Source: a virus. From it: a stretch of DNA of 64,000 nucleotides. The DNA lies in the IMG/VR virus record IMGVR_UViG_3300049259_000177, positions 32,001-96,000 of that record. The stretch is one strand, 5' to 3'. The translations under genes were made by a program, and so were the position numbers. The notes below the pieces were generated by a model that saw only the letters and a list, made by a program, of their open reading frames with translations, had not been told where the DNA came from and did no database searches. Below are positions 1-64,000 of this stretch, in pieces (the stretch's first letter is position 1; the number at the start of each line of letters is the position of its first letter).

Positions 1-29
1 AACCGACAACCCGTTACGGGTTGTCGGTT
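1..29. repeat. Perfect 13-bp inverted repeat (AACCGACAACCCG-TTA-CGGGTTGTCGGTT)
   Basis: Read directly; overlaps a putative -35 element. Confidence 0.85.
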
Positions 30-49
30 CGGCGTGTCGGGTGTACGGT
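21..49 (+). promoter_or_regulatory. Putative sigma70-type promoter TTGTCG-N17-TACGGT (variant of island promoter)
   Basis: Shares CGGGTGTACGGT with the repeated promoter cassette; upstream of the gene at 104. Confidence 0.5.
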
Positions 50-103
50 CTCAGCACCTTGTCGGGCACCGGCCCGGCCACCACGAGCAAGAGGAGTGTC
101 GTC

Positions 104-706
104 ATGCACACCGTCAAGGCACGCCCGATCACCGTCGCCGACGTCGAGGTCGGCCGCAAGATCCTCCACGCACACGGCGTCGGCTACGTCGACGCGGAGG
201 TTGTCAACGTCCGTACCAAAGAGCGCGTCCGCCGTGAGGGTGGCGACCGGGGCCCTGTCGTCGAGACCGGAACCGAGACCCACTTCGGCATCCGCAGCGC
301 CACCGGCTACGAGACGGGCGGTGCGTTCTATCCGGCGTTCCTGCCGCCGCAGTCCCGTGGCTCGGACCCTGGTCTGTCCTTCCTTGTTCCCGACGAGGAC
401 GGCGAGATCGAGGCGCCGGTGCTCGACTACATCGGCTGCGTCACCCGAGGCATCGGACTCAACGTGTTCATCCGTGACGAGACCGACCCGGAGGTCGCCG
501 CTAAGCGGGTGCGCGAAGCGCTCGGCGATGCCGGACTGGAAGTCATCGGCGACGCCGTGACCTGCGTACCCGTCACCGAGCAACGTGTCGTTATCTACGA
601 CATCGGCAACGACAGCCCTCGGGGCGTCTGCTTCGAGCACGAGTCGTCGACGATCTCCAAGCGCAGTGCGTACCGCACCGACTACCTGCCCGTCGGGGCT
701 CAGTGA
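104..706 (+). CDS. Hypothetical protein
   Basis: ORF 41..706; GAGGAG RBS favours ATG at 104; overlaps next gene by GTGA. Confidence 0.7.
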   Translation: MHTVKARPITVADVEVGRKILHAHGVGYVDAEVVNVRTKERVRREGGDRGPVVETGTETHFGIRSATGYETGGAFYPAFLPPQSRGSDPGLSFLVPDEDGEIEAPVLDYIGCVTRGIGLNVFIRDETDPEVAAKRVREALGDAGLEVIGDAVTCVPVTEQRVVIYDIGNDSPRGVCFEHESSTISKRSAYRTDYLPVGAQ

Positions 707-1086
707 CCGAGGGCGAACGCGAGGGCTGGCCGAAAGGCTGGCCCTCGCCGGTGCTGGACCCGACGATGCACCCCCGAGTCATGGAGATCTGCGACCCGGA
801 CACCTCGGAGGTGCTCGGCGGCGCGGTTTTCGGTGAGGACGACGAGTACGTCATCGTGAACCCGGCGACGCTTGCGACGCTGCGTGACTTCCCCACCTGC
901 CATGTCGCCAGCGGGCCGCCACAGATGCCGCCCTGGCGGGTCGAAACGCCGGTCTACGCGGCGCTGGTCGACACGCTCGGCATCGAGCCCGTCGGCGTAG
1001 CCGCACGGCAGTGGACCGACGTGATCGCGAACGCGGTCTGGCACGACACCGGCGTGTCCTGGGATCGGCTTGCACTCTCACGCTAA
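703..1086 (+). CDS. Hypothetical protein
   Basis: Coupled start/stop with the upstream gene; protein-like composition. Confidence 0.65.
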   Translation: MTEGEREGWPKGWPSPVLDPTMHPRVMEICDPDTSEVLGGAVFGEDDEYVIVNPATLATLRDFPTCHVASGPPQMPPWRVETPVYAALVDTLGIEPVGVAARQWTDVIANAVWHDTGVSWDRLALSR

Positions 1087-1142
1087 GCGGGTGTACGATG
1101 AGCCGACGCGGGAGAGCGACCCGCCGGACAGGAGACAGGGCA
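1070..1142 (+). promoter_or_regulatory. Island promoter cassette: TTGCAC-N18-TACGAT with CGCTAAGCGGG in the spacer, leader hairpin GCGGG-AGAGCGA-CCCGC, RBS AGGAG
   Basis: Near-identical copies at 7332, 12418, 42094, 45801 and 63302. Confidence 0.8.
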
Positions 1143-2111
1143 ATGATCGAGAACCTCGCCACCGCAACACCTTCCGAGATCGACACCGTGCTTGCCGACC
1201 TCTACGACAAGGCGTGGGCGCTGGGCATGGAGTGCTCGCGCCGTGTCGACGCCGTGTTCTACGAGGCCGGTGCAAAGCGGGTCAGCCGCAGCGCCCGCCA
1301 CCGCGACTGGAACATGACGCTCGACGAGGCGACGGCCGTCGTCGAGGCCAGGGCCAGCGAGGGCAACGAGAAGTCCTGGGAGCGCGCAGGCGCACAGCAC
1401 GTGCTCGACGCTCTCGCCGACGCCCGCAAGGCCTCCGCTGCCAACCGTGACGAGCAGGCCCCCCTGCACGCCGAGTTCACCCGGCGTGGCGGCTGGACCC
1501 GCGCGTTCCTCGTCGTCACTCAGGGCACCGGCCATGTTCATTCGTCGATGCACTGCTCGACCTGCTTCGACACGACCCAGTTCGCCTGGCTCCCCGAGTT
1601 GTCCGGCAGCGACGAGACCGCCATCGTGGCCGCCGCCGGTCAGGACGCCTGCACCGTCTGCTACCCGAGTGCGCCGGTCGACACCGCAGGCCCGCGCAGC
1701 ATCTACTCGAAGGGCGAGCGCAAGACGGCCGAGGAGCGCGCGACCTGGCAGGCCGAACTCGCCGAGAAGCGCGCCGTGCGGGAAGCCAAGGCGATCTATG
1801 ACGTGGACGGCTCGACGCTCCGCGACGGCCACGGCTTCGAGATCAAGACCGAGCGCACCGCGCAGACCGTCTATGTCAACGCCGCCGCCGATGCCATCCG
1901 CTACGCAGCCGAGGCCGAGGGGCCGATCGCCTCGTGGGTTACCCGGGGCCACGACGAGTACCGGGCGCACCTGCGCACGCTGGCAGTCGAGTACGCCGCA
2001 CAGGCCGAGCGCGTCCTGGCCGCCCTTGCCGCCAAGCGGGCCACGACGGTCGAGGAGCAGCGCGAGGCGCTGGCCCGCAAGGTTTCCGCCAAGGTCAAGC
2101 AGAACGCCTGA
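1143..2111 (+). CDS. Hypothetical protein with possible Zn-binding motif (H..C, CxxC)
   Basis: ATG 1143 follows the cassette RBS; motifs GHVHSSMHCSTC and CTVCYP. Confidence 0.75.
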   Translation: MIENLATATPSEIDTVLADLYDKAWALGMECSRRVDAVFYEAGAKRVSRSARHRDWNMTLDEATAVVEARASEGNEKSWERAGAQHVLDALADARKASAANRDEQAPLHAEFTRRGGWTRAFLVVTQGTGHVHSSMHCSTCFDTTQFAWLPELSGSDETAIVAAAGQDACTVCYPSAPVDTAGPRSIYSKGERKTAEERATWQAELAEKRAVREAKAIYDVDGSTLRDGHGFEIKTERTAQTVYVNAAADAIRYAAEAEGPIASWVTRGHDEYRAHLRTLAVEYAAQAERVLAALAAKRATTVEEQREALARKVSAKVKQNA

Positions 2112-2123
2112 GCGCAAACCACT

Positions 2124-2158
2124 AAGGGCCCTGGGCAAGTCGCCCGGGGCCCTTTCTT
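2124..2158. terminator. Intrinsic terminator between convergent genes
   Basis: AAGGGCCCTGGGC / GCCCGGGGCCCTT stem followed by a T-rich tail. Confidence 0.75.
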
Positions 2159-2426
2159 ACTGTCCGGGCTCGTTGAGAGCCTCGATGTGCGCCTTGAACT
2201 CGGCGTCACTGCGTTTCTTGATCGCGGCAGGACCCTTGCTCTTGTTCTTGACGTCGATGAAATTCCGGCCCATCTGCATCGGGGTGTCGGCGTCGATAAG
2301 CATGACGGGGTCCCCCTTACCTGCCCGAGCGCTGACCTGCCCGATGGCGTCCTGCTCGGTCTCGCCGTACACCTCGCAGATGTGGATGATCTCGCCGCTG
2401 CCCGGGTCGTACTCGATGTACTTCAT
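2157..2426 (-). CDS. Small hypothetical protein at end of tail-fibre operon
   Basis: MKYIEYDPGSG...; ATGA overlap with the upstream gene. Confidence 0.65.
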   Translation of the reverse strand: MKYIEYDPGSGEIIHICEVYGETEQDAIGQVSARAGKGDPVMLIDADTPMQMGRNFIDVKNKSKGPAAIKKRSDAEFKAHIEALNEPGQ

Positions 2427-2764
2427 ACGTACTCCACCACTTCGTAGGAGATGGCGACGCCGCCCGAGTTGTTGACGTTGTTGAACCACGACAACGTGTT
2501 AGCGCTCGCGAGTTGCAGGTATCCCGCCACGGCGCCGCTCGCGCTGCTGTTGATCGCCGCGATGTTGATGAACGCCGACAGTAGGTTCACCTCCGCCTTT
2601 GCGGGGTTCACACTGGTCGGCAGGATGATCGTGGAGGTCAGGCCCGCCGACGTGGACTGGGGCTGGGCGACGCCCCGGATAACCTGCCTGATGACGGAGG
2701 TGCCCGCCGCGCTCGCGGCGCTACCGGCCGACAGTTTCGTGCTGCCAATCGTTTGCAGCGGCAT
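2423..2764 (-). CDS. Tail-fibre-associated protein
   Basis: MPLQTIGSTKL...; TGATG coupling; S/A/N/T-rich, beta-type composition. Confidence 0.6.
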   Translation of the reverse strand: MPLQTIGSTKLSAGSAASAAGTSVIRQVIRGVAQPQSTSAGLTSTIILPTSVNPAKAEVNLLSAFINIAAINSSASGAVAGYLQLASANTLSWFNNVNNSGGVAISYEVVEYV

Positions 2765-3738
2765 CAGGTCGTCACCACTCCCGATGCGTTCAGCGTGCAG
2801 CCCGGTCCGTTCGCCGACGCGGCGAGCACCTCGTTTGCGGCCATCGGCTGGCGCAGTTGGTACTGGCTGGTCGACTTGGCCGGAACGACCAGTCCGGGCA
2901 CGAGGATCGAGCCGCCGTCCTTGACGCGGAACGTGTGCTCGTACAGGTCGTCGTTGACCATCTCGATCTCGGTGATGGTGGTCGACACTCCGGCGCCACC
3001 GGAGGTATAGAGCGCCGTCGGCGGCGCCGCTTGCGGCGCCGCCGGGACAAGGAAGTTGGCGTACACGTAACCGGTGCCGACGTTGTTGTAGACCTGTGAC
3101 GCGAGGCTCTGTGTTCCCGCCGTCACCATGCTCCGATAGAAGAGGTACAGGTAGGCGCCAGCCGCCGCCGGGCCGCCGCCGACAAGGGTCCAGCCCGTCG
3201 GCGTGGTCACGGTGGCGGAGTTGCTGACGTGCACCTGCACGGCGGTGCCGAAACTCTTGGCGAACAGGTTGGGCGAGGAGGCAACACTCGTGCCTCCTGT
3301 CACCGTAACCCGGCTGAGCGCATACCAGCCGAGCACCGGGTCGCCGCCGGAGTAGACGGCGTAGACGAGTTGCGCTGAGTTGGTATTCGCGAAGCCGGGG
3401 GTCCACACGAACATCGTCGCCTCGTTGCCGTCGGCGACTTTGTAGTAGATCCACACGCTGCCGACAGCGGCGCTCTGTCCCCCGGGATAGAGCGGCCCAA
3501 TGCGGGTGTAACTCGCGAGCGCGCTGTCATCCTGTGTCGCCCCGGGGATAGATGATGACGAAGCGACGGTGAAGGCCAGGATGACGAAGTCGCCCGGCAG
3601 GATCGTCCCGAGTGTCACACCGTAGGACTGCGCGGAGCCGAGATTGCTGAGCCCGCTGGTACGTAGCGCGGGAGCGACCGGGGCGCTGTCGACGACGGCA
3701 GCGGCGCACAGCCGGGTCGGCGCAGCGGAGGCGACCAT
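2764..3738 (-). CDS. Putative tail fibre / receptor-binding protein
   Basis: G/S/T/A/Y-rich; in the fibre gene cluster. Confidence 0.6.
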   Translation of the reverse strand: MVASAAPTRLCAAAVVDSAPVAPALRTSGLSNLGSAQSYGVTLGTILPGDFVILAFTVASSSSIPGATQDDSALASYTRIGPLYPGGQSAAVGSVWIYYKVADGNEATMFVWTPGFANTNSAQLVYAVYSGGDPVLGWYALSRVTVTGGTSVASSPNLFAKSFGTAVQVHVSNSATVTTPTGWTLVGGGPAAAGAYLYLFYRSMVTAGTQSLASQVYNNVGTGYVYANFLVPAAPQAAPPTALYTSGGAGVSTTITEIEMVNDDLYEHTFRVKDGGSILVPGLVVPAKSTSQYQLRQPMAANEVLAASANGPGCTLNASGVVTT

Positions 3739-4806
3739 CTACCACGCTCCCATGAACGTCATGGTCGCCTCGGCGTAGTACTCGACGTCGGTGACGAAGC
3801 GCTGCCACACACCGCCAGGCACCCCCGCGTCAGTACCGTCGCCACCCTCGAAGTGCCGGTACCACAGGGTGCCGGGGTTGGTGCCGGTCATGTGCTCGGC
3901 GATTTGGAACCCGTAGTTGTTGTTCTTGTTCTGATGACGCACTTGAAGCACGAGCCACCAGTCCGGCTGGTTATCGCCGAGCGGCGTGTGCTGCACGTTG
4001 CCCGACCCGTTGTAGAACCCGCTCATCCGATTCTGCAACGTGTTCATGTCGGGGTTGCCGCCAGCGTTCGACGGAAGCGAGGCGGTCAGGTTTGGCTGAT
4101 TGATGAAGTCCAGCGGGCCGAAGTACTTGTCGTTGGCTCCCCCGACCCGCGACGACATGTCAAGGGCTCCGGCGAGACTGAGCCCGGCACGGGCGAGGCC
4201 GCCCGCGACGCGCGTCTGGCCGGGCGTGAGCGCATCGCCGTTGCAGGTGAACACCGGGGAGTTCGCGATGTCGCCGTTGCGGACCGCGAGGAGCAGCCAG
4301 TTGGACGGCGGCGGCTCCCACGTGCCGGTGTAGGCCGCGATGTAGAAGTTACCGGGGACCGAGTTCTGGACGTCGCCGACGGGCAGCGCGTAGTAGAGCG
4401 CCTCCCACAAGTTGAGTACCACACCCTGCGCGGTCCAGTTCCGGGCGGGGGCGCCGCCGACCACGTTCAGAGGTGTCCCGGCGGCGGGCACCGTGATGTC
4501 GAAGTAGCCGCTCGTAGCCGCGTCGGTGGCGTGCCCGGCGGAGATGACGATGAAGCGCTGCGTCCAACTGAGGCTGTAGTTGACGTCGAGGGAGACGACG
4601 CCACCGCCGGTCACGTTGAACCCGGCCCGCAGTCCGTAGAGCGCGGACGGCGGGGGGGTGCCGAGGACCACCGGGGTGCCGCCAGGCGCGAGGGTGTAGA
4701 CCTGGCCGCCTTTGACGTAGAGCAGGGTGCCCTGACCTGCGGCCGGGGCGGCCGGGTCGGCGGCGTTCTCACCGAGGAGCAGGGCTCCCGAGACGGGTAG
4801 GGCCAC
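3739..4806 (-). CDS. Putative tail fibre protein
   Basis: Likely GTG start at 4806; C-terminal SGFYNG...YGFQIA...LWYR...W knob-like motif. Confidence 0.65.
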   Translation of the reverse strand: MALPVSGALLLGENAADPAAPAAGQGTLLYVKGGQVYTLAPGGTPVVLGTPPPSALYGLRAGFNVTGGGVVSLDVNYSLSWTQRFIVISAGHATDAATSGYFDITVPAAGTPLNVVGGAPARNWTAQGVVLNLWEALYYALPVGDVQNSVPGNFYIAAYTGTWEPPPSNWLLLAVRNGDIANSPVFTCNGDALTPGQTRVAGGLARAGLSLAGALDMSSRVGGANDKYFGPLDFINQPNLTASLPSNAGGNPDMNTLQNRMSGFYNGSGNVQHTPLGDNQPDWWLVLQVRHQNKNNNYGFQIAEHMTGTNPGTLWYRHFEGGDGTDAGVPGGVWQRFVTDVEYYAEATMTFMGAW

Positions 4807-4811
4807 CCTGA

Positions 4812-6227
4812 CTAGACCTTGCCGCTCACGACGACGTGGTAGGCGTTGAGCGCCGGAGGCGTACCGAAACGCAGCGTGATGGTGTTCGCGTCGGTGACGT
4901 CCCACTCGGTCAACGTGTTCTTGCCGTCGGAGTTGCGCCGCACCGACACGGCGGCGACCTGCGTGCTGCCGAGGTTGTGCGGGATCGCGTACACAGTCGC
5001 AGCCCCGTCGCCGACATCCTGCTCGTAGGCGCGGACCGCCCCGGAGATCTTCGAGACGGCGATCGCGGCGGCGGCCGCAACGTCCGCATTGACGATGGTT
5101 CCGTCGGCGATCTTCGCTGACGTGACGGCACCGTCGGCGATGTTGGTCGTGCCGATCGCCAGTGCTGCGATGTCAGTGCCGACGATGGTTCCGTCGGCGA
5201 TCTTCGCTGACGTGACGGCACCGTCGGCGATCTTCGCGTTGGTGATCGCAAGGTCGGCGACGTTGGTAGTGGCGATCGTCAGGTTGGCGATCTTCGCGCC
5301 AGTGATCGTCGCGTCCTGCATGTCACCGGCGACGATCGTCCCGTCGGCGATGTGTGCGCTCGTCACACCACCGGCGGCGAGACCGATCTGCGGGTTGACG
5401 CCGCCGGTCGAGGTGATCGGCCCAGCGCCGGTGACGGATTGCACGCCGTCGACGGGGCTCTGAAGTTCCTGCCAGTTGGCGAGGACCGTCGGGTCGGCGC
5501 CTTGCAGGATGAACGAGTCGTGGATGTCGGTTCGGATCGCGACGTCGCCGGGCTCGGCAGCGAGCGCGAGCATCGCGGCCTGGCTGGCGACGACAAACGT
5601 GTTGGTGATCGCGAGCGCCGGAAGCAGGCCGGTCGGCAGTAGTCCGTTCGCGTCGAGCCCGGCGAAGCCGTTGGCGACGTTGCGGCCACCGACGATGTTG
5701 GTGACGCGTGCATCGGTGGCGAAAGCGAAGTCGGAGATCGTCGCGGCGGTCTGCGTGCCCGTGTGGTTGGCGCGGGCGAGCGGGTCGACCGCCAGTTTGC
5801 TCAGCAGGATCGCGGCACCGGCCGCAATGTCGGCGTCGACGATGTTGAGCGCGGCCAGTTTCGCTTTCGCGATTGCGGCACCGGCCGCAATGTCGGCGTC
5901 GACGATGGTTCCGTCGGCGATCTTCGCTGACGTGACGGCACCGTCGGCGATCTTGCCGGTGGTCACGGCGAGCGGAGCGACCGTCGGGTTCGGGTAGTTG
6001 CCCGCCAGGTCGCCTCCGGCCGGGCCGGACGGAGCGGTCGAGCCGAACACGACGGACTGTACCTGCGCGCCGTCCCAGTAGCGGATCTGGTCGGTCGAGG
6101 TGTTGTACCAGACCCGGCCCTCGTCGGCGGCTATCAGCCCGGACGGGTCGGCGGCGAGCGCCTGCAACTTGAGGTTGAAGATCTGGAACCCCGCCATGTC
6201 GAGGTTGTTGGTTGCCGGGATAGCCAC
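4812..6227 (-). CDS. Tail fibre / shaft protein with decapeptide repeats (IADGAVTSAK/IADGTIVxAD)
   Basis: GTG 6227 with GGAG RBS; GPAGGDLAGNYPNP motif; 51-bp exact DNA repeats at 5091, 5181 and 5901. Confidence 0.75.
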   Translation of the reverse strand: MAIPATNNLDMAGFQIFNLKLQALAADPSGLIAADEGRVWYNTSTDQIRYWDGAQVQSVVFGSTAPSGPAGGDLAGNYPNPTVAPLAVTTGKIADGAVTSAKIADGTIVDADIAAGAAIAKAKLAALNIVDADIAAGAAILLSKLAVDPLARANHTGTQTAATISDFAFATDARVTNIVGGRNVANGFAGLDANGLLPTGLLPALAITNTFVVASQAAMLALAAEPGDVAIRTDIHDSFILQGADPTVLANWQELQSPVDGVQSVTGAGPITSTGGVNPQIGLAAGGVTSAHIADGTIVAGDMQDATITGAKIANLTIATTNVADLAITNAKIADGAVTSAKIADGTIVGTDIAALAIGTTNIADGAVTSAKIADGTIVNADVAAAAAIAVSKISGAVRAYEQDVGDGAATVYAIPHNLGSTQVAAVSVRRNSDGKNTLTEWDVTDANTITLRFGTPPALNAYHVVVSGKV

Positions 6228-6235
6228 CGTTGCTC

Positions 6236-6904
6236 CTAGATCTCGACGCTGCCGGACATCGGTGCACCGAAACGGACCTGCACAGTGTCCGCGTCGACGT
6301 ATTCCAGGTCGACCATTCGCAGTTCGCGGCCGGTCGAGTCGCGGACGGTCACCGGGAGGATCGCGTGCTTGTTGTGCTGGATCGTCCAGACTGCGCTCGG
6401 CATCGGCACGTCGTAGTGGTCGCGCTGGTAGGCGCCGAACGGACCGGGCTCGCCCTGGATGCCCTGCTCTCCCCGCTCTCCCTGGTCGCCTTTGGAGGAC
6501 CACAGCCGCCAGTACACCGAGTCGAAGGCGGCCATCGGCGGCAGGTCGATCGGCGTGCCCCACGTCGCGCCGTCGAAGTGCACGAGGGACTGCGCCACGT
6601 ACGCCGTGCCGGGCTGCCACTCGCCGGTGTCGACCCACGGGGGACCCGGCGGGCCCGTGCGACCCGGCGGGCCCGGCTGGCCGGTATCGAGCACAGTGAC
6701 GTCGGTTTCGACGTCGGCGCTGCCGTCAACAGGGATCGTCGAGCCCGCTGGCTGGTCGCCGACCACGACAAGGCTCGGGGCGCCCGGCGCAGGCTCCTCG
6801 GTGACGACGCCGGGCTCTGGGTCGGCGTCCTCGACGACGACAGTCGTCGGCGGCGGCTCCGGGTCGCCGACGACGACGATCGAGCCGTCGGAACCGGCCG
6901 TCAC
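6236..6904 (-). CDS. Collagen-like tail-associated protein
   Basis: GxP/GEQ triplets; C-terminal WTIQHN...VRFG domain resembling the end of the adjacent fibre gene. Confidence 0.7.
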   Translation of the reverse strand: MTAGSDGSIVVVGDPEPPPTTVVVEDADPEPGVVTEEPAPGAPSLVVVGDQPAGSTIPVDGSADVETDVTVLDTGQPGPPGRTGPPGPPWVDTGEWQPGTAYVAQSLVHFDGATWGTPIDLPPMAAFDSVYWRLWSSKGDQGERGEQGIQGEPGPFGAYQRDHYDVPMPSAVWTIQHNKHAILPVTVRDSTGRELRMVDLEYVDADTVQVRFGAPMSGSVEI

Positions 6905-7284
6905 ACCGTCACCCTCGGGCGAGTGACGCTCGTGTCGATGGACTGCGCCCCGGCGGCGAACTTCACCGGCACGCCGCCGTCCGGCGGATAGAGGAACAGG
7001 TCGTAGACACCGGCACGCCGCACGGTCCAGCCCTGCTCCTCGGCGAGCGTGAGCGTGATCGTCCCGGCCGGGCCACCCAGTTCGATCAGGCCCTCGCCGT
7101 CACCCGGAGCCGTGTCGAAGGCGACGATCAGGTGACTGTCACCGGCCGCCGGGCGAGACTCGGCCCGGGCGGTGTAATCGGAGATGTCGACCGGGCTACC
7201 GTCGGCGTGCTCCCAGGTGAACGGCAGCCGGAACGGCAGGCCCCACGTGATCGTGAAGTCGTGCACGACGATCGGCTTGGTCAC
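6901..7284 (-). CDS. Tail fibre adaptor / baseplate-upper N-terminal-like domain protein
   Basis: FTW...PVDISDYTAR...GVYDLFL pattern typical of phage fibre N-terminal adaptors; preceded by the late motif. Confidence 0.55.
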   Translation of the reverse strand: MTKPIVVHDFTITWGLPFRLPFTWEHADGSPVDISDYTARAESRPAAGDSHLIVAFDTAPGDGEGLIELGGPAGTITLTLAEEQGWTVRRAGVYDLFLYPPDGGVPVKFAAGAQSIDTSVTRPRVTV

Positions 7285-7327
7285 GAGAGCAGGCTCCCCG
7301 ATCGAGGGGGTTAGTGTCGCCCCGACC

Positions 7328-7403
7328 CCGCTTGCGCTCTCACGCTAAGCGGGTGTACGGTCTTGGTTGTGCGGGAGAGCGACCCGCCGGACAGGAGACG
7401 ATC
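7328..7403 (+). promoter_or_regulatory. Island promoter cassette (TTGCGC-N18-TACGGT, operator, leader hairpin, RBS)
   Basis: 7328-7399 is an exact 72-bp inverted copy of 45763-45834. Confidence 0.85.
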
Positions 7404-7757
7404 ATGGCGAAAGGCAACTGGCGCCGCCGGGACTTCGGCTGGCTGCGCGCCGACGGCGAGGCGTTCCTAGAGCGAGGCGCCCCAATGAGCGACACCGGCA
7501 AGCCCGCGTGGCTGGTCTGGATTCGCGCGCTCGACAGCGAGATCGAGATCGGCGAGGGCGGCACCGTGCTTACCCGCGATGGCTGCGACCCGGTCCGCGC
7601 GCTCGGCGAACTGTGCGGCAACGAGCCGTCGCAGGTCCGCCCCGACGGCCCGTGGTTCATTCACCGTGGCGACGAGGGCTGGCTGGCCGACGCGAAGGCC
7701 GCCGCCGAATACCACCTCGCGCGTCGTGACGAGAAGGCCGACGCGGTGACGCGCTAG
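7404..7757 (+). CDS. Hypothetical protein
   Basis: ATG directly after the cassette RBS. Confidence 0.7.
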   Translation: MAKGNWRRRDFGWLRADGEAFLERGAPMSDTGKPAWLVWIRALDSEIEIGEGGTVLTRDGCDPVRALGELCGNEPSQVRPDGPWFIHRGDEGWLADAKAAAEYHLARRDEKADAVTR

Positions 7758-7809
7758 ACCAGCGCCGACGTGACCTACGGTGGCCGGGAGATCTCGACGA
7801 GAGGACGCC

Positions 7810-8205
7810 ATGACCACCGACGCCGCACCGCTCACCCGGGCCAAGGCCGTCATTCGCAAGCAGCCCGCAGCAGACGGCAGGGGCCAGCCGTGGGAAGCGC
7901 ACGGCTGGCAGTGCCCGTGCGGCAGCGACAACGGCAAGACCGTGATAGCGACGAAGCAGGACGCGGAGAACGCCGCCGACCAGCACACTCGCGAGTACCA
8001 CCTGTCGACGGTGCTTGCCGACCTCGGGTCGCTGCACAGCCGCGACCAACTCAAGGTGGGCGCCACGTTCGTCGGCGACATCGTGCGCTTCGTCAAGGAA
8101 ACCGAGAAGGGCACCTACGTCGAGACTGCCGCGCACGGCCGCTACGTCATCGACGATTCGAGTCAGGCGAAGCCGTACACCGATGGCCCAGCGCGGCCGG
8201 AGTAG
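7810..8205 (+). CDS. Hypothetical protein (CxC...H motif)
   Basis: GAGGA RBS, ATG 7810. Confidence 0.6.
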   Translation: MTTDAAPLTRAKAVIRKQPAADGRGQPWEAHGWQCPCGSDNGKTVIATKQDAENAADQHTREYHLSTVLADLGSLHSRDQLKVGATFVGDIVRFVKETEKGTYVETAAHGRYVIDDSSQAKPYTDGPARPE

Positions 8206-8527
8206 CCGCCGGGCCGAGGAACTGCAACGCGAGGCGCTCGACGAGAAGGCGAAGCCTGTCCGGCTCGAATGCGTGCCGTGCGGGCACCGGTGGCGGATGC
8301 AGCGGCACGACACGTGGAACGAGACCTGCCACGCGGCCGTGAGGTTCCTCGACCAGCACCAACAGACTTGCGAGGCGTATCAGCGTCTCGCCGAACGGAT
8401 GGCAGCGGAGGCCGCAGGTGATCCCAGCACTGGGCAAGGCGACGTACCCGGACGAGAGCAAGGCGACGCCAGTGCCGATCCTGTTCCTCGACACCGAAAC
8501 TACGTCCCTGCGCCCGCCGTGGCGTAG
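8183..8527 (+). CDS. Hypothetical Zn-finger-like protein
   Basis: CVPC...H...C motifs; fills the gap in the operon. Confidence 0.5.
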   Translation: MAQRGRSSRRAEELQREALDEKAKPVRLECVPCGHRWRMQRHDTWNETCHAAVRFLDQHQQTCEAYQRLAERMAAEAAGDPSTGQGDVPGREQGDASADPVPRHRNYVPAPAVA

Positions 8528-9092
8528 CGCACCTCGGCGGCCGTGGGAGATCGGCGCGATCCGACGCGAGACGAACGGCTCCGAGCAGGAGTGGCAGTGC
8601 TTCGTCGAGGACGTCGACCTGACCGACGCTGACCCGATGTCACTGTCGTTCGGCCGGTTCTATGACCGACACCCGCAGTACGCGGGTCATATTGTCCACG
8701 ACCCGGACGCGCGAGTGCGTCGTGACGGCGCGGGCTGGCGGATGGACTCAGAGGCCGAAGTCGCGCTGCTCGTCGAGTGGCTCGCGCGCGGCGCCCATAT
8801 CGTGGGCACCGTGCCCGACTTCGACGTGACGACGGGCGACCAGATGCTTGAGCGTTGGGGGCTCGCGTGGCCCGCGCACTACCACCTGATCTGCGCCGAA
8901 GTGTACGCAGCCGGAGCGATCGGCTGGGTGCCGCCGTACGATTCGAAGGAACTCTCGCTGGCGTTGGGCGTCGACCCGTCGGCGTACACCGCACACGAAG
9001 CGCTGGAAGACGCTCGCTGGGCGAGGGATCTTTTCGACGCCACCCGGACGCATACCGGCACTCGCGTCGCTCAGCCGTCGACGCGACACTAA
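8472..9092 (+). CDS. DnaQ-like DEDDh 3'-5' exonuclease
   Basis: ExoI FLDTETT, ExoII PDFD, ExoIII HEALEDA. Confidence 0.85.
   Translation: MPILFLDTETTSLRPPWRSAPRRPWEIGAIRRETNGSEQEWQCFVEDVDLTDADPMSLSFGRFYDRHPQYAGHIVHDPDARVRRDGAGWRMDSEAEVALLVEWLARGAHIVGTVPDFDVTTGDQMLERWGLAWPAHYHLICAEVYAAGAIGWVPPYDSKELSLALGVDPSAYTAHEALEDARWARDLFDATRTHTGTRVAQPSTRH
9078..9092 (+). promoter_or_regulatory. Late-gene motif TCGACGCGACACTAA
   Basis: Exact copies at 27604, 32911 and 59704 (minus strand). Confidence 0.7.
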
Positions 9093-9170
9093 CCAGCCCC
9101 TCGGGGGACGCTACGCGCGGCACAGTAGTCGCGCCGCGACGCCTTCCGCCATGCACCGAGGAGCGCACCC

Positions 9171-9893
9171 GTGGCAGTCACCACCCACAACGGCCGTACC
9201 TTCGACCGGCGCGTGCACTTCGACGAGAAGTCGCGCGCGTTCCCGATCCGCACCGTCATCGGGCCGGTCGCACGAGTGCCGAAGCAGTGGCGTCCCGGCA
9301 TGACCCTGGACCAAGGCGAGGAAGGCACTTGCGTAGGCCACGGCTGGGAGGCTGAACTACTCGCCAGCCCGGTGCGAGTGAAGGTTGCCGATGCGGCGGC
9401 CGGTCACCAACAAGCCGTCGGGATCTACGAGCGCGCAAAGCAACTCGACGACGAGCCGGGCGAGGCGTACGAGGGCACCTCGGTGATCGCCGGTGCGAAA
9501 GTGCTCGTGGAGCGCGGCTACATGGCGGAGTACCGGTGGGCGTTCGGCATCGACGACCTGATCGACGCCGTCGTCGCGCACGGCCCGGTGGTCGTCGGCA
9601 CCGACTGGCACGACGGCATGTATCAAACGCGGCCCAGCGGGTTGATAGAGGTCGGTGGGCCGGTCGTCGGCGGCCATTGCTGGTTGATCTACGGCTACCA
9701 CCCCGCCATGCGCATCCGGGGCGAGGACTGGAAAGCGCGATACGAGGTCCTGCGTATGAGGAATTCATGGGGGCCGACCTATGGACTCGGAGGTTCCGGG
9801 CTCATCAAGGTCGAGGACATGGACGCCCTGCTGAAAGCGCAGGGTGAATGCTGCGTCCCCACTCGCCGAGCCTACGGACCAGCCGCCGCTTAA
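9171..9893 (+). CDS. Papain-like (C1) cysteine peptidase
   Basis: DQGEEGTCVG (Gln/Cys), GGHC (His), RNSWG (Asn) catalytic motifs. Confidence 0.85.
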   Translation: MAVTTHNGRTFDRRVHFDEKSRAFPIRTVIGPVARVPKQWRPGMTLDQGEEGTCVGHGWEAELLASPVRVKVADAAAGHQQAVGIYERAKQLDDEPGEAYEGTSVIAGAKVLVERGYMAEYRWAFGIDDLIDAVVAHGPVVVGTDWHDGMYQTRPSGLIEVGGPVVGGHCWLIYGYHPAMRIRGEDWKARYEVLRMRNSWGPTYGLGGSGLIKVEDMDALLKAQGECCVPTRRAYGPAAA

Positions 9894-10036
9894 GGGCCGC
9901 GCCGCCCGCCCTGCACAGCCAGTCCGATCAGCCAGATCACGAGCATGACCAGCGCGACCCACCACAGGACGTGCACGGCAAAGCCGACGCCGCCGAGGAT
10001 CAGCGCGAGCAGTAAGACCAGCAGGAGAGCGCCCAT
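9890..10036 (-). CDS. Small hydrophobic membrane protein (48 aa)
   Basis: MGALLLVLLLALILGGVGFAVHVLWW..., resembling actinobacterial small hydrophobic proteins. Confidence 0.65.
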   Translation of the reverse strand: MGALLLVLLLALILGGVGFAVHVLWWVALVMLVIWLIGLAVQGGRRGP

Positions 10037-10046
10037 ACTCGGCACG

Positions 10047-11633
10047 TTACCCGGCTGGGCCCTCGCCAACGCCTGCTTCGAGGTCCGCCACGGTGTGGAT
10101 GGGGTCGTCGCGGTAGAACCCGCAGCCGGGAGCCTGGCACTCCGGGTTCGACTTACGCCGCTTGTCCTGCATGAACTCGTGTGGGCCGTCGACCTCCTGC
10201 TCGGCCTCCGGGGTGTGTGCCACCTCGGGCGCCTGGGCGTCAGGAGCGGGCTCCGCCGTTGTCGGCTCGGCGGCGGCCACGGCTTCGCTGTCAGCGGCAC
10301 CGTCGACAATCTCCGCGTCCTCGACGTCGCCGGGCTCGCCCGCGTCCTCGCCGCCGGTGCCGGACAGTACGGCGTCCAGGTCGGCGATCACCGGCGCGGA
10401 CTCGTCGCTCGCCCACACGGCGTAACGTTCCGCCTCGGCCCGGCGGGATTCGTCGCCGCGCAGTTTCTCGACGATCATCGAACGAAAGCCGTGCACCATC
10501 GGCGCAAGCGCGTTCAAGGGGAAGTCCTCGATGTTCTGTCGCCGGGCACGCACGAAGCGGCTGGCGAGTCCCGCCGGGGTGTTGCCCATCTGCTCGGCCT
10601 GCCACCCAAGTTCTACGAGCCAGGCGGCCCGGGCGGCTTTCTCGTCGAGTACCTCGCCCGTCGTCCCGTCGACGGGCTCCTGCTGCTCAGCGGTGGCGTC
10701 GGCGGGCTTCCCTGGCTCCGTCGGCGGTTCCGGGGCCGCAGCGGGTTCCTGAGGGGCACCGGGGGCCGTCTGCGCCGCCTTGGCACGAGCGAACGCTTCC
10801 TTGCGCTGCGCGGCCCGCTCTCGCTCCTCCCGGGCCTTCTCCTCCATGTCGGCGCGGTGCATCTCCTCAAAGGTGACAGTCCCAGCGAACTCGTCGGGGA
10901 ACACCTTGCGCAGCACCAGTGCTTCACTGCATTTCGCAAGCATGTGGTGGAAGCCCTTCTGCCACATCTCGCCGAGTTCCATGATCTGCGTGCCGTCCTC
11001 GCCGACGACCGGCACCTTGCGACGACTACCCTGTGCGCCCTGCCACTCGAACTTCGGGTAGAGCGGCGCGTACATGCCCCAGTGGGCGACGGCGTCGGAG
11101 ACGACCATCTGGCCGAAAGCATCGTAGTGACGGATGACGGCCTTGGCTGCGCCCGGGTAGCCCCGCGATTCGGGCCACTCGTCGTACCACACGCGCTGCA
11201 TGACGCCGGTGGCCTCGTTGTAGCGCCAGCAAGCGGGGTCGTCGTCGTCGCCGGTCCACAGCCAGGTGGCGGAGCCGACGAGGAGTCTGGTGCGGGCAGC
11301 GATCGTGCGATACCCATCAATCCCGACCTGAATGGTGAACTTTGCCTTGTCGCCCTCGCCACGCTGAATGAGGTACGCCTGCCTGCGCCACGGATCTACG
11401 TTCATCCGCTGGCAGACGTGCAGGAAGACTCTGAGGTGCGGGCGGGCGCGCTCATCGTCCGGGTTGGCGTTGGTGATTGCCGACAGCGCGGCTTTCTGCT
11501 CCGGGGTGAGCCGGGTCTGGTTCGGTTCGAGGGTCAGCGAGCCAAGGGTGACTACACCTTCCGGCTCAGGAATCTCGTCGGTGGTCGGGATCTGCTGTTC
11601 CTGCGGTGGCGCCTCGGCCGTAGTGCTGGTCAC
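10047..11633 (-). CDS. bet: Phage single-strand annealing protein (Redbeta/Bet-RecT family) with long C-terminal extension
   Basis: FLHVC...DPWRRQAY, QVGIDGYR, MLAKCSEALVLRKVFP motifs. Confidence 0.85.
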   Translation of the reverse strand: MTSTTAEAPPQEQQIPTTDEIPEPEGVVTLGSLTLEPNQTRLTPEQKAALSAITNANPDDERARPHLRVFLHVCQRMNVDPWRRQAYLIQRGEGDKAKFTIQVGIDGYRTIAARTRLLVGSATWLWTGDDDDPACWRYNEATGVMQRVWYDEWPESRGYPGAAKAVIRHYDAFGQMVVSDAVAHWGMYAPLYPKFEWQGAQGSRRKVPVVGEDGTQIMELGEMWQKGFHHMLAKCSEALVLRKVFPDEFAGTVTFEEMHRADMEEKAREERERAAQRKEAFARAKAAQTAPGAPQEPAAAPEPPTEPGKPADATAEQQEPVDGTTGEVLDEKAARAAWLVELGWQAEQMGNTPAGLASRFVRARRQNIEDFPLNALAPMVHGFRSMIVEKLRGDESRRAEAERYAVWASDESAPVIADLDAVLSGTGGEDAGEPGDVEDAEIVDGAADSEAVAAAEPTTAEPAPDAQAPEVAHTPEAEQEVDGPHEFMQDKRRKSNPECQAPGCGFYRDDPIHTVADLEAGVGEGPAG

Positions 11634-12061
11634 GTGCTCCTCCTGGTTGCCGGGTCGCTCTCCGGCGATCGGTCTGTCCTCGATGATGGGGTACGGGTAC
11701 GACAGTTTGGCGCGACATAGTCATTCGCAAGTTGCAGCACGACGTTGCACGCGATGGCCCACAGGTCGGGCCGGGCCTGCCGCAACCGGAGGGCGCGCGC
11801 GACCTCGCGGCGCTTGTCCTCGGGAATGCGCTGCCAGCACATCGCGCACACGACGTTGCCGTAGCGCACGGACAGGCCGCAGCCATGTGTCGGACAGTGG
11901 TGACGGCCACGGGTCTCGACGAACGGCTGGGTATAGACGCCGGGCGCCCGCCACTCGCGTGGCTGGGTCTCCGGCGGCAGTTCTTCGAGGTAGGCGATCT
12001 CGGCGGCGGTCATGTCGGGGCGCCGGACCCGTAACGGCCTATGCGGAAGGGCGCCGCTCAC
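11630..12061 (-). CDS. Hypothetical protein (Cys/His-rich)
   Basis: CPTHGC...CAMC; coupled with neighbours; exact bounds uncertain. Confidence 0.5.
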   Translation of the reverse strand: MSGALPHRPLRVRRPDMTAAEIAYLEELPPETQPREWRAPGVYTQPFVETRGRHHCPTHGCGLSVRYGNVVCAMCWQRIPEDKRREVARALRLRQARPDLWAIACNVVLQLANDYVAPNCRTRTPSSRTDRSPESDPATRRST

Positions 12062-12369
12062 CGCGAGCAGGCGCCGGTGTGCCCGGGCGGCTTGCGCGGC
12101 CCCGGTTCACCGGCGGGGTCGCCGATGCCGCAGAAGGGGCACAGCGCACGCTCGCGCTCGGAAGAGGCGAGCATCTCGACGACGATGCGGCGGGTCAGGT
12201 CGTGCGGCAACCGAACCCCGGCAGCCTCAGCGGCGCCGGACCACTCCTCCTCGGTGAAGTGCGCAGCCTTGTCGGCGGTGATGTCCATGCCGGACAGCCG
12301 CAGGTACAGACTGAACGCCTTGTTGCGGCGCGCGACCGTCTCGCGCTCCTCGGCGACGGTGGTGATCAC
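12058..12369 (-). CDS. Hypothetical protein
   Basis: AGGAGGAG RBS downstream of an island promoter; CPFC motif. Confidence 0.65.
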   Translation of the reverse strand: MITTVAEERETVARRNKAFSLYLRLSGMDITADKAAHFTEEEWSGAAEAAGVRLPHDLTRRIVVEMLASSERERALCPFCGIGDPAGEPGPRKPPGHTGACSR

Positions 12370-12447
12370 GGATCTCTCCTCCTGGCGGGCCGGTTCGCTC
12401 GCCAGCCCTCACCACGGAGTGTACCCGCTTAGCGTGACAGTCCGCAA
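12370..12447 (-). promoter_or_regulatory. Island promoter cassette (TTGCGG-N18-TACACT with CGCTAAGCGGG)
   Basis: Same spacer motif and a variant leader hairpin. Confidence 0.75.
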
Positions 12448-12634
12448 CAAGGGATTGCAGCAGGGCCCGCCCTGGCGAGTACGTGTGCCGGGTCATCGGG
12501 GGAGCGACCCCTCGCCGACACTCGGCCACTGTCCCGGCCAGGAGGGGGACCGAAGTCCCACACTTTTCACCGGGGAGCGCCTCGTGACGTGACCGCCAGG
12601 ACGAGCCATCTGTGCAGCGATCAGGATAGGGCCG

Positions 12635-13105
12635 TTACACGCCTCCGCTCAATGATGCGCTCCGGCGTTTCGCCGTTGGTGACGCCGTGGCACCTTCGAT
12701 CTTCTGTGTCACCTTCACCTTCGACCAGAACTCACGGTAGGTGGTCTGGCTGGCGACGAGCACGGTACCGATGGTGGCGATGAGGGTCTGTCCGTGCCCG
12801 ATGGTGCCGTCGACTACGCAGGTGATGACCGCGACGGCGACCGCGACGGCAGCGCCGACGAGAGTTCGGGTGGTCGTCGACCAGTGCGGTTGCTGAATGA
12901 TCGCGACGATCGGCGGGGAAATTACGCCCACCACGAGCCCCCACAGTGCCGTGGTCGTGACGATCGAGCCTGCGCTGTCCGCTGGGGGAGCCTTGCCGGT
13001 GGTGGCATACGCGGTGTGCTGCGCAGTGACGAGCAACAGGAGGCACGTAGCGAGCAGGACGAGGAACCTGATCACCCACGAACGCTGCCATAGTCGGACG
13101 AACAT
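12635..13105 (-). CDS. Putative holin
   Basis: GAGGAG RBS; several TM segments; LVVGVISPPIVAIIQQPHWS pattern seen in actinophage holins. Confidence 0.65.
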   Translation of the reverse strand: MFVRLWQRSWVIRFLVLLATCLLLLVTAQHTAYATTGKAPPADSAGSIVTTTALWGLVVGVISPPIVAIIQQPHWSTTTRTLVGAAVAVAVAVITCVVDGTIGHGQTLIATIGTVLVASQTTYREFWSKVKVTQKIEGATASPTAKRRSASLSGGV

Positions 13106-13116
13106 GCTGGACCTCC

Positions 13117-13656
13117 TCAGTAGCCGAAGCCGTAGAAGTAGAACCCGATTGGGTCGATGGCGAGGGTGTGGGGCGGCAGACGTACCAAGCATCTGCCGTC
13201 CAGGGGGCTGTAGGCCGTGCACGAAGACTGGCTGGGAGTGGGGGACGGGCTGTGCGGATGGTGGCTAGGGTGCGGCTTGGGTGAGCGATGGCTCGGGCTC
13301 GGTGACGGTGGCGGTTCAGACTGAGGTTGCGGCGTCGAAGGTCGCTGGGCCTGCTGCTCGATCTGCCGGATCATCTGCGGGCTGACCCCAGCGTTCTTGA
13401 GTGCATGACGGAACGCAGCCAACTGCCGATTCGCGCTTCCTATCCGGCCACTGAGCGCCTCGACCTGGCGGTTGGAGTGGCGCAGCGCGTCGAGCGCCCG
13501 GTCGAGACGCCGCCCATTCTGCTGGCTGCTCTCGTACGCCGAGTAGATGCCGTAGATAGCGACCGCGACGATGGCGAGTGCCGCAACTCGTCTCCATAAG
13601 GGCCCACTGCCCCGGGCGCGGGCATAGGTGGCTCGCGCTCGGTCACGTGTGGTCAC
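13117..13656 (-). CDS. Membrane-anchored coiled-coil/Pro-rich protein (lysis cassette)
   Basis: One TM, coiled coil, PSPSP tract. Confidence 0.6.
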   Translation of the reverse strand: MTTRDRARATYARARGSGPLWRRVAALAIVAVAIYGIYSAYESSQQNGRRLDRALDALRHSNRQVEALSGRIGSANRQLAAFRHALKNAGVSPQMIRQIEQQAQRPSTPQPQSEPPPSPSPSHRSPKPHPSHHPHSPSPTPSQSSCTAYSPLDGRCLVRLPPHTLAIDPIGFYFYGFGY

Positions 13657-13958
13657 GAGTGACCTCCGTTCTTGCGTTTCTCGTCGGCCCCGAACACAAG
13701 CGGCAAGCCCGTGAGGGAGACGCCGACGGCAACCGCAGCCGGGTCGACTTTCTTGGACAGGAACACCTCGTGGACGATGATCGCCATACCCGCGAGGAAG
13801 GCGATCACGTCGCGGACGGTGGCGAATCCTGTCGGCAGCCGGATGGTGATGCTCCGGCCGCGCCGAGGCGGTTCCGGTTCCGGTTCCGGAGGTGCCGTGA
13901 CCTTGCGTGGCGCACGCTTAGCCGGTGTGCGCTTCACGGGCTGCTTACGCTCGGTCAC
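13653..13958 (-). CDS. Small two-TM membrane protein (lysis cassette)
   Basis: Two hydrophobic helices, basic termini. Confidence 0.6.
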   Translation of the reverse strand: MTERKQPVKRTPAKRAPRKVTAPPEPEPEPPRRGRSITIRLPTGFATVRDVIAFLAGMAIIVHEVFLSKKVDPAAVAVGVSLTGLPLVFGADEKRKNGGHS

Positions 13959-13985
13959 GCACCGAAGGTTAGGCGCGGAGTCTGG

Positions 13986-14447
13986 TTAGCGTCGCCCCGT
14001 CGCCTTGCGCGGCGAGGCTTTCTTGACGGCCGGTTTCTGTCCGTCCGCCGTCGGCGTAGGCCGGGGTTCGACCGGCGGTAGTTGCTCTCGCTGCCGTGTC
14101 TTGCGCGAGCCGTGCTGGCCGTCCTGCAACCGGGCGATCTGCGCGAGCAGGCGCTCCCGCTCCTCGTCCCACTGGGCCTTCTCGCTGACGTAGCGCTGGG
14201 CCAAGGTGTTCAGTGACGCCCGCGCCTGCGCCTCGCGGTCGAGCCCTTGGAGCATCTGGTCGCGGACGACTTCGATCGACGCGTCCTTGACGGCATCGGC
14301 GCTGACGTCGAGATTCAGCGCGCCCCCTGGCGCTGGCGGCGCAGGAGCCGGTTGTTGCGCGGTCCGGTCGGCGACGCGCTCGACGGCTGTCTTCGCTGCC
14401 GCGACTGCGGCCTCGACGTCCGGGTCGGGTTCAGGCATGCACGGCAT
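13986..14447 (-). CDS. Hypothetical coiled-coil protein
   Basis: ORF directly after the tail tip gene. Confidence 0.55.
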   Translation of the reverse strand: MPCMPEPDPDVEAAVAAAKTAVERVADRTAQQPAPAPPAPGGALNLDVSADAVKDASIEVVRDQMLQGLDREAQARASLNTLAQRYVSEKAQWDEERERLLAQIARLQDGQHGSRKTRQREQLPPVEPRPTPTADGQKPAVKKASPRKATGRR

Positions 14448-14477
14448 GCTTGCACACGCTGTCCCGAGCCTGGCGCA

Positions 14478-17400
14478 TCACGCGGCGGCGAGAGCGTCGA
14501 CCTGCTTGCGTAGCGTTGCGATCTCCGCCTTGAGCGCAGCGAGGTCGGCGTCGTGCTCCTTGACGATCGGGAGCAGCGGAACCCAGCCCCGGGCGTAGTC
14601 GACGCTGTCGACGCTGTCGAGGTAGTGGATGACGAGTTCGTCGAGACCGGCCGCCCACACCTCCTCGGCGATCAGCCCCCACTGCAACTGCTCGTTGGGC
14701 TCCTCGTCGTCGAACAGGTCAGTGCGCCAGTTGTACTCGACGGCACGGGCCTTGAAGATGCGGCGCGGGTCGGACAGGTCGGCGATGTTCTGCTTGAACC
14801 GTTCAGAGGATGAGATCTTGCCGAGCCTGAATGGCGAGCCAGACCCCCAGATCGTCGACGCATTGTTGGTCGTATATCCGTTGATCGTGTCGGCGCCGTA
14901 GAACGCCACGCCGGTCAACTCGAAGTTGGCGTTACAGGAGATGGTGCCACCACCGTTGTTGATCTGGCCGACGGCGTTGATCGCGTAGCCGCCCATGCCC
15001 AGCCCGCCGGTGATCGACGGGCTGGCGAGCGTGACACCGGAGATGGTGTGGCCGTTGCCGACGACGTCGGTGCCGAGGTAGATCCCCGTACCGATGCTGC
15101 CAAGGCTGACCGACCCGTTTATGGACACCGATTGGTTGGCTGCGCCGATACTGATCAGGCCGTTGCTTTGCATGATGATCAGCGAGCCTGCGTTGACCAG
15201 CGTCAATGACGTGCCGCCGCTGTAGCCGATACCAGCCGAGCCGCCGGAAGAGTTGTAGAAGTAGATGGTGTCGGCACCACTGCTGCTGATCTCGACGCGC
15301 GCACCTGACGCGGCGGTGCGGATCAGGCCGCCGGTGATCGTCCCGCCGGTGACCGAGATGAACGGCGCACCGCCGCTGATCGCCATAGTGGCGACTTCGA
15401 TGCCACCGGAGTCGAAAACATGAAAGCCGGAGCCGTTCATCTCGGTGCGTGCGCCGGAGTCGGCGGTCTTGATGCGCGCGGACACCGTGACGTCCGCCGT
15501 CAGGAGACCGGCGATGAGCGAGCCGACGCTGACCGTCGCGATCTTCGCCGCCTGAATGGTCGCGTCGACGATCTTGGCGTTGGTGATCGTCGCGTCACCG
15601 ATCTTGGCGTTGATGATCGTGCCGTCGGCGATCTGCGCGGTGCCGATAGCGGCGTTGGCGATCTGCGCGGTGCCGACAGCGGCGTTGGCGATCTTGGCTG
15701 TGACGATCGACGCGTCAGCGATGTTCGCCGTCCCGACGGCAAGGGCGCCGATCTTCGCGTTGGTGATCGCCGCGTCCGCGATCTTCGCCGTGGTGATCGC
15801 CGCGTCCGCGATCTGTGCCGATCCGACCACTCGCCGCAACTGGATGTCGTCCACCCAGATCGAGGACCCGGCGGGGGAGGTGTTGAGCGCCCAAACCGAC
15901 AGCAGCATCTCTTGCATACCGGCAGGCACCACGAACAAGCCCTCGTACTTCGCTGTCGCGACGCCGACAGCCGTCGGGGCGATCGGCGTCGCGCTCAGTG
16001 TGGCCGCCGCGTTGAACATGGTCACTTGCAGCATCGCCCCGGCCACTGAACCGCGAGCCTGTATCGAGATGTACCACACGTCACCGGGCGTGGTGCCTAT
16101 CGTCCCTTGGGGCGCAGCGGTGACCAGGATCGCGCTGTTGCTGGTGGCGGCCGTTCCCGAAGGTGTCAGTTTCATCGACTTCGAGCCGTTGATCGGCGCG
16201 GCTACATCCAATGCGACGGCGCCCGAGTATCCCGATGCAACCCCGGACTTCCAGCCTGCCGCCATCGTCGGTGCGGCGGACGATACTTCCTCGAAGCCGG
16301 GGTTGAGCAGCACGTTGTCGGACAGTGCGCCGACGGTCAACTTCTCGGTGCTGACGGCACCGGAGGCGATCTGTGTCGCCGTAATGGCGCCCGCAGCGAT
16401 CAAGCCGGTGGTGATCGCGCCGGTGATGATCTTCGGCGTGGTGATCGCACCGTCGGCGATCTGCGCCGTCACCGTGACCTTGCGCATCTCCACGGCATCG
16501 ACGCATAGGTAGTTCCCGGTATTCGGGTGCGAGTTATAGACGACGACCTGGGCGTAACTGGCTCCGGCGGGCGCTGTCCGCTGACCCTCGTAGACTTGGT
16601 CGTTCTTCGTGCCACCGGGGCCGCCGACATTGCTCAGGTAATCGACTGAACCGATCAGGCTCTTGTTGCCGTCGTACCAATTGACGCGCAGATAGATGCC
16701 GTTGGTCACGGCAGTGGTGTTGCCGTAGAGCATGCGCAGAAAGTAAGCCGCGCCGCCTTGGACAGGAATGAAGTCCGACCAGATGGAGGTCCAACTCGCC
16801 GGATCGGCGAACAACACGGCATATTGCTGCCCCGACGTCGCCCGTGCGGCGCTGAGTTCCAAGTAGGAGTTCGCCTGATTGGAGGTGTCCGCGTTGTTGT
16901 ACCAGCGCGCAATATTCAACGTGTTACCGGTCGGTGCGTTTAGTGCGACGCCGATGTCCTCGAAAGAGGAGTTCGGCAGGAGGTTGTCGCCGATGGCCCC
17001 GATGGTCAGTTTCTCGGCAGTCACCGCCCCGGCGGCGATCTGAGTAGCCGTGACCGCCCCGGCGGCAAGGACTGCTGTGGTAACGCTGCCTGCGATGAGT
17101 TTGGGGGTGGAGATCGAGCCGTCGGCGATCTGCGTCGACGTGACTGCGTTCGCCGCAATGATTGCAGAGGTGACCGAGTTGACCGCGAGCACAGCAGTCG
17201 TGACGCTGCCAGCAGCGAGTTGGGTGGTGCCGACCGTGCCGGGCAGGATCTCATCGGGCATCGGCGAATAGGCTGTGGCGACATTACCTCGCTCGATCTG
17301 TAGCCCGTCGAAGTAAACGCCCGCGCCAGTTGTGCCGTAGAGACGCAGGTCGACAGACGTTGTCGTCGGTCCGGAGGTGAGCGGGATCTCGATGATCTGC

Positions 17401-19796
17401 CACTGGTCTGTCTTGGACCAGTCCACCGAGACGGTTGGCAACGCGACGTAGACGCCCGGGTGGGACCAGTCGATAACCCATACGGGAGAGGAGATTCCGC
17501 TCGCCGGTGCCGCTACGTTCGGCGGCGCCATCGCTGCGGTCACACCGGCCGGTATCCAGACGGCCATGCTGAACGTGTACTCGGTGCTCGGCTTTACTGC
17601 GTACGTCTTCGCGGCGTAATGGTCATGGGCTGTGTCCGGGTTCACCACGTGTAGGACGCGTACGCCGTGGAATGGACTCGGATGGTCGGTTGGGTCCGTC
17701 AGGACCGCTGAGAAACTGGTACCCCATCCAGTCAGCGAACCGGATTCGAACGACGAGTCGGGAGCGATGTTGCCGCCGCCGATCGTCACGTCCAGCGCGA
17801 CGGGTGTCACGGCCTTGGCGGCGATCTGCGCGGCAGTGACGGCGCCAGCGGCGATCTCGGCGGTGGCGACCGCATTCGCTTGAATGACGCGGGCGTCGAT
17901 CGCGTCGGTGGCAATCTTCGCGTTGGTTATCGCCGCGTCATTGATGTCGGCGGCGACCAGTGGCGGAACGACGCCCCCGGCGATGTCGGACGGCGTGCTC
18001 ATGTTGCCGGACCGGTCGACCGCGACGAAGCGGACGTAGACGGTGTCGCCCGCACCACCGACGGCGATCGAGGTGCTGGGTCCGATGAGGCTGTCGATGA
18101 TCTGCACGCCCGGGTCGGTGATGGCGAAGTTGTTGGACGCGGACGCATACACGTCGGTGTGGGAGAAGTCGGCGGACATTGGGTTGCCGCCGGAGTCCAG
18201 TCCATCCCAGGTGACGCGGAGCACGCCGAGGTAAGGCTCAGTGACGGGCGTGCTCGGCTTGTTGGGCGGCGTCGTATCTTCGGCGAGCAGGATCGCTTCG
18301 CTCTCGGTCCAGGCGCCTTCGTTGCCGCCGAAGTCGACTGCGCGCACGCGGGCGGTGAACAGATGTCCGACCGGCAGGCTCGACAGGAACATGACGGTGC
18401 CGTCGTTGAACTGCTCGGCGCCGGTCCAGCCGTTCGAGTCGATGCGGTAGGCGACGTCGTAGTGCCCGAAATCGTCGAAGGCGGAGCCGTCCGTGTTCTC
18501 GGTGACGTCGGTCCACGAGATCGTCGCCTGCGCTTCGGTCTGACCGGCGGCGTCGACGTACGCAGCGGAGGAGACGTCGACGGCGAGCGGCGCGGCCGGG
18601 AAGGTGACGTCCGGCCCCTCTTTCTTCGGCTGCGGCGCGCGTGTGTTCGACGTCGAGCCGTTGAGAATGCCGTCGATCTTGCGTTGCAGCCGCATCGAGA
18701 TCTCGACGATGAGGTCGTTGAGTTCGATCGACGTGCTCTGTAATCCGTCCTGGCTGAACACGCGCGCGATGGTGCGCACGCGCTGCGGTGCCCAGCCAGT
18801 GTCGTCGTCGGTGCGCCGCTGGTCGTAGCGGACGTAGTCGCCGAGGTAGTAGTCGACGGAGGGCGTCGGTGCGCCTTCGCCGCCAGGAATGTAGACGAGG
18901 GTGATCGCTTCACTCGTCGCCTGATAACTCGCCGCCTCGACTTCGCCTATAGCCTGCAAGGTGCCGAGGTCGGTGACGCCGCCACGACCGTCGTACGCTT
19001 CGCGGCGACGACCGGACCAGTTCGGCGTGGCTTCCTCGGCGAGCGCGCCTTCATCGCCGACGAGCAGCACCGTCGAGCGCTTGGTACGCCGCGACCGCAC
19101 GCGCGGGCCCTGGGTGACGGACTGACCGAGCCGGAAGATGACGTCGGGGCGGTCGGTGCCGCCGGGCCCGGTGTCCGGTACGAACATCTGCAACGTCATG
19201 CCGTTCATGCGGAAGTCGGCCCAGGCGTTGTCCGCGAACCCTTGCAGCACCTTGAGGTAGTCGCTGCCCGTGTCGTAGGTGATCGTGTACTGCTTCGGCC
19301 ACGGCTGCCCGGCGGAGTCGTTGACGGCGTCGAAGTCGTAGGAGACGTCCTGCAACGCGCCGCGCGCCTTCGCCTTCGAGATCAGGTCGTGCATGATCTG
19401 ACCGGGGGTGGCGTCGGCGAACCCTTGATGCGGGTCGAGGTTGATGACCGGACCGCCCGGGACGTGATCGGCCGGGAAGACGATCGGGTCTTCGAGCAGC
19501 GCAAGGACGCCACGTCCGCCGAACGTCGTCGTCATCGTCGGCTTCGGCTGCTTCGCCGGATCGTCGCTGTCGTCTTCGAGCAGGTACCAGTCGGGCTGGA
19601 TTACCCCGTCGACGACGGGGACGAGGACCGCTTCGTCGAGGTCGATCAGCGCCGAGCCGACGCCGAGCAGCGGGTACTCGGCAGACAGCGCACCGGTTCC
19701 GTTGAACTCTTCCTGGATGCTCGCGGAGGTGAACTCGGACAGGCGGCCGATGTAGGTGGTGCCGTCTATCTCGTAGATGTCGAAGTACACGCCCAT
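14478..19796 (-). CDS. Tail tip / central fibre protein: hub, FnIII-like domains, three carbohydrate-binding-like modules, C-terminal intramolecular chaperone (S74-like)
   Basis: Follows Dit; repeated N..xxSFE/GFE modules; SSERFKQNI...WGLIAEEV...VDY chaperone motif. Confidence 0.85.
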   Translation of the reverse strand: MGVYFDIYEIDGTTYIGRLSEFTSASIQEEFNGTGALSAEYPLLGVGSALIDLDEAVLVPVVDGVIQPDWYLLEDDSDDPAKQPKPTMTTTFGGRGVLALLEDPIVFPADHVPGGPVINLDPHQGFADATPGQIMHDLISKAKARGALQDVSYDFDAVNDSAGQPWPKQYTITYDTGSDYLKVLQGFADNAWADFRMNGMTLQMFVPDTGPGGTDRPDVIFRLGQSVTQGPRVRSRRTKRSTVLLVGDEGALAEEATPNWSGRRREAYDGRGGVTDLGTLQAIGEVEAASYQATSEAITLVYIPGGEGAPTPSVDYYLGDYVRYDQRRTDDDTGWAPQRVRTIARVFSQDGLQSTSIELNDLIVEISMRLQRKIDGILNGSTSNTRAPQPKKEGPDVTFPAAPLAVDVSSAAYVDAAGQTEAQATISWTDVTENTDGSAFDDFGHYDVAYRIDSNGWTGAEQFNDGTVMFLSSLPVGHLFTARVRAVDFGGNEGAWTESEAILLAEDTTPPNKPSTPVTEPYLGVLRVTWDGLDSGGNPMSADFSHTDVYASASNNFAITDPGVQIIDSLIGPSTSIAVGGAGDTVYVRFVAVDRSGNMSTPSDIAGGVVPPLVAADINDAAITNAKIATDAIDARVIQANAVATAEIAAGAVTAAQIAAKAVTPVALDVTIGGGNIAPDSSFESGSLTGWGTSFSAVLTDPTDHPSPFHGVRVLHVVNPDTAHDHYAAKTYAVKPSTEYTFSMAVWIPAGVTAAMAPPNVAAPASGISSPVWVIDWSHPGVYVALPTVSVDWSKTDQWQIIEIPLTSGPTTTSVDLRLYGTTGAGVYFDGLQIERGNVATAYSPMPDEILPGTVGTTQLAAGSVTTAVLAVNSVTSAIIAANAVTSTQIADGSISTPKLIAGSVTTAVLAAGAVTATQIAAGAVTAEKLTIGAIGDNLLPNSSFEDIGVALNAPTGNTLNIARWYNNADTSNQANSYLELSAARATSGQQYAVLFADPASWTSIWSDFIPVQGGAAYFLRMLYGNTTAVTNGIYLRVNWYDGNKSLIGSVDYLSNVGGPGGTKNDQVYEGQRTAPAGASYAQVVVYNSHPNTGNYLCVDAVEMRKVTVTAQIADGAITTPKIITGAITTGLIAAGAITATQIASGAVSTEKLTVGALSDNVLLNPGFEEVSSAAPTMAAGWKSGVASGYSGAVALDVAAPINGSKSMKLTPSGTAATSNSAILVTAAPQGTIGTTPGDVWYISIQARGSVAGAMLQVTMFNAAATLSATPIAPTAVGVATAKYEGLFVVPAGMQEMLLSVWALNTSPAGSSIWVDDIQLRRVVGSAQIADAAITTAKIADAAITNAKIGALAVGTANIADASIVTAKIANAAVGTAQIANAAIGTAQIADGTIINAKIGDATITNAKIVDATIQAAKIATVSVGSLIAGLLTADVTVSARIKTADSGARTEMNGSGFHVFDSGGIEVATMAISGGAPFISVTGGTITGGLIRTAASGARVEISSSGADTIYFYNSSGGSAGIGYSGGTSLTLVNAGSLIIMQSNGLISIGAANQSVSINGSVSLGSIGTGIYLGTDVVGNGHTISGVTLASPSITGGLGMGGYAINAVGQINNGGGTISCNANFELTGVAFYGADTINGYTTNNASTIWGSGSPFRLGKISSSERFKQNIADLSDPRRIFKARAVEYNWRTDLFDDEEPNEQLQWGLIAEEVWAAGLDELVIHYLDSVDSVDYARGWVPLLPIVKEHDADLAALKAEIATLRKQVDALAAA

Positions 19797-20630
19797 CTAC
19801 ACGAGCCAAGCAGGAGTGCCGGTGACGGTCAGTTTCGTGGTGGCACCGCCGCCGGTGCCGCGCAGTTGAAGCGACGGGGTGTTGCCCGGCCGGGCGGGTG
19901 GCACGTTGTGATAGCGGGCGCCGCTGTAGCGCAGGTGCCCGAGGTTGGGCACGAAGCCGCCGAGCCCGGTTGCACCCCATCCGTCGCTGCCACCGCCGAC
20001 GACGATCGACTCACCGGCCGGGATCGCTCCGTCATAGGTCCACCAGTCGCCGTCGCCATCGGTGGTGGCGATAACGAGAGGGTTGTTGATCGGGCCGTCG
20101 ACCTGAGTGGTGAGACGTTCCTGCGGTGCGGTGACGGCAGCGAACGAGGTGAGCGCGAGCGCCTGCGGCAGACCGGGACCTGCGACGGTTGCGTCGGTGA
20201 CGGGACCTGCGTCGTCCCACCACACGCCATCCGGCACCTGCACCTCGATGGCGGCGCGGATGCCAAGGTTGCCGATCGGCGTCGGCTCGATCGCGGCAAT
20301 GACCTCGCCGTAGCAGTAGCGCGCGCCGCCTCCGGCGAGTGTGCGCCTGTAGCGCTGCAACCTATGTCCGGGCGTGACGGCGCGCAGAAAGAGGTCCCAC
20401 CACTGCTCGACGAGAGAGCGCGTGTCATCGCCGAGCCAGATATTGAGGGTGAAGGTGCCCTGGTCGAACTGCTTGGGTGCCCACAGTTGGCCGGTGCGAT
20501 TGGCGACCTGGCCGTTTTGCCCGCGCTTGGCCGGGCTGCGGTACAAGCCGCTGCGCATCTCGACGTCGCGCAACCAGCCGTCGGTCAACAGCCAGTCATC
20601 CACCCACCAGTCTTCACGTTGATCGGTCAT
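19797..20630 (-). CDS. Distal tail protein (Dit-like)
   Basis: Position directly after tape measure; size and composition fit. Confidence 0.75.
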   Translation of the reverse strand: MTDQREDWWVDDWLLTDGWLRDVEMRSGLYRSPAKRGQNGQVANRTGQLWAPKQFDQGTFTLNIWLGDDTRSLVEQWWDLFLRAVTPGHRLQRYRRTLAGGGARYCYGEVIAAIEPTPIGNLGIRAAIEVQVPDGVWWDDAGPVTDATVAGPGLPQALALTSFAAVTAPQERLTTQVDGPINNPLVIATTDGDGDWWTYDGAIPAGESIVVGGGSDGWGATGLGGFVPNLGHLRYSGARYHNVPPARPGNTPSLQLRGTGGGATTKLTVTGTPAWLV

Positions 20631-23600
20631 GGGCCGAAGACCCCGATGTCCGCCATCGCTCGCAGCCGCCGGTTGATCGAGTCGCTCGCGGGCTCGGCGA
20701 CCGGATTGTTGGTGACGATCGCCCCTTCCTCGAAGACCACGCCACGATCCTGCACGACTATCGGCCTCGGTTGTGTCTCACCACGCGCCGCACCGACGAG
20801 CGTGTCCAGTGAACTCGGTGCGGCCACCGCGAGTACATCGCCACCGAGTCCGTTGAGCCGGTCGATGAGGTCATCGCCGAGGAACGCGCGGGCTTTCTCT
20901 GTGAGGACGGCTTCTCCACCGAGTGCACGGATGACCCGCTCACCCCTACCCGGGATGACACCGCCGGTGTGGTAACCGACGTAGGAGCCGCCGGACATCA
21001 TCGCGGCGATGCCGGCGATGCCGGGGATGGCGCCGATGCCGCCGTAGCGGCTGACGCCATAGTTGAGACCGGCGAAGACGTTGGCGTACGGGTCGGTCGA
21101 CACGCCGTAGGAGAACGGGCCGGTGCGCGCGTACTTGCCTGCGTACTTCGCGAACGTCGAGTCGATGACCTGCGCGAGCCCGACGGAGGGGTGCCCGGCC
21201 TGCCAGTTCGAGTCCCACTTGTTGACACTCTCCGGGTCGCCGGAGGACTCGCCGCTGATGAGCCGCAGCACGTACGGCGTCCACTTCGTCGACTGGCCGA
21301 GTTCGGTAAGTACCGAGTCGACCAACGACGACCAGCGCGTGACGTCGCCGGTGAGGCCTGACGTCGAAGGCGAGGGACCGGTCGGGTCGCCGGTGCCCTT
21401 GGCGGCAGCGTCTTTCTTGCCGAGCAGGTCGAGCACGCCGTCGATGAGTTGGTTCATCATGCCGCCGAGGGCCCCGGTGTATACCGGCGGCGCGTGCAAG
21501 TTCGCGTTGATGAGGTGCCGGACGGGGACGAATGCCGCCGTCAGCGCTTTCCTGAGCCCCCCAACGGCCAGGTTCTTCAAGGCGCCGACCGCGTCGCCGA
21601 ACACGTCCTTGACGGCGCCGGTGACGCCGGTGACGCCGTGCCACACCGAGCCAGCGGCGCCCTTGATGTCGTGCCAGATGCCACCGATGCCGAACGCCGG
21701 GGAACCGTCCGCCCCGACCGTCGGGCCCGGCGCGGGCGCGGCGGCGACGCGGGCGGAGAAGGTGGAGTTGATCGCGTGGATGGCGGGCGCTCCACCGAGC
21801 CCGCGCACCGCTTCCGGCACGAGGATGCCCTCGCCGGGAGACACAAGTGCGCGGACGGTGTCGCGGCCGGGTGCGTAGCCGGGGATGACGCCGCCGTGCG
21901 CGAACTTGCCCTCGGGTAAGGGCGGCAGGTTGACGAGGTCGGCGACCTTGTTCCAGGCCCAGCGGATGCCGTTGTTGTAGACGGTGTTGACGACGAACCG
22001 GACCGGCGCCTCGGCGACAGACTTGAGTCGCCCCCAAATCTGGCCGATCGCGCTGACCGTCGTACGGAAGGCGCCCTTGATGTCATTGAGCACATTGGAG
22101 ATCGCCGTCTTCGCCGCCCCGAACATGCTGTCGGCGGCGTTCTTGAGGCCGGTCCAGAACGTCGACCAGCCGGACGACAGTGTGTTCCAGGCGCCCGTGA
22201 ACAGGCCCTTGATCCCGCCCCATATCGTGTCGATCACCGTCTTCACGGCGCCCCACAGGTCGCGCGCGACGGTCTTGAGGCCGGTCCAGAACGCCTGCCA
22301 CCCGGCGGAGATGACCTTCCACTCGGTCAGGTACAGCGCCTTGATCCCGTCCCACACTGCCGCGATGGCGTCCCGCACGCCATGCCAGATCGCGAGACCG
22401 ACGGTCTTGAGGCCGGTCCAGAACGCCTGCCACCCGGCGGAGATGACCTTGAAGGCGTCGGCGAAGACGGCCTTCGTCTGCTCCCAGTGCTTCGCGATGA
22501 ACACGAACGCAAGACCGAGCGGGCCGGTGAGGATCGCGAACAGGTACGGCCAGTTGTCCTTGACCCAGTTCCAGACGAATTCCGCTGCTTCCTTCACTGC
22601 GTCGAAGGCACCGGTCACGATCTTGCGGAAGGTGTCGCTGCGCTGCCACAGCACGACAAAGGCGGCTCCGAGCGCGACGACGAGCCCGATGATGAGGACG
22701 ATCGGGTTCGCGTCCATCGCCGCATTCAGGAGCCATTGCGCGGCGGCTACGGCCTTCGCGGCGGCAGCCTGGGCGAGTTCGGCGGCGGTAGCAGCGATCG
22801 TGCGTGCGCGGACGATGAGGAACTGCGCAGCCGTCTTCGCCAACGCACCGGCGGACAGGGCCATGTTCTTGAGGAACGTCCCGGTCCGCTTGCCCGCGTT
22901 GAGCAGCGCGTCGCCCGCCAACTTCGCTCCGCGCGCGAGTTTGCCGCCGAGCGTCGACGCCGCATTGCTGCCGGAGGTTTCGACGTCATCGAGGGCCTTT
23001 TTCTTCGCCTGGTCCTTCGGCAGTTCCTTGTCGATCTCTTTGGTGGACAAGCCGAGCGCGCCACGGAACTTGTCCCACAACTTCGACGCGCCCGGCACCT
23101 TCGACATGATGCCGCCGAGTTTCGAACCGAGTTTGCCGATGGCGCCGACGGTCAGCCCGATGCCGGTCGCTGCACCACCGATGGCGAGCAGGCCGAGCAC
23201 GAACTGATGAATGCCGGGCACCTTCACGATCGCGTTGACCGCGCGCAGGATCAGGTCGAGGGAACGGGCGGCGGCGGTCAGCGCACCCGACCCGCCGCCG
23301 AGGTCGCCGAACAACTGGGCGACGGTCGTGAGCAGTTGCACGAAGGCCGGGCCGAACGAGGTGCTCATCGACTGCAACGCGGTGACGAGCGCGGGCACGA
23401 ACTTGGTCGTCACTTGGTCGATCAACGTCGCGGTCGACTTGTCGGCGCCGATCTTGCCGATACCAGCGACAAGGCCGTCGAACAACCGGCCGAGCGCCTT
23501 CACGCCGGGGACCGCGTTATCGAAGTAGGTCTTGAGGGCGTTGCCCCCAGTCGTGCCGGGCTCGGTGATCGCCTTGAGTTTCTCGACGGACTTGTCGAGC

Positions 23601-25687
23601 GCGGTGAACAACTGGCGTCCTGCGGGTGCCGCCGCCTGGCCGATGTTGTGCAGTGCACCGAACAGGTCCTTGAACAGATCCCACAGCATCGAGCCCGCGT
23701 CATACGCGCGCTGGAAGAACCCGGTCAGTCCGGCGCCGGGGCCTTGCATCTCGCGCTGCACGTGCACGAGGTCGGAGAGGTTCTGTGCGCCGATTGCGAT
23801 GTTCTTCGCGAACTTCTCGACGAACGGGCCTGCGGCGACGGTCAGGTCGCGGATGATCCGCAGGATCGGGTCGAGCGCGCCACCGAGGCTTTGCAGCACG
23901 CGCACGTTCGAGTCGGTGATGGTTGCGAAGTCGCGCCGCCACGGACCAGAGGAGACCATCGTGAGCGCGCGATCGGCGACGCCGCCCATTACGCCACCGG
24001 TCTTCGATAGCAACGCGTCGAAGTTCGGCAGCAGGCGCATCGCAGCGGTGAGGCCGTCCTGCAACGGCGGCAGAAACGCCTCCTGCGCACTTGAGCGCAG
24101 GCTCTTGAGTTTCGGTTCGAGGGTGTTGGTGAGGAACTTCGCGAACGACTGACCGGCGGGGCCGAGGCCCTTGAGCGCCGCCGTCGCGGCGGCGGCGGTC
24201 GTCGACTGCTTCGCCTCGGCATCGGTCTGCGCCTTCACCGCCTGCGTCAGCGCATCCTGGGCTTCCTGGATGCGCTGGGCTGCGTCTCGGTTGGCGATCG
24301 CCTGCTCGCGCTGCGCGTCGGCGACGGCACGCTCGGCGTTGGCGATGTTCTCGGATCGTTGCAGCCGCTCGCGTTCGAGTTGACGTTCCTGATCGGCGAC
24401 GGAGCGGTTCGCGTCCTGCACCTTGCGCTTTGCGTCGACGACGTTCTTCGCGCCGTTGACGCCCGCCTTCTCGGCATCAGCCGCCTCTTTCTTCAAGGCG
24501 GCGTTCTGCTCTTGGGCTTCCTTGTAGCGCTGGACCGCCTCGTCGTACTGCAACTGCGCCTCTTTGCGGTCCAGGTCGGTCGATGTCGCTGACCGGTTGA
24601 CCGCGTCGAGGTTCTGCTGCGCCTGTTCCAGTGCCAACTCGGCGGAACGTTCGCTCAGGGCCGCGTCGGCGAGTTTGTCGGCGTACGCCTCAAGGTCGGC
24701 CTTCGCCTGCACCCGGGCCGCGTTGAGGTCCTCCTGTGCGTAGGTCGCGCTGCGTTGCGCGTCAGCCAGGGACCGCTCCGCGTCGGCGACCTGCTGGTTA
24801 CCGGTACGGATCGCGTCGTCGCGGCTCTGCTCGGCTTGCTGAACCCGCTCCGCACCGGTGATCGTCGCCTGGTCGGCCTGCTCATGGGCGTCCCGCAGGG
24901 CTCGCTGCGCGGCGACGATGCGCTGCGCGGCTGCCTCCTGCGCGGCGGCGCTCGACGTCGCCGTACTGCCCGACTTGGCCTGCTCGGCGTTCATTGCCTT
25001 GACGGCCTTGCCGATGCCGAGGAACGACGCGACGACCGGCGCGAGACCCTGCACGATCGCGCCGCCGATCGCGGGCAGGGTGGCGAGCAGGTTCACCGCC
25101 GGTGCGGCGGCGGACACGAGCGAGATCAGCCCGGCGCCGAGTTGCGCGACGGCCGCGACGGCGACCTCGATCCCGGCGGCGATCGCCGGGAACTTCATCA
25201 GCGACAGGATCGCGGACGAGCCGGAGAGCAGTGCCGAGTAGTCGAAGTCGACGCTGATCTTCGAGCGGCGGTTGCGTGCCGCCCGGTCGATCTCCGCGTC
25301 GGCCTTCTCGGCGTCCGCGTCGACCTCAAGGGTCATCTTGCGGTCGCGTGCGATCCGGTCGATCTCGGCTTCGGCGGCGCTCGTGTCCGCGTCGACGTCG
25401 ACTGTGATGGTGCCCGCGCTGCGCTGCGCTTGCAGGACAGCGGCTTTGAGGTCGGCGACGAGGCGACCCTTGTCGATCGTGACCGGGATCGAGAGCGACG
25501 CGCGGGTCTCCTTGGCGGCCCGGTTGAGGTCGGCTTGCAGTCGCCGTGCGTCGATCTCCGCCTGCACTCGCGCGCGTACGCCGCGCACCTCGGCGTCGAT
25601 CTTGCGTTGCAGGTCCCGGCCGAACCCGGTCGTGTCGCTGCCGACCTCGACGTAGAGCCCGCCAGCGCGGACGTCCTGCTCGGTCAT
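20627..25687 (-). CDS. Tape measure protein with C-terminal lytic transglycosylase (SLT-like) domain
   Basis: 1686 aa, helical Ala-rich with W/F periodic repeats; ESSGDP...GLAQVI.STF motif. Confidence 0.9.
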   Translation of the reverse strand: MTEQDVRAGGLYVEVGSDTTGFGRDLQRKIDAEVRGVRARVQAEIDARRLQADLNRAAKETRASLSIPVTIDKGRLVADLKAAVLQAQRSAGTITVDVDADTSAAEAEIDRIARDRKMTLEVDADAEKADAEIDRAARNRRSKISVDFDYSALLSGSSAILSLMKFPAIAAGIEVAVAAVAQLGAGLISLVSAAAPAVNLLATLPAIGGAIVQGLAPVVASFLGIGKAVKAMNAEQAKSGSTATSSAAAQEAAAQRIVAAQRALRDAHEQADQATITGAERVQQAEQSRDDAIRTGNQQVADAERSLADAQRSATYAQEDLNAARVQAKADLEAYADKLADAALSERSAELALEQAQQNLDAVNRSATSTDLDRKEAQLQYDEAVQRYKEAQEQNAALKKEAADAEKAGVNGAKNVVDAKRKVQDANRSVADQERQLERERLQRSENIANAERAVADAQREQAIANRDAAQRIQEAQDALTQAVKAQTDAEAKQSTTAAAATAALKGLGPAGQSFAKFLTNTLEPKLKSLRSSAQEAFLPPLQDGLTAAMRLLPNFDALLSKTGGVMGGVADRALTMVSSGPWRRDFATITDSNVRVLQSLGGALDPILRIIRDLTVAAGPFVEKFAKNIAIGAQNLSDLVHVQREMQGPGAGLTGFFQRAYDAGSMLWDLFKDLFGALHNIGQAAAPAGRQLFTALDKSVEKLKAITEPGTTGGNALKTYFDNAVPGVKALGRLFDGLVAGIGKIGADKSTATLIDQVTTKFVPALVTALQSMSTSFGPAFVQLLTTVAQLFGDLGGGSGALTAAARSLDLILRAVNAIVKVPGIHQFVLGLLAIGGAATGIGLTVGAIGKLGSKLGGIMSKVPGASKLWDKFRGALGLSTKEIDKELPKDQAKKKALDDVETSGSNAASTLGGKLARGAKLAGDALLNAGKRTGTFLKNMALSAGALAKTAAQFLIVRARTIAATAAELAQAAAAKAVAAAQWLLNAAMDANPIVLIIGLVVALGAAFVVLWQRSDTFRKIVTGAFDAVKEAAEFVWNWVKDNWPYLFAILTGPLGLAFVFIAKHWEQTKAVFADAFKVISAGWQAFWTGLKTVGLAIWHGVRDAIAAVWDGIKALYLTEWKVISAGWQAFWTGLKTVARDLWGAVKTVIDTIWGGIKGLFTGAWNTLSSGWSTFWTGLKNAADSMFGAAKTAISNVLNDIKGAFRTTVSAIGQIWGRLKSVAEAPVRFVVNTVYNNGIRWAWNKVADLVNLPPLPEGKFAHGGVIPGYAPGRDTVRALVSPGEGILVPEAVRGLGGAPAIHAINSTFSARVAAAPAPGPTVGADGSPAFGIGGIWHDIKGAAGSVWHGVTGVTGAVKDVFGDAVGALKNLAVGGLRKALTAAFVPVRHLINANLHAPPVYTGALGGMMNQLIDGVLDLLGKKDAAAKGTGDPTGPSPSTSGLTGDVTRWSSLVDSVLTELGQSTKWTPYVLRLISGESSGDPESVNKWDSNWQAGHPSVGLAQVIDSTFAKYAGKYARTGPFSYGVSTDPYANVFAGLNYGVSRYGGIGAIPGIAGIAAMMSGGSYVGYHTGGVIPGRGERVIRALGGEAVLTEKARAFLGDDLIDRLNGLGGDVLAVAAPSSLDTLVGAARGETQPRPIVVQDRGVVFEEGAIVTNNPVAEPASDSINRRLRAMADIGVFGP

Positions 25688-26543
25688 GCCACCACCCGCA
25701 CCGAGCGCTGGGTGGCCTTGAGGACGCTCACGACCCGCTTCACGCCACTACTGCCGTCACCGGTGAGGTGTGCGGGGCGCGGCACCTTGCGAGGCTTCTT
25801 ACGCCGCATATCCGCCGCCAGCACCGACACCTCCTCGATCAGTTGCGCCAGCAGTTCCGTGTTCAGCGTCCAGCGGTCGAGGCTGCGGTCTTCGGGCTTG
25901 GTGCGGACCAAGGCATCCGCAGGCAGCCCTCGGACGTAGACGATCAGCCGTCGGACGCCGATGAAGCCTTCCTGGTCCGGGTCTTTCCAGACGCCCCGGA
26001 GGTCGACCCCGGGGTAGTGGTGAGCGAAGTCTGCTTCGAGGTCCCCTCCCCGCTCGTCGACGAGTCGGAGGACTGCAAGGCTTCCCCCAGGCCCACCCCG
26101 TACTGGCGGAACACGCCCTTCGCGAATTCGGCAACGTCTTCTCGCGTCGGTCGCGCGGCGACGAACTTGTTGTAGCCCTCCGGGTACTCCTCGGAGTTGA
26201 GCAGCCGACGGCCCGACTCGACGATGGCGTCGATCAACTCCGACGGCAGCGTCGGGCGAGCCACGAGCAGGTCGATGAGCAGCGACGTCGCGGCCATCGC
26301 CTGGTCGCGGTCGCTGGCCTGCTGCATGTCCACGGCCTTACGGATGAGCAGTGCGATGTCGAGATCGAGCAACTTGACGGGCTCGAACACGTCGAGCGGC
26401 AACTCGACCGGCAGCGCCGCGATGGTCTCGCCGCCGAGGCGGATCGGAGTCGGCGCGCCTTTCGCTTCGCGGCGTGTGGCGCGGGCGCGGTCGAGGTCGA
26501 TGACGTTCTCGTCGAACGGCGCCGGAGCGTTTGGTGCGGTCAT
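25684..26543 (-). CDS. Tail assembly chaperones G (25944-26543) and G-T by -1 programmed frameshift at GGGGGAA (26082-26088)
   Basis: The -1 frame is open from the slippery site: GSLAVLRLVDERGGDLEADFAHHYPGVDLR...RRLIVYVRGLP... to the stop at 25684. Confidence 0.85.
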
Positions 26544-26960
26544 CTTGTGGCGTCCTTTCGTCTACCGGGGTCAGCACGGAGATTACGGATGGACGGGGGT
26601 AGCGTCGCGTCGAGCGCGCTCCAAGTAGGGGCGTGATCCTGCCGCAAAGGTCTGACGCTCGTCGCGTCGAGCCCGTCGGGGGCGACGGCTGCGGACCCCA
26701 GCCGCGCTGCACAGCCGCCGCCACCCAGTGGATGCGCCCCGAGGCCGCCACAGCCGGGGACGCTGCTCGACCGTAAGGGGCCGCACGACACAACGTCGTG
26801 CTGGGCGCGCTGACCTCTAGTTCGAGGCGGCGGCGCCATAGCCCCGCACCCGGGACTTGCCGGTGAACGGATGACACGCTGTTGGCCCGCCAGAGCGGTC
26901 GATCAACCGCTCTAGACGGGCCAGCAGGTCAGCGCGTTGCGCCTCAGTCAGATTGCATCC

Positions 26961-27542
26961 TTATGCAGCGAGTGGGTCAAACGCAGGATCGTCCGTTACG
27001 TCATACCACGGGTCACCGACGTCGCTGCCCAAAATTGACAGCCGCAGCGGGAGGGTGGACTCCGCCGTCTTGTGCCACTGCTGGGTGACACCTTCGGACT
27101 GCATGCACTTCGGCACGATCCGGCGGTAGTGCTTGGTGCCGTCGGTGACCTCGATGATCGCGGCGACGTTGGTCCGGCCGCCGATGGCGGGTGGGCTGAA
27201 CTTGTAGTACGGGGCGCCGCCGCCGCTGGGCGTCACCGAGGTGACCGTGCCGCCACCGTAGACGGACTTGAAGTTGTCTCCCGACCACTCCTGCAAGTCG
27301 ACCTGCACCGTCGCGGCGTCGGTCGTCTGGAACCGGCGGGTCGGGTAATTCGACTGATGAGAGTTGACCTCCTGGAAGCCAGGGTTGGTCGCCCATTCCA
27401 GCGAGTCCGGCGTGAACAGACCGACGTCCTTCCATGCCGGATCGAGAGTGGCGACGGGGCCGTCCGGTGCGATGGTGCCGACGGGGGCCAGGTAGACCCG
27501 CGCCATCTGCGCGACTGTGATGCGAGTGGCGTCACCGGCCAC
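26961..27542 (-). CDS. Major tail (tube) protein
   Basis: VYLAPVGT..P...WKDVG pattern; upstream of the chaperones and tape measure. Confidence 0.85.
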   Translation of the reverse strand: MAGDATRITVAQMARVYLAPVGTIAPDGPVATLDPAWKDVGLFTPDSLEWATNPGFQEVNSHQSNYPTRRFQTTDAATVQVDLQEWSGDNFKSVYGGGTVTSVTPSGGGAPYYKFSPPAIGGRTNVAAIIEVTDGTKHYRRIVPKCMQSEGVTQQWHKTAESTLPLRLSILGSDVGDPWYDVTDDPAFDPLAA

Positions 27543-27587
27543 GGTGTACCTCCTGCGGAGATCGACGACGGGTCATCTGTGGGGAGA

Positions 27588-28142
27588 TTAGGTGGCGGCT
27601 GGCTTAGTGTCGCGTCGAGCGAAAGCACTACGCCGGTCCGCCTTCGGCGCCGTCTCCATCGCGCGAACAGCACTCGCTCCCATCTGCTCGGTCGGCAGCG
27701 GGGGGTGCAGGAACACCTGCACGCTGGACAGGTAACGGGGCTGCCCGTTGGGCAGCGGCACCCATCCGAGCGAGCCGTCCGCGCCGATGTTCGTCACGAC
27801 CGGCTCCCCTGGCATGCTCGGTGTCTCCGGCACCCCGGCGACCTCCTGCAACGCGACGAGCAGCAGGCGGCGCAGCGCGGCGGCGCCAGGACGGCCGTCG
27901 AGGTCGCCAACCGCCTCGACCTGCACGATCGGGGACATGAGCCAGCGCAGACCCCGCAGCGACCCGCCGGGGGGGTCGGAAACGATCAGTCGCGGGTAGG
28001 GGACGACGTTACGCAGCCCGATGTGATCGTCGACGTCGTCGTCGGCTGTGAATCCGAGTTCCGTTTTGACCTTGTCGCTACCGCGCAGTCTCGCGACGAC
28101 CACTGCGACGGGGTCGGCCGCCGCGAGGTCGATGTCGGGCAT
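27588..28142 (-). CDS. Tail terminator/completion protein
   Basis: Synteny; size. Confidence 0.6.
   Translation of the reverse strand: MPDIDLAAADPVAVVVARLRGSDKVKTELGFTADDDVDDHIGLRNVVPYPRLIVSDPPGGSLRGLRWLMSPIVQVEAVGDLDGRPGAAALRRLLLVALQEVAGVPETPSMPGEPVVTNIGADGSLGWVPLPNGQPRYLSSVQVFLHPPLPTEQMGASAVRAMETAPKADRRSAFARRDTKPAAT
27604..27618 (-). promoter_or_regulatory. Late-gene motif upstream of major tail gene
   Basis: Exact TCGACGCGACACTAA. Confidence 0.7.
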
Positions 28143-28144
28143 GC

Positions 28145-28471
28145 TCAGGCAGTCGGCTCCGGTACGGGCACGGCGTCACCGGCCATCTCGGAGACGACCT
28201 TCTCGGCCGCTTCCCGGTCGATGCCGAGTGCACCGGCAACAGCGTCCGGGTCCTCCGGGTCGACCTGTGCGTAGCCCGCGTTGATGATCGCGCGCGCCAC
28301 GTGCGGGTACACGTCGATCTCGTCGCCGACCGGATAGTCCTCGTCCCTGGCGTCGAGCCCGAGCCCGGCCTGGTACGTCGGGCCGATCGGGTGCGCCAAC
28401 GTCAGTCGGACCTTGCCCTCCTGGGGCTCGGCAGCCGACCGGCGACGACTTGTTGTCTTCGTAGGTGCCAC
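28145..28471 (-). CDS. Hypothetical protein
   Basis: AGGAGG RBS; variant late motif at 28525. Confidence 0.65.
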   Translation of the reverse strand: MAPTKTTSRRRSAAEPQEGKVRLTLAHPIGPTYQAGLGLDARDEDYPVGDEIDVYPHVARAIINAGYAQVDPEDPDAVAGALGIDREAAEKVVSEMAGDAVPVPEPTA

Positions 28472-28544
28472 GGGTCCTCCTGATCACAGTGCGGTCGAGG
28501 GGCAGCGTAGGGCGGTCAGGGCACTAGCGTCACGTCGACAGTGC

Positions 28545-29297
28545 TTACGCGGCGGCCGTCCCGGCAAACAGGTCAACGACATCACGGACGTTGACCCCGT
28601 CGAAGACCGAGGAGTGGTCTCTGCCCGCGATGACACGCAGTGCCATGTGCGGGTCGTTGACCGCGTTCACGAATGCCTGCGACTGCGCCAGCGGCACGGT
28701 CGTGTCCGCGTCGCCGTGGTAGATGCGGACCGGCGGCAATCCCCGGTAGTTGGCAGGCTCGCCGATCGGGGCGTGACCGACGATCCCCGCCGCCCAACCA
28801 GCCGATCCGCCGTAGTCGGCCTCGATCTCGGGAGCATACGTCGCCTTGCCCACCGACGTGTCGTGGAAGTAGGCGAGATCGGTCGCGGGTGCGAACACAC
28901 ATGCCGCCTTGACCAGTGTCGGGTTGCGCTTCACCCAGTTCAGCGCCGCCAAGCCGCCCATCGACCAGCCGAGCACGCACACCTTCGGGCTCGCGACGTG
29001 GATCGTGTTGAGCAGGTAGTTGTAGGCGGCCGTCAGATCGGTCATCTCTGCGTCGTCAGCCCACGGCGTCGGCCCGCCAGCGTCGATCGACAGCACCGTG
29101 AATCCCGCGAGCGCCAGCGCCAGCGTGAATCCCCCGGACCCGCTACCCGCCGACTGGAACTGCAACGAGGTGCCGCCGTGGCCGTGGACGGCAATCACGC
29201 CGACGCTGCTCCCGTCCCGCTTGGCGCGTTTCGGTTCGGTCAGCACACTCGACTCGCCCGCGCTGTACGCACCGACCGCGTAGGCCGCGACGGTCAT
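28545..29297 (-). CDS. Alpha/beta hydrolase (esterase-like)
   Basis: HGHGG oxyanion region, GWSMGG nucleophile, HGDADTTVP Asp, DH His. Confidence 0.85.
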   Translation of the reverse strand: MTVAAYAVGAYSAGESSVLTEPKRAKRDGSSVGVIAVHGHGGTSLQFQSAGSGSGGFTLALALAGFTVLSIDAGGPTPWADDAEMTDLTAAYNYLLNTIHVASPKVCVLGWSMGGLAALNWVKRNPTLVKAACVFAPATDLAYFHDTSVGKATYAPEIEADYGGSAGWAAGIVGHAPIGEPANYRGLPPVRIYHGDADTTVPLAQSQAFVNAVNDPHMALRVIAGRDHSSVFDGVNVRDVVDLFAGTAAA

Positions 29298-30460
29298 CGC
29301 TCGACCGCCTCGATCATGCTCTCGACGCCCGGCACATCCCGACCGTAACAGCCCATCGCCAGACCAACCTTGTTGGTGAGCATCTGCGCTCTGAAGGTGT
29401 AGTTCTGGCCTTGCACCGGCTGGAACCGCCAGGTCAGGAAGAACGAGCCGTAGTATTGCTGGCCCGACGCGATCGCCGATGCGTTGGTCTTGGTGTCACG
29501 GCTGGTGATAGATGCGTCGGCGTTGACCTCGGCCAACACCGCCGAGAATCGGCTGACCGTACCTGCTACGACCGTACCGAGGCTGATCGCCAGCACCACG
29601 CTCAACTGGATCTTGATGGGACGGACCCCACCGACGACACCGATCTGCAACCCGGGGATGTCGTGCGCGTTCCCATCCGCCGCATTCGCCTGCGACAGCG
29701 AAGTAGCAAGGAACGCGTAGGCCAGTTCCCGTCCACCGGTGTTGTTAACCGCAGTCGTGTTCGCCGCGATTGCTGCCGCGTTCGCCTGCTCCGCCGCTGT
29801 TGCCCGTGCGACTTCGGCTGTCAAGTCCGTGATCAGCGCGCGCAGGTTGATGGCGGCGGTGTTGGCAGCCTCCGCCGCCTGTGCCCGGTTCGTCTCGGCG
29901 GTCAGGTCGGTGATCAGCGCGCGCAGGTTGATGGCGGCCTGCATCGCCGCCGCGCCGGACTCGTCGCCGCGCAGTTGGGCGTCGATCTCGGCGAGCGTGT
30001 CAAGCGCGACGTCCAGGGTTCCGCCGGTCAGCGCCGAAAGTTGCGCGTTGACGTACGCCCGGTCGCCGTGCACGTCCGGTGCACTGACGTGCGCGGCGAG
30101 CACGCTGTCCCCGTGAGCCCGGTCGCCGTGTGGGTCGGCAGCGGTCTCGTGCGCGGTGATACGCGGTCCTGCGACCGGGTCGGTCTCCGCCGTGATGCCA
30201 CCGCCCGGGCCACTACCGCCGAGTGTCGCGGGGTCGACGCCTTCGGCGAGCATTGTGTCGGCGTTCCAGGTCAGCACTTCGCGGTCTTGCAGCGTCGCGT
30301 AGTCGGCGAAGATGTTGCGCGGTCCGGTGACCAGCGGCGTGTCCGCGTCGGCGTACTGCGCGTAGCCAGCGTTGACCAGCCGCCGCGCGTCCTCATCGGC
30401 GACGTCGATGACGTCGCCGACATGATGACCCTGCCACGGACTTGAGAACTTGACCCTCAC
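29294..30460 (-). CDS. Putative virion fibre (neck/head) protein
   Basis: ALDTLAEI and coiled-coil repeats, HxxAxDxHGDRA repeats, beta-rich C-terminus. Confidence 0.6.
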   Translation of the reverse strand: MRVKFSSPWQGHHVGDVIDVADEDARRLVNAGYAQYADADTPLVTGPRNIFADYATLQDREVLTWNADTMLAEGVDPATLGGSGPGGGITAETDPVAGPRITAHETAADPHGDRAHGDSVLAAHVSAPDVHGDRAYVNAQLSALTGGTLDVALDTLAEIDAQLRGDESGAAAMQAAINLRALITDLTAETNRAQAAEAANTAAINLRALITDLTAEVARATAAEQANAAAIAANTTAVNNTGGRELAYAFLATSLSQANAADGNAHDIPGLQIGVVGGVRPIKIQLSVVLAISLGTVVAGTVSRFSAVLAEVNADASITSRDTKTNASAIASGQQYYGSFFLTWRFQPVQGQNYTFRAQMLTNKVGLAMGCYGRDVPGVESMIEAVER

Positions 30461-30996
30461 TGGCTTACCTCCCGCTGACGTGTCTCGACGGCAACAACTT
30501 CGAGCGCGTGGTGCATGAAGTGGGTGCCGACGTCCTCGTCGGTCCCGTACTCACTCTCGGCGGCGCGTGGGAACGTGCAGCGCACGCTGGCCTTCACCGA
30601 CGTGCCCGCGACTGTCGTCGGGCTACGCTCAATGTGTCGGGCGAGTTCGTTGGGCAGCACGACGCTCTCACAGCGACAGTGAATCCGGTTTCCGATCGGC
30701 AGGTCCGGGTCGCCGGGACGGCGGGCGAGGTCGAAGCCAGCACGGATGTCGTTGGCGTCGTTGCCGGTGTTGACCTTTGGGATCTTGTAGCGAAGATTCG
30801 ACGGGACTTCCTGGCCGTCGGCGTAGACATGGCTGGGCCGCACCTTCTCGTCCCGGCGGGTGAGCCACGTCTTCGCGTCCGGGGCACCGCGCTTGGCTTC
30901 GGTCTCGACGCGGACCGTGAGATGGTCGACATAGGGCCGCACGATCTTGGCGGCGACGAGAGTGTCTAGTCCGGCGGTCATCTCGAAGCGACTCAT
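30457..30996 (-). CDS. Tail completion (HK97 gp10-like position) protein carrying an inserted MuF-type motif
   Basis: KTW..RDEKVRPSH..ADGQ...PGDP......IHCRC in the middle; EYGT...HFM C-terminus. Confidence 0.6.
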   Translation of the reverse strand: MSRFEMTAGLDTLVAAKIVRPYVDHLTVRVETEAKRGAPDAKTWLTRRDEKVRPSHVYADGQEVPSNLRYKIPKVNTGNDANDIRAGFDLARRPGDPDLPIGNRIHCRCESVVLPNELARHIERSPTTVAGTSVKASVRCTFPRAAESEYGTDEDVGTHFMHHALEVVAVETRQREVSQ

Positions 30997-31373
30997 GGCG
31001 TCGTGCTCACCCCGACCCGGATCTGCCCTTGGATGCGCACGTAGTTGACGCTGGCGTCCTCGCTGTGCCGGATGTTGTCGGCAGTGCGGATGAACCACTC
31101 GCGGCCAGTGGCGACGTCGACGGGGTTGCCGTCGTCGTCGAGTTGGTACTCGACGACGAGGTCCTTCGGCTTCATCGGCCACAACGCCGGATCGACAGAG
31201 ATGTTGTAGATGCTCTCGCCGCCTTGCAGGTTCGCGCCGCCGCCGGTGACCCGCCCTGGGTAGGCGGGCGTTGGGTCGGCCCAGCCGCCGGGCACGAGGT
31301 CACCGTGACTGTCCGGCGTCAAGTCTTCCTGACGACGTAGCGCGAGCGCTGTGTTCGGCAGCAAAACGCTCAT
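30993..31373 (-). CDS. Head-tail stopper (putative)
   Basis: Synteny, ~126 aa, ATGA coupling. Confidence 0.6.
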   Translation of the reverse strand: MSVLLPNTALALRRQEDLTPDSHGDLVPGGWADPTPAYPGRVTGGGANLQGGESIYNISVDPALWPMKPKDLVVEYQLDDDGNPVDVATGREWFIRTADNIRHSEDASVNYVRIQGQIRVGVSTTP

Positions 31374-32020
31374 AGCCGAATGACCCTGCTGCGGCCGGGG
31401 CGGATGAACACTCGCCGCCCGGCGAGGCGCCACCGGTCGAGGCTCTTGAGCGTGGGGGCGCCGTTGGTCGCCTGTGGGCCTGCTTGTGCGCGGCTACTGG
31501 CGAGGCTCTCGACACCGCCTGGGGTCAGGTACTCGTAGGAGATCGACTGGCCCTCGACGGAGACGCTGCGCACCCGCTGCGCTTTCTTGCCCTGCATCGA
31601 CTGCCACAGCCGCACCACGTCCCCACTGCGCAGCACCGTGTTCTCGATGTAACGCCGGACCGGCAGGTAGATCGGCTGGGTGGCGTCGATGCCCGCGATG
31701 TAGGTGATGGTGTAGCGCCCAGTGGGCTGGCCTGAGATCGGGTCGGCCTCCGGTTCGGCGGAGGTGATCGAGATGACCTTCGACTCGCGCAGGCGCCAAC
31801 CATCGGGATAGGCGATACGGCCGGTCTCGATGAACGTCGTCGGCGTGATCGGGCGCCCCAAGTAGCCCTCGACCTCAGCCTGTGCGTCGTAGATGGCGCC
31901 GGTGATGATTTCGGTGGAAGTGTCGTCAAGCGGCTGGCTAAGGCCGAGTCGGATGGCGATCTTCTCGACCGGGACGACGAGCGGGCACGGTTCCTCGAAG
32001 TCGGCAGCGGGCTGGGTCAT
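31370..32020 (-). CDS. Head-tail adaptor (putative)
   Basis: DAQAEVEGYLGR...YTITYIAG...SVSVEGQSISY pattern. Confidence 0.7.
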   Translation of the reverse strand: MTQPAADFEEPCPLVVPVEKIAIRLGLSQPLDDTSTEIITGAIYDAQAEVEGYLGRPITPTTFIETGRIAYPDGWRLRESKVISITSAEPEADPISGQPTGRYTITYIAGIDATQPIYLPVRRYIENTVLRSGDVVRLWQSMQGKKAQRVRSVSVEGQSISYEYLTPGGVESLASSRAQAGPQATNGAPTLKSLDRWRLAGRRVFIRPGRSRVIRL

Positions 32021-32135
32021 CGCTACCCCCAACCTCCTCCGTTGATGCTTCTGGTGCTTACACCCGGGCCACTACGACGAACAGGCGGGCAGACGAGGCA
32101 TCGTGTGCGTCGTCGACCCGCCTGTCGCGTAGCGG

Positions 32136-32849
32136 TCAGTCCTTGCCGTCCGCGCCGTCGTCCGCCCCGCTGTCGCCCGCGCCGTCGTTCGCCCCGCTGC
32201 CGTCGGCGGCGAGGACAGGTGCCGCGTTGCCACCGGCGCCCATCCGCTCGCGCCCTGCCGCCTCGGTCAGCGGGCTCTGCGCCTCGGCCGTAGCGGCGTG
32301 CACGAATAGGTCGGCCTTGTCGCGCGGCACCCGCGCGTTCGCCGGGAACAGCAGTTGGGTCATCGGCGTGCGTGACCCCTGCTGGACGAACTTCTGGTAG
32401 ACGCGGACCTTCGTCGTGGCGTACGTCGTGGTGCCGTCGCCGAAGTCGAAGACCTCTTCCGGATCGAGGTCGCTGCCTTCCTCGTCAACGAGTCCGAGCA
32501 CGCCCGAACCCGGCAGCGAGCGCTGCCCCGCCGCCGCCGCCACTGGCGAGGTCGACAGGTGCCGCTGCACCGTAACGGGCGGGCGCTTGTCCGAGGTGGG
32601 CGCCGCGAGCGGACTCGCTGGGCTCGGCGCGCGCTTGGTGGCCGCGTCGGTGCGTGGTCCGGTCTCGACGTCGGGACCGTCCGGATGCGCGTACCCGGCA
32701 TCGACGGCGGACGTGCCCTCCGGGGCGTCCGACACGGCGCTCGGCTTGTCGGGCGTCTCGGTCGGCGTCTCGGTCTCGTCTTTCTTCGGCTCCTCGGCCG
32801 CCGCACGCGACGAGCCCTTCGCCTGAGTCTGCTTGCTGGCTGGCGGCAC
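32136..32849 (-). CDS. Low-complexity hypothetical virion protein
   Basis: Late motif at 32911 and GGAGG RBS. Confidence 0.6.
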   Translation of the reverse strand: MPPASKQTQAKGSSRAAAEEPKKDETETPTETPDKPSAVSDAPEGTSAVDAGYAHPDGPDVETGPRTDAATKRAPSPASPLAAPTSDKRPPVTVQRHLSTSPVAAAAGQRSLPGSGVLGLVDEEGSDLDPEEVFDFGDGTTTYATTKVRVYQKFVQQGSRTPMTQLLFPANARVPRDKADLFVHAATAEAQSPLTEAAGRERMGAGGNAAPVLAADGSGANDGAGDSGADDGADGKD

Positions 32850-32910
32850 GGTGTCCCTCCATCGGATCGCGCACGAATGCGGTCACCGAGAGGTTAGAGA
32901 GCCGCCAGGC

Positions 32911-33390
32911 TTAGTGTCGCGTCGAGGAAACCGCGAGCATGTGCTGCGCGTGCCAGGCGAGGATCTCCGCCCGGCTGATCTGCCACGGATCGTTCATCGG
33001 CCACGCGGCGACGACCTCGAACTTGAAGGTCTGGTAGCAGCGCTCGACCTCGGGTCCGAAGCCAGCGTCGCAGTCGATGCACGAGCCGACGGCGTCCGGG
33101 TCGTCGCCGTCACGAGCGGGCCGGAAGCCGTCGCTGGCCTCGTCGGGGAACACCTTGCGGGTGCCCGTGCAGGTCGGGCAGATGGCCCGGTCGCCGAGTG
33201 CGTCGATGAGCAGGCAGCGGGCGAGTTCGCTCGGGCCGGAACCGGCGTAACCCCAGGAAAACCCGGTGGGGCTGTGCTTGACGTGATGGGCGAGCAGGCC
33301 AACCCGGGTCGGCTCGGTGGCCGAGCCGGACCGCACGATCTGCACACGCTCGTGCTCGCCGGGCTCGCCGCGATAGATGGGCTCGTCCAT
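32911..33390 (-). CDS. DUF6166-like protein
   Basis: HSPTGFSWGYAGSGPSELA motif; inserted CxxC pairs. Confidence 0.65.
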   Translation of the reverse strand: MDEPIYRGEPGEHERVQIVRSGSATEPTRVGLLAHHVKHSPTGFSWGYAGSGPSELARCLLIDALGDRAICPTCTGTRKVFPDEASDGFRPARDGDDPDAVGSCIDCDAGFGPEVERCYQTFKFEVVAAWPMNDPWQISRAEILAWHAQHMLAVSSTRH

Positions 33391-33577
33391 GACTCCTCCT
33401 GCTGCGCCCCAGTCGCTCGCCGAGGCTGCGGTACGACGCGCCGCCGGTTGTCCGCCAGATCAACGGGTGATTTGTGAGGCGGTGGAGCCCAGGTATCCCG
33501 GGGCCCGGCGGTCACGTCGTCCGTAACGCAGCGTACGACGCTGCGCCGACACTGCGGCGCGTCATCGTGAAGTCGGG

Positions 33578-34087
33578 TCAGACGTAGGTGTAGCCACCCG
33601 CCAGCGGTGCGCTTGCGCCCGCGTCGGTCGTGACGACGACGGCAACGGCCCCTGCCGCGTGCGCCCCCGTGACGGCCGTGATCTCCGTGTCGGAGACGAC
33701 CTTCACGTTGGTGCAGGCGACGCCGCCGATCGTCACACCGGTCGTGCCGCCGCCGGTGACCGGACCCTGGTCCGACTCCGTGTGGATGCCGGACTGGAAG
33801 CCGGTGCCGGTGATCGTCACCTGCGTGCCACCGGCGGCCGGGCCCGTGTCGGGCGCGAGCGCGGTGACCGTCGGCGCGGCGTACGCAGCGTCGACCTCGG
33901 ACGTGCGAATCACCTGACCGGCGCGCCATTTGAGTTGCTGGCCGCGCTCCCCGGCGCCCCGGAAGGCGACGTCTTCGTAGACGTCCTGGCCGACGGTGAG
34001 CGGCGGGTCGGGGTCGACTGCGGGCGCGAGCAGAGCGTCGACCTGTGCACGGGTCAGGACCGCGCCGGTCTCATCGCGAAGTGCCAT
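33578..34087 (-). CDS. IPT/TIG (Ig-like) domain virion protein, possible capsid decoration
   Basis: PTVTALAPDTGPAAGGTQVTITGTGF; AGGAGG RBS. Confidence 0.8.
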   Translation of the reverse strand: MALRDETGAVLTRAQVDALLAPAVDPDPPLTVGQDVYEDVAFRGAGERGQQLKWRAGQVIRTSEVDAAYAAPTVTALAPDTGPAAGGTQVTITGTGFQSGIHTESDQGPVTGGGTTGVTIGGVACTNVKVVSDTEITAVTGAHAAGAVAVVVTTDAGASAPLAGGYTYV

Positions 34088-34366
34088 CACTGTCCTCCTG
34101 TGGGTGGGACGCCAGCGTCGCACCGTAACGTGCCTAACGTCGACCTGAGGACGCAAGGACCCCGCCAGTTGTCGCCTGACGGGGTCCTGCGGTCGGTGCC
34201 CATGCCCGGCCGACGAGCGGCCGTGCGTCCGAGGTGGCCGGTCCCCGGGATACTGCGCTAGTCCCACTCACCGCGATCGTTCGGCGCCGACCAACCGGGT
34301 GCGCTCTCCCGGTGGGCTATGCAGGAGTCACTCTACGGCCGCGAGAGTCACTCTTGGCGCGTCACG

Positions 34367-34909
34367 TCACACGCAGTTGCACAGCAGGTCCGGCCGGTAC
34401 AGCCGGAGCATCTCCATGGCGAAGGCGACCTTGTCCTCGACGCGCTGCCCGTAGGGCTGGGCTCGGCTCCACAGTTCGAGGTTCTCCGCGCGGTTGTCGC
34501 TCCGGGCACCGTTGCGATGGTGCACGCTTTCCTCTGGCAGCAACGGGCGGCCGAGGGTCTCCTCCATCGCGAGCCGGTGCTGGGCGACGAGGCGGCCGTC
34601 TCGATAGACCCGCACGTAACCGTGAGAGCGAGAGCCGTCACCGTCTGGCCGCTTCGCTCGCAGTGGCCGCTCCCAGTCAGGGTCGCCGTCGACCTTGCGC
34701 TGGTAGTGGCGATTGCACAGGCCCAGGTGGGCGGCGGGCGGCTTGTCGCAGCAATCGAGCGAGCACACCGCGCCCGGCACGCGGGCTACTCGTCGCAGCG
34801 CCGTCAGTGGGCGGCCATTCGACTGCTGCCAGTAGTGCCCGCCGCATAGACCCCTTGCCTTGTGCGGCTGGTTGCAGTCGTCGACCTCGCAGGCCCTCGC
34901 GTCTGTCAC
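34367..34909 (-). CDS. HNH homing endonuclease
   Basis: HRLAME...VHHRNGARSDNRAENLELW; N-terminal C..C...GLC..HY Zn repeats. Confidence 0.9.
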   Translation of the reverse strand: MTDARACEVDDCNQPHKARGLCGGHYWQQSNGRPLTALRRVARVPGAVCSLDCCDKPPAAHLGLCNRHYQRKVDGDPDWERPLRAKRPDGDGSRSHGYVRVYRDGRLVAQHRLAMEETLGRPLLPEESVHHRNGARSDNRAENLELWSRAQPYGQRVEDKVAFAMEMLRLYRPDLLCNCV

Positions 34910-34921
34910 TAGATCAACACG

Positions 34922-34957
34922 ACGAGAGCCCCCGACCCGAAGGTCGGGGGCTCTCGT
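34922..34957 (-). terminator. Terminator hairpin after major capsid gene
   Basis: ACGAGAGCCCCCGACC-CGAA-GGTCGGGGGCTCTCGT, perfect 16-bp stem. Confidence 0.85.
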
Positions 34958-34971
34958 TCAGGCCGGGAGAA

Positions 34972-36279
34972 CTACGCCGCGAGGAAGGAACCGTAGACGA
35001 ACGATTCCGGGCGGGGGACCTCAAGGCCCACCCGCTCCTCACCACGAAGCGTGACAACATTTCGCTCAATGTTATCACGGTTTTCCGTGCTCACGATTAC
35101 GTTGACTTCCTCGCGGTCGTAGACCTTGGCGCCCTGGCCGAAGGCGCCGAGGAGGAAGCGGTCCTGCACGATCGCGGGGGTGTCGATGACCTGCATCCGC
35201 CAGACCCGCTTCTCGCCACCGATGGCGACCGACGTGGCGACGATGTAGTTGCCGTTGAGGTCGGTCTCCAGTTCGATGTCTTCCCAGTCGAACGGGTGCA
35301 GCACGACGCCGGTCGGCACGAACCATGCGAGCATCGCCCGGGTGGCGGCGCGGCGGATGGCGGCGGACTTCTTGTCGGCGGCGACCTGGGCGTAGGTCTG
35401 GATGCCCGGGGTGTTGACGATGCCGGTCATGTTCTCGCCGACGCCGTCGCCGTAGAGGATCTGGTCGTCCTCGGACATCTTGACGCCGTCGATCATGTCC
35501 CGGTCGAGCAGGCCGCGCAGCCGGGGCTCGTCGTCGAGAACGTTCTTGTGCACGTCCATCGTGTGCGCGATGGTGCTGATCGGGTAGGTGACCGTGGTCA
35601 GGGTCACGCTGGACTTCGGCTTGAGGCCGAAGACCGTCACGCCGCCGTCGACCTCGCGCTCCGGCACCGGCCGCGCAGCGTTGATGAAGCCGGTCTCGCG
35701 GATGCCGTAGAGCATCGCGGCGGTGGTCTGCTCGCTCGGGAACAGGTCACGGACGCGGCTCGGGCGAAGCACGCGCTCCTGCAAGTCGAGTTGCTGGGCG
35801 GTGCCGAACGCCTGGATCGTGACGGTGCCCGCCGACAGCGAGTACACGTCCTTGCGGTCGAGGCCGCCGTAGAGCGAGACGCCCGACGACTTGAACTCCG
35901 CGTTGAGCGGCAGCCGGAAGTTCGCCTGCTTCATCTCCGCGTAGACGTCCGAGTCGAGGAAGCGCTGGCCGAGGCCCTTGAAGCCACCACCGAGTCGCTC
36001 GCGCTCGGCGTCGGCCGCGTCGCCGCCGCCGACCGGAGTGCCCGGCTCGCGGCCAAGGAAGTCGCGGATACCCGCCGACTTCTCCAAGGCGACGATCGTG
36101 CCCTGGATCTTCTCGCCTTCGGTGACGAGGTCCTGGAACGCCTTGGCCTCATCGTTGCTGAGGACGAACTTGCCGTCCTCGGTCTTCCATGAGTTGCTCG
36201 CCGCGTCCTGGTCCTCGGCATTGCCCTGCAACGCCTTCGTCAGTTCCGCGATGCGGTCCTTCGTCTCCGTCATGCCCAT
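34972..36279 (-). CDS. Major capsid protein (HK97 fold)
   Basis: Coiled-coil delta domain; ED.QILYGDG.GEN..GI; NVVTLRGEERVGLEV.RPESF. Confidence 0.92.
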   Translation of the reverse strand: MGMTETKDRIAELTKALQGNAEDQDAASNSWKTEDGKFVLSNDEAKAFQDLVTEGEKIQGTIVALEKSAGIRDFLGREPGTPVGGGDAADAERERLGGGFKGLGQRFLDSDVYAEMKQANFRLPLNAEFKSSGVSLYGGLDRKDVYSLSAGTVTIQAFGTAQQLDLQERVLRPSRVRDLFPSEQTTAAMLYGIRETGFINAARPVPEREVDGGVTVFGLKPKSSVTLTTVTYPISTIAHTMDVHKNVLDDEPRLRGLLDRDMIDGVKMSEDDQILYGDGVGENMTGIVNTPGIQTYAQVAADKKSAAIRRAATRAMLAWFVPTGVVLHPFDWEDIELETDLNGNYIVATSVAIGGEKRVWRMQVIDTPAIVQDRFLLGAFGQGAKVYDREEVNVIVSTENRDNIERNVVTLRGEERVGLEVPRPESFVYGSFLAA

Positions 36280-36396
36280 GTGATGCTGCCTCCGTCGTCG
36301 GCGCGCATGTGTGCGCGGTCGGTGTGCGGTGAAATTGCCCCGCCCGGTCAGCACCGGGACGAACGGACTACCAGCAGACGTTAGGTCGACAGGCGC

Positions 36397-36411
36397 TTAG
36401 TGTCGCGCCGA
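36397..36411 (-). promoter_or_regulatory. Late-gene motif upstream of capsid gene
   Basis: TCGGCGCGACACTAA. Confidence 0.65.
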
Positions 36412-36455
36412 GCGACGGCGATTCGTGACGAACCGAAGTTCGACTACTACGACCG

Positions 36456-39400
36456 TTACTCGCTAGCCCTTGACGCGAGGAACGACTTGGTCTCCGCCGC
36501 CCGGCCGCGCAACGCCTCGATGTCGATGGTCTCGCCGTCGCCTGCACCCTTCGTGACGACCGCGCTCGGCGCGTCCGTTGGGGGCGTCGTCAACGCATCC
36601 GGGTTGGAGTCGCCCGAAGCGTCAATCGAGACACCGGCCGCCTTGAGTACCGCGACGAGATGCTCGACGGCCGCACGCAGCCGCTCCTCGTTCGCGCCGG
36701 ACAGCACGCGACCAGCCTTAACCTCGGCTGCGAAGTCGTTGGCGATCTGCACCGACAGCGCAACCTGCTCGATGCTCTTGAGCGCGCCGAGCACGAGGTA
36801 CTGCGGGCCCGGTGACGTTTCGTCCTCGCCGTCGTCCGGTTCGTAGTCGTCGTTCTCGTCGCCGGTGCTGGTCGAGAGCACCTCGGCGGTCACCTCGATG
36901 ACGACGGGCAGCGGTGGCCCGAGAGTGACCGAGCCGTCGCCGTTGACGTTGTAGGTCAACTCGTAGGTCTCGCTCTTGCCGTCGTTCGGTCCGCTGTACG
37001 CGCACCGGCGTGCGATGACGCGGTCGTCGTAGGTGCCGACAACCTCGACGTAGTTCCATTCGCGGCGCGGCGGCCCTGCGTCCTCGCCATCACCGGACGG
37101 GATCTCGTCGCCGCGCAGTTGGTCGTTGAGCGTCCGGCGTAGCGCGTCCTGAGTAGCCTCGAACGACCCGGCGAGGAATGGATACTGCTTCGCGTCGACC
37201 GCCATGTCCGCACCTACCGCCTTCGTCGAGGCGTACTCGCCGATCTCCGCCTCGGGCATCCATGTGTCGAGCACGTCACTCGACTGCGGATGCTCAATCG
37301 GCGCCGGTCCGGCCGCGCCGCGCTGGCGCAGTGCGGCGAACGCCTTGGCCTGCTCGCCGTCCATGTGCTTGCCTGCGATCTCGACGGCGCGGTCGTAGGC
37401 GCCGTCCTCGTTCCAGCGGATCAGCGCTGCGCCGCCGCCGCGTTCGTACCACTGCACGAGTTGCTTGGCGCGGCGCTGATCTTCGACAGGGAATGCCTTG
37501 AACTCCTCGATCGCGTCAAGGTCGTCCTTGGTGACGTTCCACTCCTCCGGCAGCATGTCGACGGCGTCGATGGCGCGCGCGCGGCGGACGATCCAGCGCT
37601 TTACCTTCGGCTTCTCCTCGTCCTTCGCGCGCCCATACGCCTGGATCGCGTTCTTGAGGTCGTCGCGGTTGCCGATCGGATAGGGCTCGCGGTTGTCGCC
37701 AGCAGACACCGGCATCGTCGGCTTGCGGTGACGGCTAGCGGCGGACATCTTCGCGGCGATCAGACCGCCGGTGCCTTCGAGGTCGGGGATCTCGATGGTT
37801 CCGGCTTCGGCCTCGGCGAGCAGGGCCTTACCGGCGTGCGACTCGGCCTTTTTCTTGTCCCACTCAGCAACGGCGGCACATGCGGCGGCCTGGGCTTCCT
37901 TGCTGACCTTGACCTTGCCGCCGAACGCGCGCCCGGTGGCGCACATCTTTTTGCACCAGTTGACGGCGGTGGCGACGGCGACCGACTCGGGGCGACCCTT
38001 GTCGATGAGGTGGTGCGCGACCCGGCGCATGAGCATCGGCAGGCCGCCGACTTTCTTCACCCAGTTGTTGCCCTCGCCCAGCGGCGCGCGGGTGGACGCC
38101 GTGCCGGTCGGGTCGAACTTGGCCTCGGTGAGCACGATTGCGACCCAGTCATCGACGTCGGCCAGGATCGGCACGCGCCACTCGTGGCTATCGAGTGCCT
38201 TGACCTCGTCGTCGTCGGCCCACTCCTCGACGCCGACCTCACCGAACGCCTCGGCAAGTGCTTCGGGGGTGATCGAGGGCGCCATCTCGGCCAGTTCCTT
38301 GCGGACGATCTCCGCGACGCGCAGTCCGGCGACGGCATCCTCAACCTCGTCGAGATCGAGACCCTTGAGACCCTCCTCATGCAAGAACCGCTCGAACGCG
38401 GCTTCGACGTCTTCGTGCTCGTCGGCCATCGCGGCGAGCCGTGACTTGACGGCAAGCGTCCCAGATAGCGGCGCCGCGCCGAACAGCACCGGGCTGTACT
38501 CGAACAGTTCGAGTTCCTTGATGTGGCGGATGCCTTCCTTGTCGCGCACGCCCTTGCCGTCGGGCACGTGGTAACCGATCGACCACTCACACTCGCCGGT
38601 CTCGGAGAAGAACTTGACGTTCTCGTACGCGTCGCGGCCCTCGCGACTCTTGAGGTTGAACCGCATGCGCACGTAGAGCGCGCCCGCCGCCTTCGGCCAC
38701 GGCTGGCCGTCCTTGGTCTGGTCCGGCAGCCGGGGGTCGCCCGGCATCCACTCTTCGACGGCCTCGGTGCGCGCTACCCAGCGCCCCCAGTCATGAGAGT
38801 TGCCGGTGAAGTAGACCGACCCGTTGCGCCGGGCCAGCCACGTACCGGACGGAGTGGTCGGGCACCAGACGACGCCGTCGTGCGTCGTGAACACGTCCTG
38901 TCGGGCGACACGCGGCGGCTTGCCCGTCCGCTTCGCCTCCGCGATTGCGGCCAGTGGCTCGCAGGTGTTCCGGCGCAGCATCGTGACCGTGTTGCACGGG
39001 TTGTCCGGGTAGTGGCGGTTGGTCGAGGTGCGACACGTGTTCGTCGGGATACCGGCAAGGGCGCACGCCATCTCGAAGGCGCGCAGGCCGTGCTCGCTGC
39101 GCTGCGCCCAGCGGGCCGTGCCGCTGGCCTCGACGTGGCCGTCCCCGTCCATGCAGGTGTCGATGAGCAGGTGGAGTTGTGCGGCGGTCAGGGAGCACAG
39201 GAACTCCGGCAACGGGGCATTGCCCTCGCCGAGCACGGCCGCCACGGCCTCCGTCGGTCCCTTGTTGAGCCGGAACTCCATGCCGCGACCGTTGTTGCAG
39301 CGGTGCTCGTGGAAGCCGCCGGGGAACGCGGCGGTCAGCGCGCGGCGGATCGAGGCGCACTTGAGCGGGTTGACCGCGATCGACTGCGCGATTGTCAGGC

Positions 39401-40061
39401 GCGGTGTCGATACCGCGTTGCTCTGCGGGCCGAGGTGTCCCTCGTTCCACGCCCAGGCGACGACCTCGACGAACGCGTCCGACCACTTCGCTTCAACCGG
39501 CGCTTCGGTATTGGCGAGGCTGCGGATGATCCCGTCGTCGGCGTCCAGTTCGCGGGTGGTCCGCCAGGTGATCGCGTAACCGCCATCCGCGCTTTTGACG
39601 CGACGGCGTACCGGCCAGCGGTGGTCGAGCGTGGTTAGCGAGGAGAACCCGCTCGTCTCGATCAGCCGGACCTCGCGCGGTTCGGCGTCGAACACATTGA
39701 CGGCCAGCACCGGCTCGAACCGGGCCGTGAGCGTCTCAGGGTTGAGGGCGTAGGCGCGATCGGCGGCGGTCACCTCGTCGTAGCGGAGCCATCCGCGCTC
39801 GGTGAGGATCTCGGTCGCCTCGTCGGCACAGAAGACGCCCTTGGGCTTGCGCTTCGCCAGCGTCGCCTTGTAGGCGCCTGGAATGATGATGTCGTTGACT
39901 TCGTCCTTGATGCCGGTGACCGACACGAGCGCCTCGACGACGCCCGTCGAGTCGTTAGCAGCAACGAGGTCGGTGGTTGTCGCGTGGCTGGACGCTTTCT
40001 TCTCAAGGCCGGGGGGCGTGGTCGCCTCAGGTGCGTCGAGCACGCTGGTCCCCTGTCCCAC
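36456..40061 (-). CDS. HK97-type prohead protease with intein and long C-terminal scaffold/accessory domains
   Basis: D...DII.PGAY, spliced GVF/SHDW, WSIGY, IKELELFEYSPV.FGA. Confidence 0.88.
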   Translation of the reverse strand: MGQGTSVLDAPEATTPPGLEKKASSHATTTDLVAANDSTGVVEALVSVTGIKDEVNDIIIPGAYKATLAKRKPKGVFCADEATEILTERGWLRYDEVTAADRAYALNPETLTARFEPVLAVNVFDAEPREVRLIETSGFSSLTTLDHRWPVRRRVKSADGGYAITWRTTRELDADDGIIRSLANTEAPVEAKWSDAFVEVVAWAWNEGHLGPQSNAVSTPRLTIAQSIAVNPLKCASIRRALTAAFPGGFHEHRCNNGRGMEFRLNKGPTEAVAAVLGEGNAPLPEFLCSLTAAQLHLLIDTCMDGDGHVEASGTARWAQRSEHGLRAFEMACALAGIPTNTCRTSTNRHYPDNPCNTVTMLRRNTCEPLAAIAEAKRTGKPPRVARQDVFTTHDGVVWCPTTPSGTWLARRNGSVYFTGNSHDWGRWVARTEAVEEWMPGDPRLPDQTKDGQPWPKAAGALYVRMRFNLKSREGRDAYENVKFFSETGECEWSIGYHVPDGKGVRDKEGIRHIKELELFEYSPVLFGAAPLSGTLAVKSRLAAMADEHEDVEAAFERFLHEEGLKGLDLDEVEDAVAGLRVAEIVRKELAEMAPSITPEALAEAFGEVGVEEWADDDEVKALDSHEWRVPILADVDDWVAIVLTEAKFDPTGTASTRAPLGEGNNWVKKVGGLPMLMRRVAHHLIDKGRPESVAVATAVNWCKKMCATGRAFGGKVKVSKEAQAAACAAVAEWDKKKAESHAGKALLAEAEAGTIEIPDLEGTGGLIAAKMSAASRHRKPTMPVSAGDNREPYPIGNRDDLKNAIQAYGRAKDEEKPKVKRWIVRRARAIDAVDMLPEEWNVTKDDLDAIEEFKAFPVEDQRRAKQLVQWYERGGGAALIRWNEDGAYDRAVEIAGKHMDGEQAKAFAALRQRGAAGPAPIEHPQSSDVLDTWMPEAEIGEYASTKAVGADMAVDAKQYPFLAGSFEATQDALRRTLNDQLRGDEIPSGDGEDAGPPRREWNYVEVVGTYDDRVIARRCAYSGPNDGKSETYELTYNVNGDGSVTLGPPLPVVIEVTAEVLSTSTGDENDDYEPDDGEDETSPGPQYLVLGALKSIEQVALSVQIANDFAAEVKAGRVLSGANEERLRAAVEHLVAVLKAAGVSIDASGDSNPDALTTPPTDAPSAVVTKGAGDGETIDIEALRGRAAETKSFLASRASE
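38799..39830 (-). mobile_element. Intein (344 aa) with LAGLIDADG endonuclease in the prohead protease
   Basis: Starts CADEATEILTERGW, block B TLDHRW, ends FTGN followed by +1 Ser; motifs VVAWAWNEG and LIDTCMDGDG. Confidence 0.9.
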
Positions 40062-40128
40062 GATGCCTCCCGAGTCGTCGACGGTCTCCCGCGCAGGCTA
40101 GAAGTGACAGGGGGTTAGTGTCGCGTTG

Positions 40129-41529
40129 TCACACCTTGGCGGCGCTGCGCAGACCGGCGATACGGGCCGCCACCTCGGCGGGGTCGAGGTAGACCTTGGT
40201 CTCGTCGGGCCGCCCGTCACCACTGGGCGGTTCGACGGCGGTGATGCGCTTGGTCTCCGGGTGCCCGGCTGGCAGCAGGTCGTCGTCGCGGCTGTAGCCG
40301 TCCGGCCGGTCACCGGCGGCTGTGGACAGGAACGCCTTGACGCGGGCCACGCCCCACTGCTCAGCACTCAGGCTCGTCACCGTGTCGCCGGGCCACGCCG
40401 ACACGCCGCGCTCGAAGACGCTCTTGATCGAGTCGCCGTCCGGACGGGCGTGCTCCGGCCAACCTTCGGTGTCGGCGCGGGCCTCGTGGTCGGATTGCAG
40501 GCCGACGAGCGCGGACACGTCGAGGTCTTTCTTGCTCGCCGGGCGGTTCGCCAGCGGTGCGATCGTGCTCGCCGAATTGGCCCGGGCCGCGATGCGCTTG
40601 CCCGTCGCCTTCCATGAGCCTCCCGACTCGGCGTAGACGACGACGCGGATGGCCGGGTTGTCGGCGCTGCCCTCGACATCGGAGTCGACGCCCGGCACCT
40701 TGCCGTTGGTGACGACGAGATCGACACGACCCTGCTGACTGCCGACCTTCACGTACGAGCCCCGGTGAATGCCGGGCGGCTTGCGCACCTTGGTGGCGCC
40801 GTCGAGCGGGTTGGCGGCCGGGGCGGTCGAGTCCGGCGGGATGACACTCGTCGGGTCCGACGCGTTCGCGGTGCGGTCCGGGTTCAGCGTCGGCGAGCCG
40901 ATCGGGACCTCGACGAACGTCGAGTCCTGCACGAGCGTGACGACGCCGAACGACGCCGCCACGGGTGCGATGCGCTGGACCGGCAGGTCGGCACCGGCCG
41001 ATAGCGTGCCGAGCGGGATCTTCGGCAGGTAGAGGTCCGACGGGACCATCGGTGTTACCGGGTTGCCGTCAGTCGGGGCGGTGACCTCCGGCGCGGCCTG
41101 GCCGGAGTTGACGCCGTCCATGATCGCAGCGCGTAGGGGCTCGATGTCGGGAGACTCGACGAGTGCGTAGAACTCATCGGAGTCACCGTCGGCAGAGGTC
41201 CGACCGAGCCCGTTGATCTGGCCGGTGATCGGCTGTCCGTTGGCGGCGGCATCCTTGACGGCGGTGAGCACCGCGATGAGGAATGTCGCCGAGTCCAGCG
41301 TGTTCGGCTTCGCAAGGAAGGCGAGGGTCAGGAACAGCGGCACGCCGTTCTCGCTGTCCTGCTGCGGGAGCGCCTGCGTGGCGTCGTCGGGCACCATGCA
41401 GACGATCGCGATGTCACCGACGCCTTCCGTGCCGCCGGACGCGGCATCTGCCGGTGCATTTGGGTCGGTGCCTGCGGGCGGTTGACTCGACGCGGGAGCC
41501 GGTGGCGCGGGTGGAACGGGCGTGGTCAC
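40129..41529 (-). CDS. Multidomain head-associated protein with degenerate 2H-phosphoesterase-like domain
   Basis: AGGAGG RBS; LFLTLAF and YLPKIPL at the positions expected for HxT motifs; C-terminal RGVSAW...QWGVARVKAFL domain. Confidence 0.55.
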   Translation of the reverse strand: MTTPVPPAPPAPASSQPPAGTDPNAPADAASGGTEGVGDIAIVCMVPDDATQALPQQDSENGVPLFLTLAFLAKPNTLDSATFLIAVLTAVKDAAANGQPITGQINGLGRTSADGDSDEFYALVESPDIEPLRAAIMDGVNSGQAAPEVTAPTDGNPVTPMVPSDLYLPKIPLGTLSAGADLPVQRIAPVAASFGVVTLVQDSTFVEVPIGSPTLNPDRTANASDPTSVIPPDSTAPAANPLDGATKVRKPPGIHRGSYVKVGSQQGRVDLVVTNGKVPGVDSDVEGSADNPAIRVVVYAESGGSWKATGKRIAARANSASTIAPLANRPASKKDLDVSALVGLQSDHEARADTEGWPEHARPDGDSIKSVFERGVSAWPGDTVTSLSAEQWGVARVKAFLSTAAGDRPDGYSRDDDLLPAGHPETKRITAVEPPSGDGRPDETKVYLDPAEVAARIAGLRSAAKV

Positions 41530-41623
41530 GTCGGTGCCTCCTGGCGTCGTCCGGGCGGGTCCAGACGACATGATGCCCGCCAGCGGCGCTTAGGTCGCGC
41601 CGGGCGGGCATCACGGGAAGATC

Positions 41624-42043
41624 TCAGCCGTACAGACGGGCCTCCTCGCGCTCCAAGTGGGCCCGCTCGGCCTCGGTGAGCGCCATGTAGGCGCGACGCT
41701 CGGCGGCGTGGCCCTCGCACTGGTACGCCTCGCGATCGGTGGCGAGCAGCCCGCAGCGGCCGTCACTGAGCCCGTCTTCCGTGCGGATCTCGATGAGATC
41801 GCCGCAGGTGACCGGGTAGGCGACGCCACCGGCGGCGTCATCGACTACATAGGCGGCCAGAACGCCCTCGACGAGACGTGTGCCGGGCAGTTCGAGTGCT
41901 GTGCGCATGTGGTCGCTACACACGCCTTGACGGTGGTCGCGGCCCGGAGCCTCGAACTCGCCGTACTCGTAGTCGGCCCACACGGTCGGCTGGCCGTAGG
42001 TGCGGACGAAGCCGCTGCGCTCTAGGGCGGTCATCTCGATCAT
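41624..42043 (-). CDS. Hypothetical protein
   Basis: Directly downstream of an island promoter cassette. Confidence 0.7.
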   Translation of the reverse strand: MIEMTALERSGFVRTYGQPTVWADYEYGEFEAPGRDHRQGVCSDHMRTALELPGTRLVEGVLAAYVVDDAAGGVAYPVTCGDLIEIRTEDGLSDGRCGLLATDREAYQCEGHAAERRAYMALTEAERAHLEREEARLYG

Positions 42044-42123
42044 GTCTGTTTCTCCTGTCGGTCTGGCCGGGTCGCTCTCCCGGCTCGCAAGCGAGCGTAC
42101 ACCCGCTTAGCGACGTGGCGCAA
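42044..42123 (-). promoter_or_regulatory. Island promoter cassette (TTGCGC-N18-TACGCT, operator, CCGGG-AGAGCGA-CCCGG hairpin, RBS)
   Basis: Repeat of the cassette. Confidence 0.8.
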
Positions 42124-42240
42124 CCGGATCGGGCGGTTGGCCTCCGCTCATTTCCCGATAGGACTGGATGGTGCGAAGGCCACGCTCGACCTCCTCGCGA
42201 GCCCGCCGACGCTTGCGAGCACGAAGCCAGCGACACGCCC

Positions 42241-42894
42241 TCACGTAAGCGACTCCCACTCAACGATCTCGTAGCGGCCAAAGCCCTGCGACCGGGAGGC
42301 GCCGACGCCTTGCTGCTCGCCGGTCAGCCAGAGCATGCCCCACCTGTCGCGGGTGAGTTCCTCGGAGTCGGTGACGACGGTGAACGACACCTTGGCGTCG
42401 GTGACGTACTCCTCGTACTGGATGCCGGTGCCGCGCCAGGTGTGCACGAAGCGCTGGTTGATGCCAGACGCCTCGACGACACCGAGCGGGATCGTGTCTT
42501 CGACGACGAACACGTGCTCGGCGAAGTAGGACAGCGTGCCCTTACGACTCGGCCCCCAGCGGTCCTTAGGCCACCGGACGTTCGCGGCTTCCTTGATCGC
42601 GGCCTTCACCTGACGACCTTCGATGTAGAGCCCGTCGGCGTTGCGCTTGAACCCGTTGAGGTGCTTGAGACTGTCGACCTCGGCGATCGCTTCCTCGGCG
42701 GGGATGCCGCGCTCGGCCATCGTCGTCGCGACCATCTCGCGGATCAGGTCGTCCTTGTCGGCCATCTTCGTGCGTAGCCAACCCTCGGCGACCTTCGGGT
42801 CAGTTGGCACGCCACCGGCGAGCGTCGCGACGAGCAACGTCGCCCGGAAGCGATGCGGGTAAGCCTGCTCGCGCAGGTCATCGAACAGGGACAT
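42241..42894 (-). CDS. Stand-alone RAMP superfamily (Cas7-like) protein, 217 aa
   Basis: AGGAG RBS 8 nt before ATG; N-terminal beta strand followed by LAGGVP, YIEGRQVKAAIKEA helix, C-terminal G-rich loop GVGASRSQGFGRYEIVEW. Confidence 0.8.
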   Translation of the reverse strand: MSLFDDLREQAYPHRFRATLLVATLAGGVPTDPKVAEGWLRTKMADKDDLIREMVATTMAERGIPAEEAIAEVDSLKHLNGFKRNADGLYIEGRQVKAAIKEAANVRWPKDRWGPSRKGTLSYFAEHVFVVEDTIPLGVVEASGINQRFVHTWRGTGIQYEEYVTDAKVSFTVVTDSEELTRDRWGMLWLTGEQQGVGASRSQGFGRYEIVEWESLT

Positions 42895-42914
42895 CGTGGC
42901 GGCTCCTGTGGCTA

Positions 42915-43230
42915 GTCGGATGGGATGGGGAGGGCGGCCGAGGCGTGGGTGGGGGAGTCGGGCCGAGGCGGGCTGGGGTCGGCGGGGCAGGGGTGGGTCG
43001 GGAAGTCGGGCTGGGGCTGGGGAGACACGGGAAGTCGGGCTGGGTGGGGTCGGGAAGACGTGCGGTGCAGCGGGCAGGCATGGGTGGTCGGAGCGGGAGA
43101 GGGACGGGCTGGCGAGGAACGGGTAGGCGCGGGCAGACCTGGGTGGTCGGACGCGGAGAGGGCCGAATAGGGCGGGGTCGGGAAGGCATGTCGGAGTGGG
43201 AAGGGCGGGGAAGCCTAGCCTTGGGAAGTC
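42915..43230 (-). ncRNA. Seven-unit pentamer-periodic array [GAC-NN-(BCC-NN)n-CC], putative guide RNA array
   Basis: Units of 38, 44, 59, 53, 29, 48 and 42 nt delimited by CCGAC; 50 of 51 internal triplets end in C, none contains A, 32 are CCC. The repeat is seen; the RNA function is inferred. Confidence 0.7.
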
Positions 43231-43759
43231 AGGCGGCCTTGCCGACGATGCTGCGGTACATCGCGTCGTACTCCTCCTCGGTAAACACCTCCTCGGTGCG
43301 TCGGTCTCCGACGCGCTTGGCGACTGCCTTGTGGAACGCCTCGCGCATCTTCGCGACCGCTGCCGTCTCGTGATAGCGGCTGGCGACGTACATGTGGTCC
43401 GCACCGGTCATGTCGCCGACGCGGCGCCTCGTTCCGCCGTCGTCGATGGCGTAGACGACAGCGAAGTGGCTGAGCGCAGCGAGGTCACCACTGCCGACCG
43501 CGTCCGCGAAGGCACGTGGCTGCCGCCGGGCGAGAGCGGTCGAGCGGTCGTGGCGTAGCGCCAGCGAGAGATCCGACGTCAGGTAGCGGGCGGCATTGTC
43601 GGTCAGCCACGCCGTCAGTACCTCCGGGTTGCTGGCGCGGAGATCTCGGATGGCCTAGTCAGCCACGACGGCAGGCACGAAGTCGCCATCCGGGCGGGCG
43701 GCGTCGATTGCTGCCTGGATCGCGGGTGGGAACATGCCGTCTCCGTTCGGGGCGTTCAT
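43229..43759 (-). pseudogene. Accessory gene (~176 codons) with one in-frame TAG at 43655-43657
   Basis: Frame is continuous from ATG 43759/43735 to TGA 43229 apart from a single TAG. Confidence 0.7.
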
Positions 43760-43853
43760 GCGACGACACTAAGCGCGTGTGCGCCACGCCTAGCGCTTCA
43801 CGTGCGGGCGTGTCGACCGGACAGGTGGTCGGGCACGCCCGCGCGTGATGGGC

Positions 43854-45756
43854 TCACACGGCTCGGAGGTTGCCCCGACGGCCCGTTGCCGGGCGTGAGG
43901 CGCTCTCCTGCCAGTCCTCGGCGAGCGGGCCGGGGTCCAGCACCTTGCGAGCACGAGTAACGGCGACGTAGCGCAGCCGCAGTTCTTCCGGTGACGGTTC
44001 CTTGACCTCGCCGTCCTTGCCGGGCTTGGCCTCGAAGTCGTCGCCGATGCGGACGTTCTCCCACTCCCTGCCCTTCGCTTTGTGCGCGGTGGAGACGATC
44101 AGCGTGGCCGACGCCTCGGTGACGGCGCCGTCGAGCACGCCGAGCAGAGTCGGGCAGGAGAACTCGTTGATGAGCCGGACGAGGACCGCGAGGTCACTGC
44201 CGTCCGGGTCGCTGTCGACGTACTCCTCGACCATCGACCACGAGGTGAACAGGCTCAACTCGGGGAACGTCGTCGAGCCGTTGTCGATCAACTCCTGCGC
44301 GCCACGGATGAAGGCGCTCATCTGCTTGCCGCCGCCGACGAGGTGCACCGACGTGCCGTCGCGCTGCGCGTCGAGCGCGACCTTGAGGGCGCCCGCGTTG
44401 GTCCGGCACAGCACCGCGTCCGGCTTGTCGAGCGCGGCGACGGTGGAGAGGATCTGCGTGGTGCCCTTGATTCGCAGCGGGGTGTCCAACTGCGACAGGA
44501 AGCGGTTGGCCTCGGTGGCGATCGCCGGGCCGAAGCGGAACGACTGCGAGAGGTAGAGCACCTCGACGCCGGGCTCGCGGGAGAAGATCCCCATCGCGTC
44601 GATCGCGCCGCGCCACTCGTAGATGGCCTGGGCGCGGTCGCCGACGAAGACGCGCTGGCAGTGGGTCTGGCGGGCGACAACGCTCGCGATGACCGGGTCG
44701 GCGTCCTGCGCCTCGTCGAACAGGATGAAGTCGACGTCGAGGCGCGGGTTGCTCAACTGCCACATCTCCCTGCGACTCGGCGCGGCGACGGATGCCGAGC
44801 GTGTTGCCCTGCGTGCGCGTACGCCAGGTGGTCCGTCCGATCCGGTAGTCGTCCCCCCGTCGGGCGAGGTACACGACGTGGTTGCCGTCGGTCAGGTCGG
44901 CGTCGAGGCGCACCACGCACCGGTGTTCGGCCGTGTATGCGCTCGTGCGCCCGCGAGAGGTCGTCGCCCGCACGAGATCGCCGTCGTAGTGGCGCTGGCC
45001 GACCGCTGTGACCTTGCGGCCCTGACGGCGGATGGAACCGAGCCTGCTCGCAGCCGGGGTCCACGACATCACGTAGTCGCCTTCGCGGAGCGTCTCGATG
45101 GGCACCTCCTCGAACGACGAGCCGAGGTGGCCGCCACGGCTCACCACGCGGCGTACGAGCGTCCCGGTGGGCTGGCAGTCGTGTTGGAAGCGCAGTTGAC
45201 CGTCGGTGTCGTTCAGGTCGGCCCACGCCTTGCGGGCGAACGGGACAAGGTGGCGGGCGAGTTCGCGGTGGTTGGCGCCACGACGTTTGGTGACCTCGCC
45301 TTCGAGGCCCTCGATGAATGGCATGTGCGTGACGTCGATCTCGCGGTCGGCGGAGGAGCAGAACCGGGCGACCATCTGCATCGTGTAACGGGCGAGCACG
45401 TCCTTGGTGACGGTCTTCTCGCCGACCCGGATGCCCTCGTTGATGCCGATGATCTTCGCGGCTTGCCAGGCAGGGACGCGGGCGTTGGAGCGCAGCCGAT
45501 GGGCGTAGGTGCGGCCGACTGCCTTCATCGCGTAGGAGTGGGCCGTCCCGCAGACCATGTTCGAGGGGAAGGTCTGCTTCGCCTCACCGGCGATCGCGGC
45601 GTTGTAGGCGATGTACATGCCTCGGCGGCTCGGGGTAGCGCTCGCCATCAGTTTCAGTGTCGAGGTCTTTCCGGTGCCTGCACCGGCCTCCACGACGATG
45701 TTCTTGCGAGCGCGGAAGGCATCAACGATGGCCTGCTGCTCGGTGGTCGGGTTCAT
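43854..45756 (-). pseudogene. SF1 (UvrD/Rep-like) helicase disrupted by a truncated intein and frameshift
   Basis: Walker A AGAGTGKT in ORF 44194..45795; DEAQD, VGD..QAIYEWRGA, STAHKAKGREW and YVAVTRA in a different frame (43854..44765). Confidence 0.85.
44766..45177 (-). mobile_element. N-terminal intein remnant with the start of a GIY-YIG-like endonuclease
   Basis: CQPTGTLV...IETLREGDYV, block B TAEHRC, VVYLARRGDDYRIG; no C-terminal splicing motif. Confidence 0.8.
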
Positions 45757-45834
45757 TGCCCTGTCTCCTGTCCGGCGGGTCGCTCTCCCGCACAACCAAG
45801 ACCGTACACCCGCTTAGCGTGAGAGCGCAAGCGG
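45757..45834 (-). promoter_or_regulatory. Island promoter cassette driving the helicase operon
   Basis: 72-bp exact inverted repeat of 7328-7399; 3' part identical to 1108-1146. Confidence 0.85.
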
Positions 45835-45898
45835 AACGGCTTGAATCCGCCAGGGCCGAGTTTTACTCGGGACGGAGGACAGTTTTATTGCGCTCGAC

Positions 45899-46147
45899 TC
45901 AGGCGAAGTCGATTGTGTCCAGCGTTGAGGTGGGCACTTCCTGACCGTTCGCGTACTTGAGCCGCCTACCGGTACCCGCACTGGCCTCGCCAGGCGCAAG
46001 CGAGGTGTCGGTCGACTTCGGATAGTCGAAGTCCTCGTAGACCGCCTCGGTGAACTTCACTGGCTGGTCGACCGGAACGGCCTCCGTGAGCGCATCGAGC
46101 GCAGCCCGGTCGGCGATCTCAGTGCCGTCTTCTCGGTACAGCGCCAC
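45899..46147 (-). CDS. Small protein paralogous to the N-terminus of the IPT/TIG protein
   Basis: AAGGAG RBS; ALY.EDG...DAL...VYED...LKY..GQ. Confidence 0.65.
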   Translation of the reverse strand: MALYREDGTEIADRAALDALTEAVPVDQPVKFTEAVYEDFDYPKSTDTSLAPGEASAGTGRRLKYANGQEVPTSTLDTIDFA

Positions 46148-46217
46148 GGCGCCGCTCCTTTCGGTCGGGGTGCTACGACCTAGCATGCTACGGAGCGTCG
46201 GCCCTACGGTCGCGCCG

Positions 46218-46526
46218 TCAGTATTCGGCGCCGACGATCGACGGCGGAACCACCTCAGGCGCGTCCCCGTCGACGGCGGTGACCGTGGTGAGCCCGTGCA
46301 GTGCGGCGAGCACGCTCTCGCCGTCGGAGCAGTCGAGGTCGTAGAACGGGCCCGTCGGCGTGGCGGCCACCCGGGAGCCGTCATGCGCACGCAGCAAGGT
46401 GACCACCGGCACGGAGCCGTACACAGCACCGACGCTGCTCGGGTCGGTGTCGCTGCTGGCGAGGTCAGCCGGGTCGACGACAACGGTGTAGGGCACGTCG
46501 TCGAGCACACCCTGGACACTGAACAC
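46218..46526 (-). CDS. Small acidic hypothetical protein
   Basis: AGGAGG RBS before GTG 46526. Confidence 0.6.
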   Translation of the reverse strand: MFSVQGVLDDVPYTVVVDPADLASSDTDPSSVGAVYGSVPVVTLLRAHDGSRVAATPTGPFYDLDCSDGESVLAALHGLTTVTAVDGDAPEVVPPSIVGAEY

Positions 46527-46606
46527 GTCGACCTCCTGACCCGGGGTTACGCAGTTACGCCGTCGGTTACGCCGTAACCCGGACCATACCCGCACTCGGC
46601 GGCGCA

Positions 46607-46819
46607 TCACGCCCCCCGGAGACGCCGCGCCTCTGCAAGCAGCGCGGGTGGAGCGGCGGAGCCGAACGGGAGGTCGAGGACGCGCGCAGCAGCGGTGGCC
46701 TGGTCTACGCCGAGTGCGCGGGCCAGGTCGTCGAGGGTGGCTACTGGGCCACCGCCGGGCAGTCGCACGTCCCAGGACAGTGTCTTGATCCAGTCCTCGT
46801 TGCCCGTGGATTGCGTCAT
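46607..46819 (-). CDS. Small hypothetical protein coupled to the MuF protein
   Basis: ATGA overlap. Confidence 0.6.
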   Translation of the reverse strand: MTQSTGNEDWIKTLSWDVRLPGGGPVATLDDLARALGVDQATAAARVLDLPFGSAAPPALLAEARRLRGA

Positions 46820-49800
46820 GCCGCCACCCGCAAGCGGGGGGTGCGTTCGTCGCCCGACTGGTTCCACGCGCTGACCCGCCATTCACCCGGTCCGGCAAGC
46901 ACGACGAACTCGCTCGCCGTCAGGTCACCCATGCCTGAGCGCGGCATCGACAGGATGCGCGTGGCGGGCACTGTTCCCGCCAGCACCACGCCGACCCCCT
47001 CCGAGGTGTCTGCGAACTGCTGGGCGGCGCCACGATCCGCCGAGAACGACGACAACGGACGCATGTCGATGCTTGTCGTGGTCCCGTGTGTTGCCCACAC
47101 CGGGGCGGGGGGAAAGTCTTCCTCGGGCACGTCGGCTGGGTCCGAGAAGTGCATCCCGCGATACAGGGTCACCTGTGTGATGCCCGCTGCCGCCAAGCGA
47201 GCCTGCGTCTCCTCGTACTGCGCGCGGAGGAAGGTGCGCAGAACCGCCTCACGCTCTGCCTTGATTGCGTCGACCCTGGTTCGCACATCGGCACCTAGTG
47301 TCCACGGCGCCGCTCCCGGTAGGCCGAACTCGTCGACCGCAATCTCCTGCAACGCGAGGGCGTCCGCGTCGCTGTCGTTGGAGGTCATCGACCAGCGCTG
47401 GACCAGCCTCGACACGGCATCGCGCCGTAGGGCGGTGCGGACGGTTTCATCGCCCGGCTCGAACTCGCCTGCGGCGTCGGAAAAGAACTCGACTGTGCCG
47501 TCGTCAGCGGTCTCGCTGGACCAGCGCGAGCCGCTAAGGCTGGCGACCGTGTCCTGGCCCAGCAGGGACGCGTCCGGCACGGTCACCATCCGGGCGGCGA
47601 TGGCCGCATACACCTCCGTCTTGGCCTGGGTGCGCGCTTGCTCGCCATCCGGGCTGAGGTTCAGGTCGGCCGGATGCGCCGCTGTTCCGAGACCGGACGA
47701 TAGAAGTGCCTGCACCGAGGGATCGAGCGGTGCGCCCATACCGATGTAGTCGACCGGAACGGCGACTGCCGGTTCGACCGATCCCGGCGTTGCCCCCGGC
47801 CGGTTAGGGCCGGGGGCCGCTGCTAAAGGGGTTGCAGCACCGCCTCCGGTGACTGCGAACGAACCGCCGAGGTCGCTCGTGATGCGGACCTCGCCGTACT
47901 GGCCGGTGACGGTGCGCGCTCCGGCGACCCCCCGGCTCTTGCTTGGCGGGTTCGAGTCGCGGCCAAGGCTCGCGAGGGTGCCGAACATGAAGTTGCGCAT
48001 GTCCTCGTCGAGATAATCGCTTCCGCCGAACAGCGATTCGATGCCAGTAGTGAACACCTCGTGCGCGTCGCCCCGGCCGTAGTCCTTGCCGGTGTAGTGG
48101 CTCTTGAACTTGTCCTTGCGGCCGACTTCCTTCGGGCCCGAGTAGATCCGCGATACGGTCTCGCGGCTGCGGGCCCCGACCGCCCCGGTGGAGGTCCGCG
48201 ACCACAGGAACGCATCCTCGGCAGCGACGAGGCCGGGCACGACCCGCTCCATGTGGTGCCCGAGTTCGTGCACCGCGACCTTATTCTTCTCGTCCGGACT
48301 GCCGCCGGAAATGGCGATCTCACGCGTGGCGACGGCGTAATGGCCGCGCGCGGTACCACGTACCTTGAACGCGCCGAGAGACCGCGCTCGCTCGGCGGTC
48401 AACCAGTCGCTCGGGTACCACTGCTCGGCCCACCGCAGTGCTTTCACGCTCTGCGCACGCTCGCCGGTCGAGTAGGCCATGCCGCCGCCGGGCGGCGTGC
48501 CGACCGGCCGGATCTCGCGCAGCACGTCACGCGCCGCGTTGGCGCGTGCCTCACGGATGCGGACCTTAGCCTCCTCGCGCTGGCCGCGTGTCGTCATCCA
48601 CATCTCGCGCTGAGCCTCACGGCGGCGGTTCAAGCCTTCGAGCGCGCCGCCGGGCTCCTCGGCGGCGACAAGCGCGTCGCGCATCTCGTTGCTGATCGCG
48701 GTGAGCCGCTGATATTCGGCAACGTCGTCACGTGAATCGGCGCCGGTGCGCGAGGACTGGTCGATGAAGTGCCGCAACAGCGAGACGCGGTTGCGCAGGT
48801 TCCGTTCGTCCGGCGCACCGGAGATCTCGGATCCACGTCCCTCGTCCCAGGCACGGTCGAGGAACGGCTGGGCGACCTGCTTGCGGACATCGCGTGCGTC
48901 GCGGTCGAGTTGCGTCATCGACTTGTACGCCGCGTCGCTCTGCTGGTCGAGGCCCTCGATGTAGCGCTCCGGGTTTCCGCCCATATCCGGCAGTGCTTCG
49001 GCGAGACGGCGACCGTACTCCTCCTGCATCGCGGCGCCGACCTGGCGCAGTGCATGCAAGTGACGCATCGCCGTCTCGCCCGGGCCGTCATCGGCGGCGC
49101 GGTCGGCTACATGCTGGTTCTCGGTGATGATCTCCGGAGTCTTGCCCGCTTCGAGGTCGGCGAGGGTGAAGTCACCGAGGGTCGAGACCTGCATCTCGCG
49201 CTGGCCGAACTTGTCCGGGTCGGACGGCAGCATCGCCTGCCATGCGGCGACGCGATCCTTCCAGTCCCCGCCGGGTTCCGGAAGTGCCTCGTCCGGCTTG
49301 TTCGCGTCGATGCGGTCACCACCACCTGCGAGATGATCCGCCGCCTCGTTCGTCAACTGCTGCGCGCGCCCGTCGATGATGTCCTGCGCGCGCGAGTCGG
49401 GCCCGGTCGCCATCCGGTCGAACAGTGCGCCGAGGCTCTCGGAGTACAGCGGCGAGTTCGTGCCCGCGACCGTCGTCTTCGAGCGCATCTCGGCAAGGGA
49501 GTCGGTGAGCGCGTTGCGGTACGCCTCGCGCACCATCGTGTCGGCGTTCTTGCGTAGCGACGCGGTGCGGCCCGCGTCCTGGCCGAAGGACTGCCCGGCG
49601 ATGACGGCCGCCGCCCAGCGCGGCGACGGCTGGAAGTCGCCCTGCTGGACGAGCCGCGCGAGCGGGACGCCGTCCCACTTGTTCGCGAGAGTCGGCAGCG
49701 CGCCGCCGGACTTACCGAGATCGCTGTCGAGATGCGTCTTGAACTTCTCTAGTGCTTCCCGCCGGGCACTGAGTAGCGCATTGCGTACGCGCTGCTCGGC

Positions 49801-52800
49801 GGCCGCTCGCTCCTCGTCGGTTGGCACGTAGGTGAAGGTGCCGACATTCGCGCTCTTGAGTGCCGTCTTCGCGCGTGCAAGCGGCAGCATCGCCTCGGTG
49901 TAGTCGACCGTCGGCGGATTGCTCCGGATCTGCTCCATGACGCGGCCGACCATCTGGTGGTCGGCTTCGCCATCTAGCGGCTTCGCATCGGCGAGCGCGT
50001 TGCGGATCACGTCGTACTGGCGCGTCAACGCTTCGGAGACTATCGACTTGCTGCGGTCACCGAGCGAGTTGGCGATCGCGCGTCGCGTCGCGGAGTCGAG
50101 GTTGATGCTGCGTGGGGTCAGTTCGGAGTTCAGGTCATTGACGGCGTAGCCGTATCCGTTGACGGCAGTGCGGCGGTCACGGTGCTGTGCATCAAAGACG
50201 GCATCGAGAATCCAGCCACGGCCGTTGCCTTGCGCGAGGCTGATGTCGGTGAGCATCGCGGCACGCTGGTCGTTGAGCGCGCGGGCGATCGCCATTGCCA
50301 TGATGTTTGCGGAGCGGTGCGTCTCGCCGTCCTGGCGTTGCTGTTCCAACGCCTCAGCGGCACCGGGTTCGCGCGAGAGTAGTACCGGCTTGACGTCGCC
50401 GTCGTAGACCGTGTGGGTGTACCACGCTCGCTGGCCGTCCTCTTGTAGACCGATCTCGGTGCCCGCGATGCTCTTGCCGGTGCCCTCGTCGAAGCCCTCC
50501 GTCGGTGAGACGTTGTGCACGGTGCCGACGAACTCCTGGCCGGTCGTCGAGTTGGTGATGCGGATGCGGTCGCCGACCTGGATCTCGTTGTGGTTGATCG
50601 CCTTCTCGCCCTGGCTCTTGTCGGGCTTCTCATCGACGATCGGCTTGGGGTCCGGCGGCTGCGGGTGAATCCATACCGACCGGCCGCCCACGTAGTTGTC
50701 GGCGCGTATACCGTCGGCGGTCTCGACGTGCACCTCGATGGCGCCCCTGATGGCACCGACATTGCGGCTGCGCCGGACACGCACCACCTTGCCTGTGACG
50801 TCAAGGCTAGACGGGTCGACACCGAGCGCCTTCGCGGTCGCCTCACTGCCCGGGATGGTGACGTACATGCCCGCGCTTATCTGCGAGATCGTGCCGAGTT
50901 GCGACTTCGAGTCATCGGCCGTCGGATCGCCCTCGACCGGGTCGGGCTGGACCGTGGGGTCCTCGGCCGGGCCTGCGTCGACGGCGAGGTTAGTGCCGCG
51001 CATCACCGACACGTTGTGCGCGCGCCCGGCCGCGTCCGTGACGGCGAAGTTGACGATACGTCCGCCCTGAGAGCGCGTGGTCTCGGTTACCTTGCCGTAG
51101 ACGTCACCGAAGCGAGCCCACTGCCCGGCCTGCACATCGTGTGCGCGAGTGCCTTGCCCGCCGCCGTGCAGCAGGTGGTTGTCGAGCGCGTCGAAGGACA
51201 GTGCGGCGCGGTTGAGCGCACCGGCGCGACGCGTGCCGGACCGTTGCGCCTCGTCGCGCAACGCGGCAGCCATTGCCTGTGCCTCGTTGCGGTTGAGCGA
51301 CTGGTAGTTCAGCAACTTGTGTGCCGCGTTCCGCACCTGCGGGTCGGCGTGCGTCTTGTGCAGTTCGTAGCCGTGGATCATTCGGCGCTGGTAGGTGCGC
51401 AGCGCGACGCGCCCGGTCGGCTGCGGCCCGGGCGGGGCGGGCGTGAACGGCTGTACCTCGATGGCAGTGCCGAATGGCATCGTCTCCTCTTCGGCCGCGC
51501 CCTGGCGGCGGTAGGTGAGGTTGACGATGTCGCCGTTCTCGCCGTACGGCTCGGCGTTGGCGATCGTGACCGGCGTCGGCTGGCCGAGCGGCAGCATGAC
51601 GGTGTCGCCCGCCTGCAACTCCCCTACCGTTCCGGGCTGGCGCGGCCCGGGCGACGGCTGCGGGTTCGGTCGCCGGTCGATCTCCGCCGGGGTGACCAGC
51701 ATCGTTGGGTCGGCGTACAGCGAGTCCTTCGTGCCATCCGGGTGTGTGTAGTCGACGCGGATCATGTCGGGCTCGTCATCGTCGCGGCCGACCGCGTCGA
51801 CGTGCGCAGCGACGTCGCCCTGCGGGCCGGGTAGCATGACGTGGTCCCCCGCCTTGAGGTCGCGAATCGCGACGTCAGCCGGGGGTGCCGACATGACGGG
51901 TGCGTCGTCGCCAGGCTCGGAGACGACCGACAGGCCACTCGCGTCGAGGGTGTGCCAGTTGTCGCCGCCGTCAGGCGAGTAGTAGAGAGTTTGCAGGCTC
52001 AGCGTCGTGCCGTCCTGCAAGACCCCGTAGTCGTCGAAGATGTGCTGCGGCTCGACGTGGTTGTCCGGCGCGACCTCGTCGGCGACGAGGATGAGACCCG
52101 CCTGCGACCCAAGTTCGTCGAGTCGCGAGTCTTCCCCGAGTGAGTCTTCGTGCGCCAGGTTCTCGTCGGTGTAGGCGAACGAGTCGGCGGAGTCCTCGGG
52201 GTTGTGGGTGTCCGCATCGGCCCAGTAGCGCCCGGCCTGGCCGCCGAGGATGCCGTGAACGATCTCGTCGGCGGTGATGTCACCGTTGAGCATCCGGCGT
52301 GCGTACTCCGGCGGGACGTTGATGACCATGCCCCGGTTGAGGGTGCCCGGTGGGTAGCGGTCGGGCAGCACGTTCGTCGGCGTTCCTGGCACGTCAGTCT
52401 GTGGGGCCGGAGTGCTGGCCGGAACGGACTGCGGGCCACCGAAGCCGAACTCGTTGATGTCATTGCCGTCCCAGCGGATGTCACCGGCCCGCACTCGCGT
52501 GCTGTAGACCGGCCAATCGTTCGCTGGGTTGTCGTCGTTGATGGCGTGCTGCTGGGCATAGGTCTGAGACAGTGTGACCCAGTCGCCCGGGTTGATGTGC
52601 GTGACGCCCGGAGGCGCAGCGCGGTAGATGGTGACCAGCGCTTCCGGATTGCCGCGTGCGGCGCGAATCGCGGCCTCGGACTCGTCGTCGTAACCCATCT
52701 CCGGGTCGCCGTACTTGTGGAAGTGCATGTTGTCGTAGAAGTCGGCACTCGTGACCATGCCTCCGCCGGAGTCGGTGGCGAGCAGGTTGTCCAGCGACGG

Positions 52801-55323
52801 CCCGTCGAGCGACGGCAGGTGGCTGCCCTGGTAGTCGGCGGCGTCCTGCGGCGAACCGGGGGCGACGGGCACGGCGCGCGTCGCGTCGCGCGCGTTCGCA
52901 ACGAGGCGCTGCGTCACAGCATCATCCGGGTTCTGCTCGTCGAGCGAGTCGAGTGAGCCGGTGAGAGCGCCCTCGGCCTGAGCCTTGTCGTCCTCGTTGC
53001 CGTATGTCTGCGCGTCGGCGAAATCGCGCAGTGCGTCGGCAACCGCGACCCGGTAGGAGTCGTTCCCGTCACCCTCGAACTGCGCAGCAAGATCGTAGAG
53101 TCCGGCGGCGTCTTGCTCGGTCTGCGGCGGGGCGCCGCCGGGCGTTCCGCTATCGGTCGCCGGGACGACGCGAGTGTGGCGGGAGATAGCGCCCTGGTCG
53201 GTATTGACCGTGCCACCGCCGCCAGAGCCGCCGGTCGCACCGGTCGCACCGGTGATAGTGACGGTCTGGCCGTCTCGCGGGTGTCCGTCGTGCTGGATGG
53301 TGACACGCGCACCGACCGGATGGATACCCGCAATGGTCGGCGTGACCGCCTGGGGACCTCGTGCCACGTGCTCGGCCGCGAGCATGCGGGTGCGCTCATC
53401 CGGGGTCTTGTCGGGCTTGCGGGCGAGTCGCTGCGCCTCCGCCGTAGCCTCCCCGGGCGTCATGTCCGTGACGGCCTTGGGCTCGTGGCTATCCGTGACC
53501 CGTGGCCGGTCCTTCGCGGCCTTGAGAACGTCGATTGCCTGGCCGACTGTCGCGTCGTTCCACGCGCCCCGGTGGGCGTGCAGTTCGGCGGCGAGGTCCG
53601 GGTGGTTCGGCTTGACGACGTCGTCGACGAGGCCGGACAGATGGCCGGTCTGCTTCGACGTCGCCTGGCGGGTGCCAGCATGACGTGGGCCGTTGCGGAT
53701 CGAGCGGTTGGCGTTGACGACGCGATGCGTCGCGTACTCGTGCGGATCATGGGTGATGCGTTGGTGCATGAGTGCGGCGCGCAGGTTCGCCTCGTTCGTG
53801 CCGATGAGGTCACGGCCCGCCTTGAGGACGGCGGCGCGGTTCGGGTGGTCGGCGGGTAACTGTCGATCGGTCATGGCGTGCGCGTCGTGCGCGGCGGCGA
53901 GCCGTCGCTCACGGACACCGACGTCGCTCGCAGCCCGGGCGATGTCGGCAGCGTGTTGGGCGTCGAGGGGCTGTGGAGCCTGTCCCACCGTCTGCCGCAG
54001 GTGCGCAATGTGGTCGGCGTGCGCCGCGCTCTCGGGCGGTGCGCCGACCGCGTGCGGGTGATGGCTGTCCGGCGCGGCTGGGTCGGTGTGTGACGGCATC
54101 AGTGGGTGGTCGGGACGGCTTGCGACCCGCTTGCCAACCTTGCTGACGTCACCGTGCGGGGCGCCGCCGCCGCCTGCCTTCGTGACCGTGACGTCAGTGC
54201 GGCTGACCGTCTCGGTCTTGCCGTTGGCGTGCTCGATCTGCACGTGGTTGCGGTCGACGACGTTGAGGACCTTCGCGACGTCACCGGCCAGGGTGCGAAC
54301 CTCGCCCCCTTTGGAGATGAACTTGCCGTGCCGGTCGCGGGGATGCTCGTCAGGCTTCCACTCGTACGACGCGGTGCCTACGCGCACCGTCGTGTAGCCG
54401 GTGTGCGTCAACTTCATCTCGATCGTCTTGCCTTCCCGCGACTGAGGCAGGAACTGGCCGGTGCGCTTCGAGCGCCAGTCCACTCGACAGCGGCAGTTGG
54501 CAGTTTCCCGGTACGGCGCACGCGGGTCTCCGGGGAAGCGCAGCAGGGCGCCGCCAACAGTGAACGGGGTACCGAGCGGCTGCTCCTGGCCGTCGGCTTT
54601 TGCGTGCGACGGCCGCACCTTCTCGTCGCGCCGCGAGCGCCAGCGGCGCAACACGTCGACCGACTGGTCGGCTTCCGCGATGTGGTCGGCGGCGGCCTGC
54701 CGGGCGCCTTCGACGGTCGCGGTAGCCGCCTGCACCGCGAGCCCCTTCGCCCACTCCTGCATCGCCGGATAGTGCGCGAGAACCGCCTCGCGGATGGCGG
54801 GCATGTCGGCGCCGGACTGATCGAGAGAGTTGATGAGGTCGCCGAGCAACTGGATCTGCCGGGCGGCCGACTCGGCGATCAGCGCGAGAACCGTCTCGAC
54901 GATCCCGGCGGTGATGAGCGCGAGCATCGAGGAGTCCGGCTCCTGGTCCTCGCCGGACAGCGCAACGTAGAGTGCGGCGGCGGCGGCGATCGCAGCCGGG
55001 GAGATCACCGGCTCGCTCGCCGACTGGGCGTCGTCAGGCGCGGCTTCCTCGTCGGTCGCCTTCGCGGCGTCCAGCGCCTTGGTGCCAACACGGGTGTCGT
55101 GCTCGTACTCGGGCACCCAGTGGCGGGTGCCCTTACGTTGCTGCGGGCTCTCGACGCGGGTTATGGTCCGGTCCACCCAGCGCGAGGCGAGATGGCTCAG
55201 CGCAGCAGCCAGTGCGGCTTCGAGGCGGTCGCGGTCCTTGTCGTCGGGAGTGTAGGTCTGCCAGGACTCGACGGCTTTGGTGCGGATGGGAACGACGCGT
55301 AGTCCGATCGGTTGTGCGGTCAC
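46816..55323 (-). CDS. Giant MuF (phage head morphogenesis) polyvalent protein, 2835 aa, with zincin and ADP-ribosyltransferase-like domains
   Basis: W.SRRDEKVRPSH...RFPGDP...NCRC MuF motif; HPRD..GKF; VHELGH...HEVF; TLYRG...PLSSFS...EFVVL. Confidence 0.85.
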   Translation of the reverse strand: MTAQPIGLRVVPIRTKAVESWQTYTPDDKDRDRLEAALAAALSHLASRWVDRTITRVESPQQRKGTRHWVPEYEHDTRVGTKALDAAKATDEEAAPDDAQSASEPVISPAAIAAAAALYVALSGEDQEPDSSMLALITAGIVETVLALIAESAARQIQLLGDLINSLDQSGADMPAIREAVLAHYPAMQEWAKGLAVQAATATVEGARQAAADHIAEADQSVDVLRRWRSRRDEKVRPSHAKADGQEQPLGTPFTVGGALLRFPGDPRAPYRETANCRCRVDWRSKRTGQFLPQSREGKTIEMKLTHTGYTTVRVGTASYEWKPDEHPRDRHGKFISKGGEVRTLAGDVAKVLNVVDRNHVQIEHANGKTETVSRTDVTVTKAGGGGAPHGDVSKVGKRVASRPDHPLMPSHTDPAAPDSHHPHAVGAPPESAAHADHIAHLRQTVGQAPQPLDAQHAADIARAASDVGVRERRLAAAHDAHAMTDRQLPADHPNRAAVLKAGRDLIGTNEANLRAALMHQRITHDPHEYATHRVVNANRSIRNGPRHAGTRQATSKQTGHLSGLVDDVVKPNHPDLAAELHAHRGAWNDATVGQAIDVLKAAKDRPRVTDSHEPKAVTDMTPGEATAEAQRLARKPDKTPDERTRMLAAEHVARGPQAVTPTIAGIHPVGARVTIQHDGHPRDGQTVTITGATGATGGSGGGGTVNTDQGAISRHTRVVPATDSGTPGGAPPQTEQDAAGLYDLAAQFEGDGNDSYRVAVADALRDFADAQTYGNEDDKAQAEGALTGSLDSLDEQNPDDAVTQRLVANARDATRAVPVAPGSPQDAADYQGSHLPSLDGPSLDNLLATDSGGGMVTSADFYDNMHFHKYGDPEMGYDDESEAAIRAARGNPEALVTIYRAAPPGVTHINPGDWVTLSQTYAQQHAINDDNPANDWPVYSTRVRAGDIRWDGNDINEFGFGGPQSVPASTPAPQTDVPGTPTNVLPDRYPPGTLNRGMVINVPPEYARRMLNGDITADEIVHGILGGQAGRYWADADTHNPEDSADSFAYTDENLAHEDSLGEDSRLDELGSQAGLILVADEVAPDNHVEPQHIFDDYGVLQDGTTLSLQTLYYSPDGGDNWHTLDASGLSVVSEPGDDAPVMSAPPADVAIRDLKAGDHVMLPGPQGDVAAHVDAVGRDDDEPDMIRVDYTHPDGTKDSLYADPTMLVTPAEIDRRPNPQPSPGPRQPGTVGELQAGDTVMLPLGQPTPVTIANAEPYGENGDIVNLTYRRQGAAEEETMPFGTAIEVQPFTPAPPGPQPTGRVALRTYQRRMIHGYELHKTHADPQVRNAAHKLLNYQSLNRNEAQAMAAALRDEAQRSGTRRAGALNRAALSFDALDNHLLHGGGQGTRAHDVQAGQWARFGDVYGKVTETTRSQGGRIVNFAVTDAAGRAHNVSVMRGTNLAVDAGPAEDPTVQPDPVEGDPTADDSKSQLGTISQISAGMYVTIPGSEATAKALGVDPSSLDVTGKVVRVRRSRNVGAIRGAIEVHVETADGIRADNYVGGRSVWIHPQPPDPKPIVDEKPDKSQGEKAINHNEIQVGDRIRITNSTTGQEFVGTVHNVSPTEGFDEGTGKSIAGTEIGLQEDGQRAWYTHTVYDGDVKPVLLSREPGAAEALEQQRQDGETHRSANIMAMAIARALNDQRAAMLTDISLAQGNGRGWILDAVFDAQHRDRRTAVNGYGYAVNDLNSELTPRSINLDSATRRAIANSLGDRSKSIVSEALTRQYDVIRNALADAKPLDGEADHQMVGRVMEQIRSNPPTVDYTEAMLPLARAKTALKSANVGTFTYVPTDEERAAAEQRVRNALLSARREALEKFKTHLDSDLGKSGGALPTLANKWDGVPLARLVQQGDFQPSPRWAAAVIAGQSFGQDAGRTASLRKNADTMVREAYRNALTDSLAEMRSKTTVAGTNSPLYSESLGALFDRMATGPDSRAQDIIDGRAQQLTNEAADHLAGGGDRIDANKPDEALPEPGGDWKDRVAAWQAMLPSDPDKFGQREMQVSTLGDFTLADLEAGKTPEIITENQHVADRAADDGPGETAMRHLHALRQVGAAMQEEYGRRLAEALPDMGGNPERYIEGLDQQSDAAYKSMTQLDRDARDVRKQVAQPFLDRAWDEGRGSEISGAPDERNLRNRVSLLRHFIDQSSRTGADSRDDVAEYQRLTAISNEMRDALVAAEEPGGALEGLNRRREAQREMWMTTRGQREEAKVRIREARANAARDVLREIRPVGTPPGGGMAYSTGERAQSVKALRWAEQWYPSDWLTAERARSLGAFKVRGTARGHYAVATREIAISGGSPDEKNKVAVHELGHHMERVVPGLVAAEDAFLWSRTSTGAVGARSRETVSRIYSGPKEVGRKDKFKSHYTGKDYGRGDAHEVFTTGIESLFGGSDYLDEDMRNFMFGTLASLGRDSNPPSKSRGVAGARTVTGQYGEVRITSDLGGSFAVTGGGAATPLAAAPGPNRPGATPGSVEPAVAVPVDYIGMGAPLDPSVQALLSSGLGTAAHPADLNLSPDGEQARTQAKTEVYAAIAARMVTVPDASLLGQDTVASLSGSRWSSETADDGTVEFFSDAAGEFEPGDETVRTALRRDAVSRLVQRWSMTSNDSDADALALQEIAVDEFGLPGAAPWTLGADVRTRVDAIKAEREAVLRTFLRAQYEETQARLAAAGITQVTLYRGMHFSDPADVPEEDFPPAPVWATHGTTTSIDMRPLSSFSADRGAAQQFADTSEGVGVVLAGTVPATRILSMPRSGMGDLTASEFVVLAGPGEWRVSAWNQSGDERTPRLRVAA

Positions 55324-56840
55324 GCGCCGCCTCCGCGCAGGATCTTGAATCGGAAGCCGCCGACACGCGGCGGCGGGGTCGTGTCGCCGCCGCCGTCGGT
55401 GCCGGTCGCGGCCAAGGCGCCGCTTTCGTGCGCGGCTCGTACGACATCAACCGCTCCGCGACGGCCAGCCGGAGCGCCGGGACGCGGCGCCGGGGAAGGT
55501 GCGTCGCCTCCCGGCGCTGCGGCCGGGTCTTGGTGACCGGCGGGAACGGCGCCAGCCGGTTGTGTCGGTAGGTCTTTCTTGAGCGCCTCGACATCTTCCT
55601 GCTTCGCGGCGATCGGTGTCGACCCGGCCGGGCGCCACAACGCCCGGGTCTCGGCGGTCTCCTCCATCTCGTCGGCGTGACCCGCTATCTTCGCGTAGGA
55701 GTAGATGGAGCGCAGTCCGGCCGCGACTTCGCCGCGAGCCTCTTCGCGACGTGACCGTTCGGGGATCTGCAACGCCTGGACTTCGCTCGTGTCCAGGAAG
55801 CCGACGAGGTCGTCGTCGCTGTCTTCGTCCCAGCCAGATACGACGATGCGGTTGTGTCGCGACACCGGACCGGTCCAGGCGTTGTACTCCTCCTGTTCTG
55901 CGTTGGCGAAGGTGCGCTCGCTGGCGTTGAACAGTGACTCGCCGAGCATGAAGCCCGCGAGGATCTCCAACTTCGCATTCTTCGATGTCGCGCCGTACTG
56001 CATGTCGCGCGGAGTTGCCGCCAAGTCGATGTACTTCAACTCACCCTGGATGACCGACAACTTCCCCGCTTCGACCGGGCCCCGACCGAACCGGGCCTCG
56101 ATCCGGTCCATCTCCTCGTCTTCGATGTCACCGTTGACACCGAGGACGCCGCCGGGGCGTCCGTCGTTGCGCATGAACGACACGTTGTAGAGGCGGGAGA
56201 AGTAGTCGAGTTCGATCGACATGCCGATCGACTCAAGCGGGGTGACACCCGCGTACGGGTCGATCGGGTGTGGCTCACGGAACCACCGGACGTTCTCCGG
56301 CGGGATCTCGCGCGGCTTGCCGCCCGAGCGCGGCCACACAGCGAAGCACTTGACGAGGTCCTTGCCGCTGCCGGGGATCGGGCGGGTGCGTCCGGGTGGC
56401 AGCAGGTCGGCGCGGATGACGGCGCCGCTGCGCGCCTTGGTCACCTCGACGAACGCGCCGCGCTTGGACAGGAGGATCTGCGCGGACAGCCGCTTGCGGA
56501 ACTGGTAGCCCGTCTCCAACGGATTCGCCCGCTTGTTGAGCACGTGGTAGAGCGGATGGTCCTCGACGACACCGGTCTTGTTGCGTAGCCTGAAGTCCAG
56601 CCGCGCCGAGTTGCCTGCGATCCACTCGACGGAGTTGAAGACCCACACGACGCGCTCGTAGCCTTCGGCCATCGCGCGCTCGATCGGCCACGGCCGCGAC
56701 CGGCCCTGGTAGTCAATACCCGCAGCGGCCAGGGTGGCGTAATAGTCGCCGAGCACCACTTTGCGCTCACTGCGCGAGTCGACGAGCGCCGGGTGCGGCT
56801 TGGTCTCTCCGCTGCGGAGGCTGGGCAGGAACCGGGCCAC
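55320..56840 (-). CDS. Portal protein (HK97 family)
   Basis: HPLYHVLN..ANP, DPY.GVTPL, FMRNDGRPGGVL; located between terminase and MuF. Confidence 0.9.
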   Translation of the reverse strand: MARFLPSLRSGETKPHPALVDSRSERKVVLGDYYATLAAAGIDYQGRSRPWPIERAMAEGYERVVWVFNSVEWIAGNSARLDFRLRNKTGVVEDHPLYHVLNKRANPLETGYQFRKRLSAQILLSKRGAFVEVTKARSGAVIRADLLPPGRTRPIPGSGKDLVKCFAVWPRSGGKPREIPPENVRWFREPHPIDPYAGVTPLESIGMSIELDYFSRLYNVSFMRNDGRPGGVLGVNGDIEDEEMDRIEARFGRGPVEAGKLSVIQGELKYIDLAATPRDMQYGATSKNAKLEILAGFMLGESLFNASERTFANAEQEEYNAWTGPVSRHNRIVVSGWDEDSDDDLVGFLDTSEVQALQIPERSRREEARGEVAAGLRSIYSYAKIAGHADEMEETAETRALWRPAGSTPIAAKQEDVEALKKDLPTQPAGAVPAGHQDPAAAPGGDAPSPAPRPGAPAGRRGAVDVVRAAHESGALAATGTDGGGDTTPPPRVGGFRFKILRGGGA

Positions 56841-56853
56841 TAGGCGGCGCTCC

Positions 56854-57057
56854 TCAGCGGTCGGTGCCGAGGTAGACGCCGAGCGCGGCGCCGAGCGCTG
56901 CGATCGCGCCGTACCCGGCGAGCGGCGCTGCGATGAACAGCACCGTCAGGACACCGCCGACACCTGCGACGATCAGCACGCTCGCGAGCAGGTCGCGGAC
57001 CTGGCGCGCAGTCAGCAAGGGTGCGCGCGTCTCGCGCCGATCCGCAGAGGGGGCCAC
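56854..57057 (-). CDS. Small two-TM membrane protein
   Basis: Hydrophobic; typical position before portal. Confidence 0.6.
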   Translation of the reverse strand: MAPSADRRETRAPLLTARQVRDLLASVLIVAGVGGVLTVLFIAAPLAGYGAIAALGAALGVYLGTDR

Positions 57058-57096
57058 GCAGGCAGGCTAGGTGCTCGAAGGGGTTTGCGTCGCGTG

Positions 57097-57486
57097 CTAG
57101 CCGGACGCCGCCCCGACGAGGGTCTCTTCCTCCTCCGCCTCGCCTCGTTTCTTGCGTTCCCCGACGGGCCCACCGTGGAGGCATTGAGTCTGGACACACG
57201 GCTCGTCCACCACCTCCGGGTACGGGCGCCGACAGCGTTGACACATGACTTCGAGCACCTCCACCTTGGCGGTCTCGACCATGCGCACAGAGCCGCGCCG
57301 TTCAGCGTGTTTGGCTTGCCGGGCATCGAGAGGAAGATAGGCCGCGCCGACCCACAAGTGCGTCTCGTGGACGATCGGAGCCTCGGGCACGCGGCGGGTC
57401 CTCTCTGGATGCTGCTCTGCACGACCCGAGGAAGGTGTGGCGCGCCCCGTGTCCCGTGTAGCGTTGCGCCGGGTTTGACCGGACAC
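57097..57486 (-). CDS. Hypothetical Zn-finger-like protein (start uncertain)
   Basis: HLW...CQRC...C...HGGP. Confidence 0.5.
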   Translation of the reverse strand: MSGQTRRNATRDTGRATPSSGRAEQHPERTRRVPEAPIVHETHLWVGAAYLPLDARQAKHAERRGSVRMVETAKVEVLEVMCQRCRRPYPEVVDEPCVQTQCLHGGPVGERKKRGEAEEEETLVGAASG

Positions 57487-57546
57487 GTGTATCCGACAAA
57501 CCGTGTCGTCCTCAAGTCCGGCATGTCGACCTGTGGTTCGACTGGC

Positions 57547-59307
57547 CTACACGATGAGCCGCGCTTTCTTCCGCTTCGGCTTGATGATCGGCTCGTACAG
57601 CGACAGCAGGAGAGCCTCTGCGCGGTCCGGCGAGGGCAATCCGCGCGTCCTCATCGACGACTTCGCCTCTATAACGGTCAGGCCACCGGAGTTGGTGCCC
57701 ATCATGGGCGCCGACAACTGCGCCTGCGTGCGCCGGTCGATGCGCAGCCGCAGCATGCCGGGCTCACCTGGGCCGGTCGGCGTGAGCAGCGAACGCCCAG
57801 CGAGCCACAGTTCGTCGCGCTTGCGAGCCGGGCGTAGTGTCTCGGCGTCTGGCTCGCGATGGGTGCTCTCACGGACGTCAACGCCGACGATCTTTGCCGT
57901 GTGCAGACCTTCGCTCCCCCACGCGGTGAGGGTGCCGACAACACCCCAGCCGAGGCCAATGACGTCGACCTTGACGTGGATGCGCGACGTCGTGCCGAGC
58001 GCTGCGGCGAGCGCCTCCGCTTCCTTGATCTCGCGCAGCACTTCTCCGGACACGTCGAGGTGGTTGGCATTTGCCGCGCCGGAGGCGATGTGCCGGATGG
58101 TGCACAGATTGCCGACGCTGCGCGACACGACGAACTCGTCGCCGCCGTCGGCAGCAACGTCGACACCGAGGCGTATCCATGCACCGCGCTTGACGTGCCA
58201 CTCCTCCTGTTCGGTGGACAGATCCAGGTCACACAGCCGCACATACTCGTCGAAGTCGTCGTCACCATCTTCAGGCTCCGGCGCTTCAATGCCGAGGTCG
58301 ACCCACGTCGACGGGATCGCGCGACGCGGTCCGCCTTTCGGAAACTTTGCGTGCACCTTCGCTGTGACGTACGGCGCATCATCGCCGTGTTCGGCGATCG
58401 TCTCGTCCACCCACTCCTGATCGACAAGGTGTGCGGCGAGTGAGTGCTCTGGCACTTCCGGCGGGCACGAGCGGCAGCGCAGCACCGCTTCGCCGGACAA
58501 CTGCGGACTGTCGTACGCGGAGATCGGAATGGTGCACACGTCGTCGGACAGGCACAGCCCCTCGAACCATGAGCCCTCGTCGTCGGTCGGCGGGTTACCG
58601 ATCGCAAGCAGGCGTGTCTCCTCGCCGGTGAGTAGGCCGCGCATCGCGCCACCGATGACACGCCCGATACCACCGGCTTCGTCGATAACGATGAACAACT
58701 TGGGTGCGTGGATACCTTGCACGGCGGACTCGTCGTGCGGCGGTGCGGAGAAACCGTAGGCGACGTCGACCATGACACCGTCGTTGTTGGGCGCCGCCCA
58801 CTGCGTCTGATCGACCTGCCCGGGCAGCCCGGCGCGCTTGTGGATAGCGCGTATGTGCGGCCACAACTGGCGCCGTACCTGCCGGAACCGTGTCGCGGTC
58901 GTAACTGTCAACGATGTGCCGACGGGGAACACGGAGCCCCGCCACACAACCCCTCGTGCCGCGATATGGGTTTTCCCCGTACCGAAAGCAGAGGGTACGG
59001 CGACACGGCGGTTGTGTGGGATCGCGTTGAGCACGTCACGCTGCTTCGACCACGTCGTCTCTTGCAACACGTCTTCCACGAAGCCCGACGGGTCGTCTTG
59101 GTACAGGCAGTACGGCGTGCCGCCTTCCTTCGCGGCGACGGTGAGCACTTCAACGAGATCGCGCGGGGTTAGCCCGCGCAGGCCGCCGCGCCGAATCTCC
59201 GGCGGTACTGCCATGAGATCGCTGAACAGTCGCTTCGCTTCGCGGCTACTGACCCGACTGGGTGTGCGCGCCGCCTCGGTGACAGCAGACGTCACCGGGC
59301 ACTGCAT
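57547..59307 (-). CDS. terL: Terminase large subunit (start uncertain, up to 59427)
   Basis: Walker A VPSAFGTGKT, Walker B IVIDEA, GNP, nuclease LGVDVA and SPDRAEA. Confidence 0.92.
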   Translation of the reverse strand: MQCPVTSAVTEAARTPSRVSSREAKRLFSDLMAVPPEIRRGGLRGLTPRDLVEVLTVAAKEGGTPYCLYQDDPSGFVEDVLQETTWSKQRDVLNAIPHNRRVAVPSAFGTGKTHIAARGVVWRGSVFPVGTSLTVTTATRFRQVRRQLWPHIRAIHKRAGLPGQVDQTQWAAPNNDGVMVDVAYGFSAPPHDESAVQGIHAPKLFIVIDEAGGIGRVIGGAMRGLLTGEETRLLAIGNPPTDDEGSWFEGLCLSDDVCTIPISAYDSPQLSGEAVLRCRSCPPEVPEHSLAAHLVDQEWVDETIAEHGDDAPYVTAKVHAKFPKGGPRRAIPSTWVDLGIEAPEPEDGDDDFDEYVRLCDLDLSTEQEEWHVKRGAWIRLGVDVAADGGDEFVVSRSVGNLCTIRHIASGAANANHLDVSGEVLREIKEAEALAAALGTTSRIHVKVDVIGLGWGVVGTLTAWGSEGLHTAKIVGVDVRESTHREPDAETLRPARKRDELWLAGRSLLTPTGPGEPGMLRLRIDRRTQAQLSAPMMGTNSGGLTVIEAKSSMRTRGLPSPDRAEALLLSLYEPIIKPKRKKARLIV

Positions 59308-59449
59308 CCTTTCGTCACGTGAATGACCATGCCCGCCTTCGCATCGGTTCGATCGCAGACCTCTTCGCCGCTCGCCAGCACTGCGATCCGTACCCGCAGT
59401 CGCACCGGCTTGCCACATCCGGGGCATACGACACTAACGGCCGTCAGCC

Positions 59450-59677
59450 TCACGGGAAGCACACCGAGCAGCCGGGGACCGCGTCGTCGGCTGCAACGAG
59501 CGCGCCCGCTGGGGCTCCGCAGGCAAGGCTGCCGTCGTCGAGGCGCCGGTGCGCCTGATCGTCGAGCAGGTGGGCGAGCCAGCGGGTGCGGGGATGGATG
59601 AGGCGCAGATCCTCCCGGCGCGCGAGGCGGTCCGCCCGGCGCTGGCGGGCGATGTCGAGCGGGGCGACGGCCTCCAC
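59450..59677 (-). CDS. Small hypothetical protein
   Basis: Late motif at 59704 and GGAGG upstream. Confidence 0.45.
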   Translation of the reverse strand: MEAVAPLDIARQRRADRLARREDLRLIHPRTRWLAHLLDDQAHRRLDDGSLACGAPAGALVAADDAVPGCSVCFP

Positions 59678-59722
59678 GCGGCTAGGTTCGCCTCCGGCAG
59701 CCCTTAGTGTCGCGTCGAGCCC

Positions 59723-62275
59723 TTAGTCGTCGTCCTTGCCCGCGCGGTGGTCGGACCAGCCCTCGGGCACCGGCGGCGGGACGTAGGAAGGTCGCTCGTG
59801 TTCACGAGCCATGTCGACGAAGCGGCTGTAGTGCCCTTGGAAGACGACCGGCACGGTACGGGTCGGGCCGTTGCGCTGCTTCGCGACGATCAGGTCGGCT
59901 TCGCCCGCGCGGGGTGACTCTTTGTCGTAGTAGTCCTCGCGGTGTAGCAGGATCACGACGTCCGCGTCCTGCTCCAAACTGCCCGACTCACGTAGGTCAC
60001 TCAACATTGGCCGCTTATCGCCGCGCGTCTCCGGATTGCGATTCAACTGTGACAGCGCCACCACCGGCACGTTCAGTTCCTTCGCGAGCAACTTGAGCGA
60101 GCGGGTTATCTCGCTGACCTCCTGCTGGCGGTTCTCGCTGCGTCGGCCGAGGGTCGTGAGTTGCACGTAGTCGATGACGACGAGGCGCAGGTCGATGCTC
60201 GCCTTGAGCCGTCGGCACTTGGTGCGCATCTCGATCGGCGTGGTCAGCGGGCTGTCGTCGATGTAGAGCGGAGACGACACGATCTCACCGAGCCTGCTCG
60301 CGAGCCGCGCCCAGTTCTCATCGCTCATCCGTCCGCCGCGAATGTTCTCCAACGGCACGCGGGCTTCCGCGCTGAACAACCGCATCACGATCTCGGTGCG
60401 GCCCATCTCCAACGAGAAGATGACCGACGCGCGCCCGTAGCGGATGGATGCCGAGCGCATGAAATCTAACGCAAGAGTTGAGTTGTGCGTGGGAATCATG
60501 CTTCGACTCGCGAGGTAGAGACCGTCGACGGCGGCCACCTGCACGCACCGGACGGGCACGCTCTCTACTGGCCGCACGTCAGTAATCATCCGGTGGGACA
60601 GACGGACAGCGGGTCGTCGACTCTGATGCGCCCGCCGTTTGCGTTCCAATCGGAATACATCTTCACCGGCTGCGAAAGTCAGCGTATGCGCCACGGACGA
60701 CTCCGGCGTGCGCCCCGGCACTTGCTTGCGAAACCACCCACACCGATAGCCGAGGCTCACAATCAACTCGTACACATCGGCCGCTAAGCGCACGCTCGTG
60801 GAGGTGAATTGCACCTGCCCGGAGGGCATCACTGTTCCGTCGGTGTCGAGCAGCCCCGCGAGCAGGGCGCGTCGCTGCCGCTCGGAGCCACGCAGATAGG
60901 CGCGGGGCACATGCTTGTCGCCCAGAACTCCGAGAGCACGCAGGCGTCCCTGGACGGGCCGGTGAGTACACGGCGGCATCGGCTGTCCCTGGCGTCGGCA
61001 TCGCGCCCATAACGTGTTGCACGGCTGGCAGTGCCCAGTTCGCGCATGGCCGCGTCCACACGTCGCTTCGGTCTTGGTCATCGCCACGGTCACGGCGTTC
61101 GGCTTAACGGCAGTGACGGCAGCCGGAATCCCGACGCGAGTGAACGCCTCTACGTAGTGAGGCGCGTCATCGCGATGGCAGGTGATCCGGCTGCCAGCGC
61201 TGTGCCCGTCGCCGAGCCACACGCCGAGCACGTACGGCGGCACTGGCACGTCAACGTCAGGCAGGTCTAGTGGTGCGGTTAGCCGCACGCTGTGGTTCCG
61301 GCGCCCGTCGGCGGTCGGACAGAGTACCGTCTCGGCGATCTGCCGAGTCGTGACAACGAGTGGAGCGGCTCCACGTCGCCGGACCGCGCGGGTCGCCGTC
61401 TCCCATTGATGTTCGGCGTCGGCTATGACCGTTGTGCCGTCGGAGAACACCACCTCATAGCAGGACCGACCAACCATCGTCTCGGTTGCGGCCACCACCC
61501 GGGTTGGGCATCCATCGGCGCCGAGTAGCCAGTCCCCGACGGCCACCTCGCCCATCGTGGACCAGCCGGTGGGGGTGGGCAGCGGCGTGTCTAATGCCAG
61601 GGCTTTGCCCAGACCTGGACGCCCAGCGACGATGACCAACTGGCCGGGATGCAGACCGTGGATCAACTCGTCGAGTTCGCTGAAACCGGTAGGAACACCG
61701 ATCGCACCGGCACCCTGTCCGCGTGCCTCGATCGCTTCGATCTCGTTCATCGACGACTCGATGACGTCTTCGAGCCGGACGATGTCCTGTGCATGGCTGC
61801 GTTGCGCGATGCTGAACAGTTCGCCCTGCGCGGCGGTGAGCAAGGCGTCGGCGTCCATGCCGGTGAAGTCGGCATCCGCCTGGTGGCCCATCTGCACAAT
61901 GCGGGTTCCGGCGGCGATCATGCGGCGAAGGACCGCTTTGTCGTGCACAATCTGCGCGTAGAACCTGCAATTTGCGGATGTCGGCACTGACGCGATGAGG
62001 GTGTGCAGGTAGGTCGCGGTGCCGATCTTCACCGTGACTTTCCGCTGATCACATTCGGCGAGCACGCTGATCGCGTCGACCGGCTGGCCGTTGCCGTACA
62101 TCTCGATCAGCACGCCGTAGAGCAGTTCGTGTGCGGGTCGATAGAAGTCGTTGGGGGTGAGCACGTCGACAGCGTCGGCGATCGCTTCCTGCGACAGCAT
62201 CATCGACCCGAGCACAGCCTGCTCAGCGTCGATCGCCTGCGGCGGCGTACGGCCGCCGCCGTCCTCCTGGCTCAC
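59723..62275 (-). CDS. dnaB: Replicative DNA helicase DnaB with intein
   Basis: PPQ..DAEQAVLG, GRPGLGK/ST, FSLEM, VIDYVQL, LSQLNR, DLRESGSLEQDAD, KQRNGP. Confidence 0.95.
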   Translation of the reverse strand: MSQEDGGGRTPPQAIDAEQAVLGSMMLSQEAIADAVDVLTPNDFYRPAHELLYGVLIEMYGNGQPVDAISVLAECDQRKVTVKIGTATYLHTLIASVPTSANCRFYAQIVHDKAVLRRMIAAGTRIVQMGHQADADFTGMDADALLTAAQGELFSIAQRSHAQDIVRLEDVIESSMNEIEAIEARGQGAGAIGVPTGFSELDELIHGLHPGQLVIVAGRPGLGKALALDTPLPTPTGWSTMGEVAVGDWLLGADGCPTRVVAATETMVGRSCYEVVFSDGTTVIADAEHQWETATRAVRRRGAAPLVVTTRQIAETVLCPTADGRRNHSVRLTAPLDLPDVDVPVPPYVLGVWLGDGHSAGSRITCHRDDAPHYVEAFTRVGIPAAVTAVKPNAVTVAMTKTEATCGRGHARTGHCQPCNTLWARCRRQGQPMPPCTHRPVQGRLRALGVLGDKHVPRAYLRGSERQRRALLAGLLDTDGTVMPSGQVQFTSTSVRLAADVYELIVSLGYRCGWFRKQVPGRTPESSVAHTLTFAAGEDVFRLERKRRAHQSRRPAVRLSHRMITDVRPVESVPVRCVQVAAVDGLYLASRSMIPTHNSTLALDFMRSASIRYGRASVIFSLEMGRTEIVMRLFSAEARVPLENIRGGRMSDENWARLASRLGEIVSSPLYIDDSPLTTPIEMRTKCRRLKASIDLRLVVIDYVQLTTLGRRSENRQQEVSEITRSLKLLAKELNVPVVALSQLNRNPETRGDKRPMLSDLRESGSLEQDADVVILLHREDYYDKESPRAGEADLIVAKQRNGPTRTVPVVFQGHYSRFVDMAREHERPSYVPPPVPEGWSDHRAGKDDD
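60482..61603 (-). mobile_element. Class 3 intein (374 aa) with LAGLIDADG endonuclease in the DnaB P-loop
   Basis: Ala1 (ALALDTPLPT); W-C-T triad (EHQW, VRCVQV, PTHN); +1 Ser; LGVWLGDG and LAGLLDTDG. Confidence 0.92.
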
Positions 62276-62340
62276 CGCTTCGCCCTTCGGTGACTGATGT
62301 GGAGCCTCACGTTATCGGCGGACGCCGACAGGTTGGCGCG

Positions 62341-62769
62341 TCAGAGATCGGCATCCGTAGCGGCGACGACGAGGGCGAGAACGTTCTCCATGTCGGGCAC
62401 GCCTTGTTCGAGCACGGCACGCGCGAGCACGGCATGGCTGACGGTCATGCTGTGCATATACCACTGCTCCGGCGTCGGGACGACCCGGACCTCGGGAACG
62501 TGTCCGATCGACGCACACACATCGGCGTAGGCGACCGAGTCATAGAACGGCTCGGTCCATTCGAGGCACTCATCGTGGTCGGCGTAGATGTCGAGCACGT
62601 CGGCAACGGCGGCGCCGTTGAGACCGCTGCCGGGAGGCGCGGTGAGCCCGAGGAAGCGCGCTTTGTCCTCCTCGGTCATCGCGGCTTCGACGGCAAGCGC
62701 GCTGCGAGTCATGGCGCGCTGGCGCCCGGCCTCGGCCTGCTCGATGGTCAGTTCGTCTTCGTTGGTCAT
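62341..62769 (-). CDS. Hypothetical protein
   Basis: ATGA overlap with the upstream HTH gene. Confidence 0.6.
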   Translation of the reverse strand: MTNEDELTIEQAEAGRQRAMTRSALAVEAAMTEEDKARFLGLTAPPGSGLNGAAVADVLDIYADHDECLEWTEPFYDSVAYADVCASIGHVPEVRVVPTPEQWYMHSMTVSHAVLARAVLEQGVPDMENVLALVVAATDADL

Positions 62770-63224
62770 CGTCGTCCTTGTCTCAACTGCGCAACGCGGG
62801 CGGTGGTAAGCCCGGTGCACTTGGCTACTTCGGAGTTGCGGTACGCACCGCCGCCGGGCTTGCGGTAGCGGCCGTTCAGCATGCCGGTGGCGGCTTCGTC
62901 GCGGACCTCACGGGCCTCGTTGGCGAGCGTCTCGTTGCGGGCGACGGTGGCCGCCGCGCGGCTCATGACCTGTTCGGCATTCGAGATCTTGCCGATCCGG
63001 CCGACGCGCTCGGCGATGTCTACGAACGCGCTACGACTGACGCCGATCGCGCGGTAGACGTCGACTGGCCCCCAGTTGTAGTGGCGATGCAAGGACATGG
63101 CGGCGGCGTCACGCTCCTGGCGTGCCTCGTCGGCCCGGGCTCGGGCCGCACGGATGATCTTCGCGGCCTGGGTCGCGCGCTTGCCTGGGTCCTTGATGGC
63201 GCGGACAGACTCGATCGTTGGCAT
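62766..63224 (-). CDS. Tandem helix-turn-helix DNA-binding protein
   Basis: PVDVYRAIGVSRSAF and NSEVAKCTGLTTARVAQL. Confidence 0.7.
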   Translation of the reverse strand: MPTIESVRAIKDPGKRATQAAKIIRAARARADEARQERDAAAMSLHRHYNWGPVDVYRAIGVSRSAFVDIAERVGRIGKISNAEQVMSRAAATVARNETLANEAREVRDEAATGMLNGRYRKPGGGAYRNSEVAKCTGLTTARVAQLRQGRR

Positions 63225-63261
63225 GGTCGGTCCCTGACGGTGCTGATGGGGAAGGTGATGA

Positions 63262-63341
63262 CGGTCTCCTCTTGGCCGGGTCGCTCAACCGGACGTTACG
63301 GACGGTACCCGCTTAGCGACTGTCATGCAACCCGCTTAGCG
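63262..63341 (-). promoter_or_regulatory. Island promoter cassette with two operator copies (TTGCAT-N17-TACCGT)
   Basis: CGCTAAGCGGG at 63308-63318 and 63331-63341; GAGCGA leader hairpin. Confidence 0.75.
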
Positions 63342-63342
63342 A

Positions 63343-64000
63343 TCACCACCTGGCCGGGGTGGCGGCGTAGGTCATCTGGCGGCCAACGCGACGGCCCTTG
63401 GCGATCTCGTCAAGACGCCGGGCGACCGCGAGGGCATAGGCACGAGGCTTGCGACCGGCAGGTCCGTAGTTCCCGGCGACCACGGCGGCGCGAACGGTGG
63501 CGGCGGCTTTGGCGAGCCGCTTCTCGTCGAGCCACGGCGCCTTGTCGCCGATCTTCGCGGACGACAGCACCCGGGCGGCATCGAGCGCCCGGCGTCGATG
63601 GCGCGAGCCCACCGGGCCGAAGTACGGCTCGACCGGGCGGTGGTCGACGACGAGCCAGCGAATCGTCCGGGCCGCATCACGACGGGCGTGCTCGCCGGGC
63701 CCTGCCTGCGCGCGTGCACGGGCGCGGTCCCGGCGTTCGGAGGAGGAGAGGACCGGATGGCCACCAGCGGCCGGTAGGACGCGGCTGGGGGCCACCTTGA
63801 CCCTGTGTTCACGGTACGCGGCACGTAACCACCGGGCGGCCTGCGCGCCCATCCGGTAGCGGACGAGGAACAGGAAGACGGCAGCAAACTCGGGGCCGTG
63901 CGGCGCGCAGTACCGGCCACCGTCACAGGTCGCGGTGAGGTTATGTGCAACCTCGTGCAAGATCACCCGCTCGTTGCGGGCCCACGGCGGTAGTGCAATC
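63343..64000 (-). CDS. Zincin metallopeptidase-like protein (5' end outside window)
   Basis: ILHEVAH...HGPEF. Confidence 0.7.
   Translation of the reverse strand, partial: IALPPWARNERVILHEVAHNLTATCDGGRYCAPHGPEFAAVFLFLVRYRMGAQAARWLRAAYREHRVKVAPSRVLPAAGGHPVLSSSERRDRARARAQAGPGEHARRDAARTIRWLVVDHRPVEPYFGPVGSRHRRRALDAARVLSSAKIGDKAPWLDEKRLAKAAATVRAAVVAGNYGPAGRKPRAYALAVARRLDEIAKGRRVGRQMTYAATPARW

What the first reader, a model, noticed from the sequence alone, without database searches (positions are those of the whole stretch)
42241..43230. Solo RAMP/Cas7-like gene coupled to a non-CRISPR pentamer-coded array: candidate phage RNA-guided system
Seen: a 217-aa protein with RAMP hallmarks (G-rich loop GVGASRSQGFGRY, GRQVKAAIKEA helix) starts ~20 nt after a non-coding array on the same strand. 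I recognised no cas1/2/5/6/8/10 gene or classical repeat-spacer array in the window. Established: Cas7-type RAMPs polymerise along guide RNA with a fixed nucleotide step per subunit. Inference: the protein oligomerises on the array RNA at one subunit per 5 nt, gripping the constant triplet and presenting the variable dinucleotide for target recognition, perhaps against competing phages or host genes. From memory (unverified), this resembles the recently reported phage VIPR architecture of a solo RAMP plus GGY/NN repeats. Here the sense-strand constant is CCC/BCC with CCGAC boundaries, so it would be a different code variant.
Basis: partly seen in the sequence, partly recalled or inferred. Interest (0 to 1): 0.97.

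Follow-up and report, generated by a model that had tools for sequence, protein, structure and literature searches.

The report
Actinophage VIPR system, C-anchored guide array
A large phage of actinobacteria carries a VIPR system, a CRISPR-related RNA-guided silencer first described in 2026, whose guides use pyrimidine-C instead of G-G-pyrimidine as fixed letters; its two longest guides spell conserved motifs of integrase genes of rival mobile elements.

Summary
Gene 42241-42894 (-) encodes a 217-aa RAMP. Its AF2 model (pLDDT 79.6) hits only Csm3/Cas7 chains. A profile of its clade finds one place in the Escherichia phage SUSP1 genome: the characterised vipr gene (E 3e-4).

The spacer 42915-43227 holds 11 units on the gene's strand, written (N N c Y C)n + GAC. 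In about 45 related loci the CGAC-to-CGAC distances are quantised at 5n+3, and 310 of 324 clean units lie on vipr's strand. A conserved ~180-aa helper gene precedes the array in more than 40 loci. In this window that helper carries an in-frame TAG.

So this is a VIPR system (bioRxiv, April-October 2026), not a new class.

Read with the published 1-nt-skip rule:
- Unit 4 spells ETLDTYAHLW, the catalytic-tyrosine motif of tyrosine integrases: 18 hits in 401 genomes against 0 for the control.
- Unit 11 spells IIDREVW(D/E) of large serine recombinases: 30 exact IMG/VR hits against 7, 9 and 18 for the controls.
- The phage record holds neither kind of integrase and no self-target.

Which strand is the guide RNA is unproven. 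I favour the sense, C-anchored RNA (about 70%). Earlier notes of this scan recorded the same clade on other DNA.

The parts
42241..42894 (-). vipr homologue: 217-aa RAMP/Cas7-like protein with G-loop GVGASRSQGFGRY
   Evidence: ORF. AF2 model pLDDT 79.6. Foldseek PDB gave 109 hits at E<=1e-3; the listed top hits are all Csm3/Cmr4/type VII Cas7. BLASTP to SUSP1 Vipr E 3e-4. The clade profile finds only the vipr gene in the SUSP1 genome, E 3.2e-4. The family holds 1452 word-index hits and 580 clusters at 50% identity.
42903..42907 (-). AGGAG ribosome-binding site of vipr, between the last GAC and the ATG
   Evidence: Read from the sequence.
42915..43227 (-). Guide array: 11 units of NNcYC pentamers, each closed by GAC
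   Evidence: Unit parse. Family grammar and logo. Unique in the genome.
43087..43145 (-). Unit 4 (11 pentamers). With one base skipped, its dinucleotides spell R-[DE]-T-L-[DE]-T-Y-A-[HQ]-L-[WC], the catalytic-Tyr motif of tyrosine integrases
   Evidence: One exact 20/20 hit in IMG/VR, inside a PF00589 integrase and in frame. 18 hits with up to 2 mismatches in 401 Actinomycetes genomes against 0 for the control; 17 lie in frame on RLGH..ETL[DNQ]TY.HL[WF]P, one of them with Phe for the Leu.
42915..42956 (-). Unit 11 (8 pentamers). Its dinucleotides spell I-I-D-R-E-V-W-[DE], a conserved motif at the end of the Recombinase domain of large serine recombinases
   Evidence: 30 exact IMG/VR hits, against 7 (pattern backwards), 9 (2-nt skip) and 18 (0-nt skip). 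At least 19 of the 30 lie in frame in Resolvase+Recombinase+Zn-ribbon proteins. Only the 1-nt-skip hits form one large homologous cluster.
43049..43086 (-). Unit 5 (7 regular pentamers); no target assigned
   Evidence: Parse. The 14-base pattern gave mostly noise.
43190..43227 (-). Unit 1 (7 pentamers, two of them atypical NNGGC); it starts at the TGAC that holds the helper's stop codon
43229..43759 (-). Helper (vap-like) gene, about 176 codons, interrupted by an in-frame TAG at 43655-43657 at a position where intact homologues have Leu
   Evidence: Translation. Homologues sit upstream of the array on the same strand in more than 40 loci. Alignment A2. AF2 pLDDT 90.8, all-helical. No Pfam or PHROG family and no structural match. 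No tRNA in the genome, so no suppressor.

Best explanation
This is a VIPR-family RNA-guided DNA-silencing module of a large actinophage that is probably lytic.

Shown:
- A Vipr-type RAMP gene sits directly behind an array of 11 guide units.
- Each unit is a run of pentamers with two free letters and three constrained ones (c-Y-C on the gene strand), and a 3-nt GAC resets the phase.
- The order helper-array-vipr is conserved in relatives.
- The two longest guides, read two letters on and one off, spell conserved motifs of the two integrase superfamilies.

Inferred:
- The operon is transcribed on the minus strand through the array.
- One Vipr protomer binds each pentamer of the C-rich sense RNA, buries the c-Y-C triplet and presents NN.
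- The filament binds double-stranded DNA with every third base skipped, so the wobble position is ignored, and it blocks transcription.
- During infection this silences integrase/excision recombinase genes of resident prophages, satellites or ICEs (or of co-infecting temperate phages), so that they cannot excise, replicate or integrate at the phage's expense.
- GAC (RAC across the clade) marks guide ends, either by breaking the filament register or as a processing site.
For: Protein and family:
- RAMP fold.
- Homology to the tested SUSP1 Vipr.

Array:
- Quantised 5n+3 units. Logo: positions 1-2 near uniform, position 3 C 53%, position 4 Y 80%, position 5 C 92%.
- 310 of 324 clean units lie on vipr's strand.
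- In 43 loci the array fills the helper-vipr spacer, from a median 33 nt after the helper's stop to 25 nt before vipr's start. That leaves no room for separate promoters.

Sense-strand reading:
- Locus L058 holds a canonical Vipr (G-loop GIGRWRPR) with GGC/NN arrays and an ASRSQ-type RAMP with a C-type array. All are tightly packed on one strand.
- G-loop alignment: SUSP1 D177 and W178, which contact G1 and G2 in the published structure, are Ala and Ser here. R179 of the pyrimidine pocket is kept.
- On the sense strand the base just 5' of NN is the near-invariant C, matching the published Y3 position.

Targets:
- Unit 4.
- Unit 11.
- No self-target, and no PF00589 or PF07508 gene in the phage record.

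Published parallels:
- The 1-nt-skip rule and dsDNA silencing (10.64898/2026.04.26.720920).
- SUSP1 silences a satellite's excision recombinase at active-site codons, wobble-aligned (10.64898/2026.10.15.759431).
Against: - No transcript data exist, so the guide strand is inferred.
- The first VIPR paper lists only G-containing consensus forms (GGY/NN, NNNGG, YNNNG, NNNNG). The antisense strand of this array reads G-R-g-N-N.
- A small subclade (L040, L041) has the upstream array inverted relative to vipr.
- The helper gene is broken by TAG in this record, and 7 of the 11 units have phase slips or are very short. The locus may therefore be impaired.
- Only 2 of the 11 units could be given a target. 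Unit 5 was inconclusive.
- 302 guides from relatives showed no excess of matches in the small local database and no recurrent motifs.
- Sequence similarity to SUSP1 Vipr is weak (hhalign probability about 1% against single sequences).
Confidence: 0.7

Rival explanations
1. It is the same VIPR system, but the guides are transcribed from the plus (G-rich) strand, antisense to vipr, as G-R-g/NN ('NNNGG'-type) vrRNAs. The C-rich sense RNA is only the vipr leader.
For: - The published consensus forms all contain G, including NNNGG.
- The plus strand reads GTC(GGNNN)n.
- In L040 and L041 the G strand of the upstream array runs in vipr's direction.
- The dsDNA target pattern is the same for either strand, so the target hits do not discriminate.
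Against: - The array abuts the helper's stop and vipr's RBS in 43 loci. An antisense promoter would have to lie inside vipr, and the terminator inside the helper.
- 95% co-orientation holds for both upstream and downstream arrays.
- In L058 the C-type array lies between an ORF stop and a G-type array on one strand.
- The two published G-contacting G-loop residues are replaced.
- The position next to NN would be 71% purine, whereas the published pocket excludes purines.
- From my own knowledge: GGGNN repeats would favour RNA G-quadruplexes.
Confidence: 0.27
2. The module in this particular phage is decaying or non-functional: the helper is truncated by an amber codon and many units are short or irregular. 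The array would then be a relic rather than a working weapon.
For: - TAG at 43655-43657, at a conserved Leu position.
- No suppressor tRNA.
- Unit lengths 13, 15, 8, 19 and 21 nt, and 1-nt slips in units 4, 7, 9 and 11.
- In SUSP1 both Vipr and Vap1 are needed in a natural infection.
Against: - vipr is intact and keeps every invariant family residue.
- The two long guides still match their motifs exactly.
- Only 38% of inter-CGAC distances in the family are exactly 5n+3, so the irregularity is typical.
- The TAG could be an assembly error in a metagenomic record.
Confidence: 0.2
3. The RNP targets RNA (integrase mRNA) in the manner of a type III Cas7 backbone, rather than double-stranded DNA.
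For: - The closest solved folds are Csm3/Cmr4.
- In both decoded guides the sense C-type RNA would be complementary to the target's coding strand, and so to its mRNA.
- Codon-prefix statistics suggest about 70% of the clade's guides share that polarity.
Against: - Canonical VIPR binds dsDNA on either strand.
- The polarity bias is partial.
- Csm3 catalytic residues were not examined here.
- A gapped hybrid with one skipped base per three has been described for DNA triplex/R-loop formation.
Confidence: 0.08
4. The tract is not a guide array at all. It would be a C-rich low-complexity leader or a set of DNA binding sites, and the motif matches are chance.
For: - High-GC genomes produce skewed tracts.
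- The single exact IMG/VR hit for unit 4 has an expectation by chance of roughly 0.03-0.1, scaled.
Against: - 18 against 0 hits, 17 of them in frame on one motif.
- 30 against 7, 9 and 18 hits, with at least 19 in one protein family.
- Quantised units and hypervariable NN across about 45 loci, always beside the same RAMP gene.
Confidence: 0.02

Closest known systems
Type II VIPR of Escherichia phage SUSP1 (Vipr + Vap1 + four vrRNAs); bioRxiv 10.64898/2026.04.26.720920, .720927 and 10.64898/2026.10.15.759431
   Same: - Phage-borne.
- A small RAMP with a G-loop and a partner gene.
- A 5-nt repeat of three constrained plus two free letters, beside the gene and on its strand.
- Targets read with one base skipped, aligned to the wobble position.
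- A guide aimed at a recombinase needed by a rival element.
- No cas genes and no CRISPR array.
   Different: - The fixed letters on the gene strand are c-Y-C, not G-G-Y.
- The G-loop reads A-S where SUSP1 has D-W.
- Guides are short (mostly 6-8 pentamers in the clade) and packed head to tail. Only GAC separates them, instead of about 100-nt vrRNAs with a structured 3' tail and spacers (against 36-38).
- Gene order is helper-array-vipr.
- The helper has no detectable similarity to any known fold.
Non-canonical VIPR arrays in the genomic language-model survey (bioRxiv 10.64898/2026.10.21.760802: GAC/NN, CAC/NN, WGT/NN, TGH/NN) and the 'NNNGG / YNNNG / NNNNG' and 'staggered array' variants of the first VIPR paper
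   Same: A Vipr-like fold next to 5-nt arrays whose fixed triplet departs from GGY. This shows the fixed letters can vary within the superfamily.
   Different: The main texts held here name no C-Y-C or CCC triplet and no 3-nt RAC punctuation. The figures and tables that might list this clade could not be read, so prior description cannot be excluded.
Cas7/Csm3/Cmr4 backbone subunits of class 1 CRISPR effectors
   Same: RRM/RAMP core, G-rich loop and thumb-like hairpin. One subunit binds per fixed RNA step.
   Different: - 5-nt rather than 6-nt step.
- No Cas5, Cas6, Cas8, Cas10 or Cas1, and no repeat-spacer array.
- The guide is read in gapped form.

Membership tests
VIPR system | Vipr protein with RAMP fold (RRM core, glycine-rich loop, thumb) | tested here: met
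   AF2 model pLDDT 79.6. Foldseek PDB gave 109 hits at E<=1e-3; the listed top hits are all Csm3/Cmr4/Cas7, best E 3e-7. The G-loop G-x-G-A-S-R-S-Q-G-x-G is nearly invariant.
VIPR system | Sequence homology to an experimentally characterised Vipr | tested here: met
   BLASTP to SUSP1 Vipr E 3e-4 over 136 residues, including helix 1 and the G-loop. The clade profile A3 hits only the vipr gene in a six-frame search of the 90.7-kb SUSP1 genome, E 3.2e-4. The signal is weak: hhalign against single sequences gives E 0.04-0.08.
VIPR system | Adjacent non-coding array of pentamers with three constrained and two hypervariable positions | tested here: met
   The same holds in about 45 homologous loci.
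VIPR system | Fixed triplet is GGY (canonical code) | tested here: not met
   The gene strand reads c-Y-C. The opposite strand reads G(92%)-R(80%)-g(53%), with a purine bias where Y is expected. Published variants show that this feature is not obligatory for the superfamily.
VIPR system | Targets follow the 1-nt-skip (xNN) rule, usually wobble-aligned in coding sequence | tested here: met
   Unit 4: 18 hits against 0 for the control, 17 in frame. Unit 11: 30 hits against 7 (backwards), 9 (2-nt skip) and 18 (0-nt skip); only the 1-nt-skip hits cluster in one family. Position 3 is not read as the wobble base: it would turn both Ile codons of unit 11 into ATG.
VIPR system | vrRNA is expressed, co-purifies with Vipr, and carries a conserved structured 3' tail | not testable with these tools
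   No transcript or binding data. At sequence level no tail is seen, only GAC/RAC punctuation. No Rfam family matched.
VIPR system | Accessory (vap) gene in the locus | tested here: inconclusive
   A conserved helper precedes the array in more than 40 loci, but it matches no Pfam or PHROG family and no solved fold. Its relation to vap1-6 cannot be checked. In this window it is interrupted by TAG.
VIPR system | Viral or proviral context, with no cas genes and no CRISPR array | tested here: met
   The record is a 114.6-kb IMG/VR virus record with a prohead protease and a DNA helicase. No Cas1. No CRISPR-like repeats.
Class 1 CRISPR-Cas effector (Cas7 backbone) | Cas7 accompanied by Cas5/Cas8/Cas10 or Cas6, and a repeat-spacer array | tested here: not met
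   No repeat-spacer array and no Cas1. Neighbouring genes are the helper, small unknown ORFs and a helicase. Other cas families were not searched one by one.

The most novel reading that the evidence does not exclude
The large 'ASRSQ' clade of Vipr proteins reads a second, pyrimidine-anchored guide code: sense-strand (NN-c-Y-C)n guides punctuated only by a 3-nt RAC, with no structured tail. Recognition would use a remodelled G-loop (Ala-Ser in place of Asp-Trp) together with a helper of unknown fold. In this phage the code is aimed at conserved motifs of both the tyrosine and the serine integrase superfamilies.
Probability: 0.55. Interest if true: 0.6.

Novelty: new variant of a known kind. 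Interest (0 to 1): 0.45.

Why it matters
VIPR is a months-old class of minimal RNA-guided DNA binders. If this widespread actinobacterial clade really uses C-anchored sense guides, two things follow. First, the protein-RNA 'scaffold code' can be changed while the gapped target code (two read, one skipped) stays the same. That bears on how the scaffold is recognised and on designing orthogonal tools. Second, this array shows what such phages aim at. One guide sits on the catalytic tyrosine motif of tyrosine integrases and another on a conserved motif of large serine recombinases. These sites are hard to mutate, which extends to actinophages the published SUSP1 case of silencing a satellite's recombinase.

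Tried and rejected
- Pfam, PHROGs and PDB sequence searches of the RAMP gave nothing useful. Only the fold and the profile searches placed it.
- A 200-nt Fourier scan missed the array because of the phase resets. Lag autocorrelation found it.
- I looked for a conserved gene downstream of vipr and found none, at most 6 of 70 loci. The conserved partner lies upstream.
- I scored 302 guides from relatives against about 600 kb of local sequence under 0-, 1- and 2-nt skip. Real and shuffled guides were indistinguishable, because the guides are too short for that test.
- No decoded peptide 5-mers recur among the relatives' guides, and none of them spells either integrase motif.
Its hits were mostly out of frame. 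A cluster of 5 on an NVVAQIWL motif is not enough to call.
- Promoter and terminator scans in the window and in low-GC relatives were uninformative.
- Rfam found nothing in the region.
- The helper's fold search gave no match (Foldseek E>1; best VIA Z 4.6).
- The supplements of the VIPR papers are not held, so I could not check whether this clade or this phage is listed there.

Full report
**What is there**

The minus strand carries a 217-aa ORF (42241-42894). It contains the quoted GRQVKAAIKEA helix and GVGASRSQGFGRY loop and is preceded by an AGGAG site.

Between its start and the stop codon of the next upstream gene lies a 313-nt tract (42915-43227). On the gene strand this tract is 56% C and 18% G.
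- It holds the two best lag-5/10 autocorrelation windows of the 64-kb window.
- It has the highest GTCGG density and the strongest G/C skew of the entire 114.6-kb genome.
- CCGAC occurs 11 times against 1.2 expected.

A coherent Fourier scan misses the tract, because the phase is reset at each GAC.

**The protein**

Pfam, PHROGs and PDB sequence searches are silent. The family is nevertheless large: 1452 hits in the word-index search and 580 clusters at 50% identity. Members occur in Streptomyces, Streptosporangium, Nocardiopsis, Actinomadura and other genomes, and in many IMG/VR contigs.

An AF2 model built on 30 homologues has pLDDT 79.6. Foldseek against PDB returns 109 chains at E<=1e-3. 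The listed top hits are all Csm3, Cmr4 or type VII Cas7. The RAMP claim therefore holds.

**Is VIPR real, and is this a member?**

VIPR systems consist of the Vipr RAMP, vap genes and vrRNAs of alternating GGY/NN. Targets are read with one base skipped, and the RNP binds dsDNA and silences it. They were described in bioRxiv 10.64898/2026.04.26.720920 and .720927.

I fetched Escherichia phage SUSP1 (KT454805). Its vipr gene is at 28474-29061, with GGTNN arrays on the same strand on both sides.
- BLASTP between the two proteins gives E 3e-4 over helix 1 through the G-loop.
- A profile of the window's clade, searched in six frames over the whole SUSP1 genome, finds one place only: the vipr gene (E 3.2e-4).
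- hhalign against single sequences is weak.

The link therefore rests on fold, the unique profile hit and locus architecture taken together.

**Array grammar**

In 60 viral and 15 genomic loci that encode homologues, the strongest 5-nt-periodic 100-nt window usually lies just upstream of the gene and is about 50% C on its strand.

Distances between successive CGAC peak at 28, 33, 38, 43, 48 and 53, that is 5n+3. Aligned units give this pentamer logo:
- positions 1 and 2 close to uniform;
- position 3 C 53%;
- position 4 pyrimidine 80%;
- position 5 C 92%.

Each unit is closed by GAC, and the next often opens with T-A.

Of 324 clean units, 310 lie on vipr's strand. Distant low-GC members (25-31% identity, same GASRSQG loop) have the same NNNCC pentamers on the gene strand, with delimiters TTGCAAC or TGYGAC. 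The shared punctuation is therefore R-A-C.

The window's own array parses into 11 units of 38, 13, 31, 59, 38, 15, 29, 8, 19, 21 and 42 nt. Several carry 1-nt slips near their 3' ends.

**Partner gene**

No gene downstream of vipr is conserved. An upstream gene of about 180 codons is conserved on the same strand in more than 40 loci, giving the order helper-array-vipr.

In 43 such loci the array fills the spacer (median 616 nt). It runs from a median 33 nt after the helper's stop to 25 nt before vipr's start.

The helper folds confidently as an all-helical protein (pLDDT 90.8). It matches no Pfam or PHROG family and no solved structure.

In the window the helper runs from 43759 to 43229 but has an in-frame TAG at 43655-43657, where intact homologues have Leu. 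The genome encodes no tRNA. This may be a real nonsense mutation or an assembly error.

**Which strand is the guide?**

This is not settled. I favour the sense, C-rich RNA, for five reasons.
1. The array abuts the flanking genes in an apparent operon. vipr can hardly be expressed without transcribing the array, and an antisense unit would need its promoter inside vipr.
2. Co-orientation holds for arrays upstream and downstream of the gene.
3. Locus L058 carries two systems packed on one strand without gaps: a canonical Vipr (loop GIGRWRPR) with GGC/NN arrays, and an ASRSQ-type RAMP followed at its stop codon by a C-type array.
4. In the published structure G1 and G2 are held by D177 and W178 of the G-loop, and Y3 by R179 in a pocket that excludes purines. 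Here those residues align to Ala, Ser and Arg.
5. On the sense strand the base just 5' of NN is the near-invariant C. On the antisense strand that position would be 71% purine.

Against this:
- The first paper lists only G-containing consensus forms, including NNNGG.
- A small subclade (L040, L041) has the upstream array inverted, with a 110-335-nt spacer that holds a conserved hairpin block.
- There are no transcript data.

I put the sense reading near 70%.

**Targets**

The double-stranded target pattern is the same whichever strand is the RNA.

Unit 4 (43087-43145):
- With one base skipped it gives R-[DE]-T-L-[DE]-T-Y-A-[HQ]-L-[WC].
- The 20-base pattern has one exact match in IMG/VR. It lies in frame on ETLDTYAHLW of a 383-aa PF00589 integrase.
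- With up to 2 mismatches it has 18 matches in 401 genomes of the class of a Streptomyces host. The same pattern read backwards has none.
- 17 of the 18 lie in frame on RLGH..ETL[DNQ]TY.HL[WF]P, one of them with Phe in place of the Leu. This is the box II motif with the catalytic tyrosine.

Unit 11 (42915-42956):
- It gives I-I-D-R-E-V-W-[DE].
- Its 16-base pattern has 30 exact IMG/VR matches. The controls give 7 (backwards), 9 (2-nt skip) and 18 (0-nt skip).
- At least 19 of the 30 are in frame on GEH.AIIDREVW at the end of the Recombinase domain of Resolvase+Recombinase+Zn-ribbon proteins.
- Only the 1-nt-skip hits form one large homologous cluster, 17 of the 30.

The phage record (CheckV 88% complete) holds no match to either pattern and no PF00589 or PF07508 gene.

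This mirrors the published finding that SUSP1 vrRNA4 silences a satellite's excision recombinase at active-site codons, with the skipped base on the wobble position (10.64898/2026.10.15.759431).

Limits of the target evidence:
- Only two units could be assigned. Unit 5 was inconclusive.
- Short guides from relatives showed no excess in a small local database and no shared motifs.
- Codon-prefix statistics suggest about 70% of the clade's guides have the polarity seen in these two. That is a bias, not a rule.

**Novelty**

The class is known. Variant fixed triplets (GAC, CAC, WGT, TGH) were reported in October 2026 (10.64898/2026.10.21.760802). The main texts I could read name no c-Y-C code, no RAC punctuation and no helper of this kind. 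Their figures and tables are not held. Earlier notes of this scan recorded the same clade on other DNA.

I therefore rate it a new variant of a known kind, of moderate interest. The strand question and the paired integrase targets are the parts worth an experiment.

Noticed in passing
L058:1985-3850 (IMG/VR contig 3300033150_000513): One locus holds two RAMP genes on one strand: a canonical Vipr (loop GIGRWRPR) and an ASRSQ-type. It also holds both GGC/NN arrays with GGCAAG..AAGGA tails and a C-type NNNCC array with GCGAC delimiters. This is a natural pairing of two guide codes.
   Followed up: partly
L040:2097-2695 and L041:2560-2992: A subclade has the upstream array inverted relative to vipr. 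A spacer separates the two and carries a block identical in both loci, with a small hairpin (TCCGG-AAGGTC-CCGGA). It may be a promoter or leader for a divergent array transcript, or a 3' tail.
   Followed up: partly
window 43655-43657: There is an in-frame TAG in the conserved helper gene, at a position where homologues have Leu. The genome has no tRNA genes. It is either a pseudogene or an assembly error.
   Followed up: partly
window 36456-40061 (-): A 1201-aa ORF has a prohead protease (Peptidase_S78) domain from residue 462. Near the N-terminus there is an insertion of roughly 340 residues that starts with Cys and ends in ...GNSH, which looks like an intein.
   Followed up: no
window 43854-45795 (-): A UvrD-like DNA helicase appears as two overlapping ORFs covering its N-terminal and C-terminal halves (both phrog_1967). 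Between them lies an intein-like stretch that begins with Cys. It may be an intein, with or without a frameshift.
   Followed up: no
window 43049-43086 (unit 5) versus 43087-43145 (unit 4): Units 4 and 5 share their plus-strand 3' ends (GC-CA-xT-TG, that is A-H-[LM]-W) and about 34 nt of flanking letters. They look like diverged duplicates. Among 120 hits for unit 5, five fall in frame on an NVVAQIWL motif.
   Followed up: partly
G000 as a whole (114,594 bases; the window is 32001-96000): A large actinophage record with only distant DNA similarity to Gordonia phages (GMA6 and relatives). It has no tRNA genes and no integrase of either kind, so it is probably lytic.
   Followed up: partly
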